DNA of 64,000 nt, from assembly GCF_030144855.1 (NCBI RefSeq), contig NC_082710.1, positions 98,642,001 through 98,706,000 on the forward strand, in the 5' to 3' direction. The translations under genes and the position numbers were made by a program. Under the pieces are notes generated by a model. The model was given only the letters and a program-made list of their open reading frames with translations. It did no database searches and was not told where the DNA came from. Below are positions 1 to 64,000 of this stretch, piece after piece. This DNA comes from Hypanus sabinus. Its lineage: Eukaryota. Numbering within the stretch: the first letter of the stretch is position 1; each line of letters begins with the position of its first letter.

Positions 1-760
1 GGCCAGGCAGTGTCGATGGAAAAGACTGAACAGTCAACGGTTCGGGCCAAGACCCTTCTTTGGGACTGAGATGGAAGGGGGGAGATAAGCTGAATTAAAA
101 GGTGGGGGAAGGGAAAAGAGGCTAGCTGGAATGTAATAGGTAAAGCTAGATAGGAGGGAAAGGTCAAGGGCTGGAGAAGAAAGAATCTGATAGGAGAGGA
201 GAGTGGACAACAGGAGAAGAGAAAGGAGGAAACCAGGGAAAGGTGAGAAGAAGTGAAATGTCAGAATGGAGAATAGAGAAAGGGGCGACAGGGATGAATT
301 TTGTTTATCGGAAGGAGAAATTAATATTCATACATCAGGTTGGAGGGTACCCAGATGGAATACAAGGTGTTGCTCTTCCACCCTGAGGGTGGCCTCATCT
401 TGGCACATTTTCCAAATGAAAATCAGACTCGGAATTAAAATGTTTCGCCACAGGAAGTCCCGCTTGTGGTGGATGGTCCTGATATACTCAACAAAACAGT
501 TCCCAAGTTTACGACAGTTCTCATCAATGTAGAGGCCACATCAGGAGCACCAGACACAATAGATGATCCCTGCAGCTTCACAGGTGAAGTGTTGCCCCAC
601 CTGGAAGGCATATTTGGGACCCTGAATGGATGTGAGGGAGGAGGTGTAGCAAATAGGCCACTTGCAGAGTTAAATGCCTGGAGGGAGAGTAGTGGGGAGG
701 GATGAATGGACAAGGGAGTTGTGGAGGGAAGCTGGGGGGATCTGTTGGGCTCTGGTGTCA
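1..760 (-). mobile_element. Penelope-like element (PLE) 3' fragment: degenerate GIY-YIG endonuclease region plus pseudo-LTR, running off the window start
   Basis: Reverse complement of about 520-660 matches the GIY-YIG segment seen at 4511 and 22850 (TTIQGP..F..TC....IYC). Positions 1-70 are the reverse complement of the pLTR end with a degenerate hammerhead motif. Confidence 0.85.
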
Positions 761-966
761 AGGAAGAAGCAAAACCCAAGGCCTTTCTGATGAGGGATAG
801 AGGTATACAGGGACATGGTGAAAATAAGGCAGTCAAAAAAATACTGCCCAATTACATTAGCATATAACCTGTAGCAGCAGAGGACTCAACACATTAGACT
901 ACTGTTATACTAAGATAAGGAATGCCAACCGTTCCATCCCTAGTTTGCATTTTGTGAAGTCTAAGC

Positions 967-1824
967 TGTTACGGTATGGCAACAATGAATATATAATTGA
1001 GACAGGTTTTTTATAACATATAAGACATTTATCAAACACTGCTAAAAAACCCCAGAAGTAAACAAACGACTAACTTAACTGGAAGTCGACTGCTATATGG
1101 CAGCTGGAACAGTTCTTAACGCAAGAAATGCAAAGTCAGTTCTTTAAAGTAGTATTGCAAAATGTCCAAAATGATTTACAGTCAGTTAGGAGAGACCTTC
1201 CTTGAAGTAATAGATTCTCTTTCATGATGTTACTGCTCATCCCAGCCAAAGTATGCCTTGCCCGAAAGATTTACAATAAGGAAAATAAAATAGCTTAAAA
1301 AAGGCACTGTCCTTTTCCTTTTGGCGAATAACTCACTGCCCCAGTCCTTTCTGCTCTTACACAGGGACTAATGTGGGTGCAGATTACTAATTCCATCCAA
1401 AGGAGGATCAAATAAGGTTGAACCTGTTTACCGCCGACACCACCAACTTGCCTCAATTCTTTGGCTTCCCGAACTTCGATAAATCTTCACTCTCCAACTG
1501 GACTTTAACTGGCAGTGATTTTCAGAACTGCCAGCACAACGATTCTTACAATAGAAATTAAAACTCCACTTTTAAAATGAAACTGCATCATTAAAATCAA
1601 ATACGCAGCAGAACGGAGTAACTGACAAATTAAACCATGAACTGACCTGCGTCACAGGGAGGGGTTCTCCTTTTATACCCTGTTGAAACAGGCCATCACA
1701 TGACCTCTCACTGTCGGGAAAATTACATCACTCCAACATCACAAGACCATTACATCATGCCCAGCAGAGCCTCAATTACATCATGGTCATGTGACAGTCA
1801 CAGGATACCCACGGATTCGTAACA
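967..1824 (-). mobile_element. Solo LTR (Gypsy-like), 858 bp
   Basis: Starts TGTTACG and ends CGTAACA (7-bp inverted termini, TG...CA). Flanks AAGC/AATC are a possible 4-bp TSD with one mismatch. TATAAAA on the minus strand at 1671-1677. No internal coding sequence. Confidence 0.75.
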
Positions 1825-1859
1825 AATCATCTGGCTGTCATCCTCCTACCTGCATACTG

Positions 1860-4075
1860 GCAAGGCACCAGGGGTAAAGATAATGCCGTGGGAGGCAGAG
1901 TGGCAGCTGCAGGATTGCTTCATGTTGGTGGACTGGACCATATTCAATGGCTCCTCAGAGGACCGGAATGAATACATCATGTTTGCAAATGAATTTATAA
2001 AGACACTCGTGGATGAGTGTGTATCCATGAAATCATTCAGAGTCTTCCCCAACTAGAAGCCCTGGAAAAACCAAGAGATCCACAATCTGCTAAGAGCCAG
2101 ATCAGTGGCATTGAGATATGATGACTAAAAGCACAAGATGTCCAGGTATGAATTCCAGAAAGCCATCTCACGTGCAAGGTGGCAATTCCAGATTAAGGTT
2201 GAATCACAGAAGGATGCTCAACAGCTGTGCCAGGGCTTGAATGCTATCATGTCCTACAACACCAAACCAAGTGACAGATGTGTCAAGAAGGGTTTGCTCC
2301 CAGATGAGCTCAATGCCTTTTACGCTTGCTATGAACAAGAGAACATGGAGGCACCATCACAAATTCCCACAGCCCCCTGTGATTTCAATCTCTGAGGCTG
2401 ACTTGAAGTGTCCTTCAGCAGGGTGAACTCAGGGAAAGAATCTGGTCCAGATGGTACACCTCATGGAGTACTGAAAAACTGTGCTAATCAGCTGGCTGAA
2501 GTGATCTCTAATATCTTTATCCTCTCAGAGCAGTCTGAGGCTCCCACCTGCTTTCAGCAAACCTCAGTCATCATTCCTCTACCGAAGAAGAACGTAGTTG
2601 CTTGCTTCAATGACTGTTGTCCAATAGCACTTACATCCACTCTGATGAAGTGCTTTGAGAGGATGGTCATAAAGTGTATAAATTCTGATTGAGGAATGAC
2701 TTGGATCCACTTCAATTTGCCTACCATCACAACAGGTCAACAACAAATGCCATTCCATTGGCTGTTCACTCAAACCTGCAATGTCTGGAGAGTGAAGATG
2801 GTACATCAACATGCTCTTCAGTGACTACAGTTCAGCATTCAATACTATCACTTCCTCTAAACTAACCAATAAGACCCAAGACCCAGGTGTCAATACCTCC
2901 TTGTGTGATTGGATCCTCAATTTCCTCACATGCAGACTCCAGTCAGTTCCGATTGGCAACATCTCCTCAATCATCATCAGCAGAGGTGCAGCACAAGGCT
3001 GTGTGCTTATCCCTCTGCTCTACACACGTTATACTTATGACAGTGAGGCTAAGTGCAGCTCCAATGTCATATTCAAGTTTGCTGATAACATCATTGTTGT
3101 TGGCCAAATCAAATATGGTGACGAATTGGCAAATAGGATGGAGATTGAAAATATGGTTGAAGTGTACCATAAACAACCTCTCACTCAATGTCAACAAGAC
3201 TAAGGAGCTGATTATTAACTACAGGAGGAAGAAACCGGAAGTCCATGAGCCAGTACTCATCGGACAATCAGAGGAGGAGAGAGTCAGCAGCTTTAAATTC
3301 CTTGGTGTTATCATATCAGAGGATCTGCTCTGGGACCAGCATGTAAGTTTCATTATAAAGAAGCATGGCAGTGCCTCTATTTTCTTAGAACTTTGTGCAG
3401 ATTCGGCCTGTCATCTAAAAATTTGACAAGCTTCTATAAATGCGTAGTGGTGAGTGTATCGATTGGCTGCATCACAGCCTGGCATGGAAACACGAATGGA
3501 AAAGCCTACAGGCATAAATGGATACAGCCCTACCAATCACAGGAAAAGCCTTCCCCACCATTGTGCAAATCTCCATGGAGTGCTGCATCCACCATCAGGA
3601 GTCATCCTCACACCATCAAGGCCATGCTCTCTTCTTGCTGCTGCCCTTGGCAAGAGGGTACATCAGCCTTAGGCCCCACATCACCACATTCAGGAACAGT
3701 AATTACACTTCAACTATCAGCCTTTTGAATGAGTGTGGATAACTTCACTCACCTCCAACTGAACTGATTCCGTAACCTATGGACTCATTTTTAAGTAGCA
3801 ACAACTTATGTTCTTAGTACTTTTAATGTATTTATTGATCTATCTATTTATTTATCTACCTATTTATTTATTATTACTTGTTTATTTGTATTTGCACAGT
3901 TTGCCTTCTTTTACACATCGCTCGTTTGTCAGTATTTGCTTGTTTGTAGTTTTTCATTGATTCTATTTTAATTCTTTATTCTGCTGTGAATGATTGCAAG
4001 AAAATGAAAATCTGGGCAGTGCATGGTGATGTAAGTGTACTTAGATAATAAATTTACTTTAAACTTTCAACTTTG
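1860..4075 (+). mobile_element. Rex1/Babar-type LINE, 5'-truncated and decayed (RT region plus 3' UTR)
   Basis: ORF fragments 2408-2692 (GPDG..LKNCANQL..IIPLPKK..PIALTSTLMKCFER), 2811-3203 (DYSSAFNTI..QGCVL..KFADN) and 2887-3426 (LNVNKTKELII..FKFLGV). Typical 3' UTR ending aataaatttactttaaacttt. Many frameshifts and stops. Confidence 0.9.
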
Positions 4076-4510
4076 GGACATGCAGCCTTCATTATTCACT
4101 GAGTACAGGAGCTGGGAAGCTGTGTTGCAGTTATATACGGCATAGCTGAGGCCATATTCAAAAGGTGGGTGATGGTGGAGCATCCTCAGAATAAACCACT
4201 ACACATGTGAAATTGGAATGAGGAGGAATTTCATTCAGAAAAGGTAGTGAAAACCTGGACAATGATGGATGTTCCTTAAGGTTGTTATAGCCGAGGGAAA
4301 TACTGATGATAAGCCCCGGCCATCTATTAAATACTCCAACTGGCATGTGTCTCAAATATCTCTAACAACCAAGTCCCGCTCCTGGACTTTTCACCTGGCT
4401 TAGCTGCTAAGCCTGGCAGAACTGTTGCTTCTGACAGGAGGAAGGGCAAAAGTGATTGATAAGCACCTTAAAACCAGTCGCTTTGGGCAGATGAAGCTCA
4501 TCAGCCATGG

Positions 4511-5340
4511 ATGGGGACTTACCCTTGTAAGCAGATCAAGAGCCCACCTGCCTCCTCCATCACTACCATTCAATGCCCCAAACAGTCCTTCCAGGTGAGG
4601 AGAGACTTCGCCTGTGAGTTTGTTGGAGTCATCAAATGTATCGGGTGCTCCAGGTGTAGCCTCCTGTATATCGATGATAACCAATATGGATTAGGAGACT
4701 GCTTCATTGAGCACCTTCACTTTGTCTGCCACAAAAAGAGGGATTTCTTGGTGGTCACCCTTTCAATTTGACTCCTCACTGCCGTTCTGACATGTCAGTC
4801 CATGACCTCCTCTACTGCCACAAAGAGGCCACACTCAAGTTGGAGGAGCAATACCTTATATTCCATCTGGGTAGCTTCCAACCTGATGGAATGAACATTG
4901 ATTTCATGAACTTTAAGTAATTATCCCCTCCCCCATCCCCCTCCTTCACTATTTCCCATTCCTTTTTCTCTCTCATACCTTCTGTTCTTGACTACCCATC
5001 ACCTCCTTCTGGTGCTCCTCCCCTTTCCCTTTTTTCCAAGGACTTCTGTCCTTTCCAATTAGATTCCCTCTTGTCCAACTCTTTATCTCTTCCACCAATC
5101 AATTTCCCAGCTCTTCACCTGCTCCTGGTCTCACCTCTCGCCTTCCACCTTGTGCTTCTTCATCCCCTCCTCCCACCCTCTTATCCCAACTCTTCCCCCT
5201 TCCTTTACACTCCTGATGAAGGGTCCCAGCCCAAAACATCGACTGTTTATTCCCATACATAGATGCTGCCTAACCTGTTGAGCTGCTCCATCATATTGTG
5301 TGTATTGCTCTAGATTTCTGAATCTGCAGTGACTCTTGTG
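4511..5340 (+). mobile_element. Penelope-like element 3' fragment (GIY-YIG domain plus pseudo-LTR with degenerate hammerhead)
   Basis: ORF 4511-4771 GTYPCK..TTIQCPKQSFQVRRDFACE..GVIKCIGCSRCSLLYI. Pyrimidine-rich tract follows. CTGATGA-AGGGTCCCAGCCC-AAAACATC-GACT at 5213-5244. Confidence 0.88.
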
Positions 5341-5341
5341 C

Positions 5342-6260
5342 CTATGATCTATCTTACTCCTGTGTGGCTCCTCGCCACCATTTGAAATTCTGCCAGCAAA
5401 AGTTGTGATGTTGGCAAATTTATAGAAGGTGATAGCCACACAGACATGGGTGCAGAGCCAGCAGAGCAGGAGGCTAAGCATGAATCCTTGTGGTGTGCCA
5501 GTGTTGATTGTCATTGGGGAGGAGATGTTATTTCTGATCTGTGATCTCCCAGTGAGAAAGTCAAGGATCCAGTTGCAGACAGAGATACAGAGGCCCCGGT
5601 TTTGGAGCATGTTGATTAGAACTGAGGGCATGATTGTGTTGAATGCTGAGCTATAATCAATAAACAGTGAACTGATGCAGGTATTACTAATGCCCAGGTG
5701 ATCCAACACCAAGTGGAGAGGCAGTGAGATTGCCTCTGCTGTAGGCCTATAGTGAGAATAGGCAAATTGCAGCAGGTCCAAGTCCTTGCATAGGCAGGGG
5801 TTGATTCCAGTAATGACCAACCTCTCAAAACACTCCATCACAGCAGATGTGAGTGCTGCTGAGCGATAGTCATTGAGGCAGTTCACCTTACCCTTCTTGG
5901 GCACTAGTATAATTGTTGCATTCTTGAAGCAGGTGGGAACCCCTGACTGCAGTAGTGAGAGATGGAAGATGTCCTTAGCACTCCCACCAGTTGGTAGGCG
6001 CAGGTTTTCACAGGCCAACCAGGTATAACATCAGGGCCTGTTGCCTTATGTGAGTGCTGAAGTAATGGCCTGCGAACCCTGCCAAAGGTTGATGGGCATC
6101 CAATTACACCTCTAACTTCAATTAGAATTTTTTTCACCCTTAAAATAACCTTCTGTAGGTCATATCTGGACGTTTTGTATAGTTTTGGATCATTGGTCTT
6201 GAATGCCACATATCTAGCCCTCAGCAGACTATGAATCTTCTGGTTCGGGTATGATACTAA
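5342..6260 (-). mobile_element. Rex1/Babar-type LINE RT fragment
   Basis: ORF 5131-6018(-): VPTCFKNATIILVPKK..NDYRSAALTSAVMECFERLV..LQFAY..FIDYSSAFNTI..GTPQG..YKFAN. Confidence 0.9.
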
Positions 6261-9059
6261 GATTATTATACTGGTACCAACTAATATTAAATATATTGCA
6301 GAGTTTATGTTAATGATCAGGCAATCTTCTTGAGTGTTCAAATACATTTATAGGACTACATAGCCTATTCCTGTAAGATGATTTTTTTCTTAAATTAAAT
6401 TCAAGGTTTTCCCTGTGATTTCTAAACCTTTATAGTGTTCTAAACTATTGTAGAGTATTTTGATTTACATCACTTAAAGCCATCCAAATAAGCATAATTG
6501 TAATAAAATTTGTCAGCACCAGCAGAAAGTGAGCGGAAAAGTCTGTTAAATGGAAAGCAACATCAGGAATGAATTCAAAAAGAGCAGGTGATTCTGTGCG
6601 AATCCCTGGAGCTGGAGAATTACTTCTCAATAAATCTCAATTATTATCAGAGTTTATTTTCATAATCGTTGGTACTGGTAATTTTATGTTTATTCTCTGC
6701 AAACAATTGCAGGGAAAACAATTTGGTCATTAAAATGCTTCAAGGCCAATTCTTCCTCATTTCTTTAACAGATTGAATAACTGAGACTTACTCACCATGG
6801 AACATAAATGTTCTGTAATAGACTGCAATGTAAGTTATGTTTCTGGTGATGATAATTGCGAATTGAACAACATAATGTCCTTAGGTGGTTTACAATAGCA
6901 AATTGAAGCAACTATTACCAGGAAGCAAGGGGCAGGCACATTAAGCAAATTGCATCCATAAGATTTTTACTTTCTTTGTTTTGATCAAATCTGTACGTTG
7001 CAATTAATTGCTTCTAATGTATAAAATATTTTTCAGTTAGCATTAATTTCTATAAAATTACCCATTGCACACATGAAAGTAGATTAGTTTCTGACCCCTG
7101 TTACATGCAGGATTCAAATTTATTTGTGACATGTTGCAAATCTACATGTTATTATTTTATCAATGTCCCATGTGAATAGAGAATAATTTGTTCCTTATGC
7201 AATGTATAAAGGTTTTATGATCACAAATGATTGCTTGGGGTGAACCAAATTGGAAGCACTGATTTCACATCTGATGGGAATTAGAGCCATCATATAGCAA
7301 ATTGGATTTGGTAACTTATCTGTAAGTGTATGGGGTTGAACTCCAATTACTTTACCTATTTAACTATGTTGATACATGTTATAAGAAAGTTCCAAAGAAA
7401 AACATCCAAACTTTTATTCTGATGGTCATGAACTATCAAGTTAGAAATTTGCCAGATGAAGTGAGTTTTGATCTCCAATGATTTGACAATTTTGCAGATA
7501 AATATATTATTTTCTGCAACATTTTGTTGGCTTTGTGGATGATCACGTGCTGTTTCTGCAACATTTCCTCCTACAGCATTAAGCATTATCTGGGGAAAGT
7601 ATAGGAATGGGAAAATAGGTGATAGGAACAAAGATGTTGAGATCAAAGAGAACTGTGGGTGGTTGCATTATTAAAGATTTGAATTATGGAATGATGTTTC
7701 ACAGAAGGAAGTTATTAGGCCCACTTTGCTGATGCCAGCACTTTGATAGAGCTCTCTAATTAGCCTCAACCCTCCATTCTTTTCCTATAGCTCTGTAATT
7801 ATACTTCTCCTTCAGGTATTATCCAAACCTCTTTTGAAATTTTCTATTGAATTTGTGTCCACTACCCTTGCAGGTAATGAATTCCAAATCACTAAAAGCT
7901 GTAGGGAAAAAAAAACTATCTTCACTTTACTCTAGTTCTTTTGCCAAACACTTTCAATCCATTTCAAATGAGTGACAATTCTAATAAAACATTTAAAATA
8001 TAAAATACCTTGATCAAATCTTGTCTTTACTTCATCCACTTGAAATAAAGAATGGCCTCAGCTTCTTCATTTTCTCTTTGTAATAAACCAGAGTACTGAT
8101 CTGATAAACCCCTTCTGCATACTCCCTAGATAGCTTTTCATAAATGGAATGGCCACATTTGATCAAATTAGTCCACTAGAAGCTCTGGGCTAGAACACGA
8201 TGAACTGCCTGAACGGAGTGAGCGCATTTCCATTAGCGGGAGAGGCTAGAATTTCAGGATACAGCCTCAAAGTAAAGAGACATTGCTTTAGATCTAAGAT
8301 GAGGTATTTGAGAGGTTTAGGATGGTGGGGGTGGGGTGGTGTTAAGGGTTATGGGGGATAAGCCAAGAGTTTGGGGCTGAGCAAAGAAAACAAACAACTA
8401 TGATTGAATAGTGAAGCAGGCTTAATGGTCTGAATGGCCTGATTCACTCCTTTATCTTATAACCTATCGGTCTCCACCTTAGTATACCCAGGGACTTGGC
8501 ATCTACAACCCTTTGTGGGAATGAATTCCAAATGTTCATCGCCTTCTAGCTGCAGAAATTCCTCTTCATCTCAGTTCTAAAGGGACAGCCATTTATACTG
8601 TGGCTGCAGTCGCAAATTCCAGACACTTCTACTAATGAAATGAGTCCACTCCATAAGGAAACCTTTCAAAATTCAGTAGGTTTTGTTGAGTTACCTTCCC
8701 CCCATTCTTCAGTAGGGTTTCAAGGTTTCACCTAATATTCTGGCTTTTTACTTTGTTGGCTTTTGTAAATTAAGTCTAGAATTCAAAACACTTCTTTAGT
8801 TAATTGTCTTACTTTGTCAACCTAGATCTCTATATTCCTTCATCACTAAAATGATACTGTTTAGTTCATACTGCTGTTTGTATTCTCCCTACCACAATAC
8901 ACCACTACATAGGGCTTTCTATTTATATTTGCCACGTGGCCAATGAGATCAACCTCCATATGAGGATTACAATCCACTCTGAGAAGCCAAGTATACAGAG
9001 TATAATGTTCTTTATCACATCCTCAGCATTCAAGTGTGATATCATAGTGAAGGGGCAAC

Positions 9060-9780
9060 AGAAATCTTGGACCCAATGTCGATAAGATGACGGAATTGAT
9101 TGTGTACTTCAGAAAGGGGAAATTGAGGGAATACACAAGGGGTCAACAGTGGAAGAGGCAAGCAGTTTCAAGTTCCCGGGTGTCAACTTCTTTGAAGATG
9201 TCTCATAGACCCAACACATTGATGCAATTACGAAGAAGGCTATATTTCATTCGGAGTCTGAGGAGATATGGTATGTCACCAAAGTCCCTTGCAAATTTCT
9301 TCAGAAGTATTGTGTAGAACATTCTAATTGGTTGCATCACCATCTGGTATGGAGGGGCCACTGTACAGGATTGGAAAAAGCTGCAGAGGATTGCAAACTC
9401 ATCCAGCTCCATCATGGGCACTTGCCTGCCCAGTATCAAGAACATCACAAAAGGCATTGCTTCAAATAAGCAGCATCCATAATGAAGAACCCCATAACCC
9501 AGGACATGCTTTTGTCTTAGGAGCCTGAAGACACACACTCAACACTTTAGGAACAGGTTCTTCCACCGTCAGATTTCTGAATGCGCAATAAACAAATCTA
9601 TGAACACAGACTCACTTATTCGTTCTCTTTTTGCATTAATTATTTTTTTTAATATATGGTATATTTGTTATTGTAATTTATTGTATTTTCTAATGTATTG
9701 CAGTGTTCTATTGATGCAAAACAACATAGTTCACAACACAATTCATAATAAACCTAAATTTGATTCTGACTGATTCTGAA
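9060..9780 (+). mobile_element. Rex1/Babar-type LINE 3' fragment
   Basis: MTELIVYFRK..RLYFIRSLRRYGMSPKSLANFFRSIV. 3' end aataaacctaaatttgattctga. Confidence 0.85.
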
Positions 9781-10783
9781 GTGGATAAATATGAAGCCAT
9801 TTTTAATAATATGTTTAATTATCTTAAAAATACTTTCTGGTATGTCTAAAGCTACAATTTAAACATTATGCTATTTACCATAATAAAAGTCTTTAAAGCT
9901 TTCATCAATCCAATCCTTAGGTAAAGATTTTAGTAGGGCTTCATGAATCTTACTTTTAGTTCAGCATGGCAAATTCAGTGAATCTTACTGCAGTGCAAAC
10001 TTGTTTATCCTGTCAATGCTCACAGCAAATTTTAATTATATTTAAATGAACAAGTAGCACAGTTCGAAAGCACTGACACTGCATAAATGGGAATTTTGAT
10101 CTTACTTCTGTAGTAGATTGGACTAATGAGTACCAGATATTTTCTGAGCCTTCTGAAAACCTGGTATGTTTCATTTTACAGCTGATCATTGCTTGATTCA
10201 TGTCTGCATTAATGCAGAATTCCAGTAATACACATTTCTGTTGTGGGATTATCAAAGATGTGAGATGATACTTGTTCTATATTGCTTTGCTCCTTGTCGA
10301 TTAGAGCCAAACACAAATAACACGATGATTAAAGCATCATCCTCTTCTATAGTTCAAACTAGAAGCTGGAAATCAGCAAAACAGGTTAGCCAATGATGGA
10401 GGGAGGCACATTTAATATTTGATACATTATTGAGTATCAGACTAGTTTGAGGCATTGGCCACCATTATATTGGTGTTCCTGTAAATGTATGGATGTTATA
10501 AAGATGAAATCAAGATTCTTATTTCAAAAGCATATATGTTCTGTTCCCTTTATGTAACCAGAATAGAGAGCCCAGGGAAAGGGTTAGGACCATGAAAGAT
10601 CATCTGATTGTTCAGGCAGGAAACTTAATGTTCTAGAGGCTGAATTTCTAAAGTTCTTCCTGACAATTTGCATAATACTCGTGAAGAGCCAACACATTGC
10701 AGAAGAATCAATTTGTCTCTTATGCCAGCCTCTCCTGATCTGTTTTTCAGCTCTTCCACTGAAATAACAAAATAAAGCAGGGA

Positions 10784-10872
10784 AAATCCCTGAGAAATTT
10801 ACCTCGCACGGAATCTGCTCTGATAAGCCGTGTATCAAAAATTTACTGATCTCGGTCCTACCAATTCTTCTT
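10784..10872 (+). repeat. Left copy of 89-bp target-site duplication flanking the L1
   Basis: Ungapped alignment to 12998-13086, 12 mismatches in 89 by manual count. Confidence 0.9.
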
Positions 10873-12997
10873 TACTTTTTCCAATATTTTTATTAATTTA
10901 CATATAATAATAGAGTACAAGAAAAAATATAAATATCAATATACTAAATCGCATATAAATGCTCCTTACCCTATATTCATACAGATTAATTAATTCAGAA
11001 AATTGAAATAAAATAATTTTATTATATTAAAAAAATCTAACCCACTACCAAGACCAAAGGTGATTTGTAAAGAAAAAAAGGAAAAAAATTATTCATCATC
11101 ATCTGTGCTTTAACAGCAAATCGAAGCTTTTGAAAATAATTCAGAAAAGGTCCCCACAATGTTTGAAAGTATTGACCAGATTCAGAGATTGAACCTCAAA
11201 TCTTCTCTAAATTTAAACATGACATCTTATCACATAACCATTGTGCGTGAGTGGGGGGGGGGGGGGGTGCATCTTTCCATTTAAGCAAGAACGTCCTTCT
11301 GGCCATTAGAGAAATAAATGCCAAAATGTGCAAGTCAGATGGCTCCAAAGTAATATCCTTTCCTCCAACAATACCAAATAAAGCGGTCAAAGGATTAGGC
11401 TTAAAGTTTACTTTGAAAAGTATCGAGAAAGTTTGAAGTGCTTCTTTCCAATATTTTCCAAGACTCAGACATGACCAAAACATACGAATGAGTGAAGCTT
11501 CTCCATTATTACATTTATCAGAATGCGGAGATATATCTAAATAAAAACGAGACAACATCATATGCGCCCTATGGACCACTTTAAATTATAGGAGAGAGTG
11601 GCAGGCATGTAACGATGAAATAATAACTAATTTAAAAATTTGATTCCAAGTTTCCTCAGAAATTGAAATCTGTAAATCTTGTTCCCAAAGATTTTTAATT
11701 TTATCTAAAGGAACACTTCTCATTCCCAACAGCATATTATAAATATTACATATCGATCCATTATGAAAAGGTTTCAAATTAAAAAATACATCTAGTAGAT
11801 TCTTATTAGGATTTTTAGGAAATGTACTTATTTGAAACTATAAAAAATCTCTTATTTGTAGATATCAAACAAAATGAGTTTTTGGTAAACTATATTTAGT
11901 TAGCAATTGTTCAAACGAAAAGAGACTTCCCTCTACAAACAAGTCCTGAAAGCATTTAATACCTAGTCTTTAAAAGCCACATCAATCATAGAGGGTTTAA
12001 AAAAAATTAGAAAAAATGGGACTCAAAAGTGAAAATCTCAGTAAGCCAAAGTATTTTCAGAATTGTATCCAAATTCTCATAGTGTGTTTAACTACCAGAT
12101 TATCAGTTAACTTACTCAGAGACAGTGGAAGTGAGAATCCAAGAAGAGAAATTTAGAAATTTAGAAAATTTATTAACAGAGTTAGCTTCGGAAAAAACCC
12201 ACATCGGGCAATCCTCATGATTAATGTAATATAACCAAAATGTAAGATTTCTTATATTAACTGCCCAATAATAAAATCTAAAGTTTGGTAAGGCTAATCC
12301 TCCATTCTTTTTTATTTTTCTGAAGATGAATTTTATTTAATCTAGAATGCTTATCCTTCCATATATAAGAAGATATAATACAAAGTAGAATCAAGAAAAT
12401 CAAAAAACAAGATTCAGGAATAAAAACAGGCAATGCTTGAAAAAGACACATAAATTTAGATAATATATTCATTTTGATAGAGTTAATTCGGCCAATCAGT
12501 GATAACGAAAGAGGCAACCAATTTGATCGTATCCTTTTTACGTGATTCAATAGGGTAAGAAAGTTTTCTTGAAATAGACACGTACAGTTTTTAGTGATTG
12601 TTACACCTGAGTAGGTAACTTGGTTTCTTACAGTTTTAAAAGGAAGGTTAGAATTTGTTGGTATCAAATTATTCAAAAGGAAAAGTTCACTTTCATGTAA
12701 GTTTAATTTATAACCTGAGAACTGGCTAAAACAGGAGAGTAAAGAAAGCGCTTGGGTTAATGAAGTCTCAACATTAGAAATAAATAGCAGCAGATCATCA
12801 ACGTACAGAAAGACTTTGTGAATAGTGTCTCTCCCTAAAATACTGGTGATATCATTAGATTCTCGAAAGGCAATGGCTAAAGGTACTAAGGCCAGATCAA
12901 GAAGCAAAGGGCTCAGCGGACAGCCTTTCTAGTGCCATGTTGAAGCTTAAATGGTTTGGAATTATGAGAATTAGTGATAACCCTAGTGGAAGAAGCT
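10873..12997 (-). mobile_element. L1-clade LINE, 5'-truncated within the RT domain, decayed
   Basis: Minus-strand HGTRKG(C)PLSPLLLDLAL..LYVDDLLLFI..FSGYKLN..LSLIGRINSIKMNIL (12278-12907). Remnant of the C-terminal CCHC region DKCNNGEASLIRMFWSC (11196-11579). AATAAA (minus) at 10889-10894 followed by a short decayed A tail. Confidence 0.92.
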
Positions 12998-13086
12998 AAA
13001 TCCCTGAGAAATTTACCTCGCACAGAGTGTGCTCTGATAAGCTGTGTATCAAAAGTTTACTTCTCTCAGCCCTATTAATGCTTCTT
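12998..13086 (+). repeat. Right copy of 89-bp target-site duplication; ends at an L1 endonuclease-like site CTTCTT/AA
   Basis: Direct repeat of 10784-10872, followed by AACAG. Confidence 0.9.
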
Positions 13087-13254
13087 AACAGAGTATACAC
13101 AGCAAGTTTGGCCAGAACATTTCAATGTTTCAAAACACTTGATATTTTTGGTTCTGTGTACCATTTTACCGGGCACAATGACCCCTGTTTTAAAACTCTG
13201 TTCTATCCTCTTCTATTCTACTCTATCAATATATTACAGTAATATGCATTTCAA

Positions 13255-13352
13255 AGCAACATAATAAAATGTTTGAGGAACTCAGCAGTCAGGTAGCATC
13301 AATGGAAAAGAATAAGCAGTCGACATTTTGGGCCGAGACTCTTCTTCAGATC
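13255..13352 (-). mobile_element. Solitary PLE pseudo-LTR end with degenerate hammerhead
   Basis: Reverse complement: CTGAAGA-AGAGTCTCGGCCC-AAAATGTC-GACTG...GATGCTACCTGACTGCTGAGTTCCTC. Confidence 0.8.
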
Positions 13353-13377
13353 TAATTTTATCTTACATTTCAGTTAA

Positions 13378-14125
13378 TTCAAAGTTCAAAACAAATTTAT
13401 TATCAAAGTACATATATGTCACCATGTATAACTCTGTGATTTATTTTCTTGTGGACATACTCAATAAATCCAAGAACTATAATAGAATCAATGAAAGACA
13501 GCACTCAACAGGATGGACAAATGACCAATGTGCAAAAGACAACAAACTGTTCAAATGCAAAAGAGAAACAAAAAATAGGCAATGAATATAGAGGAAGTGA
13601 GATGAAAAAATCCTTGAGAGTAAGTCCATAGGTTGTGGGAACAGTTCAGTGATGGGGCAAGTAAAGCTGAGTGAAGTTATCCCCTTTGATTGAAGAGCTT
13701 TATGGCTGAAGGGTAATAACTGTTCTTGAACTTGGTAGTGTGAGTCCTGAGGCTCCTGTACATTCTCCCTGATGGCAGCAGCAAGAAGAGAGCATGTCTT
13801 AGGTGGGGCGGAGCCCTGATAATGGACGCTACTTTCCTGCAATGGCGCTCCATTTAGATGTGCTCAATGGTGGGAAAGGCTTCACCCGTGATGGACTGAG
13901 ACATATCTCTACTTTTTGTAGGATCTTCCATTCAGAGGTATTGATGTTACCAGGCTGTGATGCAACCAGTCAATATACCCTCCACCACACATCTATAGAA
14001 GTTTGTTAAATCTTCGCAAACTTCCCAGGAAGAAGAGGCGCTGTCGTGCTTTCTTTGTAATTGCACTTAAGTGCTGGGCCCAGAACAGATCTTCTGAAAT
14101 AATAACACTGAGTAATTTAAAGTGG
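13378..14125 (-). mobile_element. Rex1/Babar-type LINE 3' fragment
   Basis: Begins with the reverse-complemented 3' end (ttcaaagttcaaaacaaatttattatcaaagtacatatatgtcacc). Interior homologous to 3300-4075. Confidence 0.85.
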
Positions 14126-14134
14126 ATTTTTCCC

Positions 14135-14637
14135 AGTACATCACAACTAACCCCCCCCCCCCCCAATCATTGAGCACATCTACATGAAGCATTGGCGTAG
14201 ACTGGCAGCATCCATCATCGCAGATCTCCACTACCCACATCATGCTCGCTTTTGGCTGCTGCCTTCAATTGGAAGGTCCAAGAGCCTCAGGACTAGTATC
14301 ACTAAGTTCAAGAATGGTTACCTCAACCATCAGGCTCTTCAACAAAAGGGGATAACTTCACTCAACTTCACTAGCCCATCATTGAAATATTCCCAGTGGA
14401 TTCACTTTCTAGGACTCTTCATCCCATGTTCTTGTTATTTATTTTTATTTGCATTTGCACAGTTTGTTGTTTTGTGCACTTTGGTTGAACACCCTAGTTA
14501 TGTGGTCTTTCATTACTCCTATTATATTTATGTTTCTATAGATTTGTAGAGTATGTCTACAAGAAAATGAATCAGGATTGTATATGGTGACATATATGTA
14601 CATTGATAATAAAATTTACTTTGAACTTTAAATTTTG
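14135..14637 (+). mobile_element. Rex1/Babar-type LINE 3' fragment, head-to-head with the previous copy
   Basis: AASIIADLHYPHHARFWLLPSIGRSKSLRTSITKFKNGY. 3' end gataataaaatttactttgaacttt. Confidence 0.85.
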
Positions 14638-14729
14638 ATCCTGCGTCTTCCAAATTTCTCCCCGCAACTCCGGTCATTGTTTTACTGCCATTATCTCTGC
14701 TAATGTTCCCTTCCAATCAACTTTGGCGA

Positions 14730-16110
14730 GCTCCTCTCTCATGCCTCTATAATTCCCTTTACTCCACTGTAATACTGACACATTTGACATTACCTTCTCC
14801 CTCTCAAATTGAAGGGTGTAGAATATCATAGTAGGATCTTGCCTCGAAGAGTTCCTTTACCTTAAGTTCCCAAATCAAATCCAGTTCATTATGCACCACC
14901 CAATTCAAAACAGACCAGTGGCCTCAGCTACAAGCAGCACTAAAAAGCCACCTCATAGCCTTTCTACAAATTCTCTCTCTTGAGATCCAAAATCCGCATC
15001 AATTTGATTTTCCCAACCTATCTGCACATTGAAATCCCGCATGACTATCTTAACATTTCCCTTATGACATTTTCTATCTCCCATTGTATTTTGTAATCCA
15101 TATCCTGGTTACCATTTGGAGGCTTATACGTAATTCCTTTCAGGGTCTTTTTACCCATGCAGCTTTTTAACTCTACACACAAGGATTCTACATCTTTCAA
15201 TCCTATGTCATCTCTTTCTAAGAAGCTGTATTTTTTTTTACAAACAGAGCCAACAGAGCTTCTGTCAACAATGTCTTTCCTTTCAATACAATGTGTACCC
15301 TTGTGTACCAATGTGTACCATGTTTCCAGCTATGATATTCTTTCAGCCATGTCTCAGTGATGCCCACAACACTATACCTTCCAATCTCTGACTGTGTTAC
15401 AAGATGACCTACTTCATTCCTTATACTGAGTGCATTCAAAATTAACACATTTAGTCCTATATTCATCACTCTTTTTGATGTTGTCTGCATGCTGCACTGT
15501 AACACTCTCACTGACATCAATTGTGCCCTGTCATCAGCCTGTCCTTCCTGAAAGTCTCACTGCACACTGCATCCTTAGCCTTATCCCTCTGGTTCCCATC
15601 CCCCTACTAAATTAGTAAATTAGTTTAAACCCCCCTCGGCAGCTCTAGCAAACCTGCCTGCTAGTATATTGGCCGGGTTCAGGTGTAATCCATCCTCTTT
15701 GTACAAGTCATGCCTTCCTCAGAAGAGATCCAAATGATCCAAACAACTGTAGCCTTGCCAGTTCCTCAGCTATGCATTCATCTGCCAATTCATCCCATTC
15801 TCCCCCACACTAACACATGGCACAGGGAGTACTCCAGAGATTACTACTCTGGAAGTCATGTTTTTAAGCTTTCTGCCTAACTCCCTAAGTTCTCTCTTCA
15901 GGACTTCTTCACTTTTCCTACCTACAGCTATGTCATTAGTGCCAATATGTACCAAGACTTCTGGCTGCTCAACCTCCCACCTTAGAATATCAAAGACCCT
16001 ATCTGAAATGTTCCTCATCCTGGCATCTGAGAGGCAACATACTGTCCAAGTAGCTCTTTCACATCCACAGAATCTCATGTCTGTTTTTCTAACTATAGAA
16101 TCCCCTTTCC
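14730..16110 (-). mobile_element. CR1-clade LINE 5' portion: ORF1 SGNH/esterase domain and ORF2 APE endonuclease, decayed
   Basis: 15770-16078(-) VCCLSDAR..QPEVLVHIGTNDI..RVVISGVLPVP (ORF1 esterase). 15218-15520(-) LNALSIRNE..VVGITETWL and 15045-15311(-) VESLCVEL..GITYKPPN (endonuclease). Confidence 0.88.
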
Positions 16111-16409
16111 TACTGCATTCTTCTTCTTCTCACCCCCCCCCCCCCCCCGCTTTTCCTTCGGAGCCACAGAGTCAGACTGAAGCAGCCTAACTGGAACTTC
16201 ATCAAGCTGCAACATAATTTCCAGACCTGTGAACCCACCTCCTTGTCTAATAAAGGCAAAATAATATATTCCTTATGTATCACCATTTCTACCTTGCATT
16301 TCCACTTTCAGGGAGATATGGGCAATACATGAAGACAGTCATCTACACTATCTCCAACACCATCTCTCTTCATATTGTCTGCAGACTTACTAACCCACCT
16401 GCACACAAT

Positions 16410-17960
16410 TCTTGAGGACCTGAGCAAATCAAGCAGTATCCATAGACGATAGAAACAGTTGATATTTTGGGCTGGGACCCTTCATCAGGAGTAGGTAATA
16501 AGAGAGTCAAGATAGTAATAAGTGAGTAATAAATGAAGGACAAAATTGGTTAGTAGGGGTCCATTGCCACCTCCACATGCTCTCCATTACTTTAACAACT
16601 TTCAATTCCTTGACTGCCTTACTTATACTATGGCTGTGTACATTTCCATTCCCCCATCAGGAAGGCCTTAGGCTTTTTATATTAGGGTAAACAAACCCTA
16701 ACAGTTCCACTCCACTGCTACCATCTCTGCTACTTCTCAGCTACTTCTCTTTCGACTCGTCCCACTTTAACCAAACCAAACGTGTAGCCATGAGCATTTG
16801 CACGAGCCCCAGCTCTGTCTGCCTTTTTCTCCATTAGATTGATGACTGCATTGGCTTTTTTTCCTGCACCCATGCCGGGCTTATCAACTTCCCCTCCAAC
16901 TTCCACTCTGCCATTAAAATTCACTAGGTCCCTCTCTGACAACTTGCTCCTCTTTCCTGATTTCTCCATCTCTATCTCAGGAGACAGATTATCCACCACC
17001 TTTTTATACAAATGCACTGACTCTCACAGTTACCTTGTCGCCTATAAGAATGCTCTTCCATTCCCTCAGTTCTTCTGCCTCTTCTCAGGATGAGGCTTTC
17101 CATTGCAGGACATTCCAGGTTTCTCCTTCCATGACTATCAATGCTGGCCTCATCTGCATCTCCTCAAAATCCTACATATCTGTCCTCAACCCATTAACCC
17201 ACCCCCCAATGTTATGGCACAACCAGGTACCCCATAACCAGGCACATCTTTCTCTGCTCCCTTCCACTTTCTGCATGGATAGCTCTTGTTTGTCCACTCT
17301 CCCCCTCCCCACTGATCTCCTTCCTGTCACTTACACCTGCCCCTTCACCTCCTCCTTAACCATTAACAAATTTAAATATACTTCCAGGTGAGGTGGTGCT
17401 TCATCTGCAAATATATTGGGGCCATTTGTTGTATCTGGTGCTCCCATCTTGGCATCCTCTACATCAGTGACACCTGACACAAATCTTCTGCTTACTCTCA
17501 TAGACTTTATATGCAGTTTTACCGTATCATAAGATATAGGAGCAGAGTTAAGCAATTTGGCTGGTCAGGTCTGCTCTGTCATTTCATCATAGCTGATCCA
17601 TTTACCTATTAACTCCATTCTCCTGCCTTCTGCTCATAACCTTTCATTTGATTAATCAAAAACCTATCAACCTCCACCTTAAATATGCCTGATGACCCGG
17701 CCTCCGTAGCTGCCTGGGGCAACAATTTCGACAGATTCACCACTCTTTGGCTAAAGAAATGCCCTGTTTGTCATTACGGCCAGGATCTCCCGGTAGTCAC
17801 ACATTTTGATTCGACTTCCCATTCTTATACTACACTGACATGTCTGTCCAGGACCTCCTCCACTGCCACAAATAAGCTAGATGCAGGTCAGAGAAACAAT
17901 AGCTCATGTTCTGTTCTGGTAGTCTCCAACTTGAATCTTAATTTCTCTGACTTCTGAGAA
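16410..17960 (+). mobile_element. Penelope-like element, heavily decayed: inverted pLTR at the 5' end, RT and GIY-YIG remnants, interrupted by a CR1 3' fragment (about 17530-17760)
   Basis: 16839-17093 PLKFTRSLSDNLLLFPDFSISISGDRLSTTFLYKCTDSHSYL (PLE RT C-terminal part). GIY-YIG-like sequence at 17330-17480. Inverted pLTR/hammerhead remnant at 16457-16492. Confidence 0.8.
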
Positions 17961-19713
17961 CCTCACCCCTTTGTTTTCCCTCATTGATGAAGGTAGAGCT
18001 GTGGATGTTGCCAACATAGACTTTGTAAGCCACCCCTCCCCCATCCCATTCTCTTTCATCCTCCATCAGTGGACATTGTTACTTTTACCAAGTGATCCAT
18101 TCTACATCTCATTAATGAATCTGAATGAGGAGATAGAATTTCTGAAAATACTTACTTTTCATCATTTTTTAAAGGGATCGTCATTTTCAGATCCACAGAA
18201 GGATGTCAACTTGCATAAAATATATATATTTTTAAATAAATACACTGCCTGTTTATGGATATTGCTTACAGTGAAGCACCAAACTATGGATGCCATCCAG
18301 GCATCAATGCAACAGTCTGAACAACTCTGGTTCCATCCAAAGATACTAAAATCGCAGGGGACAGTAAAAGTTAAGGCCAGGTGCAGGCAGCCATGTCTGG
18401 TGTTACTTTGGGGAAATTAGTAAAGCAATCATACTCTAGCAAGTTCCTCAGCAGCATAAATTAGAAAACTACTGTGCCCAATTTTGGAGCAATCTCACAT
18501 AAAACTTTTCAGAACTATTTGCAAAATCATTTAATGCCTAAATCAGGCAGAGATATTGCTGCTTAAATTAAGCAGGTATACTCCTGTACGTTACATTAGA
18601 ATCTAGATTCAGTGTATGATCATCATTGAAAAACTAATGTCTGCTTTCAGATTTGTGAAATATTTGCCTCGTTACAAAGCCATGTGAGTTTGAAATCATT
18701 TGAGCTTTGACAATCAGTGGATGATTAAGTCATGCTCACCTGATTGACAACATCTGGCTTTCTATTATTCATGTGCAAAATGATTGTCTGTGAGCTGATT
18801 ATCTTTCCAGAGTCTTTGAAGTGTCCTAATTTCAACTGCTCAACAGGGATTCTTAAGTTGACCACATTTCCAGTTTATTGTCTTCAATACATCAATATCA
18901 AAATGGTTAAGGACTGTGCAAATTTTCTCTAATCCAGATTATTTGAATTATTATTAATATCAGATCGAGTTTTCATTAGGTTTATAGAGGAAGTCAGCAA
19001 TAAATTAAAAAAATTGCATTTTAGGCTCAGTTAATTTACAGAACATATTTTTGTATGAGAACGTTTTAGTTTAAGGCCAGAGGTGATGCAGCTTTGAAAG
19101 ACATCTCAACACAGCCTTGATTAAAACTGTACGAACAGAAAGCTAATAAATAACAGATAAATATGAAGGGGAAGGGTATTTGGATGCAGCCTCACAGATT
19201 TTCTACATGTCAGCTTGTTTGCCATTCATTTTAAACTTACTTCTCATCCTTCAGGATCTACTTGTTTCAATGACCTGAACCTCCATTTCACCCTTTTTCT
19301 TTTGAGGAACCTTGTTTTCTTCACAGAACAGCAAAGCCATTTTTTTTAAAAATTGTTTTTAAGTCTACAACATTAATTCACTGACCCAAAACTAATTCAG
19401 TTCAAAGGAATAAGAGTCCACACTCTTAAAATTATACGTTCATGATCAGAGATTCATCAGCATTATGTATCGCATAATGTAACCAGATATTCACCTAAAC
19501 CTGAACACATCCGTTCTTAACCTTTCAGAAATGACTTAATGAAAACCTACAGGTAGATTTTAAAACTTACATTCTAAACTTTGATGCCAATGACGAATCC
19601 AGACTGGGGACCTCTCTAGGTGGATATCACCGATAGCAACTTCTGCACACAACTGTTTGGCTAACTGTAAAATAATTTTGCTCAGTCGGAATCTGATCTA
19701 GCATCCATTTAAA

Positions 19714-19900
19714 AAGTTCAAAGTAAATTTATTATTTAAGTACATACATGTCACCAGATACAACCCTGAGATTTGTTTTCTTGTGAGCACACTCAGTAAA
19801 TCCAGGAACCCTAATAGAATTCACCAAAGACTACACCCAATGGAGTGGACAAAGAAACCGTGCAAATACAAAAGAGAAAAATAATAATGATAATAATAAT
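19714..19900 (-). mobile_element. Rex1/Babar-type 3' UTR fragment split by the R4/Dong insertion (continues at about 21305-21390)
   Basis: Homologous to 13378-13650. Colinearity resumes after 21305 (aataataagcaagaaatattgagaacatgaga). Confidence 0.75.
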
Positions 19901-19929
19901 AATTTTTATTATTATTGCTATTCCTCATT

Positions 19930-21305
19930 ATAATACAGGACCAGGTGGTTAGCCAATGGATGAGTATGAAATATACAAGTATCCAGGATATCAACAAAGA
20001 AAAAAATAGATCATAGTGAGATAAAGGAGGAACTTTTGACAGAATTTACTTCAAGGCTTAAGAAAACTGGCAAACAGACGTCTAACAGCAAAATTATAAC
20101 AAAGGCAATAAAAACTTTTGCTATACCCACATTAACGTATTCTTTTGGCATTATATCTTGGCCTGAAACAGATCCAGAAAATTTACAAGAAAACTAAGAA
20201 CTGAAATGACAAATTTCAGAAAACATTATGTACATTCGAAGGCACTTAGATTAACACTAATTTGGACAGAAGAGGAAAGATGAATAACGGACTTTAAAAA
20301 TCTAAATAACAGTCAGATAAAACTTCTAAGGATATACTTTCATTAATGAAAACAGGATTCAGCACTCCATGCAAGCATATGCAATTCTGATAAGAAGAAC
20401 ACACCACTAAACTTAAATGAGATCACAGCCCAGAAAAAAGAAGGAATTCTTCCTACAGAAGGACAATTAACCAATGGAAGAACATAACCCTTCATGGAAG
20501 ACAACCCCATGGTCTTAGCACACTAGATGTCGAACAGGGAACATTGAACACCTGGCTCAGAGTTGGAGACCTCTTCCCAGAAGCATAAGGGTTTCTTGTG
20601 GCAACACAGGGCCAGGTAGTTAACACAAAAATCATCAGAAGTACATAATAAAAGACCAGCAAATTCAAGATGATAAATGCAGAAAGTGTTGAGAAAAACC
20701 AGAAACATTCCAACACGTTACAGGATTCTGTAGTAATTTAACTCAATCGGATTATTTACAGAGGCACAATCAAGTGTCAACCATCATTCAGCAAAATCTT
20801 GCTTAAAAATAAAACTCATAAGACAAACCATGCCTTACTATAAATACAAGTCCGATCCAGTTTTAGAGTCAGAATACCACAAGTTATATTATGACCAATC
20901 AGTTATTACCAATAGGATAATCCATAAAAACTATCCAGATATAATAATACAGGATAAACAAGCAAGAACAACTTCCTTAGCAAATATAGCCTTTCCTAAA
21001 ACACAGAACATACAGAAATCAGTAAGTGAAAAGCACCAGAAATATGCTGAATTAAAAGAGGAAACTGTAAGACTTTGGAACAAGAACATTGTCCCAATAG
21101 TAATAACTACAACTGATGTCATCCCGAAGGCACTACACAATAGCATAAACATTTAGGTTTGCACAGTAATATCTTTGTAAATCTTCAGAAAGCCACAATA
21201 CTCAACACCAGTAGAATAGCCTGAAAGTTCCTAGCAATTGGGAAATGAGCATGCTTGGCTATGTCCATGCCTCAGGTTTTACCAGCTTGAGATGAGAAAA
21301 AAAAT
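19930..21305 (+). mobile_element. R4-clade (Dong-like) non-LTR retrotransposon with restriction-like endonuclease, 5'-truncated and decayed
   Basis: Late RT motif MDEYEIYKYPG. CCHC knuckle DKCRKC*EKPETFQHVTGFC (about 20670-20735). YLQRHNQV motif. ORF 20830-21156 with YYDQSVITNRIIHKNYPDII..ANIAFP..EKHQKYAEL..IVPIVITTTDVIPK (PD-(D/E)xK-type RLE). Flanked by TAA repeats. Confidence 0.85.
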
Positions 21306-21448
21306 CAATAATAATAAGCAAGAAATATTGAGAACATGAGATAAAGATTCCTCAAAAATGTGTTGATAGATTGTCAGAATAGGTCATTATTTCCACTGTT
21401 TAATCATTGCTGTATTATTTAGTCATTCTTTATTTTCTGCTGAAAGAT

Positions 21449-21485
21449 TGTGTGTGCATGTGTGTGTGTGTGTGTGTGTGTGTGT
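21449..21485. repeat. (TG)n microsatellite
   Basis: Direct reading; one CA interruption. Confidence 0.95.
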
Positions 21486-22160
21486 TTCTATGTAAGGAAG
21501 TGAATATAACCTTTTTTTATGGGCTTGTAAAATAAATCCTACGGAAGTAAATTACCTTGGAAACAGACTGTAACATTTGTAAACATTGTCTCAGAACTGC
21601 TTTTAAATGCTCCATTCTGTTCCAATGAATATTGATTCTACTCATGTGATGTTCAACTCATTGATATTTGCATACAAATCCAATAGCTGTTTTTTAGTTA
21701 ATTCACAAACCAGCAGGTGCAACATGCTTATTCTGGCTCTCAGTTTAATTCACAATTTGCCACATACTTCAACATATTCTCTTTTCGAATTTTAGAACTG
21801 TGAATCTTATTGTTTTTTTCCCCTTCCTTTCTCAGGATAAAATCCTTCTGAAAATGTTCACCATCTTTTAACCATTGCTGTTTGACATACCTCATCTAGT
21901 CTTCTGTTTATACAACAGTGATGAATTCTTGACCTTTGCATTGCTGTAATATTTCAAAGTACAAGCGTTCATGGGTTCCAGAGTTTTTCTGTAGCCCGGC
22001 ATATTTCACTTATGATAATATTATCGATGCTTTTAATATTAATCAGAAACTTGGAATCACAATGTGCAACTTAGCTGTGTCTGTGAGTGTATGTATGCTA
22101 TGCACAAAGATAAAAATCATTTGTTTATAACTTAACATTCCTGGATTTGTTTAATAAAAA

Positions 22161-22512
22161 GGTGTGTGCCACTGTAGTGCAACCCTATTACAACTCTGGG
22201 CGTGCTGGAGTCTGGAGTTCAGTTCCAGCCTAGAATATTGCTGAGTTTCAATTACCAATCCATTGTATTTGTCACCTAAACTTCAGCCTTTACTGATTTA
22301 TCAGCTGTAGGGAGCTTTTCCGTTCTCGCTGTGATTGTGTGGGTTTCCTTCCAGGGGTCTGGTTCCCTCCCGAAGACGGACCAGTTATTAGATCAATCAG
22401 TCTTTGTAAATTGTCCTGTGATTAGGCCAACATTTAGATAGATGGGTTGCAGGGTGACACGGCTTGTGGGCCAAAACAACCTGCTCCATGCTGTATCTCT
22501 AAATAAATGAAT
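22161..22512 (+). mobile_element. tRNA-derived V-SINE/HE1-like SINE containing a foreign 84-bp insert
   Basis: B-box-like GGAGTTCAGTTCC, V-domain-like gtgggtttcc..ggttccctccc..aagacg, CR1-type 3' tail gggccaaaacaacctgctccatgctgtatctctaaataaa. Homologous to 33677-33965. Confidence 0.75.
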
Positions 22513-22659
22513 AATCTGATCTAAAGCTTTCTTGTAAATTGAAAGCTTGGAACTTCTATTAACTTCGGGGTTCTCACGCGTAACTGTCATTCACTCTTTG
22601 GGGCACTTCTCTGTTTTTGTGGATGTTTTGCGAAGAAAGGGCAATCCAGGATGTATATT

Positions 22660-23693
22660 CGCAAACGTGAGGAAATCTGCAGATGCTGGAAATTCAAGCA
22701 ACACACCACCTCCAACGGGATCCCACTACTAGGCACATCTTTCCCTTCCCCTTCTTTCTGCTTACCACAGGAATCGTTCTTTATATAACTCCCTTGTCCA
22801 TTTGTTACCCCCCCCCCCCCCCAATCCCTTCCCACCGATCTCCCTCCTGGCACTTATCCTTGTAAGTAGAACAAGTGCTACACCTGCCCTTACACTTCCT
22901 CCCTCACCACCATTCAGGGCCCCAGACAGTCCTTCCAGGTGAGGCGACACTTCACCTGTGAGTCAGCTGGTGTGGTATACTGTATCCGGTGCTCCCGGTG
23001 TGGCCTTTTATATATTGGTGAGACCTGACGCAGACTGGAGACTATTTTGCTGAACACCTACGCTCAGTCCGCCAGAGAAAGCAGAATATCGCAGTGGCCA
23101 CACATTTTAATTCCATGTCCCATTCCCATTCAGATATGTCTATCCACGGCCTCCTCTTCTGTTAAGATGAAGCCATGCTCAGGTTGGAGGAACAACACCT
23201 TACATACTGCCTGGGTAGCCTCCAACCTGATGGCATGAACATTGACTTCTCGAACTTCCATTAATGCCCCTCTTCCCCTTCTTAGCCCATCCCTTATTTA
23301 TGTATTTATTTGTTTATTTATTTATTCATTCCCCTCCTCCTTTTTTTTTCTCTCTCTGCCTCTCTCACAATCACTCCTTGCCTGTTCTCCATCTCCCTCT
23401 AGTGCTCCCCTCCCCCTTTCTTTCTCCCTAGGTCTCTCATCCCATGATCCTTTCCCTTCTCCAGCTGTGTATCCCTTTTGCCAATCACCTTTCTAGCTCT
23501 TAGCTTCACCACTCCCCCTCCTGTCTTCTCCTATTATTTCAGATTTCTCTGTCCCCCTCCTTCTTTCAAATCTCTTACTATCTTTTCTTTCGGTTAGTCC
23601 TGACGAAGGGTCTCAGCCCGAAACGTCGACAGTGCTTCTTCCTATAGTTGCTGCCTGGCCTGCTGTGTTCCACCAGCATTTTGTGTGTGTTGT
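22660..23693 (+). mobile_element. Relatively young Penelope-like element, 5'-truncated, with inverted 5' pLTR tail, GIY-YIG pseudogene, pLTR and 13-bp TSD
   Basis: PGTYPCK*NKCYTCPYTSSLTTIQGPRQSFQVRRHFTCESAGVVYCIRCSRCGLLYIGET*R..AEHLRSV..LEEQHL..LGSLQPDGMNIDFSNF. TSD CAGGATGTATATT (22647-22659) / CAGAATGTATATT (23694-23706). Confidence 0.93.
23597..23630 (+). ncRNA. Minimal type-I hammerhead ribozyme motif in the PLE pseudo-LTR (core intact, activity untested)
   Basis: GUC-[CUGACGA]-A-GGGU(CUCA)GCCC-[GAAA]-CGUC^GAC. Both conserved core boxes present, 4-bp stem II, palindromic ACGU in place of stem III, GUC cleavage triplet, 3-bp stem I. Confidence 0.8.
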
Positions 23694-24967
23694 CAGAATG
23701 TATATTGTATACATTTCTCTGACATTAAATTGAACCTTTGAATCTTTAAACCTTTGATACTTATATTCTATTAATTGACTGAGAATAACCAAGTCGATGA
23801 AGTCAGACAGTACCTTTACTATTGTGTTGCTCTAGCATTTGTACAAATGTGAAGTCCAGGACAAGCTGGACATAAACAATCAAAAAGGCTGAGATCAAAT
23901 TAAGATAAAGGTGTGTGAGTCATTACTTAATGTCGAGAATGGTTGTACCTACTTCCATGCAGTATCTTCATGGTACCTTAACTGACAATTATTGGCCAGT
24001 GTTACAGTTTGAGGTAAATGTTAGCACTTTCTACACTATTGAACTTTTATGATACCTTGTAATACCAGAATGCATTCTGCTAACGAGAATAGTTTTATAT
24101 TATAGTTATTGACTTATTTTGGTTATCAAACAATACATCATGAAAATGTTCATAAAATGTACAAAATTACTTTAAGAACAGAGTAACTTGTTTTATAATA
24201 AATAATATTCCAGACTGTTTATAAGTTTCAAGGTATAATTACAAAAATTTAGATAGCTATTGCATTTTAAACAACTTCATGAATTTATAAGATTTAATTA
24301 ATGTCATAATGGGAGCTGGAACTAAGCATAATTTGTAAAACCTAAGTTTATTGGCTACATTTTAAATATAACTAAAAATCCTTATCCTAAAAAGGAAATT
24401 AACATTAAGCAATTTATTTTAAGTTATAAACTTATTAACCAGGAACAAAATAGAAAATAATTGCATTTTTAATGCAAATGTATAACTTACCAAAAAATTT
24501 CATTTCCAGCCTGGAATATTGCTGAGTTTCAAATTACCAAACCATTGTATTTTTCACCTAAACTTCAGCCTTTACTGATTTATCAGCTATTAGCTGCACT
24601 TTAAATGGCTATTGATACAGACAATTTCTGTCAAGACCTTCACTAACTGAATGGATAGTTTTTTTTTGATAAAAAGCAGGTTGGCTGTCTTCTAACTCCT
24701 GCTATCCAGCTTTAGTTTCAGTGATTATTACTTGTTCTAGCTGTTTAAGAGCAGCCAGGGAGAGCAAGAAAAAACATAATTAAGTCACCCTTGCTTACTT
24801 TGCTTTATTTTTGATTCTGAATAGCCCTGTTCCTAAATTCTTTTTGTACAGAAAATAGTCTGAGAAGTTTGGAGAAGTTTACAGTCTGAGTTTCCTAATT
24901 ATGTCAAAGTCATTAAAGAAGAATAAAACCAGCATTTGTTATTTTTGATTTCACGTGTTGATGATTT

Positions 24968-24988
24968 TGCTACCATCTGGTGGACACT
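24968..24988 (-). promoter_or_regulatory. Candidate CTCF site
   Basis: Minus strand reads AGTGTCCACCAGATGGTAGCA, close to the CTCF consensus CCACCAG(A/G)(G/T)GGC(A/G)(G/C) with one C>T at a conserved position. Lies in non-repetitive DNA. Motif match only. Confidence 0.3.
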
Positions 24989-25445
24989 GAAAGAAATGCC
25001 TCACAGAAAAAAAATGCTTCCTCCACCTCCCAGAGGTATAGTAAACTAAACAGTTCACTTTGTCATTCAAGTCCCTTATGTACAGTAAATGATAATAGGC
25101 CTTGAGATAAATATAATTAATATACACTTAAATTTGCATCAAAGTTTTGTAGATTCAAACATCTAGAGATTAATGTAAATTTAGAAAGATTAAAAAGTAG
25201 TCGGTGTCATATTTTCACCAGAGGATTTAGGGAATAGTACAGTATTCTAGAATGCAGCGAGTAAAGACTTGACTTTCTACAAGCAGAGAAACAATCGCTA
25301 GGCTGTTGTAGTGGCACAGCTGGTATAGCAGCTGCCTTAACAGTTCCACTGATGCTAACCTTCACTGCTTATGTGGAGCTTGCAAATGCACCCTATTCAG
25401 TGTGATTTTCTTCCAGAAGCCCTGGTTTCTTTCCATATTCTGTAA

Positions 25446-25975
25446 CATCAGAATGAGACTTATTACCTCTGACATATGATGTGAAAATAGTTGTTTTATA
25501 GTAGCTGTACCATGTCAAGATATAAAAGTCTATAAATAACATAAAATAAATAAATAGTGCAAAAATTGAATAATTAGGTAGTGTTCACAGGTTCACGCAT
25601 CATTAAGGAATCTGATGGAAAAAGGGAAGAAGCTATTCTTGAATCTTTGAGTAATGCCCTTTAGACTCCTGTGCCTCCTACATAATGGTAGTAACACAAA
25701 CAGAGTGTGTCCTATTTGATGAGATCAATGATTGATGCCATCTTCTTGTGGCACCACTTCTTGTAGATGTCTGCAATGGTGGAGAGGGTTATTTACATGA
25801 TGGAGCTGGCTGAGTCTTTAACCTTCTGGGGCTTCTTACAAGCCTGTGTATTTTGTTGGTCTCCATACCATGTTCTCCACCATGCAGCTGTAGAAATTTC
25901 TAAGATTCTTTGGTGACATACCAAATTTCCTCAAAGTCCTAATGAAGTAGAACCGCTGGCATGACTTTTTCCATG
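25446..25975 (-). mobile_element. Rex1/Babar-type LINE 3' fragment nested in a decayed V-SINE-like element (about 25300-26115)
   Basis: Reverse-complement homology to 9240-9780. SINE head at 25300-25440 and tail at 25980-26115. Confidence 0.65.
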
Positions 25976-26336
25976 TTTGCCACTATAAATTGCCCCTAGT
26001 GTATAGAATAAGAGGGAGATCTGATTGGAATTCCATGAGAATAAAATGGAGTTAGTGTTGGAGAAAGGGGGTTTGGTCAGTGTTGATAATGGATTGTATG
26101 TACCATAACTCTATGAAGGTTTAAAATGAGATGATTTTGAAAATTGGATATTTGACTAAATTTCAGATAGGGTTTATTTGTGTAAGGTATAAAAACAGAC
26201 CTTTCTACCCACCATATTTCTGCCAACTTTTTTACCCATCTACATTAATCCCTTTTGTCCACATTAAAATTATTTCCTTCTTTAACCTACTTCTACCATG
26301 GGAAAAAAAAAGATTTGGACCATCTATCCGAAGAGT

Positions 26337-26745
26337 GGGTAGCGGAGTAGAGATTCATTTTTATCCAAGTCGGCGTAAGGTGCTGCTTCTCTCCGCTAGC
26401 TTACAGGTCACCCTTGGGCAAGGCGTAGCACGTGCTTAGCCCCCTGATCACGGTCACCTGAAACCAAGGGAGCAGGTGGTGGATGGTTGTATCATGTCCT
26501 GGTAATGCAACCACTGATGCCAGGCAGACAATCTCTAAAGAGTATTGATAATGGCTGGAGTCACCCGTCTTGTAAAGACACTGCCCAGAAGAAGGCAATG
26601 GCAAACCACTTCTGTAGAAAAATTTGCCAATAACAGACAGGGTCATGGATAGAGAGAAGGATAAGAATAGCAGATGGAAAGACAGATGGAAGACAATAAT
26701 CACCCATGTCATATGACATGGCACATAATGATGATGATGATCATG
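26337..26745 (+). mobile_element. Non-autonomous SINE-like retroposon, probably RTE-associated, full length with 11-12 bp TSD and (TGA)n tail
   Basis: TSD ATCCGAAGAGT(G) / ATCCTAAGAGT(G). Contains GAAGGCAATGGCAAACCACT, reminiscent of Bov-A/Sauria-SINE RTE-derived sequence. Two more copies in the window. Confidence 0.7.
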
Positions 26746-26759
26746 ATCCTAAGAGTGTC

Positions 26760-27530
26760 TCTCATAATCTTTTATACATCTATCAGATCAGCCTCCTTCA
26801 GTCCAAAAATGTAAGCCCAGCCCATCCAATCTCTTTCCATTACTAAATTCCTCCAATCCAAACAACATCCTTTTCATTCTTTCCAATGCAATCAATATCA
26901 TCAGAGTAGTGTAGTAACCAGAAATGCACATAACAGTCCCAGTGTGGCCTAACCTATCACCGATAAAATTGCAGCATAAAATCCCAGCTTTTATATCCTG
27001 CGCACCAACCCATGAAGGGTAAAAGTTTTAAAGGAGAGTTGTGACTTTGCTCTCAATCGTTGATCATATCACCAACATTCACAACCACGTGGTTGATACA
27101 TATCACAAAAAGCAAACGGTGACAGTATGAATCCCACAATCCAGAAACTTCCTGTCAGGAAATCAGCCTTCCACACTACCCTCTGCCTCCTTTCACCAAG
27201 CCAATTTTGAATCATAACTGAAGGGAAATAATTTCGTCCCACACCCACATTCCAAAGACAACGGGCGGGCATGCCATACTGGCTCTGGAAGCATGGCAAC
27301 ACTTTCGGGCTGCCCCAGCATATCCTCGAACTTTGTTGGTTGTTGATGCAATCAACACATTTCATGTTTCAATGCACATATGACAAATAAAACTAAACTT
27401 TATCTTTGAATCCATTTATCCAGCTATAGCTTCTCAACCAGCCAACCACGCAGAACCTTGACAACTGCCTTGCTGAAGTCCATACAGATAAAATTTACAT
27501 TCATGCCTTTAGTGATCTTTTTGATTAACT
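26760..27530 (-). mobile_element. CR1-clade LINE fragment, decayed, interrupted by a short repeat at about 27265-27410
   Basis: Minus-strand IQNWLGERRQRVV. Reverse-complement DFSKAVVKV region near 27455-27490. Confidence 0.7.
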
Positions 27531-28088
27531 TCTCATTTGCTGAGATCCAAGATTCTGTCATATCGGACAGTGAGTGGCTGATGGGTCATAAAGGACATCG
27601 TTTCTTGAGTAGCAAGTGGAGGGAACTGATACATGATTAGACCAGGTCACTACTATTAAACTGAACTAACACACTCTCTATCTCTTTTGGCTCACAAAGA
27701 TAAGTTTATGGGGTTGCCAAAAGTTTCAGTGATGGAACAAATGCCTAAAATACACATTTTTGACTTCCAAGTGTCTTTCATGGCATTTGAAACTAACAGG
27801 TAATATAGTTTACCAGTGCCAGACCTCTTTTTAAATAAAGATGTCGGCATAAGGAATATTTGCTTTAAAAGAGCAATGGTTCAATGATCCCATTTTGACT
27901 CTAACTTCTGTAAGATTTCACTAATGTTGATTGAGATATTTCAAGCTGGCCCACTTTTATGGTCCACCTTTATCAAAGCTAGGCAGAGCAAAACAAAATA
28001 AAGGACTCGCTGTCAATGTTAAAATGGTGAATGAGATTCAAAGTATGTTCATTGACAGAAGAATCAAAGTGTCATACAGCACATAAAC

Positions 28089-28165
28089 CAGGAGTTCCCA
28101 ACCTCTTTTACGCCATGGATGATACCTTAAGCAAGAGGACTGTGGACACCAGATTGGGAATCCTG
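28089..28165. mobile_element. hAT-type MITE (77 bp) with perfect 8-bp TSD
   Basis: TIRs CAGGAGTTCCCAA / TTGGGAATCCTG. TSD ACATAAAC on both sides. Confidence 0.88.
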
Positions 28166-28664
28166 ACATAAACAGATCCTTAAGCCCACTCTGTTCATGG
28201 CAACCCTTATATACAAATTCTGTTTATCAGTGACCTTCTATGCCTTGGCAATTCTATTGCTTGGGTAGGTAATTAATAAATTGTGTGACATATTAAAAGA
28301 TGTATCGCAAGTATGTGCTTTAATTTAATTTATAGTGCTTCATTATTTACTTAGGAGATAATAAATAACAATTATTTTAATTAGTCATAATATTTTCAAT
28401 TCATGACTGTCCTCTTTAATGAATAATACTTTAATAACTTTTGTAGTTTTATCTTATCAGAGCTGGAACAATATCCTTTTCTCAATTTAGTTATATGTAA
28501 GGGATCTGTTTTGCAAAGCCTAGTTACTTTATGTATAAACTTGAGCTGAAGAATATGCTCAGCTAGGGCATGCTCTGTATTCTTTTTAGCAATGAAATCC
28601 TATCAAGTCTAGTTGTTCCTACCTGCACTTTGTGAACCTTGCCGCTTCTTTAGCATTTGGATGT

Positions 28665-28795
28665 ATTTTTATGAGGACAAGTTGCTAGCTTGATGCTCAA
28701 CCCAGCACAGATAGGAAGTGTGCAAGGAATTGGCCAGATTCAAACCTGGGACTATTCACCTCAAAGGCAGAAGGATGCCACTACACCATCGGCTG
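28665..28795 (-). mobile_element. Short tRNA-derived SINE
   Basis: Reverse complement has A-box TGGTGTAGTGG, B-box-like GGTTTGAATCT and an A-rich tail. Confidence 0.65.
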
Positions 28796-30700
28796 ATGAA
28801 GTCTAGTACATATGTTCCTAAGACATCATATAGTATCAGAATTACTCTGTACTTGCACTAGTTTACAATTTCATATGAAATAAAATGTTTTAAAACAAAA
28901 TAAACATAGAAATTTTGTGGAATATGTTTCTTTATATTTGGCTCAGTTAGAAGATGCATAAAAAATTTGCAATTGAGCAATGCCATCATGGGAGATTGCC
29001 TGCTTGATCCTCTGGCTGAGTTGAGTTGTTTCGATTCAGTCCGAAATACTGAGAGTCTCCATGTCCCTGGGCAATGGATGACAAGTGCTCTAACTAGATC
29101 ATAATCAAGCAAGGGCTGCTAGACTGTCCTCATGTACAAACATAAGTCGATGACAGGATCAGCTTGCCTGAGATGCCAGCATTGTCAAATAGCCTGCCAG
29201 AACTCATTGTCTAAAGTTTGTCATGAGAAATGACAATCTGACAAACGTAATGGACAGTAACCAATACTCATGGAATGATAACCTCAGCTTAACTCAACAC
29301 TCAAGAGTGGAAAGTTGAAAATAATTTGAAATGAATTGCAGCATCTTCAAGTTTGGATAGGTACATGGATGGTAGGGGTGTGGAGGTTAATGGTCCCAGA
29401 GCAGATCGTTGGGAGTAGGCTGTTTAAATAGTTTGGCGTGTATAAGATGGCCCGAAAGGCCTGTTTATGTGCTGTACTTTTCTATAACTCTATGACTCTT
29501 AAGTACTAAACTAATGCTAACAGATCTTTTGACATTGGCCAGCACAATGAGATCAGGTGAGGTATATCTCGACAAATGATAAAACAATCAAGAGAGGCAA
29601 AATAATGGAGGACTTCTGTTTTGATAGTGACATAACTTTAAAGCAAATAATCTATGGAAAATTATTATGGAAGCTGTTGTAGAGCATGTCCCTTCAGCCT
29701 ATCATTTTGTGCTATCCTTTTAATCTACTCCAAGATCAATCTAATCAATCTCTCCCACATAGCCCTCCGCTTTTCTTTCATCGATGTGCCTATCTAAGAG
29801 TGTCTTAAATGTTCCTAATGTATATGCCTCTACAACCATCTCTGGCAGTGCATTCCATGCACTTACCACTCTCTGTCTAAAAGTGCTACCTCTGACATCC
29901 CCCTACACTTTCCTCCAATCACCTTGTATTAGCCATTGCCACCTGGGTAATAAGGTTTATAAACTTACACCACTGAAGCACTTCCAGGAAATTAGGAGGA
30001 GATGATGACCAACATGAGAATAAGATGAATGCTCATCCTTCCTGTTAATTGTGAATACCTGTTAATCTCTAATTTGAAAGCAATCTTTAAATTTCAATAG
30101 AGCATCAAATGGGATAACTTCACTCAACTTTATTTTCCCCATCATTGAAGTGTTCCCACAACCAATGGCTTCTCTTTCAAGGACTCTTTATCTCATGTTC
30201 TTGACATCTATTGCTCAATTATTTATATTATTATTTCTTCTTTTTGCGTCTGCACAGTTTATTGTCTTCTGCACTCTGACTAAATACTCTAGTTGAGCAA
30301 TTTTTCACTAATTTGTTATAGTTAGCTATTCTAAAGATTTGCTGAGTAGTCCCTCAGGAAAATGAATCTCATGACATATATGTACTTTGATAATAAAATT
30401 TACTTTGGACTTTGAACTTTGAAATTAATGAGGAATAAAATTCCTGCACTCTGACTAGTATTTTGGGTGTGGTAGAAGTTAAACAAAATAAGAGATTGTT
30501 TTAGTTCTGAATATGACAGTATTACATTGCTGTGCTAAAATTTAAGGCACATATAAACAGCTAGAGTTTCTAAGACTTTTGCACCATACTATATATTGGT
30601 TAAAACAGGGATGAGATTGGAAAACAGAAATATAAGCACTTAGCTTTGTATTAGCTCAGTAGTTTTAAATGTTATTTGGGAACTGGAAAGATATAATTTA

Positions 30701-30767
30701 CAGCACTATGCAAAAGTCTTGGGCACCTTAGCTATATATATGTGCCAAAGACATTTGCACAGCACTG
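30701..30767. mobile_element. Tc1/mariner-type mini-MITE (67 bp), TA TSD
   Basis: TA|CAGCACTATGCAAAAGTCTTGGGCAC...GTGCCAAAGACATTTGCACAGCACTG|TA. Confidence 0.8.
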
Positions 30768-30867
30768 TACGTGATTAACAATTAACAGACAGTTTCATAG
30801 GACATTAATAGTTCAATACTACTGAGAAATTTGATCTGATGGTGTCAATGTCTTATTTATTTTCCAG

Positions 30868-30955
30868 GAAAAACTGGACCAGTTCTTGGGTTTGCCTTGA
30901 GGGAGACAAAATTGACTTCTACAAAGATAGCAAACAACAAATTTTAGCCAATTCG
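30868..30955 (+). CDS. ARHGAP15: Rho GTPase-activating protein 15, internal coding exon (PH domain), 88 nt, phase 2 to phase 0
   Basis: Acceptor tcttatttattttccag, donor TCG|gtaagc. Translates (R)KNWTSSWVCLEGDKIDFYKDSKQQILANS, matching my recollection of human ARHGAP15 RKNWSTSWIVLSSRRIEFYKESKQQALSNM. Splices in frame to the next exon. Confidence 0.95.
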
Positions 30956-33026
30956 GTAAGCAGTTCTAAAGATATGCATTGTGACAACTTGTTAAAGTGA
31001 GACCTACACTCATCATTCAGGCTTTGATTTGCAGCTAAATGTCTTGTGTTGCCTGCTAGTCATTTTGTAGGTGGGACACAAGTAACCATGTGCTGAATAA
31101 AGCCAAGCCTTGAGGAAGACACAAGACCTCTGATATTCTTTTCTATGCAGTAGGCATTAATAACTAACTGTGACAGACATGAGTGGTAAACAAGATATCA
31201 AGGAATTGAAGAGTGTGGCAGAAGTTGTTGCCTTGCAGCTGAAAGATACTTCAGGAAAAGACAGGCGCATACCTCCATGTGGGAATGTGGCCAGGGCTCA
31301 GATAGTGACACAGTTTGGGTAGAGAAAGATGTTTTTGACAATCACCCACTACTTATTTCTCTCAGGGATGAGAGGATGCTGCCAGACCTTATTGAAATGA
31401 TGTGCGGCTGGGAAGGTGCACTTTGTGCAGGAGTCAAAACGTATAACTGCTTTTGATGCTGCAATTGACTAAAATCTATTACTCTGATGGTCATATAGGC
31501 ATTTTGGCAGCTTTTAGCATGCGGCTCTCAGATTAGTTCTGACAAAGTGGCCAAGATATCTATCATCAAAACTGAAATGCTAGGCACTACAGGAAATGAA
31601 CATTGTGCAACTTAGCCTTGCAAATGGCCCTAATAGCTGAAAAGTACTTTCTCTCCAACCGTTTTGGCAAATGTGAGAAAGCATGTCTAAAGTTATAAGT
31701 ATGGAACATTTTATTAGAACTTAGTAATTTCAAGTTAACCTGCAATCACAGAAAAATATTTTAATTTATATTTCTTTATATGATATTCAGAACGCAATTT
31801 TGAACAAAATAAAGCATGGTCAAGAAAATTACACACTTGTACAAAGATCTGGCTCCTTTATACTTGAGAAGAAAGTAGTTAACACATCTTGTAGATGTGC
31901 GAATGATTGGCATCAGTTAATTCTTTAATATTTTGGCATTATTTGTTATGAAGAAATCTGTAGAACAAATAATTAAATTCTTCAACAACATCATGTGAAG
32001 GATTCTGCTCAATATTCAGTCCAAAATCTAGATGTAAATTACACTTGAAGTTACATTGTTCGTCTGAGGTGAAATTATTGTTCAAGTTTGTGTGCAAACT
32101 CCTTCGAACTGTAGAATAAAAAACTGTAGATCACAGGATCATAATGTCTCTACTCTGCATGTTACCCTGTTAAACTAATTTCTCCTGCCTGCACATGATA
32201 TACATCCTTGCATTTTGTGCTTATCCATATGCCTATCTAAAAGCCTTTTAAATACCATCACATACATGTTTCTGCCACTACACAGCATTATCCAACCATC
32301 TACTATGCTGTGTGAAAAAGAAATTCTGCACAAATCTCCTTTAAACCTTCCCATCTCACCATAAAGTGATGCCCTAAAGTAATGCCCTAAAGCCCTAAAG
32401 TAAAAACATTTCTACTCTGGGAAAATGATTCTGACTGTCTATCCTGTATATGCATCCCATGATTTTATAAACTTCTATCAGTTGTCAGCTCAGCTTTGGA
32501 CACTCAAGAGATAGATCATACTCTTTAATTCAGGCTGCATCCTGGTAAATCTCTTCCAACCCTCTCCAAAGAGTTCACATCCTTTCTGATATGGAACAAG
32601 CAGAACTGTAAACAATTCTCCACGTGTGGACTAATAAAGCTGCTACATGAGTACCTGATCCTTATTCTCAATGCTCTAACCAATGAATACAGACTTGTTA
32701 TATATTCTTTTACCACCTTTTCTAATTTTATTGCCATTTTCAGGGAGCAGTGGGCTTAGATGGCAAGATCCCACTGCATATAATGTTGCTAAGTGTCCCG
32801 CCATTAACTATATACAGTACTTTCTTCTTACATTGGACATCACAAAGTGCAACACCTCATACTTCACTGAAATAAGCATCATCTTTCATTTGTACACCCA
32901 TGTCTCTAACTGATCTATATCCTGCTTTATTCTTTGACAGCCTTCATGAGCAATGCCAGCAAATTTGTGTCATCTGCAAACTTGCTAACCCACTGATCTA
33001 CATTTTAATTAAATTATTTGTAAATA

Positions 33027-34136
33027 CAGTGGATTCCAGTTAATTGAGATCAATCAGCACAGGTACATCTGGCCCAACTAAGCACCTGCCCTAATTAGCT
33101 GAAGTTTCATGGAAATAGTTAAAAAGGTATAAAAGGTAAACTACCATTTGACTGAATAACAAATCATGTGTTCTAATGAAAGATAGAACAAACTAAACAC
33201 TACCAATACCACTATAGAACTAAAAATTCTGTATTAGCTCCTAATAGTTTTCATTGGAAGAATTCATCCAGTGTACACTGCAGTGTTCTTTGGTTTGACT
33301 GTAAATTAACATAATCAGTGCAAACACCTAGTGCAGATGATGGACTTCCCTCAACAATGCTTTCGATGATTGCATCCTACAAATCTAAATTTTCTTTGTA
33401 TCATTCAAGCTGATTACTGATATCTTCAAATTCTTTGTTGGTCCTAACTTGCTGAAGTAGCAAAATAACTTCATGTTCATTCCCAGACATTCCTGGCATT
33501 TCCAAGCCTGAATGTTTGAAATTGCAGTGAACAAAGCAGTTCTGAATTATCTTACTACTTATTTATTGCCAACTTTCGGTGACAAAAATAATTATTTTTG
33601 AGCACGAACACACACAACTAATGCTATTTAAACACTGTTTTCTTTAAGCACACTGTAGTGTCTAATAGCCACACAAGGGCAATACAGTGGTGTAGCATTA
33701 GTACAACTCACTACAGTATAGGTAACCAGGGCTCAATTCCCATCACCGCCAGTATGGAGTTTGTATGTACTCCCTGTGAATGTGAGAGTTTCCTGCATAT
33801 GCTCCGATTTCCTCCAACAGTCCTAAGGCGTACTAGTTTGTAGGTTAATTGGTCATTGAAACATGTTAATGACCAGGCTAAGATTGAGTTGGGAGATTGC
33901 TGAGCAGTGCAGCTCAAAGGGCCAGAAGGAACTATTCTGTGCTGTATTTCGATAAATTTTAAATACGTGTATGTGACTGACGCTAATTAGAAACTGTTCA
34001 GCAACAGCCTCCTGTTCCAATTAATCAGCATAGTGTTCCAAATAAATGAAGAGAATCCTGGTTATTTTCTTGATTAGTTTTTGTTCTTTAAGAGTTGTTC
34101 CAAATATCTGATTGCCCAATTAACCAGAATCTACTG
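33027..34136. mobile_element. Non-autonomous pogo/Tigger-like DNA transposon, TA TSD
   Basis: TA|CAGTGGATTCCAGTTAATTG ... CAATTAACCAGAATCTACTG|TA imperfect TIRs of about 20 bp. Confidence 0.8.
33677..33965 (+). mobile_element. tRNA-derived V-SINE/HE1-like SINE nested in the DNA transposon
   Basis: A-box-like GTGGTGTAGCATT, B-box-like GGCTCAATTCCC, V-domain-like core, CR1-type tail gggccagaaggaactattctgtgctgtat. Confidence 0.8.
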
Positions 34137-37100
34137 TATTACAAACAAGATATGTTAGACACTGATCCCTGTGCAACATTTCTAAGTAGAATTCTACTAT
34201 TCTATTATTACTCCCTGTCATCAATGGGCATGGCACTTCTGAATCTAAACACTAAGTTATCATGGATAGGGATAGAGCTGTGGGTGCTGTGCACATGGAC
34301 ATAACTAAGGCATTTGACAAGGTCCCTCATGCATCTTAATTGTTTGGATCAGTCTAGCATGAGGGACCTTGCTAAAGGCCTCTCTAAACATCCACTGCCC
34401 TACCCTCATCAATTACCTTTGACTGACAACTTTTCAAAATAAACTCAATCAAGTTATAGCCTTGTTCTATTCAGTTTCATAGAACAACCCTAGAAGTGAA
34501 TCCACTGTCCCTAAGGTGTATCCTCCCTGAAATAAGTAAGCATTAAAACTGTTCATAGTGCTGTGTATGTTCTCTGATCAAAGCCCAGAATGAATTTAGG
34601 AAGAGCTGTTTGTGTTTGTACTCTAGCTTTCTTACAATAAAGACAATATTCCTTTCTTAATCACTTTCTGCATCTGCAATCTAATTTATTTTTGTGATTC
34701 CACGTAGGATGAATCACTTTGAACTTCAGAATTAAATAGTAAATTGGTAAATTAGTTTATTATTGTGAAGGTACTGTAGAGATGCAGTGAAAAACTTATT
34801 CTGCATACTGTAAGTATATATCAATTCATTTAAACAGTGCATAGAGGCAGTACATTATATAACAGTAACAGAGTGAAGAGTAATGTGTTGCAGTTACAAA
34901 GGAAGTGCAGTGCAAGTAGGTAATATTGTGGAAGATCACAACAAAGTAAATTGTAAGCTTGAGAATCCATTTTATCATACTAGGTGCTTTCATTTCTTGA
35001 AAGCAATACATTATTTTACTCTTCTTATCAAAGTGAGCTAGACTTGCCCACATTATGCTCCATTTGTAAGGAGACTGGCGTTCCAATAGAGGTATGTAAA
35101 ATCGTGGCAGCATAGATAGGGTCAATGTGCACAGTCTTTTTTTTCCCCTGGCTGGAGGGGACATAGGTTTAAGATGAAAAGGGAAAGTTTTTCACTCAAA
35201 GGGTGGTCTGTACATGGAATGAGTTGCCAAGGCAAGTGGTTGAGGCTCATACAATAACACATTTAAAAGCTACTTGGACAGTTATTTGAATAAGCAGCTT
35301 TAAAGGCTTGTAAGACCATAAAATATAGGAATAAAATTTGGCAACTTGGCTCATTGAGTCTGCTCCACCATTTCATCACGACTGATCCATTTTCCCTCTC
35401 AGCCTCAATCTTCTGCCTTCTCCCTGTCCTTACTAATCAAGAATCTATAAACCTCTGCCAAATGCAGACGAACGGGGCTAGTTTAAGTTGGTCAGTTTGG
35501 ATCAGTTGGGCTGAAGGTGCCCTTTTAATACTGTATTGTATTATGATTCTGTGAGAGAGAATATATATATAGGCATGACTGCCACTGGTGATGAGGTTAA
35601 ATCAGGGATGTTGATGTTTTCAATGTCAGTTAATCAGACTATAATTGGAAAATGGTAGAAATCTCAAAGGTCTTGTACTGGGCACCATTACAAAGATAAG
35701 GCCATTCGTGTTTGGCTTAACAGGGAGCCAATCTTCTCAGCACTAGTTTGAAAAGGGGACTGGACCATATGTTTATTCCAGCATGGACCATGATGCTCTA
35801 GGTGACTATATATGGTAAAATGAGAGAAATTGATTACCAATCATTTGGAGTAATGGCGCATGATCTGAAAAAAAGATGGGATTTCAACAGTAGGTGGACT
35901 GTTCTGCTGCTCTATTTGGATGTTTCAATTGAACAGAAACGTATTAGAGTAATTGAAAGAGATTTACCCCTCTCTTTGTCTTTCACTCAAGGCATGAGGC
36001 CACACTTATGGACAGGCTAACTCTCCACCACCCCCCCCCCCCCACTATTTTTTACACCAGAATTTGAATACTCAAATTTGGTTCTACAGATTTGGTCTTA
36101 TGTTTCCTTTTTTTTGTGCTAATTAACTGGTTTCAGATTAAATGTGTTGATTTCAGCAGAGACACGGGCCATTTTACTAAGTACTCATTTTAAAAGATAA
36201 TTAGTGAAAAATGGCCAAGTCCAATAGAAATTTAACAGTTCTAGATGATGGAGAGAAATGTTTTCTTTCGGGGTTTTTTTTGCATTGTTTTTGCCACTTT
36301 TTAAATAAACTCTGCATTGAAAGACTATTCCCTTTCTTAGGTGTTGGGGAAATTCTCAAGAAAACAGATTCCCAGTCTTTCCTGCCAGTAACTTCTTCAC
36401 AACTGGAGTAGGAAGAAACAAGCATGTTTAGTCATGTGAAGATACTTTAGCCAAAGGTTATGTGTTCCCATTGCAAGCAATCAAATGGCTCGTTAGACTG
36501 AAACCTTATACAACTCTACATGGTTATGTGGGTATGGTAACCCACTGAGCATCATATTTGCCTAAGTTTGGCTAAGTCCTTGTAGTGGGCTGCATTTCTA
36601 ACCAAACAAGGACTTGTATTCAATGAATGTAGAAAATAACATGCCTCCATTATTGACTGGCGAACTGTCTAAACGCATTGCCATAAATGAGCTGCCCATT
36701 TGTTCTTCACTGCACGATGTACCATGGGACAGTGATCATGAGCATCTCCTTTATAATCCCTGGACAAATATGATCATGATTGAGCCCATTTATAATGTTG
36801 GACAAATAACTTGCGAGCTTCCCAATAGAGATAGAAAATGTATTGTTAAATGCCTGAACTTGACTCTTTTGCTGTGAATTAGAGTTTAGAGTTGCATAAC
36901 TTATCAATTTATTTTTCCAGTAGATAACAAAGCTGGTGTGTTCCATTTGTGTAAATTACAAAACTGAGGTGAAAAAGATTCACTCTATTCATTGCAAAAG
37001 AATGAATATGGTTCTGATCTTAGTCTCACATCTTCTCAGAGGTGCTGTACAATCAAAGCAATTGGACTGATCAGATTTTATAGCTTATGGGGTGGAAAGG

Positions 37101-38189
37101 CTGGCAGATTTGGTTATTAAGCAGTCACAGAATTTAAACTTACAACATTGAGATTATGAAGCAAGTGCTTCTAATGCTGTGTTGCCATCACGCCTCAAGT
37201 CAAATGCTTCTCCCTAACACAAGAAAATCCATATAAAGCGAAACAAGAAGTGTGTCGTATTTTGAAAAAGTTAACAGGAATTGTCAGGGTCAACAAAAAG
37301 TCATCATCACTGAAACGTTGTCAAAAACAAATGATGTGAATTAAAACTAACTGCAATAGTGGATCAGAACTCTGATGTAGAGCATTATTTCCAGTTAGTA
37401 ATGTCAGAATACAGATCAGATTATGAATTCAAATGAAATTTACCTTACACTGAGTATAATTTTATTAATCAGTCCAAGTTTCAGTGACAGCAAAGAGATA
37501 GCTATAACAGAGACATATAAACAAATTAGACAGTAAACCTTAATTTATGTGATAAGTGGAATTTACTCAATCACTTAAGCTGTTCTAGTGTTTACTAAAA
37601 CACAGTTAAAAGAGCCTGAGTACTGCATTTAATGGATCTAAACCCATTACAGATGCTTTGGTTTACATACATTGAGGGAGTTCTAGTCAAATACCACAAG
37701 CCATAAAACATAGACTGATAAACAAATTTAACCAATCAGTAAATTAGCAAATCCGTGGACAGAATATGCAATATCTGGCTGATAATTATCTAAAACTTGT
37801 TTATAACTAAGAGATTGAGTGATTACAACCCATTACATTTACGTAGCTTTTTTAAACCTGCCTTAAGAACACCAGCACAATTATAGTGATCATCCATTGC
37901 CATTTACTGCAAACCACTCCATTCATTTTCTGGATACGCTGGATTTTCTTTTTACCAACTATATGGTGATTTACTTATTGAAGGGTTATTTTAGAATTCT
38001 CATCTTTGTTTCATGTTTCTGTTACTTAGCCTAGAATACAAACAATATCTCATAAGTTTTGTGTATTTTCCACTGCGGGTGTGCATTTGACGTCTAAGAT
38101 ACTGAGAATATTTTGCAAACAGCAACTATTCACAAATGTGCTTACTGTCATAGAGGTCAATGGAATAAAAATGAAACAGCCTATCACAT

Positions 38190-38600
38190 TCCCCCGTTTC
38201 CCTCCTATTTCACTTCTTGTTACGGTCTACTCTCCTCCCCTATCAGACTCCTTCTTCTCCAGCCCTTTATCTTTCCAATCCACCTGGCTTCACCTATCAT
38301 CTTCCAGCTGTCCTCCTTCCTCTCCTCCCAACTTTTTGTTCTGGTATCTTCCCCCTTTCTTTCCAGTCCTGAAGAAGGGCCTCGGCCCAAAATGTTGACA
38401 ATTTATTCATTTCCGGAGGTGCTGCCCAAGCTGCTGAGTTCCTCCAGCATTTTGTGTGTGTTGCTTAGGAGCTCAACAGGTTGGGCGGCATCAGTGGATT
38501 GGATTAGACACTCAATATTTTGGGCTAAGACCCTTCACTTATTCCCCTCTGTTGATGCTGCATGACCTGCCGAATACCCCCAGCATTCTGTGTGTGTTAA
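38190..38600 (+). mobile_element. PLE pseudo-LTR followed by an inverted and a second direct pLTR end
   Basis: CTGAAGA-AGGGCCTCGGCCC-AAAATGTT-GAC at 38369-38399. Direct end at 38420-38465, inverted piece at 38466-38540, direct end at 38545-38600. Confidence 0.8.
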
Positions 38601-39529
38601 GATGGGAGCAACTTTTGAGATTGTTTAAAAAATTTACAATGACAACAGAATTAATTATTAATCTGGTGAAATTCTCCATCACCCTTTTAATTCTAATTCT
38701 TGTACAGTAAGAATGAAACCAATACGGATGAGAAATGACATTTATGAGGAATGACATTTATGTAAAAAAACTTTCACAGCTGTTTTTCAGAGTTTTATAC
38801 CCAATGGTGTTCTTAAGACTTAAAATGAATTTATTACTGTAGCTTTGGAACCATATCAAAGAGTTTGCATTTAGCAAACTCAAAAAGTGCAATTCAATAA
38901 TGAACAGTTAAGCTGATTTTGTTTGTGAAGTTCAGGAGCTCCTCAAGTTACAAACACTCAACATATGGACATCCCATGCATATAGTCGAGCATCTGGGAG
39001 ACAGGTGGTCTGGGCAGAAGTGGATTTGCGAGCATCAGTGGGGCTGTAAGGATCTTCTGCCTTCTCTCCCTGACCTTTGAGCCACATCAGCCACGGGCTG
39101 GTTCAAGCTGAGCAGAGTTGAGTGCGGGACAGACTCGATCAGTGACCGACGGTGGAGGCTGTTGGTGTCCTGCTATTCCTGTGCCAGCTTCCTCTACTCT
39201 CTCAGATACTTCTGTTCATTCTGAATGCATAACCAATTTGTGTTACAAACAGCTGCTGGGAATGAAACCCTGTCATAAAGCTGGGGACCTTGATTCCCTG
39301 ACTGAAGACCTGTGACTAGTGAGGTGGCTCGGGGGTCTTTGATGGGACCTCTGTAATTCGGTGATATAGAATATTACAGTATTACAATATTATAGAATGT
39401 AGAATATTATACCACAGTAATGATGTTGTGCTGACCTTTTAACCTACTGTAAAATCAATCTAAGCTTCCGTCCCCAATAGTCCTCCATTTCTTAATCATC
39501 TATGTGCCTACCTAAGAGTCTCATAATTA

Positions 39530-40500
39530 GGCAGATAAATAGTTTATTGCTACGAATGTTAATAACACGATTAGCAAGTTTTCTGACGATACTAAATTAG
39601 GGAGACCTGTTGATTGTGAAGCAGGTTACCATGAAATGCAAAGACCCCATACATATGACAGAGCAGTTTGGGAGTGGGCAAGGGAATGGCAAATAGATTT
39701 CAATTTAGATAAGTGTGACACAATGTGTTTTGGATATTCAGACAAGGGCTGGACCTATGCATTGAGTGGCAGGGCACTAATAAGTGTTGTGTAGTAGAGG
39801 GAGTGGGGAGCATTAGTGCAGAGTTTGCTAAAAGCAGCCCCTCATGTAGTCAGGGTGCTGAAGAAAGTGTTTAGCATGTGGGCCTTCATCAGTCAGGGAA
39901 TCAAGTTTAAGAGTAGGAACATTTTATTGAAGTTATATAACTCATTGGTGTGGATGCATTTGGAGTAGTGTGCACAGTTTTTGGCTTCTTGTTACAGGAA
40001 AGTCATTGTCAACCTGGAGAGGGTGCAGAAACAATTTACAACAATGCTGCCTGGACTAAAGAGCCCGAGTTATAAGGTGGGGGGCGGGGGGTTGGCCATG
40101 TTGAATCATTGTTTCCCAAAGCACAAAAGATTGAGGGGTGACCTCGTGGAAGTTGATAAAGTCTCGAGGGGTATGGATAAAGTGGATGATCAAATTCTTT
40201 TCCCCAGATTTAGGGAGTCCAATACTAAAGGGTCCAATACAAGCTAAGAAGGGAGAGACTTAAAAGAGTCTTGAGAGGTAATTTCTTTACATGGAAGCTA
40301 GTGAGTACTTGGAATGAAATGTCTGATGAGTTTTGAGGCAGGTGCAATTATAACATTTAAGGGGAATTCGGATAGAAACATGAAGGAGTGGGGCTTGGAG
40401 AGGTTATGGGCCAAACATTGAAACTGGGTTTATATAGGACGATGTTAACATACAAGCATGGCTCAGCAGAGCTGAAGAGCCTGTTTATGTGTTGCATTTT
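39530..40500 (+). mobile_element. CR1-clade LINE 3' portion
   Basis: SKFSDDTKL at about 39573-39600. ORF 39981-40247 YRKVIVNLERVQKQFTTMLPGL..RLRGDL. CR1 3' tail. Confidence 0.88.
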
Positions 40501-41384
40501 TCTATCAGTCACTGTATTTCTTGAGTAATATTTATTTTGTAATGAAATGAGTCTCAATATTATATCGGTTTTACATGGTTCAAGGTGTATACAGTGAGAG
40601 TATGGTGTGAGACAGAGGGATTGGGCTTAAATAATATAATAATGTAAACTATCAATATTTGATATAATTCTTCCAACATTTTTTCAATAAATATGATTGA
40701 CAGATAAGTTAGATTATAGCTCTGTATTGGATTTCCTTCAACTCATTTGGTTATTCTGGCAATGTCCAAGGAACATATATTAGAAGCTGGCATTTTCAAA
40801 ACCTTCTGCATAACTGTCATGAAGATTGAAGGAAACTATGTGTGGGGATATCATTCCTATTTCTACCTGGGAGTAGTTGAATTTAAACAGAGCATTTGTT
40901 TTAAATTGTGTTCCCAGTGATCATTACATAACCATGAAGTGACACCAAAATCTTGTTTCCATTTGTTTTAGCTAAGATTGTGTTCGCAGTGCATGAGTTT
41001 ATTACCCAGAGGGATTATTTGGTAAATGTTGTCTTTTCATATAACTCTATCTGTCATTTTTCTATTAAACAGATAGGAAATACAGTAACTATTACGGTAA
41101 CCAGTTCAAACACCAATTTTCTATTTTCTTCCAGTGACTTGCACTCATTATTATCAACTTCAAAGGAACAAGCGAGTGACTGGACTTGGCTATTGTTACA
41201 CCTCACAACCTTTGGCGTTGAATATGACATTCATAAAAATAAGGAAAGGATTTCTTTAATACATTGCCTTTTACAACCTCATGATCCACCACAATATAGT
41301 CCCCATTATGTCCAAGTTGTCTGTTGGTCCATAATAAATAAGAGCTGAAAATGCTGGAAATATGCAGATCAGCTATTCATAGCG

Positions 41385-41860
41385 TCATGGAGCACAGAAG
41401 GAGACCCTTCAACCCATCTAGTCCATGCTAAACAATTATTCTCCCTAATCCCATCAGTCCGCACCTGGACCATAGCCCTCCATAGTCGTCCCTTCCATGT
41501 ACGTATCCAAACTTCTCTGATGCGTTGAAATCAACCTTGCATCCATCACTTCTACTGGCAGCTCATTCCACATTGTCACCGTCCCCTAGGTGAAGAGGTT
41601 CTTCCTTATGTTTCTCTTAAGTATTTCACCTTTCACACTTAACTCATGAACTCTAGTTGTGCACTCACCCAACCTCAGTGGAAAAAGTCTGCTTGCATTT
41701 ACCCTACCTATATCCCTCATAATTTTGTATACCTCTATCAAATCTCCTCTCATTCTCCTATGTTCCAGGGAATAAAGGGCTAACCTTTCAACTTTTCCCT
41801 ATAGGTCAGGTGGTCAAGTCCTAGCAATATCCTTGTAAATTTTCTCAGTATTCTTTGTGA
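41385..41860 (-). mobile_element. CR1-clade LINE 3' fragment
   Basis: Reverse complement of the CR1 3' end (MRGDLIEVYKIMRG-type coding, CR1 tail). Confidence 0.8.
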
Positions 41861-42019
41861 AGAATTGTGGTGAACCAGCAATTAGGTTGATGAACTTTCT
41901 TCAGATAGTTCAGTATCTTTGCGACGGCTTGTGGTTCTGTTTTGGCCATGTATGCTTCCTCAATGCTATTATGTAAAAAAATAATCTGGTAAAGATGAAC
42001 TTCACAATTTATATACATT

Positions 42020-42445
42020 TTTGATGACTCTAGGCCTGTACTATCTGAAGTTCAGACGAATGAGGGACGATCTCATTGAAGCCTACCAAATGTTGAAAGA
42101 CATCAACAGAGTGAATGTGGAGAGGATGTTCCCTATGATGGGGGAGTCTGAGACCAGAGGACACAATCTCAGAATAGAGGGACATCCATTTACAATGGAA
42201 ATATGGAGAAATTTATTTAGTCAGAGAGTGGAGAATCTGTAATTTTTTTTTGCCACAGGCAGCTATAGAGACCAGGTTTTTGGGTATATTTAAGGCAGAG
42301 ATTGATAGTTAGTCAGGGCATGAAGGGATATGGGGAGAAGGCAGGAGACTGGGGGTGAGAGGGAAATGAATCAGCCATGATGAAATGGTGGAGCAGACTT
42401 GATGGGCCAAAAGGCCTAATTCTTCTCCTAACTCTTATGCCTTAT
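42020..42445 (+). mobile_element. CR1-clade LINE 3' fragment
   Basis: LGLYYLKFRRMRDDLIEAYQMLK..FSQRVENL. Tail gggccaaaaggcctaattcttctcctaactcttatg. Confidence 0.88.
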
Positions 42446-44241
42446 ATCATATATAACCCATCTTGATGTATTCTACCAAAAGGAACTTACTTCTGCAACA
42501 AGGCTTCAGCTGGATGCGCAGGGTTGCATGTGTGATGCAATCAACTAGCACTGAATTGATTCCAAACATTACCAATTGAAGAAAAATGAAATTTAATGAT
42601 CTCTGTTTTTGAATGACTTGTATGTATGATAAAAGACAGACGATGGTGCTAGAGGACTTAAAACACATGACACTAAATAAAAGGCACTTCATCAGAGCAC
42701 TCATATGGTGCACATCCAGGCTGTGGTAAATGATAATTGAGCAATGCTCCCCATGTTCAGTGTGAGATTTTTTGGAACTCCAGAGTCCACTATCCGCAGA
42801 AATTGGTTGGGGAGTTAGCACAGGATGCATTTGGCAAGGACCTCAGGCAGCATGGCTGGCTGCCACCAGTCTGTTTTTGGGCAACAAACAAAGAAAATAA
42901 ATGTATAAAGAAAGCCCTTTAATTATGAAGTGGCATCATATTATTTTAACTCTTTAAGTATCATTTCAACACTGAGAAGGTAATAACAAAATTATCTTAG
43001 TAATACACACAATAAATTTTGTGCCAATTTTCTAAGTACTTTGAGAAAGTTGCTGAAAATGAATGGGCAAGTTGGAAAAGCTGATCTATAGCATAGTTGC
43101 TAAGCGTCTAACTGAGGTGCTGGTTCAGTAGCAACCCCTTTGAATAATGTCAAGTCTGAGTCTATTGGAGGGTATGTTTAGCATAGCAACCACTTTCCTC
43201 CCTTTATTCTAGACTTCTGCTATCTTAGACAATGAATCAGTTCTGGCCTCAAACTATGAATCACACTAGTAACACTGTTTTTTCTAGTTCCTTATTCCTC
43301 CACAACACACCTCTTTACACATCCATATACATAAAACAACCAGGTATACTCTTGTCTCATGTCTGGACCATGGCTTATGATATTGAGTATATGTTGCTGA
43401 CTGATTGTCTGATTTGGTATCTTCCAGATTCACATGCTTTGTGGGCAGTACAGCACATTAAGGTTTTCTGAAGCATCACATTGGCTTCTTACAATGCCTT
43501 ATTGTTTAACCTCACGACCATCAGTGACGTTAAATTGAAAACAGTACATGGTATCCGAATGATATCATTTTAAATAAAATTCCCTTTCTCTCTCAGCAGT
43601 CAGGCACAGTCAATTGGTGCATACTTGTCAGTAGTGACAGACTAATCGGGCACCAAGCTACCTGCTAACTAGTCACTGGCTAGTCACACATTACCAAAAC
43701 TAACTAGTCACACTCAGGGAGATGCAAAGAAGTATTTTAGAGAATGTGAAGCAACTGAGAAAAGCAGTAGAGGGTGCTCTTTCTTATTCTGAGTTGAGAA
43801 GCAACAGGGGAAAAGCTCAGGATGCTAGACCGTGGAACTACCTGCAGCAACTGCCTTTAAAGTATTTGATAATAAGTAATATATTCAAATCCTCAGCAAT
43901 GACGTCTTTAATCTTGAAGTGCTCACCAGAATAAGATTAAAGGAACACTTTTATATATAAAAGAGATGCATAAATAATTTTGCTAACAATAACTTTGTTT
44001 TATTTAAAGAATTATTCCTGTGTTAAGGCAGATAAAAGAAATACCACTACTTAGAATTCCAATTCTTGATGTTGGATATCCTGGAGTGTTCAATTAAATA
44101 CTGAACTTCAATTTCTATTTAACTTGTCAAAACAATTCTTTATCCCTTCTAAATAATCCTCCCATGTTTAATATGTGTCCTCACAAGAATACTGAGATTC
44201 TGAGTTGACATCTATTTCTTCACTTCCACTCCTCTGTACAG

Positions 44242-44331
44242 AAGATGGGCTGTAAGCCGGAAAATGCGGACCTGTGTGGTGCTCAGATTGAATGGGCAAA
44301 AGACAAATCCAGCAGAAAGAATGTGCTTCAG
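44242..44331 (+). CDS. ARHGAP15: Rho GTPase-activating protein 15, next internal coding exon (PH domain), 90 nt, phase 0-0
   Basis: Acceptor cacttccactcctctgtacag, donor CAG|gtagga. Translates KMGCKPENADLCGAQIEWAKDKSSRKNVLQ, matching recalled human ARHGAP15 KTGHKPESVDLCGAHIEWAKEKSSRKNVFQ. Preceding intron is 13,286 nt. Confidence 0.96.
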
Positions 44332-47300
44332 GTAGGACTGATCTTTTTGAGCTTAATTAACATTGTGATCACTTCTACCTCATAAGCACTGTGTATGAAA
44401 GCTGTTGGGTACTGTGAAGCTCTATCAGTTTCTATTTTTGACAATAAAGAGTGTAAGGAAAGATATAAAACTCACTGATGGTGTTGGAAACATATCGATA
44501 TATAGAGAATCTGGTGTATAACATATGTAATAATTCCCTAACAAAACATAGAAACCCTTTCTAGCAATATTGCCATTTCATACATTGCAGCATCTTTGAG
44601 TTGTATTGGATAAGGACAATGATGAGCCAACATTAACTCACTCTTCATTGGAAACAAGTTGCAATGGAGTTACCATGTATACTGACCCTTCAACTCTTTT
44701 TGATACTTGTTTTTAAATAGCATTTTGAGCTTTTATTAATGCTTTATCTTGGTCAGGCTGATGGCCTGTGAATGAGTGGTACTGAAGTTTCTTTAATGGG
44801 TGTAGGCACCCCATCCACATGCCCCCATAATAATTTAACAGCCTACTGCTCTGAATGTGTGGCAAAATTAGGTTTCTTAATTAAAATTGTGAGTGCTGGA
44901 GTTATTTTATTGTGGCCAAGGAAAGCTGAGGTAGTTTAATGTCCCTAAGAATTAACATGGATTGCCGTTTGGGTGTCTCTACTTTCCAATCTATTCTCAA
45001 CATCCTTGTTTGAAACTTGGTGACAGATGTACTTTTCTGCTGGTTGGTTTGGCCTTCAGGCCAGCCTGATGTAGGATTGGACCAGAACCAGTAAGCAACT
45101 TTGGTATGCTAGACTAGGGTGTGTGCAGTAACGTATTAGAAGCATGTTAACAAGCACCCCCCGCAATAAAGGATAAGATATTGGACAATCCACAGATCAA
45201 CTATAAGATTGTTAAGATCACACTCCGTCACTCTCTTAGCTTTTTTAATTTTATCATTCCTATCAATGTATAAGAAGCTATTGATTAATCATTGAACTGC
45301 TTGATTTCATGCAATATTTTTGCCAAGAAAAACACTGTGAAGTAAGAAAATCATTAATGGAATTAGATTGAAACTGTTTTGAGTGATAGTGGTAACTTGC
45401 TCTCCAATGCCTCATTTCTCATCTGGAGAGAATAAACATCAAAGGTTTCCAATGTGAAATCCCCACAAGGATACGCAGACAATGGGTACACACTAACACT
45501 CCTGTTATTTCCACAGATGTGGATTGGGCAATGGTTTAAAATATTTGAGAAATGTGTCTGTACTAGCACATGCATCTCCATATAAAGACAACAAACTGTA
45601 CAGTTCAACAACAAGACAACAGCAACCTCCATAGAGTTGCACTTAATTCAAAGTCTAGATTTTTCAGTTGTCACCATCTTCCATCCTGATACACATTATG
45701 TTTTGCCTAGGCAAATGAGTTAAATAGCTTTTTGTTCAATTTTTTCCAATAAACTTCCAAGCTATCTATTCACTATACAATCCAGAAATCCAGAGAGATC
45801 TATGGAGTTGAATACAAAGCAGTTTTTCCTTTTCGATTCAATGTCAATCACAATTACATGCAGCACATTTATAAAACCGATTTGTCCTTCATTTTGTAGA
45901 TATATATGTTTTATTAGTGACCTCAAGTTTAAAAAATTAATAAAACTACTTTATTAGAATGTTCTATAAAATTCTAGTCCAAGTGTTAGCAAATGCACTG
46001 TTTATTTTCACTACTGCCTGTGGCTAAATACACACATTTCCAAGATTACAGCCAATAATTATCTAACAAGATTGACTGCGAGCTGTTTAGTTTACTTTGA
46101 AGCAGGTTGAATCAACTTAGCTAAAGACAGACTTTATTTACACCCCTCAAATAACATGGGTTTATGACTAACTGCATGCTTAAAATGTTTTCAGTATAAG
46201 ATGGCAGCTCAGTGCTTGTTATTTGGTTTGAAACTTGAGGCGATGAGGATTGGGAAGGATTACTCTATAAACCCAAATAATCCGAAGTGTCATCAGCATA
46301 ACAGTTTATGTAATGACTAAATTAAAGCATACTAAAGGTGGACAATAATGTCAATCAACAGCGGGAGGTTAAGTGCTTCAGGAAATGTGCCATGGTCTGA
46401 CTTCAGTTCCCATGCATCATTCTGTCTGTATAAATGTGCTTCTTGCTATAGGTCTTTGTACATCACTTTGCATGTTTCTTTGCAAGGCTTTGTATATATA
46501 CATGCCTATATATACATACATATATGTATATATACACACATATACTTATATGGTTGATATGTCTGCATGCATGTTTTTCTCTATGCTTGTGTGTAGATGC
46601 AAATTTCTAACATTCTGAATTTCCTGTATCTTTATATATTTTAGCCAGAGTCATGGCTAGTAATCAGACCTGATTTTAAATTTAAAACTGTGCCACATTT
46701 CCTTAATTGAAATGCATTTATTTTATTTCCCATTACAAGCTGATGCAGCACATCTTGGTTGTGCTGCTGGCTACAACGACAAAAAAAAATAATGGTTATG
46801 AAAGCCTATTACTTACAAAATGTTTCAAATGATGTTGTTGGGCTAGACTGCACTTTAAAATCAAGTGCTATTTTGCTGAAGGACGTCAATTTTCTTAATT
46901 CCATCAGTGGGCAATTGCAACTGTTTCAGAGTGAAAAGAGCTGGGCTATGGATTTACATTTCAGTACCTAGCAGTATTATAGAATGGGGGAAAATAATTT
47001 AATTTTAATGTCATTGGCATATTCTTCCAAGTGAGTTTTTGAACACATTATTATCTCACTGTTCAGGGGGTATCCATTCTATTCCGAAAATATGTTTACA
47101 CAAGTATAAAATTCACTCTGCAACATGGAACTTGCTTTGCATTGATAATATTGATAGATAATTCAAGATGAGTTTAGCGAACTCATTTTTAAGCTGATTA
47201 TTCTATATTTAATTAGTAAAATCCTTAACTGTCTCTTTGGACAAGCCCATATGCTCCTTCCACGGGGAAGCTCTGGGTGTGGATCACAATTTTCTCTGTG

Positions 47301-49111
47301 CTTTCTCACAGCTAATCCTGCTTGGTTTGACAGAACTCATGCCTGATGTAAGACAACGTAGACAAAACTGTCCTTTTATGTTCCTGAAGTGAGGCCATCA
47401 ATCTTGGATCACATTTTATTTTAGACCTGATTGATTATGTCCAAGCTGGCAGCATATCAGTATCTTGCATCAGTTAAGTTTGCACTTAAGATACAAGATA
47501 CAGAATTGACAGAGGGCTTCATGGAAGTAGCTTGCACATTTAGCCTTGAAAACAAATAGTGCAATTTTAGCACTGTAACATATTCAGTTTCATGGCATCA
47601 GAAAACATCTTGGATTGGTATGCACTTCTTTAAATATTTGTGCTAAAGGTTAAGCTTTTGGCTTTTTCAGCAAGCCAATTGCATTAATCACTTAAACTTG
47701 GGAAGACTGGTAATTAAAACCTTTTCTCAAGTTCCTCATCCTTCATATTGTACAAATGTTGTTTTCTAACAACACTATTGTTAGCACAAAACTATCTATA
47801 CTTTGTGCCAGTAGAGAAAGGAAATGCTTGATCTCCATCTCTCTTGGTAATGTGCTTGGAGATGTTTTTACTGGTAGAAACAGCAGAGCATAGTCCAGAA
47901 TTCTCTGCCCCAATGTAATTTTTTATAGTGTCAGTGTCTATTTCAGTGAAGTAGGCTTGTACTTCTATCGGAGTTTAAATATTTCAATGATTCAAAGATT
48001 CCAAGTACATACATTATCAAACTATACAGCCATGAAACACAAAAAAACATAGAACCCATACAAAGAATTTACATCAACACCCCTCCCTCCACCATGTGCA
48101 AATGGCTTAAAAACAACAAGTGAGGAATATAGAATACAAAACACAAATCAAAAGAGTACAGGCACATTCAGTTCAGCTTGGTGTTCCTTAACTGCAGGCT
48201 GCCCTGATTCAAAATTGCTCAAAATGGTATAAAATTATTCTCATAATAGCTATTAAGTGTTGATCAATTCTTAAATATAATACTAACATTTAACAGTTCT
48301 CAACACAGTTGTCCATTGGTTGTTTATTTGTTTTAATGTTGAATAGTCTTCTTAGAATGAAATTGTAAAACTACAATTCTTGCACTACGTGTTTACAAAA
48401 ATGTCCTTTCAAGAACTAAGCTGGTATCTCAGATGATAATTTTTAGATAGCTTCTGAATTTACCAGTGTGATGTGACATTTTATTGTTCCAGAAAGATCA
48501 ATTAGAAATGCTAAGTAGTTTATTTTAGTGTAATTTCAGAAATCTCATTAAGTCTCAACGTGAAAAGTGGTTTAATCCAAGATTAAACATGAACAACAAT
48601 AAATAAATTGTGTTCTACTTATCATTCTGTAATATTACAGAAGCATTGCAACAGCTATAAGTGGAATTTAAACAAAGGTTATTTGCAGGACTACAATGAA
48701 ATAGATAAGATTTTTTTTGGAAGGACTGTCATAACTCTCAACAATCGGAGTGAATTGATGGCGACTAAAATTTGCAATTATACCTCGCTTGATTCACAGA
48801 CATAACCTGATGCACATAAATAAGCAGGAATCTCATTTCCTTCTTCTTCCATTGCAACCTTTTTATGAATATTCTTTGCAAGGTTGTCACTGCAAGTGAA
48901 GAAGATGCCAGGGAAAATAAGTATATTCTTCAAATGATTTTATTGATAATTTCAAGATGGGTAATTGGCAATGAAGGTTTTTAAAAGAACTTTTAACCAA
49001 TATGGAGTTTTCAGGGACTCATCATCTCATGAATTGAAACACATAGAATTTGCAACAGAGAACCGTGTCCTTTAACCCAGGAGATTAGTGCACCATACAG
49101 AAATTCTTTTA

Positions 49112-49458
49112 ATCATCATCATTATTATGTATCATATGATGTGGGCGATCATGATCTTGACCACAACCGTTCTTGGCAAATGGTTCTACAAAAGTAGCTT
49201 GCCTTTGTCTTCTTCTGGGCAGTCTTTACAAGATGGATGACCTCAGCCACTAACACTACTCTTCAATGTTTGTCTGCCTGGCATCAGTGGTCACAGGACT
49301 TGTGGTATGTACCAGCTGTCCATGTGACCATCCACCGCCTGCCCCATGGCTATGCATGACCCTATTCAGGGATCTAAGCAGGTGCTGGCACCTTGCCCAA
49401 GGGTGACCAACAGGCTAGCGGATGGAAGGAGCACCCTTACACCTCAATTGGTAGAGAA
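49112..49458 (-). mobile_element. Second copy of the RTE-associated SINE-like repeat (slightly 5'-truncated)
   Basis: Reverse-complement homology to 26337-26745. (CAT)n at the left end. Confidence 0.8.
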
Positions 49459-51604
49459 ATTATTTTATCTAACCTTATAATGTATATGTTCATTGGAGCC
49501 TTGCACATTGGGAAGATGAGGAATGAGTACTGCTCCAGACCTGCTGAAATTTCCTCATTAAGCCTCTTTTAACCTTACAAACAGCAGCACAATTGTTTTT
49601 TCCAGTATTGGATTTTAAGAAATTTAGAGCAATTCCATGCTAATTAGAAAATTTCTCTAGTTCTTGGAATAGACTGAAAAATCTGAATAAAATGCATTTT
49701 ACAAGAATATTGCTTGTCAAGAGGATTAAAACATCTGATGGGAATTCTCGTGAAAGTAAAGAAATGTTCAAAGTCTCTTAAAAACTGATTAAATATGTTC
49801 AATGAATTAATACATTAAATACAATACTCCTTAAAATTGTACTCCTTAATTGTACCATAAAATATTATTCAAAAATGTAATTATAAAATTTAAAGAGGAA
49901 TCGATCTATAAAGGAATATGTTTATTCTGAAGCATTGTCAATGTTATCCGAAACTTAAGTGTTTTCTATAAGTTTTAAATTTATTGCTCAATGTTTATGC
50001 TCCAACATGATTGTTGTGGTAAAAGTATTAGGGTGCAAAATTGAAATTTAAAGACCCACTTGATTGGTCTCTTCAGTGAAGTGTGATTGCAATATGATGT
50101 CTCATGCTCACATAGATGTTCATGATCTGAATCATGGATGCTATTATATTGGTAATGCATCCAAAGCATGGTCTAATAAACCAATAGCGAAGTTGCTTAA
50201 CATATAATGTTGATATGATCCCAGGAAACTAATTATGAAGAGGAACATATGTTGGGTAGGATCATCAAGGAGCAACCCTGTGCAGTATCTTTTAGCATCT
50301 TGAGGATTTGCATTCACATATGAATATTTGACATATCTCTCCAAAAGCAAGCATATTTGCTTTTCTTTTCACATCCCTAAAGACTGAATTCAAAATATAG
50401 CTTCAGGAGTCAAGGTGTCACTGCAAATGCATTCAGCTCTCCTTGGTATTACCACCACAGTGCAGAATTATAGACTGCCTTGAAGAAAGTGGAAGCAGAT
50501 TAAATGTTGTAGTTGACTGTTTCTGTCATTAGCTTTTCAAGATCTATACCCTGTGATTTAGCCTTCAAAGATTTGGGATGAGTGGGTGAAGAGTAAGTTT
50601 AAAGCCACTAGGATATTCCTCTTCCTGTGAACCTTTGGCAGTGGCTAAGGTTGTTAGTTTTCCAACTAGTTCTACAGTCAAGCAAGCTTTGAAACAACCT
50701 CTGGTGAGTTTTGATATTGTAGTAGCACAATGTCAGGTAATTTTATGTGACCAACAGATTTCTGAACAAGAAATGAGAGCTAAACTGGAAACTGGAAGCA
50801 TACGGCAACAGAATGAAAGAGCGAGATGCTTTGTTGCAACAAAATTCAATAATTAAACTGCTCTAGATTTTAGGTATAAGATGCTATTGCAAAGTAATAT
50901 TCTTCCTTTATAATTTATATTTTGATTAAAATCAATTAAATTGGTTTTGGTGAGATGATAAATCAGTAATGTATTTGAATGAAGGAAACACAAGGGTAAC
51001 AATTGTTCAGGGTATTCATTAAAAGATCACTTATGAAACCTCAGCATAGGGATAGCATGATGATACATGAGCATATGAAACACTTAAAACTTTAATGTGC
51101 ACAGAATGGATAATTACTGCAGTAAGCAAGAAATCAATCACAGAAACAAGACAGTTGTGATTGTTTCTGGTCATTCATCCATACCTGGAGATGTGATAAC
51201 AGTTCTGTAGGGAAGTGTCCAAGATGTGTCCACTTCATCTTTCCATCTAACAATTAGAAGGTGATGCCCTTGAAGGAACAAATGTGCAATTCTAATTTCT
51301 GAGGAGACTAAACAATCATGCAATAAGACCTGCACAAGTTTGAAGTTTAGACTGATAAATCACAGTAACAATTATGAGACACTCGGATGAGGAAGTAGTC
51401 AACTTAATCAAGAGTGATGTAGTCACAGTCCTTGCTTTGGGATCCTGGGGTTGGAAGCATGAATGGTATGCCTACCCAAGAAAACTGATTAAGTGGTAAA
51501 CAAGGTCTCATATTTGGGAATGTATCGACATACTTTTCCTTCCAATGGATTTGTAATGACAACAATGATGGTATTCCTCCAAAGCCTTAACATATGTTCT
51601 ATAG

Positions 51605-51684
51605 CAGGAGTTCCCAACCTTTTTTATGTGAATGAGCCTAACTATTAGCTGAGAGGTCCAAGGACTGCAGGTTGGAAACCTCTG
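51605..51684. mobile_element. hAT-type MITE (80 bp), same family as 28089-28165
   Basis: TIRs CAGGAGTTCCCAACC / GGTTGGAAACCTCTG. Perfect 8-bp TSD TTCTATAG. Confidence 0.88.
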
Positions 51685-53134
51685 TTCTATAGATAGTCCA
51701 AGTCTCAGAGTGCACAATAAGGAGGCAGGGGCCTTGAGTTTTGTGCAAATTTACTTTCTTAACTTCCATGTACTCTCTTCCTCAGAGCAGCTTCTCTCAA
51801 CAATTCAGAATGCATGTAGACAGACTGATGATGATACCTTCATGACATCATGCATCATATTTTGTAATTACTTCTACCTCTCATTTTCTTTTATGAATGT
51901 GCAGATATTTGATGAAGATTTTAAAATTGTTAAGGAATGGAGAAGGAATCTCTACTAAAATGATCATTTCTGTACAATTTTTCAAAATTATTTTCTCTGT
52001 TATTTTTCATCTGCCTTCTTTTTCCAACAGCAAACATTAGGCAGAGTAAGTTTCTCATATGAAATTTCACCAAAAGAATGTGTAGTAGTTTATGAAGGGT
52101 TAGGAACAAAGAATTCTCCTGTCAGGTGAGAGATAATGCTGCAAACTCAGCCATCAATACTTTTCAAACCCACATCTACAAAAAGAAGCTAAAACATACT
52201 TTGCCTTGGCAAACACAGCCTCCTATTTCCAAAGGAGGCTGGGATAACAGATTGGATGGCACAAATCGGATATATGAATGCTTCATCAACTGTAATACTA
52301 GATGTCTTTTTCAAAAGCACGTCAGCATGTTATGTTTTCAGTATTACACCATGAAAAGACATATGCCATGTTGTTCATTGGGCAGCTTAACCTGATTAGT
52401 CATATTCTGAAGTTAAAAACTATACAGATGGGCAAGATTATATTTGTCAGAGAGCAGTTTTTGAAAGATCATTGTCACAAATAGCCTTCGAATGTAATAG
52501 AGGTAGATGTAAAGTTTCCAGTTTCAAACAGCACAGGGCTGGCTTAGTTCTGAACCTGCTTGTATTTCCTTCAATATTTGATGTAATCTCGATCCATCAG
52601 GATGATGCTTGTATGGTGTATGCAGTGAATACTGCCACCTTCCTCCGTTCAACATCCTGCATCATCACCTTCACTTGAGTTGCCTTGAGTGTTGAGCTGA
52701 ACCATCACTTGCCTGTACATCTATGTCTGCAGATTTATTTTTCTCTCTGTCACTTTTTAGCTTCTTCTGTCATCCCCTTCAGCCTTGGCAAATTTTACCA
52801 ATGGATTATGTGTTTCCAAGACTAATTAAAAAAAAACATTCTGCTGCTTTTTAATTGTTTGCATCTCTTCCAATCTCATTTGCATGAAATTTTTCCTTCA
52901 AATACTGTTCATGTTCACATCTACACTACAAACAAGATAGAGTTATTATTCTAATAAGTGGACCAATATCATTGTATGTAAGCACATGTTGAAGATCACT
53001 TTGATTCGATGAAATACTACAAGTTTACAGCACAGACGAAAGCCATTTAGCCCATATCATATAAAGACTAAACTACCAAGACCCATATTAATCTCCTTCT
53101 TCATCCATAAATCAAATACCCCATAGATTCCAGT

Positions 53135-53280
53135 TCTTTGCTGAAGGATTTCAGCCTGAAACATCAACTGTACTCTTTCTTATAGATGCTGCCTGGTCTG
53201 CTGAGTCCCTCCAGCATTTTGTGTGTGTTGTTTGGATTTCCAGAAACACACACACACTGCAGATTTTCTCTTGTTTCCAG
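53135..53280 (+). mobile_element. Solitary PLE pseudo-LTR end including the 3' tail
   Basis: tgaaggatttcagcctgaaacatcaactg..gatgctgcctggtctgctgagtccctccagcattttgtgtgtgttgtttggatttccag. Confidence 0.8.
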
Positions 53281-53494
53281 TTCTTATGCCCAAGGTCTTT
53301 TAACTGTGATGAGCAATGTTCCCTCTAATATTTTTTTTCCAGCTGTGATGACCAAACACTGCTGTGAGCAGGAAATTTTTACACAACCTGAAAACTGTGC
53401 ACAACAAAGGTGATGTGCGCGGGAGCATTTCAGTTCCTGAGTGGTTGTGCATCCATGCAGCTTAGAGGGAACCATGGTGAGAATCCAAGTGTCA

Positions 53495-54070
53495 TAAGAT
53501 TATACAGAATGAAAACAGGCTCTTTATCTGCTCCTTACCAAATGAGTTTCCCATTTATTTGGAATATCACTCTAAACCTTTCCTATCCATGTACGTCCAA
53601 GTATGCATGCATCTTCCTCTGAAAGATCATTCCATATACTGACCCCTGTCCAGGTGAACTGTTGCCTCTCAGGTTCTTTGTAAATCTCTCCCCTCTCATC
53701 TTAAACCTATGTAATCTAGTTCTTGATTATCTAAACAAGGGAACATACTGTACATGTTCACCCTATCTATACCCTTTATAATTTTATACATCTCTTTCAC
53801 ATTACCCCTTCTTCACCTAAGGTACAATAATAAAAAAAAATGTCCTAACTTGGTCAATCTCTGTTTAAACTCCGTCCCTGCTGTGTCTTCATATTGTATA
53901 TCGTCTTCACTCTTTCCAACTTAATGACATCCTTCTGTAAAGGAATGACTAAAATAGAACACAATATTCCAAATGCAGCCTCACCAGAGTCTTGTACGAC
54001 TACAATATAATCATGACCTTTATACTGATGAAGACCAGTGTGCCAGAAGTCTTCTTCATCACCCTGTCTA
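53495..54070 (-). mobile_element. CR1-clade LINE 3' fragment
   Basis: 53854-54129(-) QKDVIKLERV. Reverse-complemented CR1 tail at the left. Confidence 0.8.
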
Positions 54071-54841
54071 GCTGAGCCAGAGATCAAGAAGCTGAGGCTG
54101 GTTCCTTTCTTGTCTTTACCTTTCTTCAAAGCAGTGAGCTAAGTTTCTGTTATCATCTCCTTTTATTTTGCTACCAAGCACACTTTCAATATTGTGTTCT
54201 AAATGACACCGTTTGCAGTTTTGCTTACATTTTTATTATTTACGTTGAACTAATTTCAATATTATAATACATTTCCGTAAGATTCTCAACAAAACTATCT
54301 TGTGGTCATCTTACGAAAAAGACCATACAAATCCACAACTAATTCTTACTTTGATATTGAATCATTCTGAGCTTTAATTTACATAAATCATGTTGAAACT
54401 ATTGTTTCCTGTCGTTCTTCTTTAGTAATCTTTCTTGATGTCATGAAGTGTCAAATGGAATTCCCACCATAGATTTCCAAGCTAGCAGTACAGTATTAAG
54501 ATACTGTACCATACAACCAAATAATAAATTAATTTTCAATTGCATAAAATAAGAAAAGACATTTAATCGTAACACTCTATATTTATATGAGTACTTGCTT
54601 CACCTAAAAATGGAATGAAAATTTCCAAGATGACATATTTTCTTTTAACTTCTGTCCAGATTTTTGAGAAAGTGTTCACATGCAGTTATGTGAAAACTAG
54701 CATTGTCTCCTAAGCATCAGATGAAAGAAATGAAGGAAGGAATGATTAATTTGCTGACACACCTAAACATTGTCAAGGATATGTTCTGAAAATATTGCAC
54801 TGCAGCAACTTAACCCACCACCTTTCATCTCTGACAGTTTA

Positions 54842-55181
54842 ATCATCATTATGTGCCGTAAGGCGATCATAGTCCCGTGATCACAATCGTCCTTGGCAAG
54901 TTTTTTTGCAGATGTAGTTTGCCAAAGTCTTCTTCTAGGCAGTGTCTTTAGAAGATGGGTGACCCAAGCTATTATCAATACTCTTCAGAGATTGTCTGCT
55001 TGGGGTCAGAGGTCACATAGCCAGGACATGTGATATGCAACAGCTGCTCATACCACCACCAACCACTTACTCCCATGACTGAGCAGGTGCTACACCCTGC
55101 CCAAGGGTGACCTGCAGACTAGTGGAGGGAAAGAGCAACTCATGCCTTCTTTGATAGAGAAGTATCTCCACCCCACCACTC
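54842..55181 (-). mobile_element. Third copy of the RTE-associated SINE-like repeat (5' end intact)
   Basis: Reverse-complement homology to 26337-26745, starting GAGTGGTGGGGTGGAGATAC. Confidence 0.8.
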
Positions 55182-57978
55182 ATAAAAATAATGAAGAAAA
55201 AGAACTACTGATGTGATGCTGAAAATATAAAGTATATCAGAAAATGCAGGAAATACTCAGCTGGGCAGACTTCTGTTGTAAGAAACAGAAAGCTAATGTT
55301 TCATATCAACAAATTTTCTTCAAAAATAAGACAAATTTGTCCGCAGTCCCATGTGCTAAGTATAGAGTGGAGTAGTGCTGAAACATATATCTAAATCGTT
55401 CACTCCATTCAAGTCAATGAAAGCAATTATAGACGCAGAAATGCAATGTGTTGAGTGCATGTTTGAACACACATGTGGCCAAACTTCTAGCCCAATCTCT
55501 ATTTTCCTTGAATGTGAAACTATGAAAGATGAACAATTACATGTCACCGTGACAGTAATAATTACAAGTGACCACAGGTAGGTATCATGTTGTTACAATC
55601 CAAACTTTTGCCTTTTTATTTCTGCATGCTTTAATACTTTATGATTATTTATTATTCCAATCAATACCTAATGTCCTGCATATCTCTTGCTAGCTCAGTT
55701 ATCACTCTGCATCCAAACCAAATAAATGTGGTGGGCAGGGTCCATAGCTAGTTTCAGATTTTGCTTCAGCTTCTCTGACACTGGACTGTAACCAACACAG
55801 TTTGTTGCTTTATTAATTTAATTTATTTGATGACTTTGGCTCACTCATGTTAGTGCACCTAAAAATGGTGCACAGTGGAATGCATTATATCTGGGCGTCA
55901 ATGACTGTTATGACAATGACTGTCAATGACCAATGAGAGGTTATTGTCTTTCCCTACTAGTTCTGTATAGGTTTAAGACCTTAAGTATGACAAAATAGCT
56001 GCTTTTCGTTTCCTTAATTAAAAATATAAACCACTAATTTGTCTGAAGGATAGTTTCAATAGTCTGAGTTGCTGCCAGCCGTGGACATATTCAGGCATGT
56101 TCTGCAGCCAGTAAAAGAGTGATAGGCTCGTTGGCCTGTGCTTCAGTTCTGCAGTGTGGAGATGAACATTGCAGACTACTGATTTGGATGTGAGGAATTA
56201 GAATTGCCGTGCTTATTCCGTAAACCAGGATTATGGGGAGTTCTTTGGGGCTTTTTTTCATGAGTCACGTGCAAGATGGAAAGAGATCATACTGAGGATT
56301 GGAGACCGTGATAATGTAAGTGGTGACATCTGGTGAATTTGGAAGTTTCCGTATAAGAGCATGGGATTGTGAGTTTGGAGTGTGAGCCTGGGCCTTCGGA
56401 AAGATTGGGGGAGAGATGATTGTTGGTCTTGTGCCAGAGGCCACAGAAAGAGAGCTGAAGAGCTGGCACTGTCATTGGAATTTCAGATTTCCCTAAGAGT
56501 GCAACATTATGATCATTTCCAAGACAAAATGACCAAGTTCTCTAGCAAGGGGGGAATGGACAGAAAATTATGTTATCTCATTTGCCCAAAGCACTCAGAA
56601 TGGTAACTTAGACAGATGTCCGGTGCAATTTTCTGAGTGATAGGAAGTGAGCTAGTAAAAGACATTTTCACATTTAACTCCAGAAAAGAAAATCAATTTC
56701 AATCCCAAAATGCTAAAAGAAAGCAGTATTATGTTATCAAAGTTCCAAGTAATTATGTTGCTTAAGAAGCAGAAAAGTGATACCAAGTCTGGTTTCAAAG
56801 ATGACCTTGTACAATGAGCTCCTTGAAGTCTAAGGTACAGCACTCAAAGCTTCTCATTGTAGTGATCAATGTAGTACAGAACCTCTACAAATTTCTGTAT
56901 TTTCTTGAACCGTGTAATATTAATTTTGCAAAATCTGGTAAGCTGTAGACTGTAAAACTGCTTCAATGTTCAGATCACAATTAAATACTACTTGAGCTGC
57001 ACTTTTCATGTATTTGATTTATCGTTATGCTGTTTGCATTATACTGCTTTACAAGCTCTCAAGTATTTATAATCTGTATGTAATCAACCAAAGTGTTATG
57101 CAAGTGTGTATTTATATAAATTGGACACTTCAAGGATAATATTTTGTGATGCAGAGTTTCAACTTGAAACATCGACAGTTCCTTTCCTCCCACAGACACT
57201 ACTTGACCCATTAAATTTCTCCAGATTGTTGTTTCCAGAATCCAATATCTGCGTTCTCCTATGTTATAGAATCATAAAGTACTTTTGCACAGAAACAGGG
57301 TCTTCAGCATATCTAGTCCATGTTGAACTGTTATTCTGCCTAGTCAAGTCAACCTGCACTCGGACCATAGCTCTCCATACCCCTCTCATACATCTTCATA
57401 GTACTTCCATCTTCATCCACTGATTGGGTACCTGATATTCTGGCTCACTCACCTATTTTGGAAACTGCCTAAAGTTCATGAAGTTTTGAAAAAGTTTTTC
57501 TTTACTTTCAAGTTAGAGATTTAACTCAACATGAGATTCAGACCCTGGTAGATGAAGTTTCCAAAAAAGAGACATCCCTAATTCTTGCTTTACTCTTGGA
57601 AAAAAAAATATGACAATCTGTAGGCAGATTTAGCCACCCCAAAAACATTAAACATAATGAAATTTAACTAGCGTTTCATGTGTAAATTCAGCATAGTATT
57701 ATCTGAAACTGATTAATAATTATCACTTCTTTCCTTATACTTTCCATGAACTTGCATCAAGAGTTTCTGGAAAATGATACTGTTATTTCTGTGCATGACT
57801 TTCCTATTCATATTTGATATGAAAAGGAGTATCATAAAATGAATGATCATTGTGAACACAGTTGGTTTAGGATAGGATTTTCTGTCTAAATCCAATTTCG
57901 TACCTTTACAAATGGTTACAATTGTCAAGTTAGCAATCTCCAAAAATAAGAAATGACTGTGTAGTTTTCTCGCACAGG

Positions 57979-58628
57979 TGTAAAAGAACTCTGAACTAAA
58001 CACCAAGCATAAACCAATCAATGAGGCGGTCCCATTAAGATTAACCGTTTACTGTTCACTCTTCCACATTAACGTATAGTGAAAACTGTTGATAAAACAA
58101 TACAAAATATATATAGTATTTATTTCCTTCTTGACATCACATTTACATCATCAATACTTGCAAAAGTAAAACTACAACAACTATATTACATTAAAGTGCA
58201 ACGTACAGTCAGAATCTACATATGCCATCGACTGGCTTTAAATACACTTCAACACGAACTATCCGCAATTCTTTGAATAACAAAAAACATAAACTTTATC
58301 ACCGATCATTACTTTTAACAGAATCAGCATTAACATTTTTAATTCAACATGTCGATTATCTCATGAACTTACGGTGTTGCTTCACTAATGTTTCTAGTGC
58401 ATAGAAAGAAAACTTTTCTCACACTGATCCTGCACGCACAAACCCGTTTCTCCAAACCGTTTTCTTCCCACAAGATGCGGAGAAACCGGGTGTGACGTCA
58501 TCGCATGCCGTGATATATCACAGACAATGAACTTACTTTAAACAAATTTAACTTTAACTAGAAAACGATAACAAACGGATTACTAAAGCAAAAATATAAT
58601 AAACTAAACAAATGCCTTAAAGGCAACA
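57979..58628 (-). mobile_element. Probable solo LTR (650 bp)
   Basis: TGTAAAAG...GGCAACA termini (TG...CA). Flanks CAGG/CAGA are a possible 4-bp TSD. CpG-richer than its surroundings. Perfect TGACGTCA at 58493-58500. Strand assignment is tentative. Confidence 0.5.
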
Positions 58629-58967
58629 CAGACTGAAACGAACTTTTGAATCACAAGGAACTTTCTTTGGTATTGCCCTAGTTTATATTTACATTTCACT
58701 TTCATTCTTAGATCATAATCAAAAGTGACGTGAATGAAAGATTCTCTAAGAAAATCTGTACAATACAGAGCTTATTTCATGATTACTCATGATAAGGAAG
58801 ACATGAATAGGTTTCCAGATCTTCTTTTAATATTGTTCCACATTTCTTTTACAAAATTTCTATTTGTACAGCTGTCTTTATCTACTGTTAAATACTCAAT
58901 TCTAAGTGATCTCAATGCCTCTCCACGCAGCCTTGGATCACCTGGACTATGCGAATACTTATGTTAT

Positions 58968-59935
58968 GATGCTGTTTATTGACTATAGTTCAACATTTAA
59001 CACAATCATTCCAATAGGCCTGATCAAAAAGCTACAGATCTGAGACCTACGTACCTCCCTCTGCAACGGGATCCTCGGCTTCCTAACTAGAAGACCACAA
59101 TCGGTGCAGATTAGAATTAACACCTCCACTTCACTGACAATCAACTCTGGCACATCACAGGGATGTGTGCTTAGCCCACTGCTCTACTCTCTCTACACCC
59201 ATGACTATGTGGCTAAGTACAACTCAAATGTCATGTATAAACTTGCTGATGATACAACCATTGTTGGCAGAATTTCAGTTTGTGATGAAATGGCATACAG
59301 GAGCAAGATAAACCAGTTAGTTGAGTGGCATTACAGCAACAAAACTGCACTCAGCGTCAGTAAGACCAAAGAGCTGATTGTGGACCAGGAAGGGTAAGAT
59401 GAAGGAAAACAAACCAATCCCCTTAGAGAGATCAGCAGTGGAGGGAGTGAGCAATTTCAGGTTCCTGGGTATCAATATCTCTGAGGACCTAACCTGGATG
59501 CAACATATTGATGTAGCTGTAAAGAAGGTAAGGCAGCAGCTGTATTTCATCAGGAGTTTGAAGAGATTTGCTTTGTCAACTAAAACAGTTGAAAACTTCT
59601 ACAAGGGTACCATGGAGAACATTCCGACTGGCTGCATCACAGCTAATGTGGTGGGTGGGGTGGGGGGGGGAGGAGAGCTACTGCACTAGGTCAAAGTAAC
59701 TTGCAGAAACTTGTAAAATTAGTCAGTTCCATCATGGACATCTTCAAGACATTTTCAAGGAATGGTGCCTTAGGAGGGCGGCATCCATTAAGGACCCCCA
59801 CCACCCAGGACATATCCTCTTCTCATTGTTGGGAAAGAGGTACAGGAGCCTAAAGACACACACTCAGTGACTTAGGAACAACTTCATCCCGTCTGCTATT
59901 CAATTTCTGAGTGGATATCAAACCCATAAACACAC
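58968..59935 (+). mobile_element. Rex1/Babar-type LINE RT fragment
   Basis: 59104-59397 GTSQGCVLSPLLYSLYTHD..YKLADDTTIVG. 59378-59689 FRFLGINISEDLTW..QQLYFIRSLKRF. Confidence 0.92.
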
Positions 59936-59951
59936 CTGACAGCTTTCATTT

Positions 59952-60244
59952 CTTTAAAACAAAATCAGCCAGCATATGTGGAAATTCAGTATATGCAAGA
60001 TAAACAAAATTTTAAAAATATATACACACAAAATACTGGAGGAACTCAGCAGGCTAAGCAGCATTTAGAAAAAGAAACCTATCCTGCAGAAGGGTTTCAT
60101 CCTGAAATGTCAAATGTACTCTTTTTCTAGATGCTGCCTGGCCTGCTGAGTTCTTCCAGCATTTTGTGTGCATATTTTCTTTAATTGTGCAAATCTTGCA
60201 TATACATACTGAATTTCCACATATGCTGGCTGATATTTTTAAAG
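59952..60244. repeat. 293-bp fold-back: inverted arms of about 124 bp around a degenerate hammerhead loop; inner 50 bp of each arm is PLE pLTR
   Basis: Arms 59952-60075 and 60120-60244. They include the exact 29-bp inverted match ATCAGCCAGCATATGTGGAAATTCAGTAT. Confidence 0.92.
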
Positions 60245-61969
60245 CCTGTGTTAATACTTCTAGTTCTTTAATAATTTCTTATTATTGAGTTGGTATCGCT
60301 CTTGCAATTGAAGAACTATAATATATTGAGAAAGAAATGTTTCTGTCACCGTCTGTGCTGGCAAACAACTGAGCCGAGGTTCGGAGGAACGACAGACTCC
60401 CATGTTGATACAGAAACAGGAATTCATTCACAGGAATTGCAACAGAACATCGATAGCTTTGCTGAGTGACATTGTGAGATTAAACATTCTTGAAACCCTG
60501 TGATCAGCTCTAATCGAAAGTCCACTTTAAGTAATCACAGTATGCAGAAAACCTGTGCCAGTCAAAATAAACTTGACAAGATTAAACAGAAGAAACGTGG
60601 GCTTAACAATTCTTGATAAGACAGCAGTTAACAGACTCATTTGCACAGGCTTGTAGTTCTCATGACAGTTTCATGCCAATGGTCATTCATCAGAAATGGA
60701 AGCTACCATCCACTTCCGGGGAAAATCTGCAATCTTTTGCTTTTGTTGATTTTCAAAGCAAGAGTATATGTAAGATTTGTTTTTACTAGAATACTTCCTA
60801 AGTGATTAACAAATATAATAATCACTTACTGTTAATAAAAGATGCTGGAAAAATTTAATAGGTCCTTCATGATTTTTACTTTAAACAGTAAATTTTATTT
60901 TCTATAAAAGCAGAGGAGAAATAAAAGAAGGGTGAAAAGATTGATTCTTTCACATCAACATTGGAAAGTTGCAAATTCATTTTTATTTTAAAACATAGAA
61001 TTAACAATTCTTGCACATACCAAAGGTTCAAATTTGCTGGAAACTGGTAACAGTTCCTGCCAGAATTGTTCCACTGTAATTCCCTGGGTATTTTGGACTC
61101 CTGCACTGACATGCAATATGTGACATGTTGGCTAAACTACACCAACATTTCTCTTTAATTTTATTTATTTATTTCAGAAGGTAACCATTGCCAGCAAATT
61201 CTGAAGAAGTTTTTTTTATTATTCAGCTTTAATCATCCTTGAGGAGTTTGTGGTGAGCCTCTGCAGTTCTGGTGAAGACAATCCTCCAGAGGTATTCTAT
61301 TGACTGGATATAGATCCTGCGATGATGAAAGAACAACAAAACATTTCCCAAGGCAAATCATTTCCAAATGTCTTCTGCCCATGTCCTTCTTGGTAATAGA
61401 GATTGCTGATTTGGTGGCCGCCAACAGAGCAGCTACAATGAGTACCTGCATTGCACCAGTAATGCAGAGAATAAACGTTTTGGACGGTGGATGCTGTTGA
61501 GATTCCAGGCTACATTCCTCCAAACTCGAAGGAAGCTTGGATAACTCCATTTAAGTTTACTTTCCAATGCTGATGAAAAACTATGAATCCCTTCACTTTT
61601 CTCTTTTTTCTTAACTGCTTTTTCAAATATAAAATTTACTGCTTAAAGGCACACTTTAAATGCAAAGAAACAATTGGCAAGTAGGAGGCATTTAAAAAAT
61701 GTCATATCAAGAGTCCAGGAGCAGCACGATCCCATTAGGGTAAAACAAGCAGAGGGTGACGGTTGAAAGTCAGTTCTTCAACTGGTGGCCTGTCTTGTGA
61801 AACAGAGAGATCTGCGAGTGCAACCACAGGAGTATCAGTATGGTGAAGAAGGCACTAAGCATCCTGACCTTCATCAGCCCCAGGTATTAGTGTAGGGATC
61901 TATGTTATCTGTGATTTATGTAACTTAGTTGGAATGCACATGGCATGAATAGCCAGTTTGTTTATCATA

Positions 61970-62850
61970 CTAAATTAGGAGGTTTTATTGATTGTGAAAG
62001 AGATTACAATAATACATTTTTTTAATGTTGATCAGTTATGTAGATGGGCTGAGGAATGACAAACACATTTCAACTTAGGTAAGTGTGAGGGGATGAATTT
62101 TTGGACAGTCAAACCCAATTAGGAATAATGTGGTTAAACGCAGAGCACTGACGAGCATTGTGGGACAGAGGGATCTGGGAATATAAGTTCACAGTTCACT
62201 GAAAGCAGTCATACCTGTACACAGGGTAGCAAAGAAGGTAACTAGCATTTTGACCTTCCCTACTCAGGGCATCAGAGTTAGAAGTAGGGATATTATATTG
62301 AAGTTATGTAAGTCTTTGTGAGGATGCACTTGGAATATTGTGTACAGCTTTTGTCACCTTGTTATAGAAAAGGCATTGCCAACGTGGGGATGACGCAGAT
62401 GAGATTTAAAAGGATGTTAGCTAGACTAGACGGTCTGAGTTACAGGGAAGAACTGGTCCCAGTGGATTTCTGTTCTCTAGAGGACAGAAGAATGAGTGCT
62501 GAACTCAAAGAAGTTTATAAAATCTAGAGGGGAATTGGTCATGAGGATGATTTTTTCTTTTCCCCAAGGTTAAGGAGTTCAAAGCTAGATGGCAAGATAC
62601 AAGATAAGATGGAAGACATTTAAAAAGAGATCTGAGAAATAATTTCTTTCTAGAGGTTGTAAGTCCCCGGAATGAGCTGCTGGAAGAAGTTGTTAAGGCA
62701 GGTATAACTGCAATATTGAAGAGGCGTGACATGGAGGGGAGGGTACTGGAGGTTCATGGGCCAAAGTGGGCTGATCAGGGAATATGCTGTTGTCAGCATG
62801 GACCATTTAGGTCGCAGTACCATTTCCATGTTGAGTTACTCTATGACTCT
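61970..62850 (+). mobile_element. CR1-clade LINE 3' portion
   Basis: 62318-62527 RMHLEYCVQLLSPCYRK..RFKRMLARLDGLSYREEL. Tail ends actctatgactct. Confidence 0.85.
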
Positions 62851-62899
62851 GCTATCCTCTTGACTTGTGCCTTGTAGATAGTTGAATGGCCTGAGGGGT

Positions 62900-63350
62900 C
62901 AGGATGTCAAACAAAGGGTTTATTGTCCTATGCACATGGGGAAGGGAAAACCTATTTGCAGCAGCATTGGAAACTCAAGATTCACAAGAAAAACATAAAT
63001 TATACAACAGATTTACAAGAAATAATATGACTCGAACAGAACAAGGTCCATTGTAGTGCAATAAGGGCAGAGTGGTCATGGTGTTGCTTAGCGGAGGTGG
63101 TGATAAAGACTGGTCAGGTTGATTCAAGAACTGAATGGTTGAAATGAAGTAATTGTTCTTGAACCTGGTGGTGTGAAACCTTCACCTCCTGCTTGATAGT
63201 AACTGTGAGAAGATGGCATGACCCAGATGATGGGGATCTTTGATGACTGCTATTGTCTTCTTGATGCAATTCCTGATATATATTCAGTAGTGGGGAGGGA
63301 TGTGGCAGTTATGCATTGGCCTGTGTCCACTCCTCTCTACAACTTCTTTA
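62900..63350 (-). mobile_element. Rex1/Babar-type LINE 3' fragment
   Basis: Reverse-complement homology to 13660-13920 (ttgttcttgaacctggtggtgtga..gatggggatctttgatga). Confidence 0.7.
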
Positions 63351-64000
63351 GGGTCACTCACCATGCAATATTCTGCCTTGATTTGTGAGAATCCCTGATC
63401 AATGACTGCTCAAAATACTCAGGAATATTTAGGATGGCATTGAAAATTCAAGGCCATGAGCCAAGTACAAACAACTCAATCTGTGTCAGAGTTTCTGATA
63501 TCCCACATTGGCTTTACAGTATCAACAATCTCTAATATGGCAGATGAATAGTTTGTCGAGATGACACAATGCCAAAACAATAAAGCAAGCTACAGGGAGA
63601 AAGCAAAACAAGTAAAAAATTTAAAGGACTTGCTAAAACTCAAATGTACATTAATTGTAGAAAAAGTAAACCCAAAGAGACTGATAGGAATACCCAAAAG
63701 ATCAGGCAATACCTGTGGAGAAAGAAAATTAAATTACATTTACCAGAGCTTACGTAAGGACTGTTCAATTCTGACTCAATCAGAAAAAGCTGGCTATCTG
63801 AAAATAATTTAACATATAGCCTTGGAGCCTCTAGGTAGCAATTACAGCCAGAAAAGAAAGCTGATCATTTGCTTTTTCTCTGCATTTCTGGACGACGTAT
63901 CCTGGAAATATGTTGAGGTAAAATATTATTACTACTGATTCACAGAGCTCAGAACAATAAACATCTTGGTAAGAGATAATTGTATTGAATTTTTAATTCT

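What the first reader, a model, noticed from the sequence alone, without database searches (positions are those of the whole stretch)
23597..23630. Core-intact minimal hammerhead ribozyme in sense orientation inside an ARHGAP15 intron
Seen: stem I GUC/GAC, core CUGACGA (23600-23606), an extra A before stem II, stem II GGGU/GCCC with CUCA loop, GAAA (23620-23623), then CGUC with predicted cleavage after C23627. Stem III collapses to the palindrome ACGU, so it can form only between two copies. Established: minimal PLE hammerheads lacking stem III are proposed to act as dimers, and an extra A between A9 and G10.1 is a tolerated natural variant known from a viroid hammerhead. Inference: this copy could cut the nascent pre-mRNA only when paired with a second copy in cis or trans, a conditional intronic cleavage switch. 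Caveat: stem I is only 3 bp here (5 bp CAGTC/GACTG in other copies), so activity may be low or nil.
Basis: partly seen in the sequence, partly recalled or inferred. Interest (0 to 1): 0.75.

Follow-up and report, generated by a model that had tools for sequence, protein, structure and literature searches.

The report
Dead Penelope retrotransposon's minimal hammerhead motif
The hammerhead ribozyme motif is really there and its catalytic core is intact, but it is the standard tail motif of a broken 1-kb Penelope-like jumping gene that landed in an intron; alone it almost certainly does not cut the gene's RNA, so it is ordinary.

Summary
The motif at 23597-23630 (+) reads exactly as described, and shuffled sequence never produces it. 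It is not a stand-alone intronic device. It lies 333 nt 3' of the decayed GIY-YIG endonuclease ORF of a 5'-truncated Penelope-like element (PLE). That insertion spans 22660-23697 and is flanked by a 9-bp target-site duplication, ATGTATATT, which occurs only at those two places in the window.

Every unusual feature matches the published "min-HHR" of metazoan PLE terminal repeats (Cervera & de la Peña 2014). These features are the extra A after A9, G10.1-C11.1, no stem III with a palindromic ACGU, and a short stem I. The same motif occurs in at least 120 metagenome contigs, in many of them just 3' of an RT/GIY-YIG ORF, with covarying 2-4 bp stems I.

The window holds nine family copies. Only this one keeps an intact core; the other eight carry core substitutions, many at CpG sites. 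No competent partner lies within -23.6 kb or +40.4 kb. Nearest-neighbour folding favours an inactive hairpin over the double hammerhead by about 9.5 kcal/mol.

Sense orientation in a + strand ARHGAP9/12/15/27-type gene is supported. The "conditional cleavage switch" is not supported. The scan has noted this family repeatedly elsewhere in this genome.

The parts
22651..22659 (.). Left copy of the 9-bp target-site duplication ATGTATATT
   Evidence: this 9-mer occurs only twice in the 64-kb window, at 22651 and 23698, directly flanking the insertion.
22660..23697 (+). 5'-truncated, decayed Penelope-like element insertion (1,038 bp)
   Evidence: Bounded by the target-site duplication. It contains the endonuclease remnant, a CT-rich untranslated stretch, the hammerhead and the terminal arm. 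Two other window copies share this layout (4514-5330 + and 1-703 -).
22670..22706 (-). Inverted fragment of the element's optional 3' tail, at the 5' junction of the insertion
   Evidence: its reverse complement matches the extended tail seen after GTGTGTGTTG in the copy at 53143. This copy lacks that extension at its own 3' end.
22704..23264 (+). Remnant of the PLE ORF C-terminus (GIY-YIG endonuclease domain)
   Evidence: tblastn to full-length RT+GIY-YIG proteins: P0009 59% identity, E 1.6e-24. A 52-aa piece is 96% identical to P0001. The ORF is broken by in-frame stops at 22867, 23026 and 23163 and by several frame changes; the terminal stop is at 23262. The Pfam GIY-YIG match for the fragment alone is weak (E 0.18).
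23265..23596 (+). CT-rich untranslated stretch between the ORF stop and the hammerhead
   Evidence: the other two ORF-linked window copies have a comparable CT-rich spacer, with about 260-325 nt between the end of endonuclease homology and the hammerhead in the three copies. No CpG is left in 23282-23583.
23597..23630 (+). Minimal type-I hammerhead motif: stem I 23597-99/23628-30; core C3-A9 23600-06; extra A 23607; stem II 23608-11/23616-19 with loop 23612-15; G12-A14 23620-22; palindromic ACGU 23623-26; C17 23627
   Evidence: It is the only one of nine window copies with every core nucleotide intact, and it keeps all four CpGs.
23631..23697 (+). 3' arm of the Penelope terminal repeat, ending in the GT-rich stretch
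   Evidence: The conserved arm (GCTGCCTGGCCTGCTG...CAGCATTTTGTGTG) recurs after the hammerhead in the other copies.
23698..23706 (.). Right copy of the target-site duplication ATGTATATT
30868..30955 (+). Host-gene exon (PH-domain piece, ...RKNWTSSWVCLEGDKIDFYKDSKQQILANS) with a polypyrimidine-AG acceptor and a GTAAGC donor
   Evidence: phmmer against PDB hits the ARHGAP27 PH domain (3pp2, E 8e-4) and the ARHGAP9 PH domain (E 0.046). This shows the gene runs on the + strand and places the hammerhead 7.2 kb upstream of this exon.
5208..5250 (+). Nearest upstream same-strand family copy, core dead (G12 to A; ACAT in place of ACGT)
   Evidence: it lies 18.4 kb away.
38364..38406 (+). Nearest downstream same-strand family copy, core dead (G12 to A; ATGTT)
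   Evidence: it lies 14.7 kb away. It forms a tail-to-tail fold-back with the copy at 38518(-).

Best explanation
The motif is the standard minimal hammerhead (min-HHR) carried in the terminal repeat of Penelope-like retrotransposons. Here it sits in a dead, 5'-truncated, 1,038-bp copy that inserted by target-primed reverse transcription into an AT-rich site of a host intron, duplicating 9 bp. In active, tandemly arranged elements, two such motifs on one transcript are thought to pair through the palindromic ACGU and through swapped stems I. This forms a double hammerhead in which each core cuts the other unit's C17. Activity is low and probably assisted by the element's protein, and the cut trims the element's RNA. 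At this locus there is only one unit. Its preferred fold is an inactive hairpin, with GACG of the core paired to CGUC at the cleavage site. The nearest same-strand copies have lost G12. The motif is therefore a passive passenger in the pre-mRNA, and its intact core reflects chance survival in one of the less decayed copies, not host function. Shown here: sequence, element context, target-site duplication, family membership, absence of cis partners, and fold energies. Inferred: the dimer mechanism, the lack of cleavage in vivo, and neutrality.
For: - **Motif exact and non-random:**
- **Element context:** an endonuclease remnant lies upstream on the same strand, with tblastn E 1.6e-24 to RT+GIY-YIG proteins and 96% identity to P0001 over 52 aa. 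The 9-bp target-site duplication is unique to the two flanks.
- **Shared layout:** two other window copies have the same ORF-spacer-hammerhead-arm arrangement.
- **Relatives elsewhere:** the same 28-nt motif pattern is present in at least 120 metagenome contigs. In many of them it lies roughly 80-150 nt 3' of a PLE ORF on the same strand, for example L004, L097, L111, L121, L033 and L105.
- **Stem I covaries across these relatives:** pair 1 is formed in 94% and pair 2 in 92% (41 G-C against 36 C-G), pair 3 in 69% and pair 4 in 51%.
- **All defining min-HHR features of PMC4209133 are met.**
- **Only one of nine window copies has an intact core.** G12 is lost in five of the other eight and the rest have other core substitutions, many at CpG sites. 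CpG observed/expected is 0.34 for this element, 0-0.25 for the other copies measured and 0.22 for the window.
- **Folding:** the monomer MFE is -12.0 kcal/mol as an inactive hairpin against -7.8 for the hammerhead-like fold. The double hammerhead is -14.5 against -24.0 for two monomers and -28.6 for the cofold MFE.
- **Literature:** single min-HHRs were inactive and dimers weak in vitro (PMC4209133). The Anolis PLE hammerhead cut only with the element's protein, was dispensable for insertion in vitro, and left no RNA-seq ends (PMC11167929). In Xenopus, 42-44% of related HHR-bearing repeats overlap introns (bioRxiv 10.64898/2026.07.22.740005), so intronic copies are commonplace.
Against:
- The ORF remnant is heavily broken, with three stops and several frame changes, yet the 34-nt motif has kept all four CpGs. 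This is somewhat lucky under neutrality: my rough estimate is a few percent per copy, which is acceptable given the very large copy number.
- Nearest-neighbour energies ignore tertiary contacts, Mg2+ and protein chaperones.
- Transcripts of other, intact family copies could in principle act as trans partners.
Confidence: 0.9

Rival explanations
1. One reading: the intact sense-strand motif is a conditional switch. It would cut the nascent host pre-mRNA when a second copy pairs with it in cis or in trans.
For: The core is intact and the motif is in sense orientation to the + strand exon at 30868-30955. The dimer model is published (PMC4209133). The 5' stem-I strand TAGTC could form 5 pairs (one a wobble) with the consensus GACTG of another copy (inference).
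Against: There is no core-intact partner on either strand in the window. The nearest same-strand copies are 18.4 and 14.7 kb away and lack G12. In the domain-swapped dimer, the cut at 23627 needs the partner's core (topology). The active dimer is predicted to be about 9.5 kcal/mol less stable than two inactive hairpins. The added ACGU helix is worth only about -1.7 to -3.1 kcal/mol, which is too weak for an untethered trans encounter. Published activity is nil for monomers and low for dimers (PMC4209133). The motif arrived with a transposon, and the other copies in the window have decayed cores.
Confidence: 0.03
2. At family level, the motif's main job is not self-cleavage. It would act as a structured recognition or folding element of the element's 3' region, for example a protein-binding hairpin near the reverse-transcription start. 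Its ribozyme-like core would be retained for that reason or as a vestige.
For: The monomer MFE is a continuous hairpin that uses core nucleotides, and GAYG:CGUC pairing is possible for both C7 and U7 variants. Catalytic mutants did not affect insertion in vitro for the Anolis element, and no cleaved ends were found in RNA-seq (PMC11167929).
Against: Conservation falls exactly on the catalytic residues (C3-A9, G12-A14, C17), with covariation only in the stems. Protist, plant and fungal PLEs carry fully active canonical hammerheads (PMC4209133). The C3/G8 compensatory mutant restores cleavage in Anolis (PMC11167929).
Confidence: 0.12
3. The motif is a chance resemblance to a hammerhead in low-complexity intronic DNA.
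For: Rfam gives no hammerhead hit.
Against: Zero matches were expected in shuffles. Nine family copies lie in the window. The identical motif lies next to PLE ORFs in many unrelated contigs. Rfam also misses those bona fide cases.
Confidence: 0.005

Closest known systems
min-HHR of metazoan Penelope-like elements (Cervera & de la Peña 2014, PMC4209133; Lünse, Weinberg & Breaker 2017, cited in PMC6765202)
   Same: Type-I topology, full catalytic core, an unpaired nucleotide between A9 and G10.1, a G10.1-C11.1 pair, no stem III with a palindromic 15.x/16.x, a short stem I, and a location in the terminal repeat just 3' of the RT/GIY-YIG ORF. It is dispersed mostly as single motifs from truncated elements.
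   Different: Nothing structural differs. Stem II is 4 bp, whereas the Schistosoma families have 7-8 bp. The paper text I read does not name rays or sharks, although it lists diverse fishes, coelacanth, Xenopus and reptiles.
Poseidon element of Anolis carolinensis (PAc) and its hammerhead (Frangieh et al. 2024, PMC11167929)
   Same: A vertebrate PLE with a hammerhead in the terminal repeat, insertion at AT-rich targets, 3' ends defined by an internal reverse-transcription start with an optional 30-40 bp tail, and a ribozyme that needs help (protein) to cut.
   Different: In PAc the ORF start overlaps the hammerhead in the tandem arrangement. Here only the 3' repeat of a truncated copy is present, and no intact protein is encoded locally.
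Double hammerheads of newt satellite 2 and ASBVd (Forster et al. 1988, as cited in PMC4209133 and PMC6466107)
   Same: An unstable or absent stem III, so that activity requires two units merging their stems III.
   Different: Those occur as tandem or multimeric transcripts that guarantee a partner. This copy is solitary.
Conserved intronic self-cleaving ribozymes of amniotes (intronic hammerheads reported by De la Peña & García-Robles 2010, cited in PMC4209133; CPEB3 HDV-like ribozyme, bioRxiv 10.1101/2022.09.22.508989)
   Same: A ribozyme motif in sense orientation inside an intron of a protein-coding gene.
   Different: From my own knowledge, not tested here: those fold as stable monomers and are conserved at orthologous positions. 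This motif lacks stem III, belongs to a dead transposon copy, and its orthologous conservation is unknown.
Animal non-LTR retrozymes (Cervera & de la Peña 2020, PMC7229834; Li, Clavereau & Pollet 2026 preprint)
   Same: Type-I hammerheads with minimal stem III, derived from PLE terminal repeats; monomeric copies are dispersed, often in introns.
   Different: Retrozymes are tandem repeats that yield circular RNAs. This locus has no tandem unit.

Membership tests
PLE min-HHR (Cervera & de la Peña 2014) | Intact catalytic core: C3 U4 G5 A6 N7 G8 A9, G12 A13 A14, A15.1/U16.1, and H17 (not G) | tested here: met
   CTGACGA 23600-06, GAA 23620-22, A23623/T23626, C23627.
PLE min-HHR (Cervera & de la Peña 2014) | [quoted passage not shown] | tested here: met
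   A23607. It is present in all nine window copies and was fixed in the pattern that retrieved the 128 metagenome motif instances.
PLE min-HHR (Cervera & de la Peña 2014) | G10.1-C11.1 closing pair of stem II | tested here: met
   G23608-C23619; stem II pair probabilities are 0.86-0.95.
PLE min-HHR (Cervera & de la Peña 2014) | No stem III hairpin; positions 15.x/16.x palindromic, so that stem III forms only between two units | tested here: met
   ACGU 23623-26. A 2-nt loop is sterically impossible. An intermolecular ACGU duplex is possible but weak.
PLE min-HHR (Cervera & de la Peña 2014) | Short type-I stem I that covaries across families | tested here: met
   3 bp here. Among 90 distinct relatives, pairs 1-2 are formed in 92-94% with G-C/C-G and A-U/U-A exchanges, pair 3 in 69% and pair 4 in 51%.
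PLE min-HHR (Cervera & de la Peña 2014) | Location in the terminal repeat next to an RT + GIY-YIG ORF, on the same strand | tested here: met
   The endonuclease remnant at 22704-23264 (+) ends 333 nt upstream. Homologues P0009, P0019, P0043 and P0131 carry RVT_1 + GIY-YIG. The same arrangement is seen in metagenome contigs.
PLE min-HHR (Cervera & de la Peña 2014) | Self-cleavage as a dimer | not testable with these tools
Canonical type-I hammerhead as modelled in Rfam | Score at or above the family gathering threshold | tested here: not met
   No hit at gathering score or at E<=10. Control: four contigs with the same motif next to PLE ORFs also gave no hammerhead hit at E<=1, so the model does not cover this subclass.
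Non-LTR retrozyme | Head-to-tail tandem repeats of the hammerhead-bearing unit | tested here: not met
   Self-comparison of 22000-24200 against the window finds no adjacent second unit. The 28-mer occurs once.
Host-domesticated intronic ribozyme | Stable monomeric active fold | tested here: not met
   There is no stem III. The MFE is an inactive hairpin at -12.0 kcal/mol against -7.8 for the hammerhead-like fold.
Host-domesticated intronic ribozyme | Conservation at the orthologous position in related species | not testable with these tools
   No tool gave access to other ray genomes for non-coding DNA. P0001 and P0002 loci came without DNA.

The most novel reading that the evidence does not exclude
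When active family members are expressed, their protein or RNA could assist this solitary, core-intact, sense-strand motif to form a domain-swapped double hammerhead in trans. That would occasionally sever the nascent host pre-mRNA and couple transposon activity to the output of an ARHGAP15-like gene.
Probability: 0.02. Interest if true: 0.6.

Novelty: already known. Interest (0 to 1): 0.1.

Why it matters
As it stands it matters little. It is one more copy of a published and very abundant motif class, in a dead transposon fragment, and intronic copies of such elements are common. It would matter only if solitary minimal hammerheads in sense orientation could be shown to cut host pre-mRNAs, because thousands of genes in fish, amphibians and reptiles would then carry latent cleavage sites. 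The useful by-products are three. The locus has cleanly defined insertion boundaries that allow unique read mapping. The dimer model predicts that each core cuts the partner's site. And a genome-wide orientation and intactness test could settle whether such copies are ever active.

Tried and rejected
- **Rfam:** searches of the window and of the local 400 nt gave no hammerhead hit. I judged this uninformative after the control.
- Ends at 23627/23628, intron coverage and strand could not be examined.
- **Pfam on broken endonuclease pieces:** only a weak GIY-YIG hit (E 0.18), and nothing for other window copies. I replaced this with an exhaustive HMMER search and tblastn.
- **Fetching closest genomic relatives:** P0001 and P0002 loci came without DNA because the file was too large. 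P0006 was not on record. L001 had only 290 nt of 3' flank and no motif. L003 had no motif. L002 (another cartilaginous-fish assembly) held only a diverged copy of the cassette.
- **Other exons of the host gene:** motif regexes for RhoGAP exons and for the preceding PH-domain exon found nothing. The name ARHGAP15 is therefore not verified beyond the ARHGAP9/12/15/27 group.
- **Alternative monomeric stem III:** I looked for one using downstream sequence and rejected it, because no downstream U-H-GAC context fits (read).
- **Chance match:** considered and rejected.

Full report
**Observation.**
- In hammerhead numbering, C3-A9 is 23600-06 and the extra A is 23607.
- Stem II is 23608-11 paired with 23616-19.
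- G12-A14 is 23620-22, A15.1-C15.2-G16.2-U16.1 is 23623-26, and C17 is 23627.
- The relaxed pattern CTGANGA-N8-20-GAAACGTC occurs once, against 0.00 expected in shuffles.
- Rfam finds nothing, either at gathering score or at E<=10 locally.
- That negative is uninformative. Four contigs in which the same motif sits next to a Penelope ORF also gave no hammerhead match.

**What surrounds it.** Upstream on the same strand, 22704-23264 translates into the C-terminal GIY-YIG endonuclease part of a Penelope-like element (PLE) protein.
- A 52-residue stop-free piece is 96% identical to P0001 and 88% identical to P0002. It is 46-62% identical to full-length proteins of 816-927 aa.
- Four of those five full-length proteins carry RVT_1 followed by a C-terminal GIY-YIG domain. 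From my own knowledge, that domain order is characteristic of PLEs.
- tblastn of those proteins against the window gives E 1.6e-24 at 22846-23037.
- The remnant is dead. It has in-frame stops at 22867, 23026 and 23163, several frame changes, and a terminal stop at 23262.
- A CT-rich spacer follows, then the hammerhead 333 nt after the stop. Next comes a conserved arm ending in a GT-rich stretch at about 23692.
- The 9-mer ATGTATATT occurs only twice in the whole window, at 22651 and 23698, directly flanking this unit.
- The hammerhead therefore arrived as part of a 1,038-bp 5'-truncated PLE insertion (22660-23697) with a 9-bp target-site duplication in an AT-rich target. Frangieh et al. report AT-rich target cleavage for a vertebrate PLE (PMC11167929).
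- At the 5' junction, 22670-22706 is an inverted copy of the optional tail that this copy lacks at its 3' end.

**Family.** A 19-mer from the motif, with up to 3 mismatches, finds nine copies in the window.
- Three of them (this one, 4514-5330 + and 1-703 -) show the same ORF-spacer-hammerhead-arm layout.
- All nine have the extra A.
- Only the copy at 23597 keeps the whole core. The others have lost G12 (CCCGAAA to CCCAAAA) or other core or stem III positions, many at CpG sites.
- CpG observed/expected is 0.34 for this element, 0-0.25 for the other copies measured and 0.22 for the window. This copy is therefore among the least CpG-decayed.
- In many of those contigs the motif lies roughly 80-150 nt 3' of a PLE ORF on the same strand. 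Examples are L004, L097, L111, L121, L033, L105 and L118.
- Among 90 distinct motif instances, stem I pair 1 is formed in 94% and pair 2 in 92% (41 G-C against 36 C-G). Pair 3 is formed in 69% and pair 4 in 51%, with no pairing beyond that.
- Stem I is therefore real, covaries, and is typically 2-4 bp. The 3 bp seen here is normal for the class.

**Comparison with the literature.** Cervera & de la Peña (PMC4209133) defined this class as min-HHRs in the terminal repeats of metazoan PLEs.
- Its features are no stem III, palindromic 15.2-16.2, a nucleotide between 9 and 10.1, G10.1-C11.1 and a short helix I.
- Thousands of mostly solitary copies occur per genome, in fishes, coelacanth, Xenopus and reptiles.
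- They found no detectable cleavage for a single motif and low activity for dimers and trimers.
- For the Anolis Poseidon element, cleavage occurred only with the element's protein and catalytic mutants did not impair insertion in vitro. No RNA-seq reads began or ended at the site (PMC11167929).
- A 2026 preprint derives animal retrozymes from PLE terminal repeats. It reports 42-44% of such sequences overlapping introns in Xenopus and includes a chondrichthyan (10.64898/2026.07.22.740005).
- Every defining sequence feature is met here. Only catalysis could not be tested.

**Can this copy cut?**
- A monomer cannot form stem III.
- ViennaRNA predicts an MFE of -12.0 kcal/mol for 23590-23640. In that fold GACG of the core pairs with CGUC at the cleavage site. 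The hammerhead-like arrangement scores -7.8.
- Writing out the double hammerhead shows it is necessarily domain-swapped. The junction that contains core A is closed by U16.1-C17 and the 3' stem-I strand of unit B (structure; inference from topology).
- A cut at 23627 would therefore need a partner with an intact core.
- The double hammerhead scores -14.5 kcal/mol, against -24.0 for two monomers and -28.6 for the cofold MFE.
- The extra ACGU helix is worth only -1.7 to -3.1 kcal/mol.
- The nearest same-strand copies are 18.4 kb upstream and 14.7 kb downstream, and both lack G12.
- These energies ignore tertiary contacts and protein help, so they argue against spontaneous activity but do not exclude it.

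**Gene context.**
- A stop-free segment on the + strand contains RKNWTSSWVCLEGDKIDFYKDSKQQILANS. It is bounded by a polypyrimidine-AG acceptor at 30868 and a GTAAGC donor after 30955.
- It matches the PH domains of ARHGAP27 (E 8e-4) and ARHGAP9.
- From my memory of the human protein it is closest to ARHGAP15, but that was not tool-tested.
- The exon is internal to the PH domain, so transcription starts further upstream. No preceding exon was found in the window.

**Limits.**
- The closest genomic relatives could not be fetched as DNA.
- Earlier notes of this scan describe the same family on many other pieces of this genome. One follow-up called a 102-bp stub one of about 4,100 identical copies. 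I did not verify that number.

**Verdict.** This is a correctly read motif of an already described kind, in a dead transposon copy. The proposed host function is unsupported and unlikely.

Noticed in passing
window 22218-22306 and 24499-24588: A 90-bp direct repeat (94% identical) brackets a 2.2-kb segment that contains the PLE insertion and its AT-rich host flanks. It is too long and too far out to be the PLE's target-site duplication. It may be two copies of another repeat or a local duplication.
   Followed up: partly
window 22670-22706 (-): The 5' junction of the truncated PLE carries an inverted copy of the optional 3' tail. That tail segment is missing from the element's own 3' end, which looks like a footprint of the unusual PLE insertion mechanism.
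   Followed up: partly
window 38364-38546 and 60024-60170: Fold-back arrangements: two hammerhead cassettes lie tail-to-tail (38374+ and 38518-), and one cassette is flanked by inverted copies of the terminal arm (about 60024-60170). In the second case the arms would give the decayed hammerhead a very long stem I.
   Followed up: partly
window 23602-23605 with 23624-23627: Core nucleotides GACG can pair with CGUC at the cleavage site, giving an inactive rod-like hairpin. U7 variants of the family keep this option through a G-U wobble, so it may be a built-in off state.
   Followed up: partly
window 30868-30955 (+): An 88-nt PH-domain exon of an ARHGAP9/12/15/27-type gene with canonical splice signals. 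It is the only host exon I could recognise in the window.
   Followed up: partly
window 2811-3728 (+), 5131-6018 (-), 12278-12907 (-): ORFs whose motifs look like reverse transcriptase (I did not test them), probably remnants of other retroelements. The region is a dense mosaic of retrotransposon debris.
   Followed up: no
window 22300-22540: A stretch with high CpG (observed/expected 0.48 over 22307-22823), just upstream of the PLE, that does not match the PLE copies. It may be a different repeat and was not identified.
   Followed up: no
L097:2750-2922: A long, near-perfect inverted repeat in a metagenome contig downstream of a PLE. It scores below threshold against several miRNA-precursor models on both strands and is probably a transposon hairpin.
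   Followed up: no
L004:1060-1087 (-) and 3582-3609 (+): Two identical-type min-HHRs in opposite orientation flank a PLE ORF (1803-3437) in a metagenome contig. This is an example of the inverted terminal arrangement in a probably younger element.
   Followed up: partly
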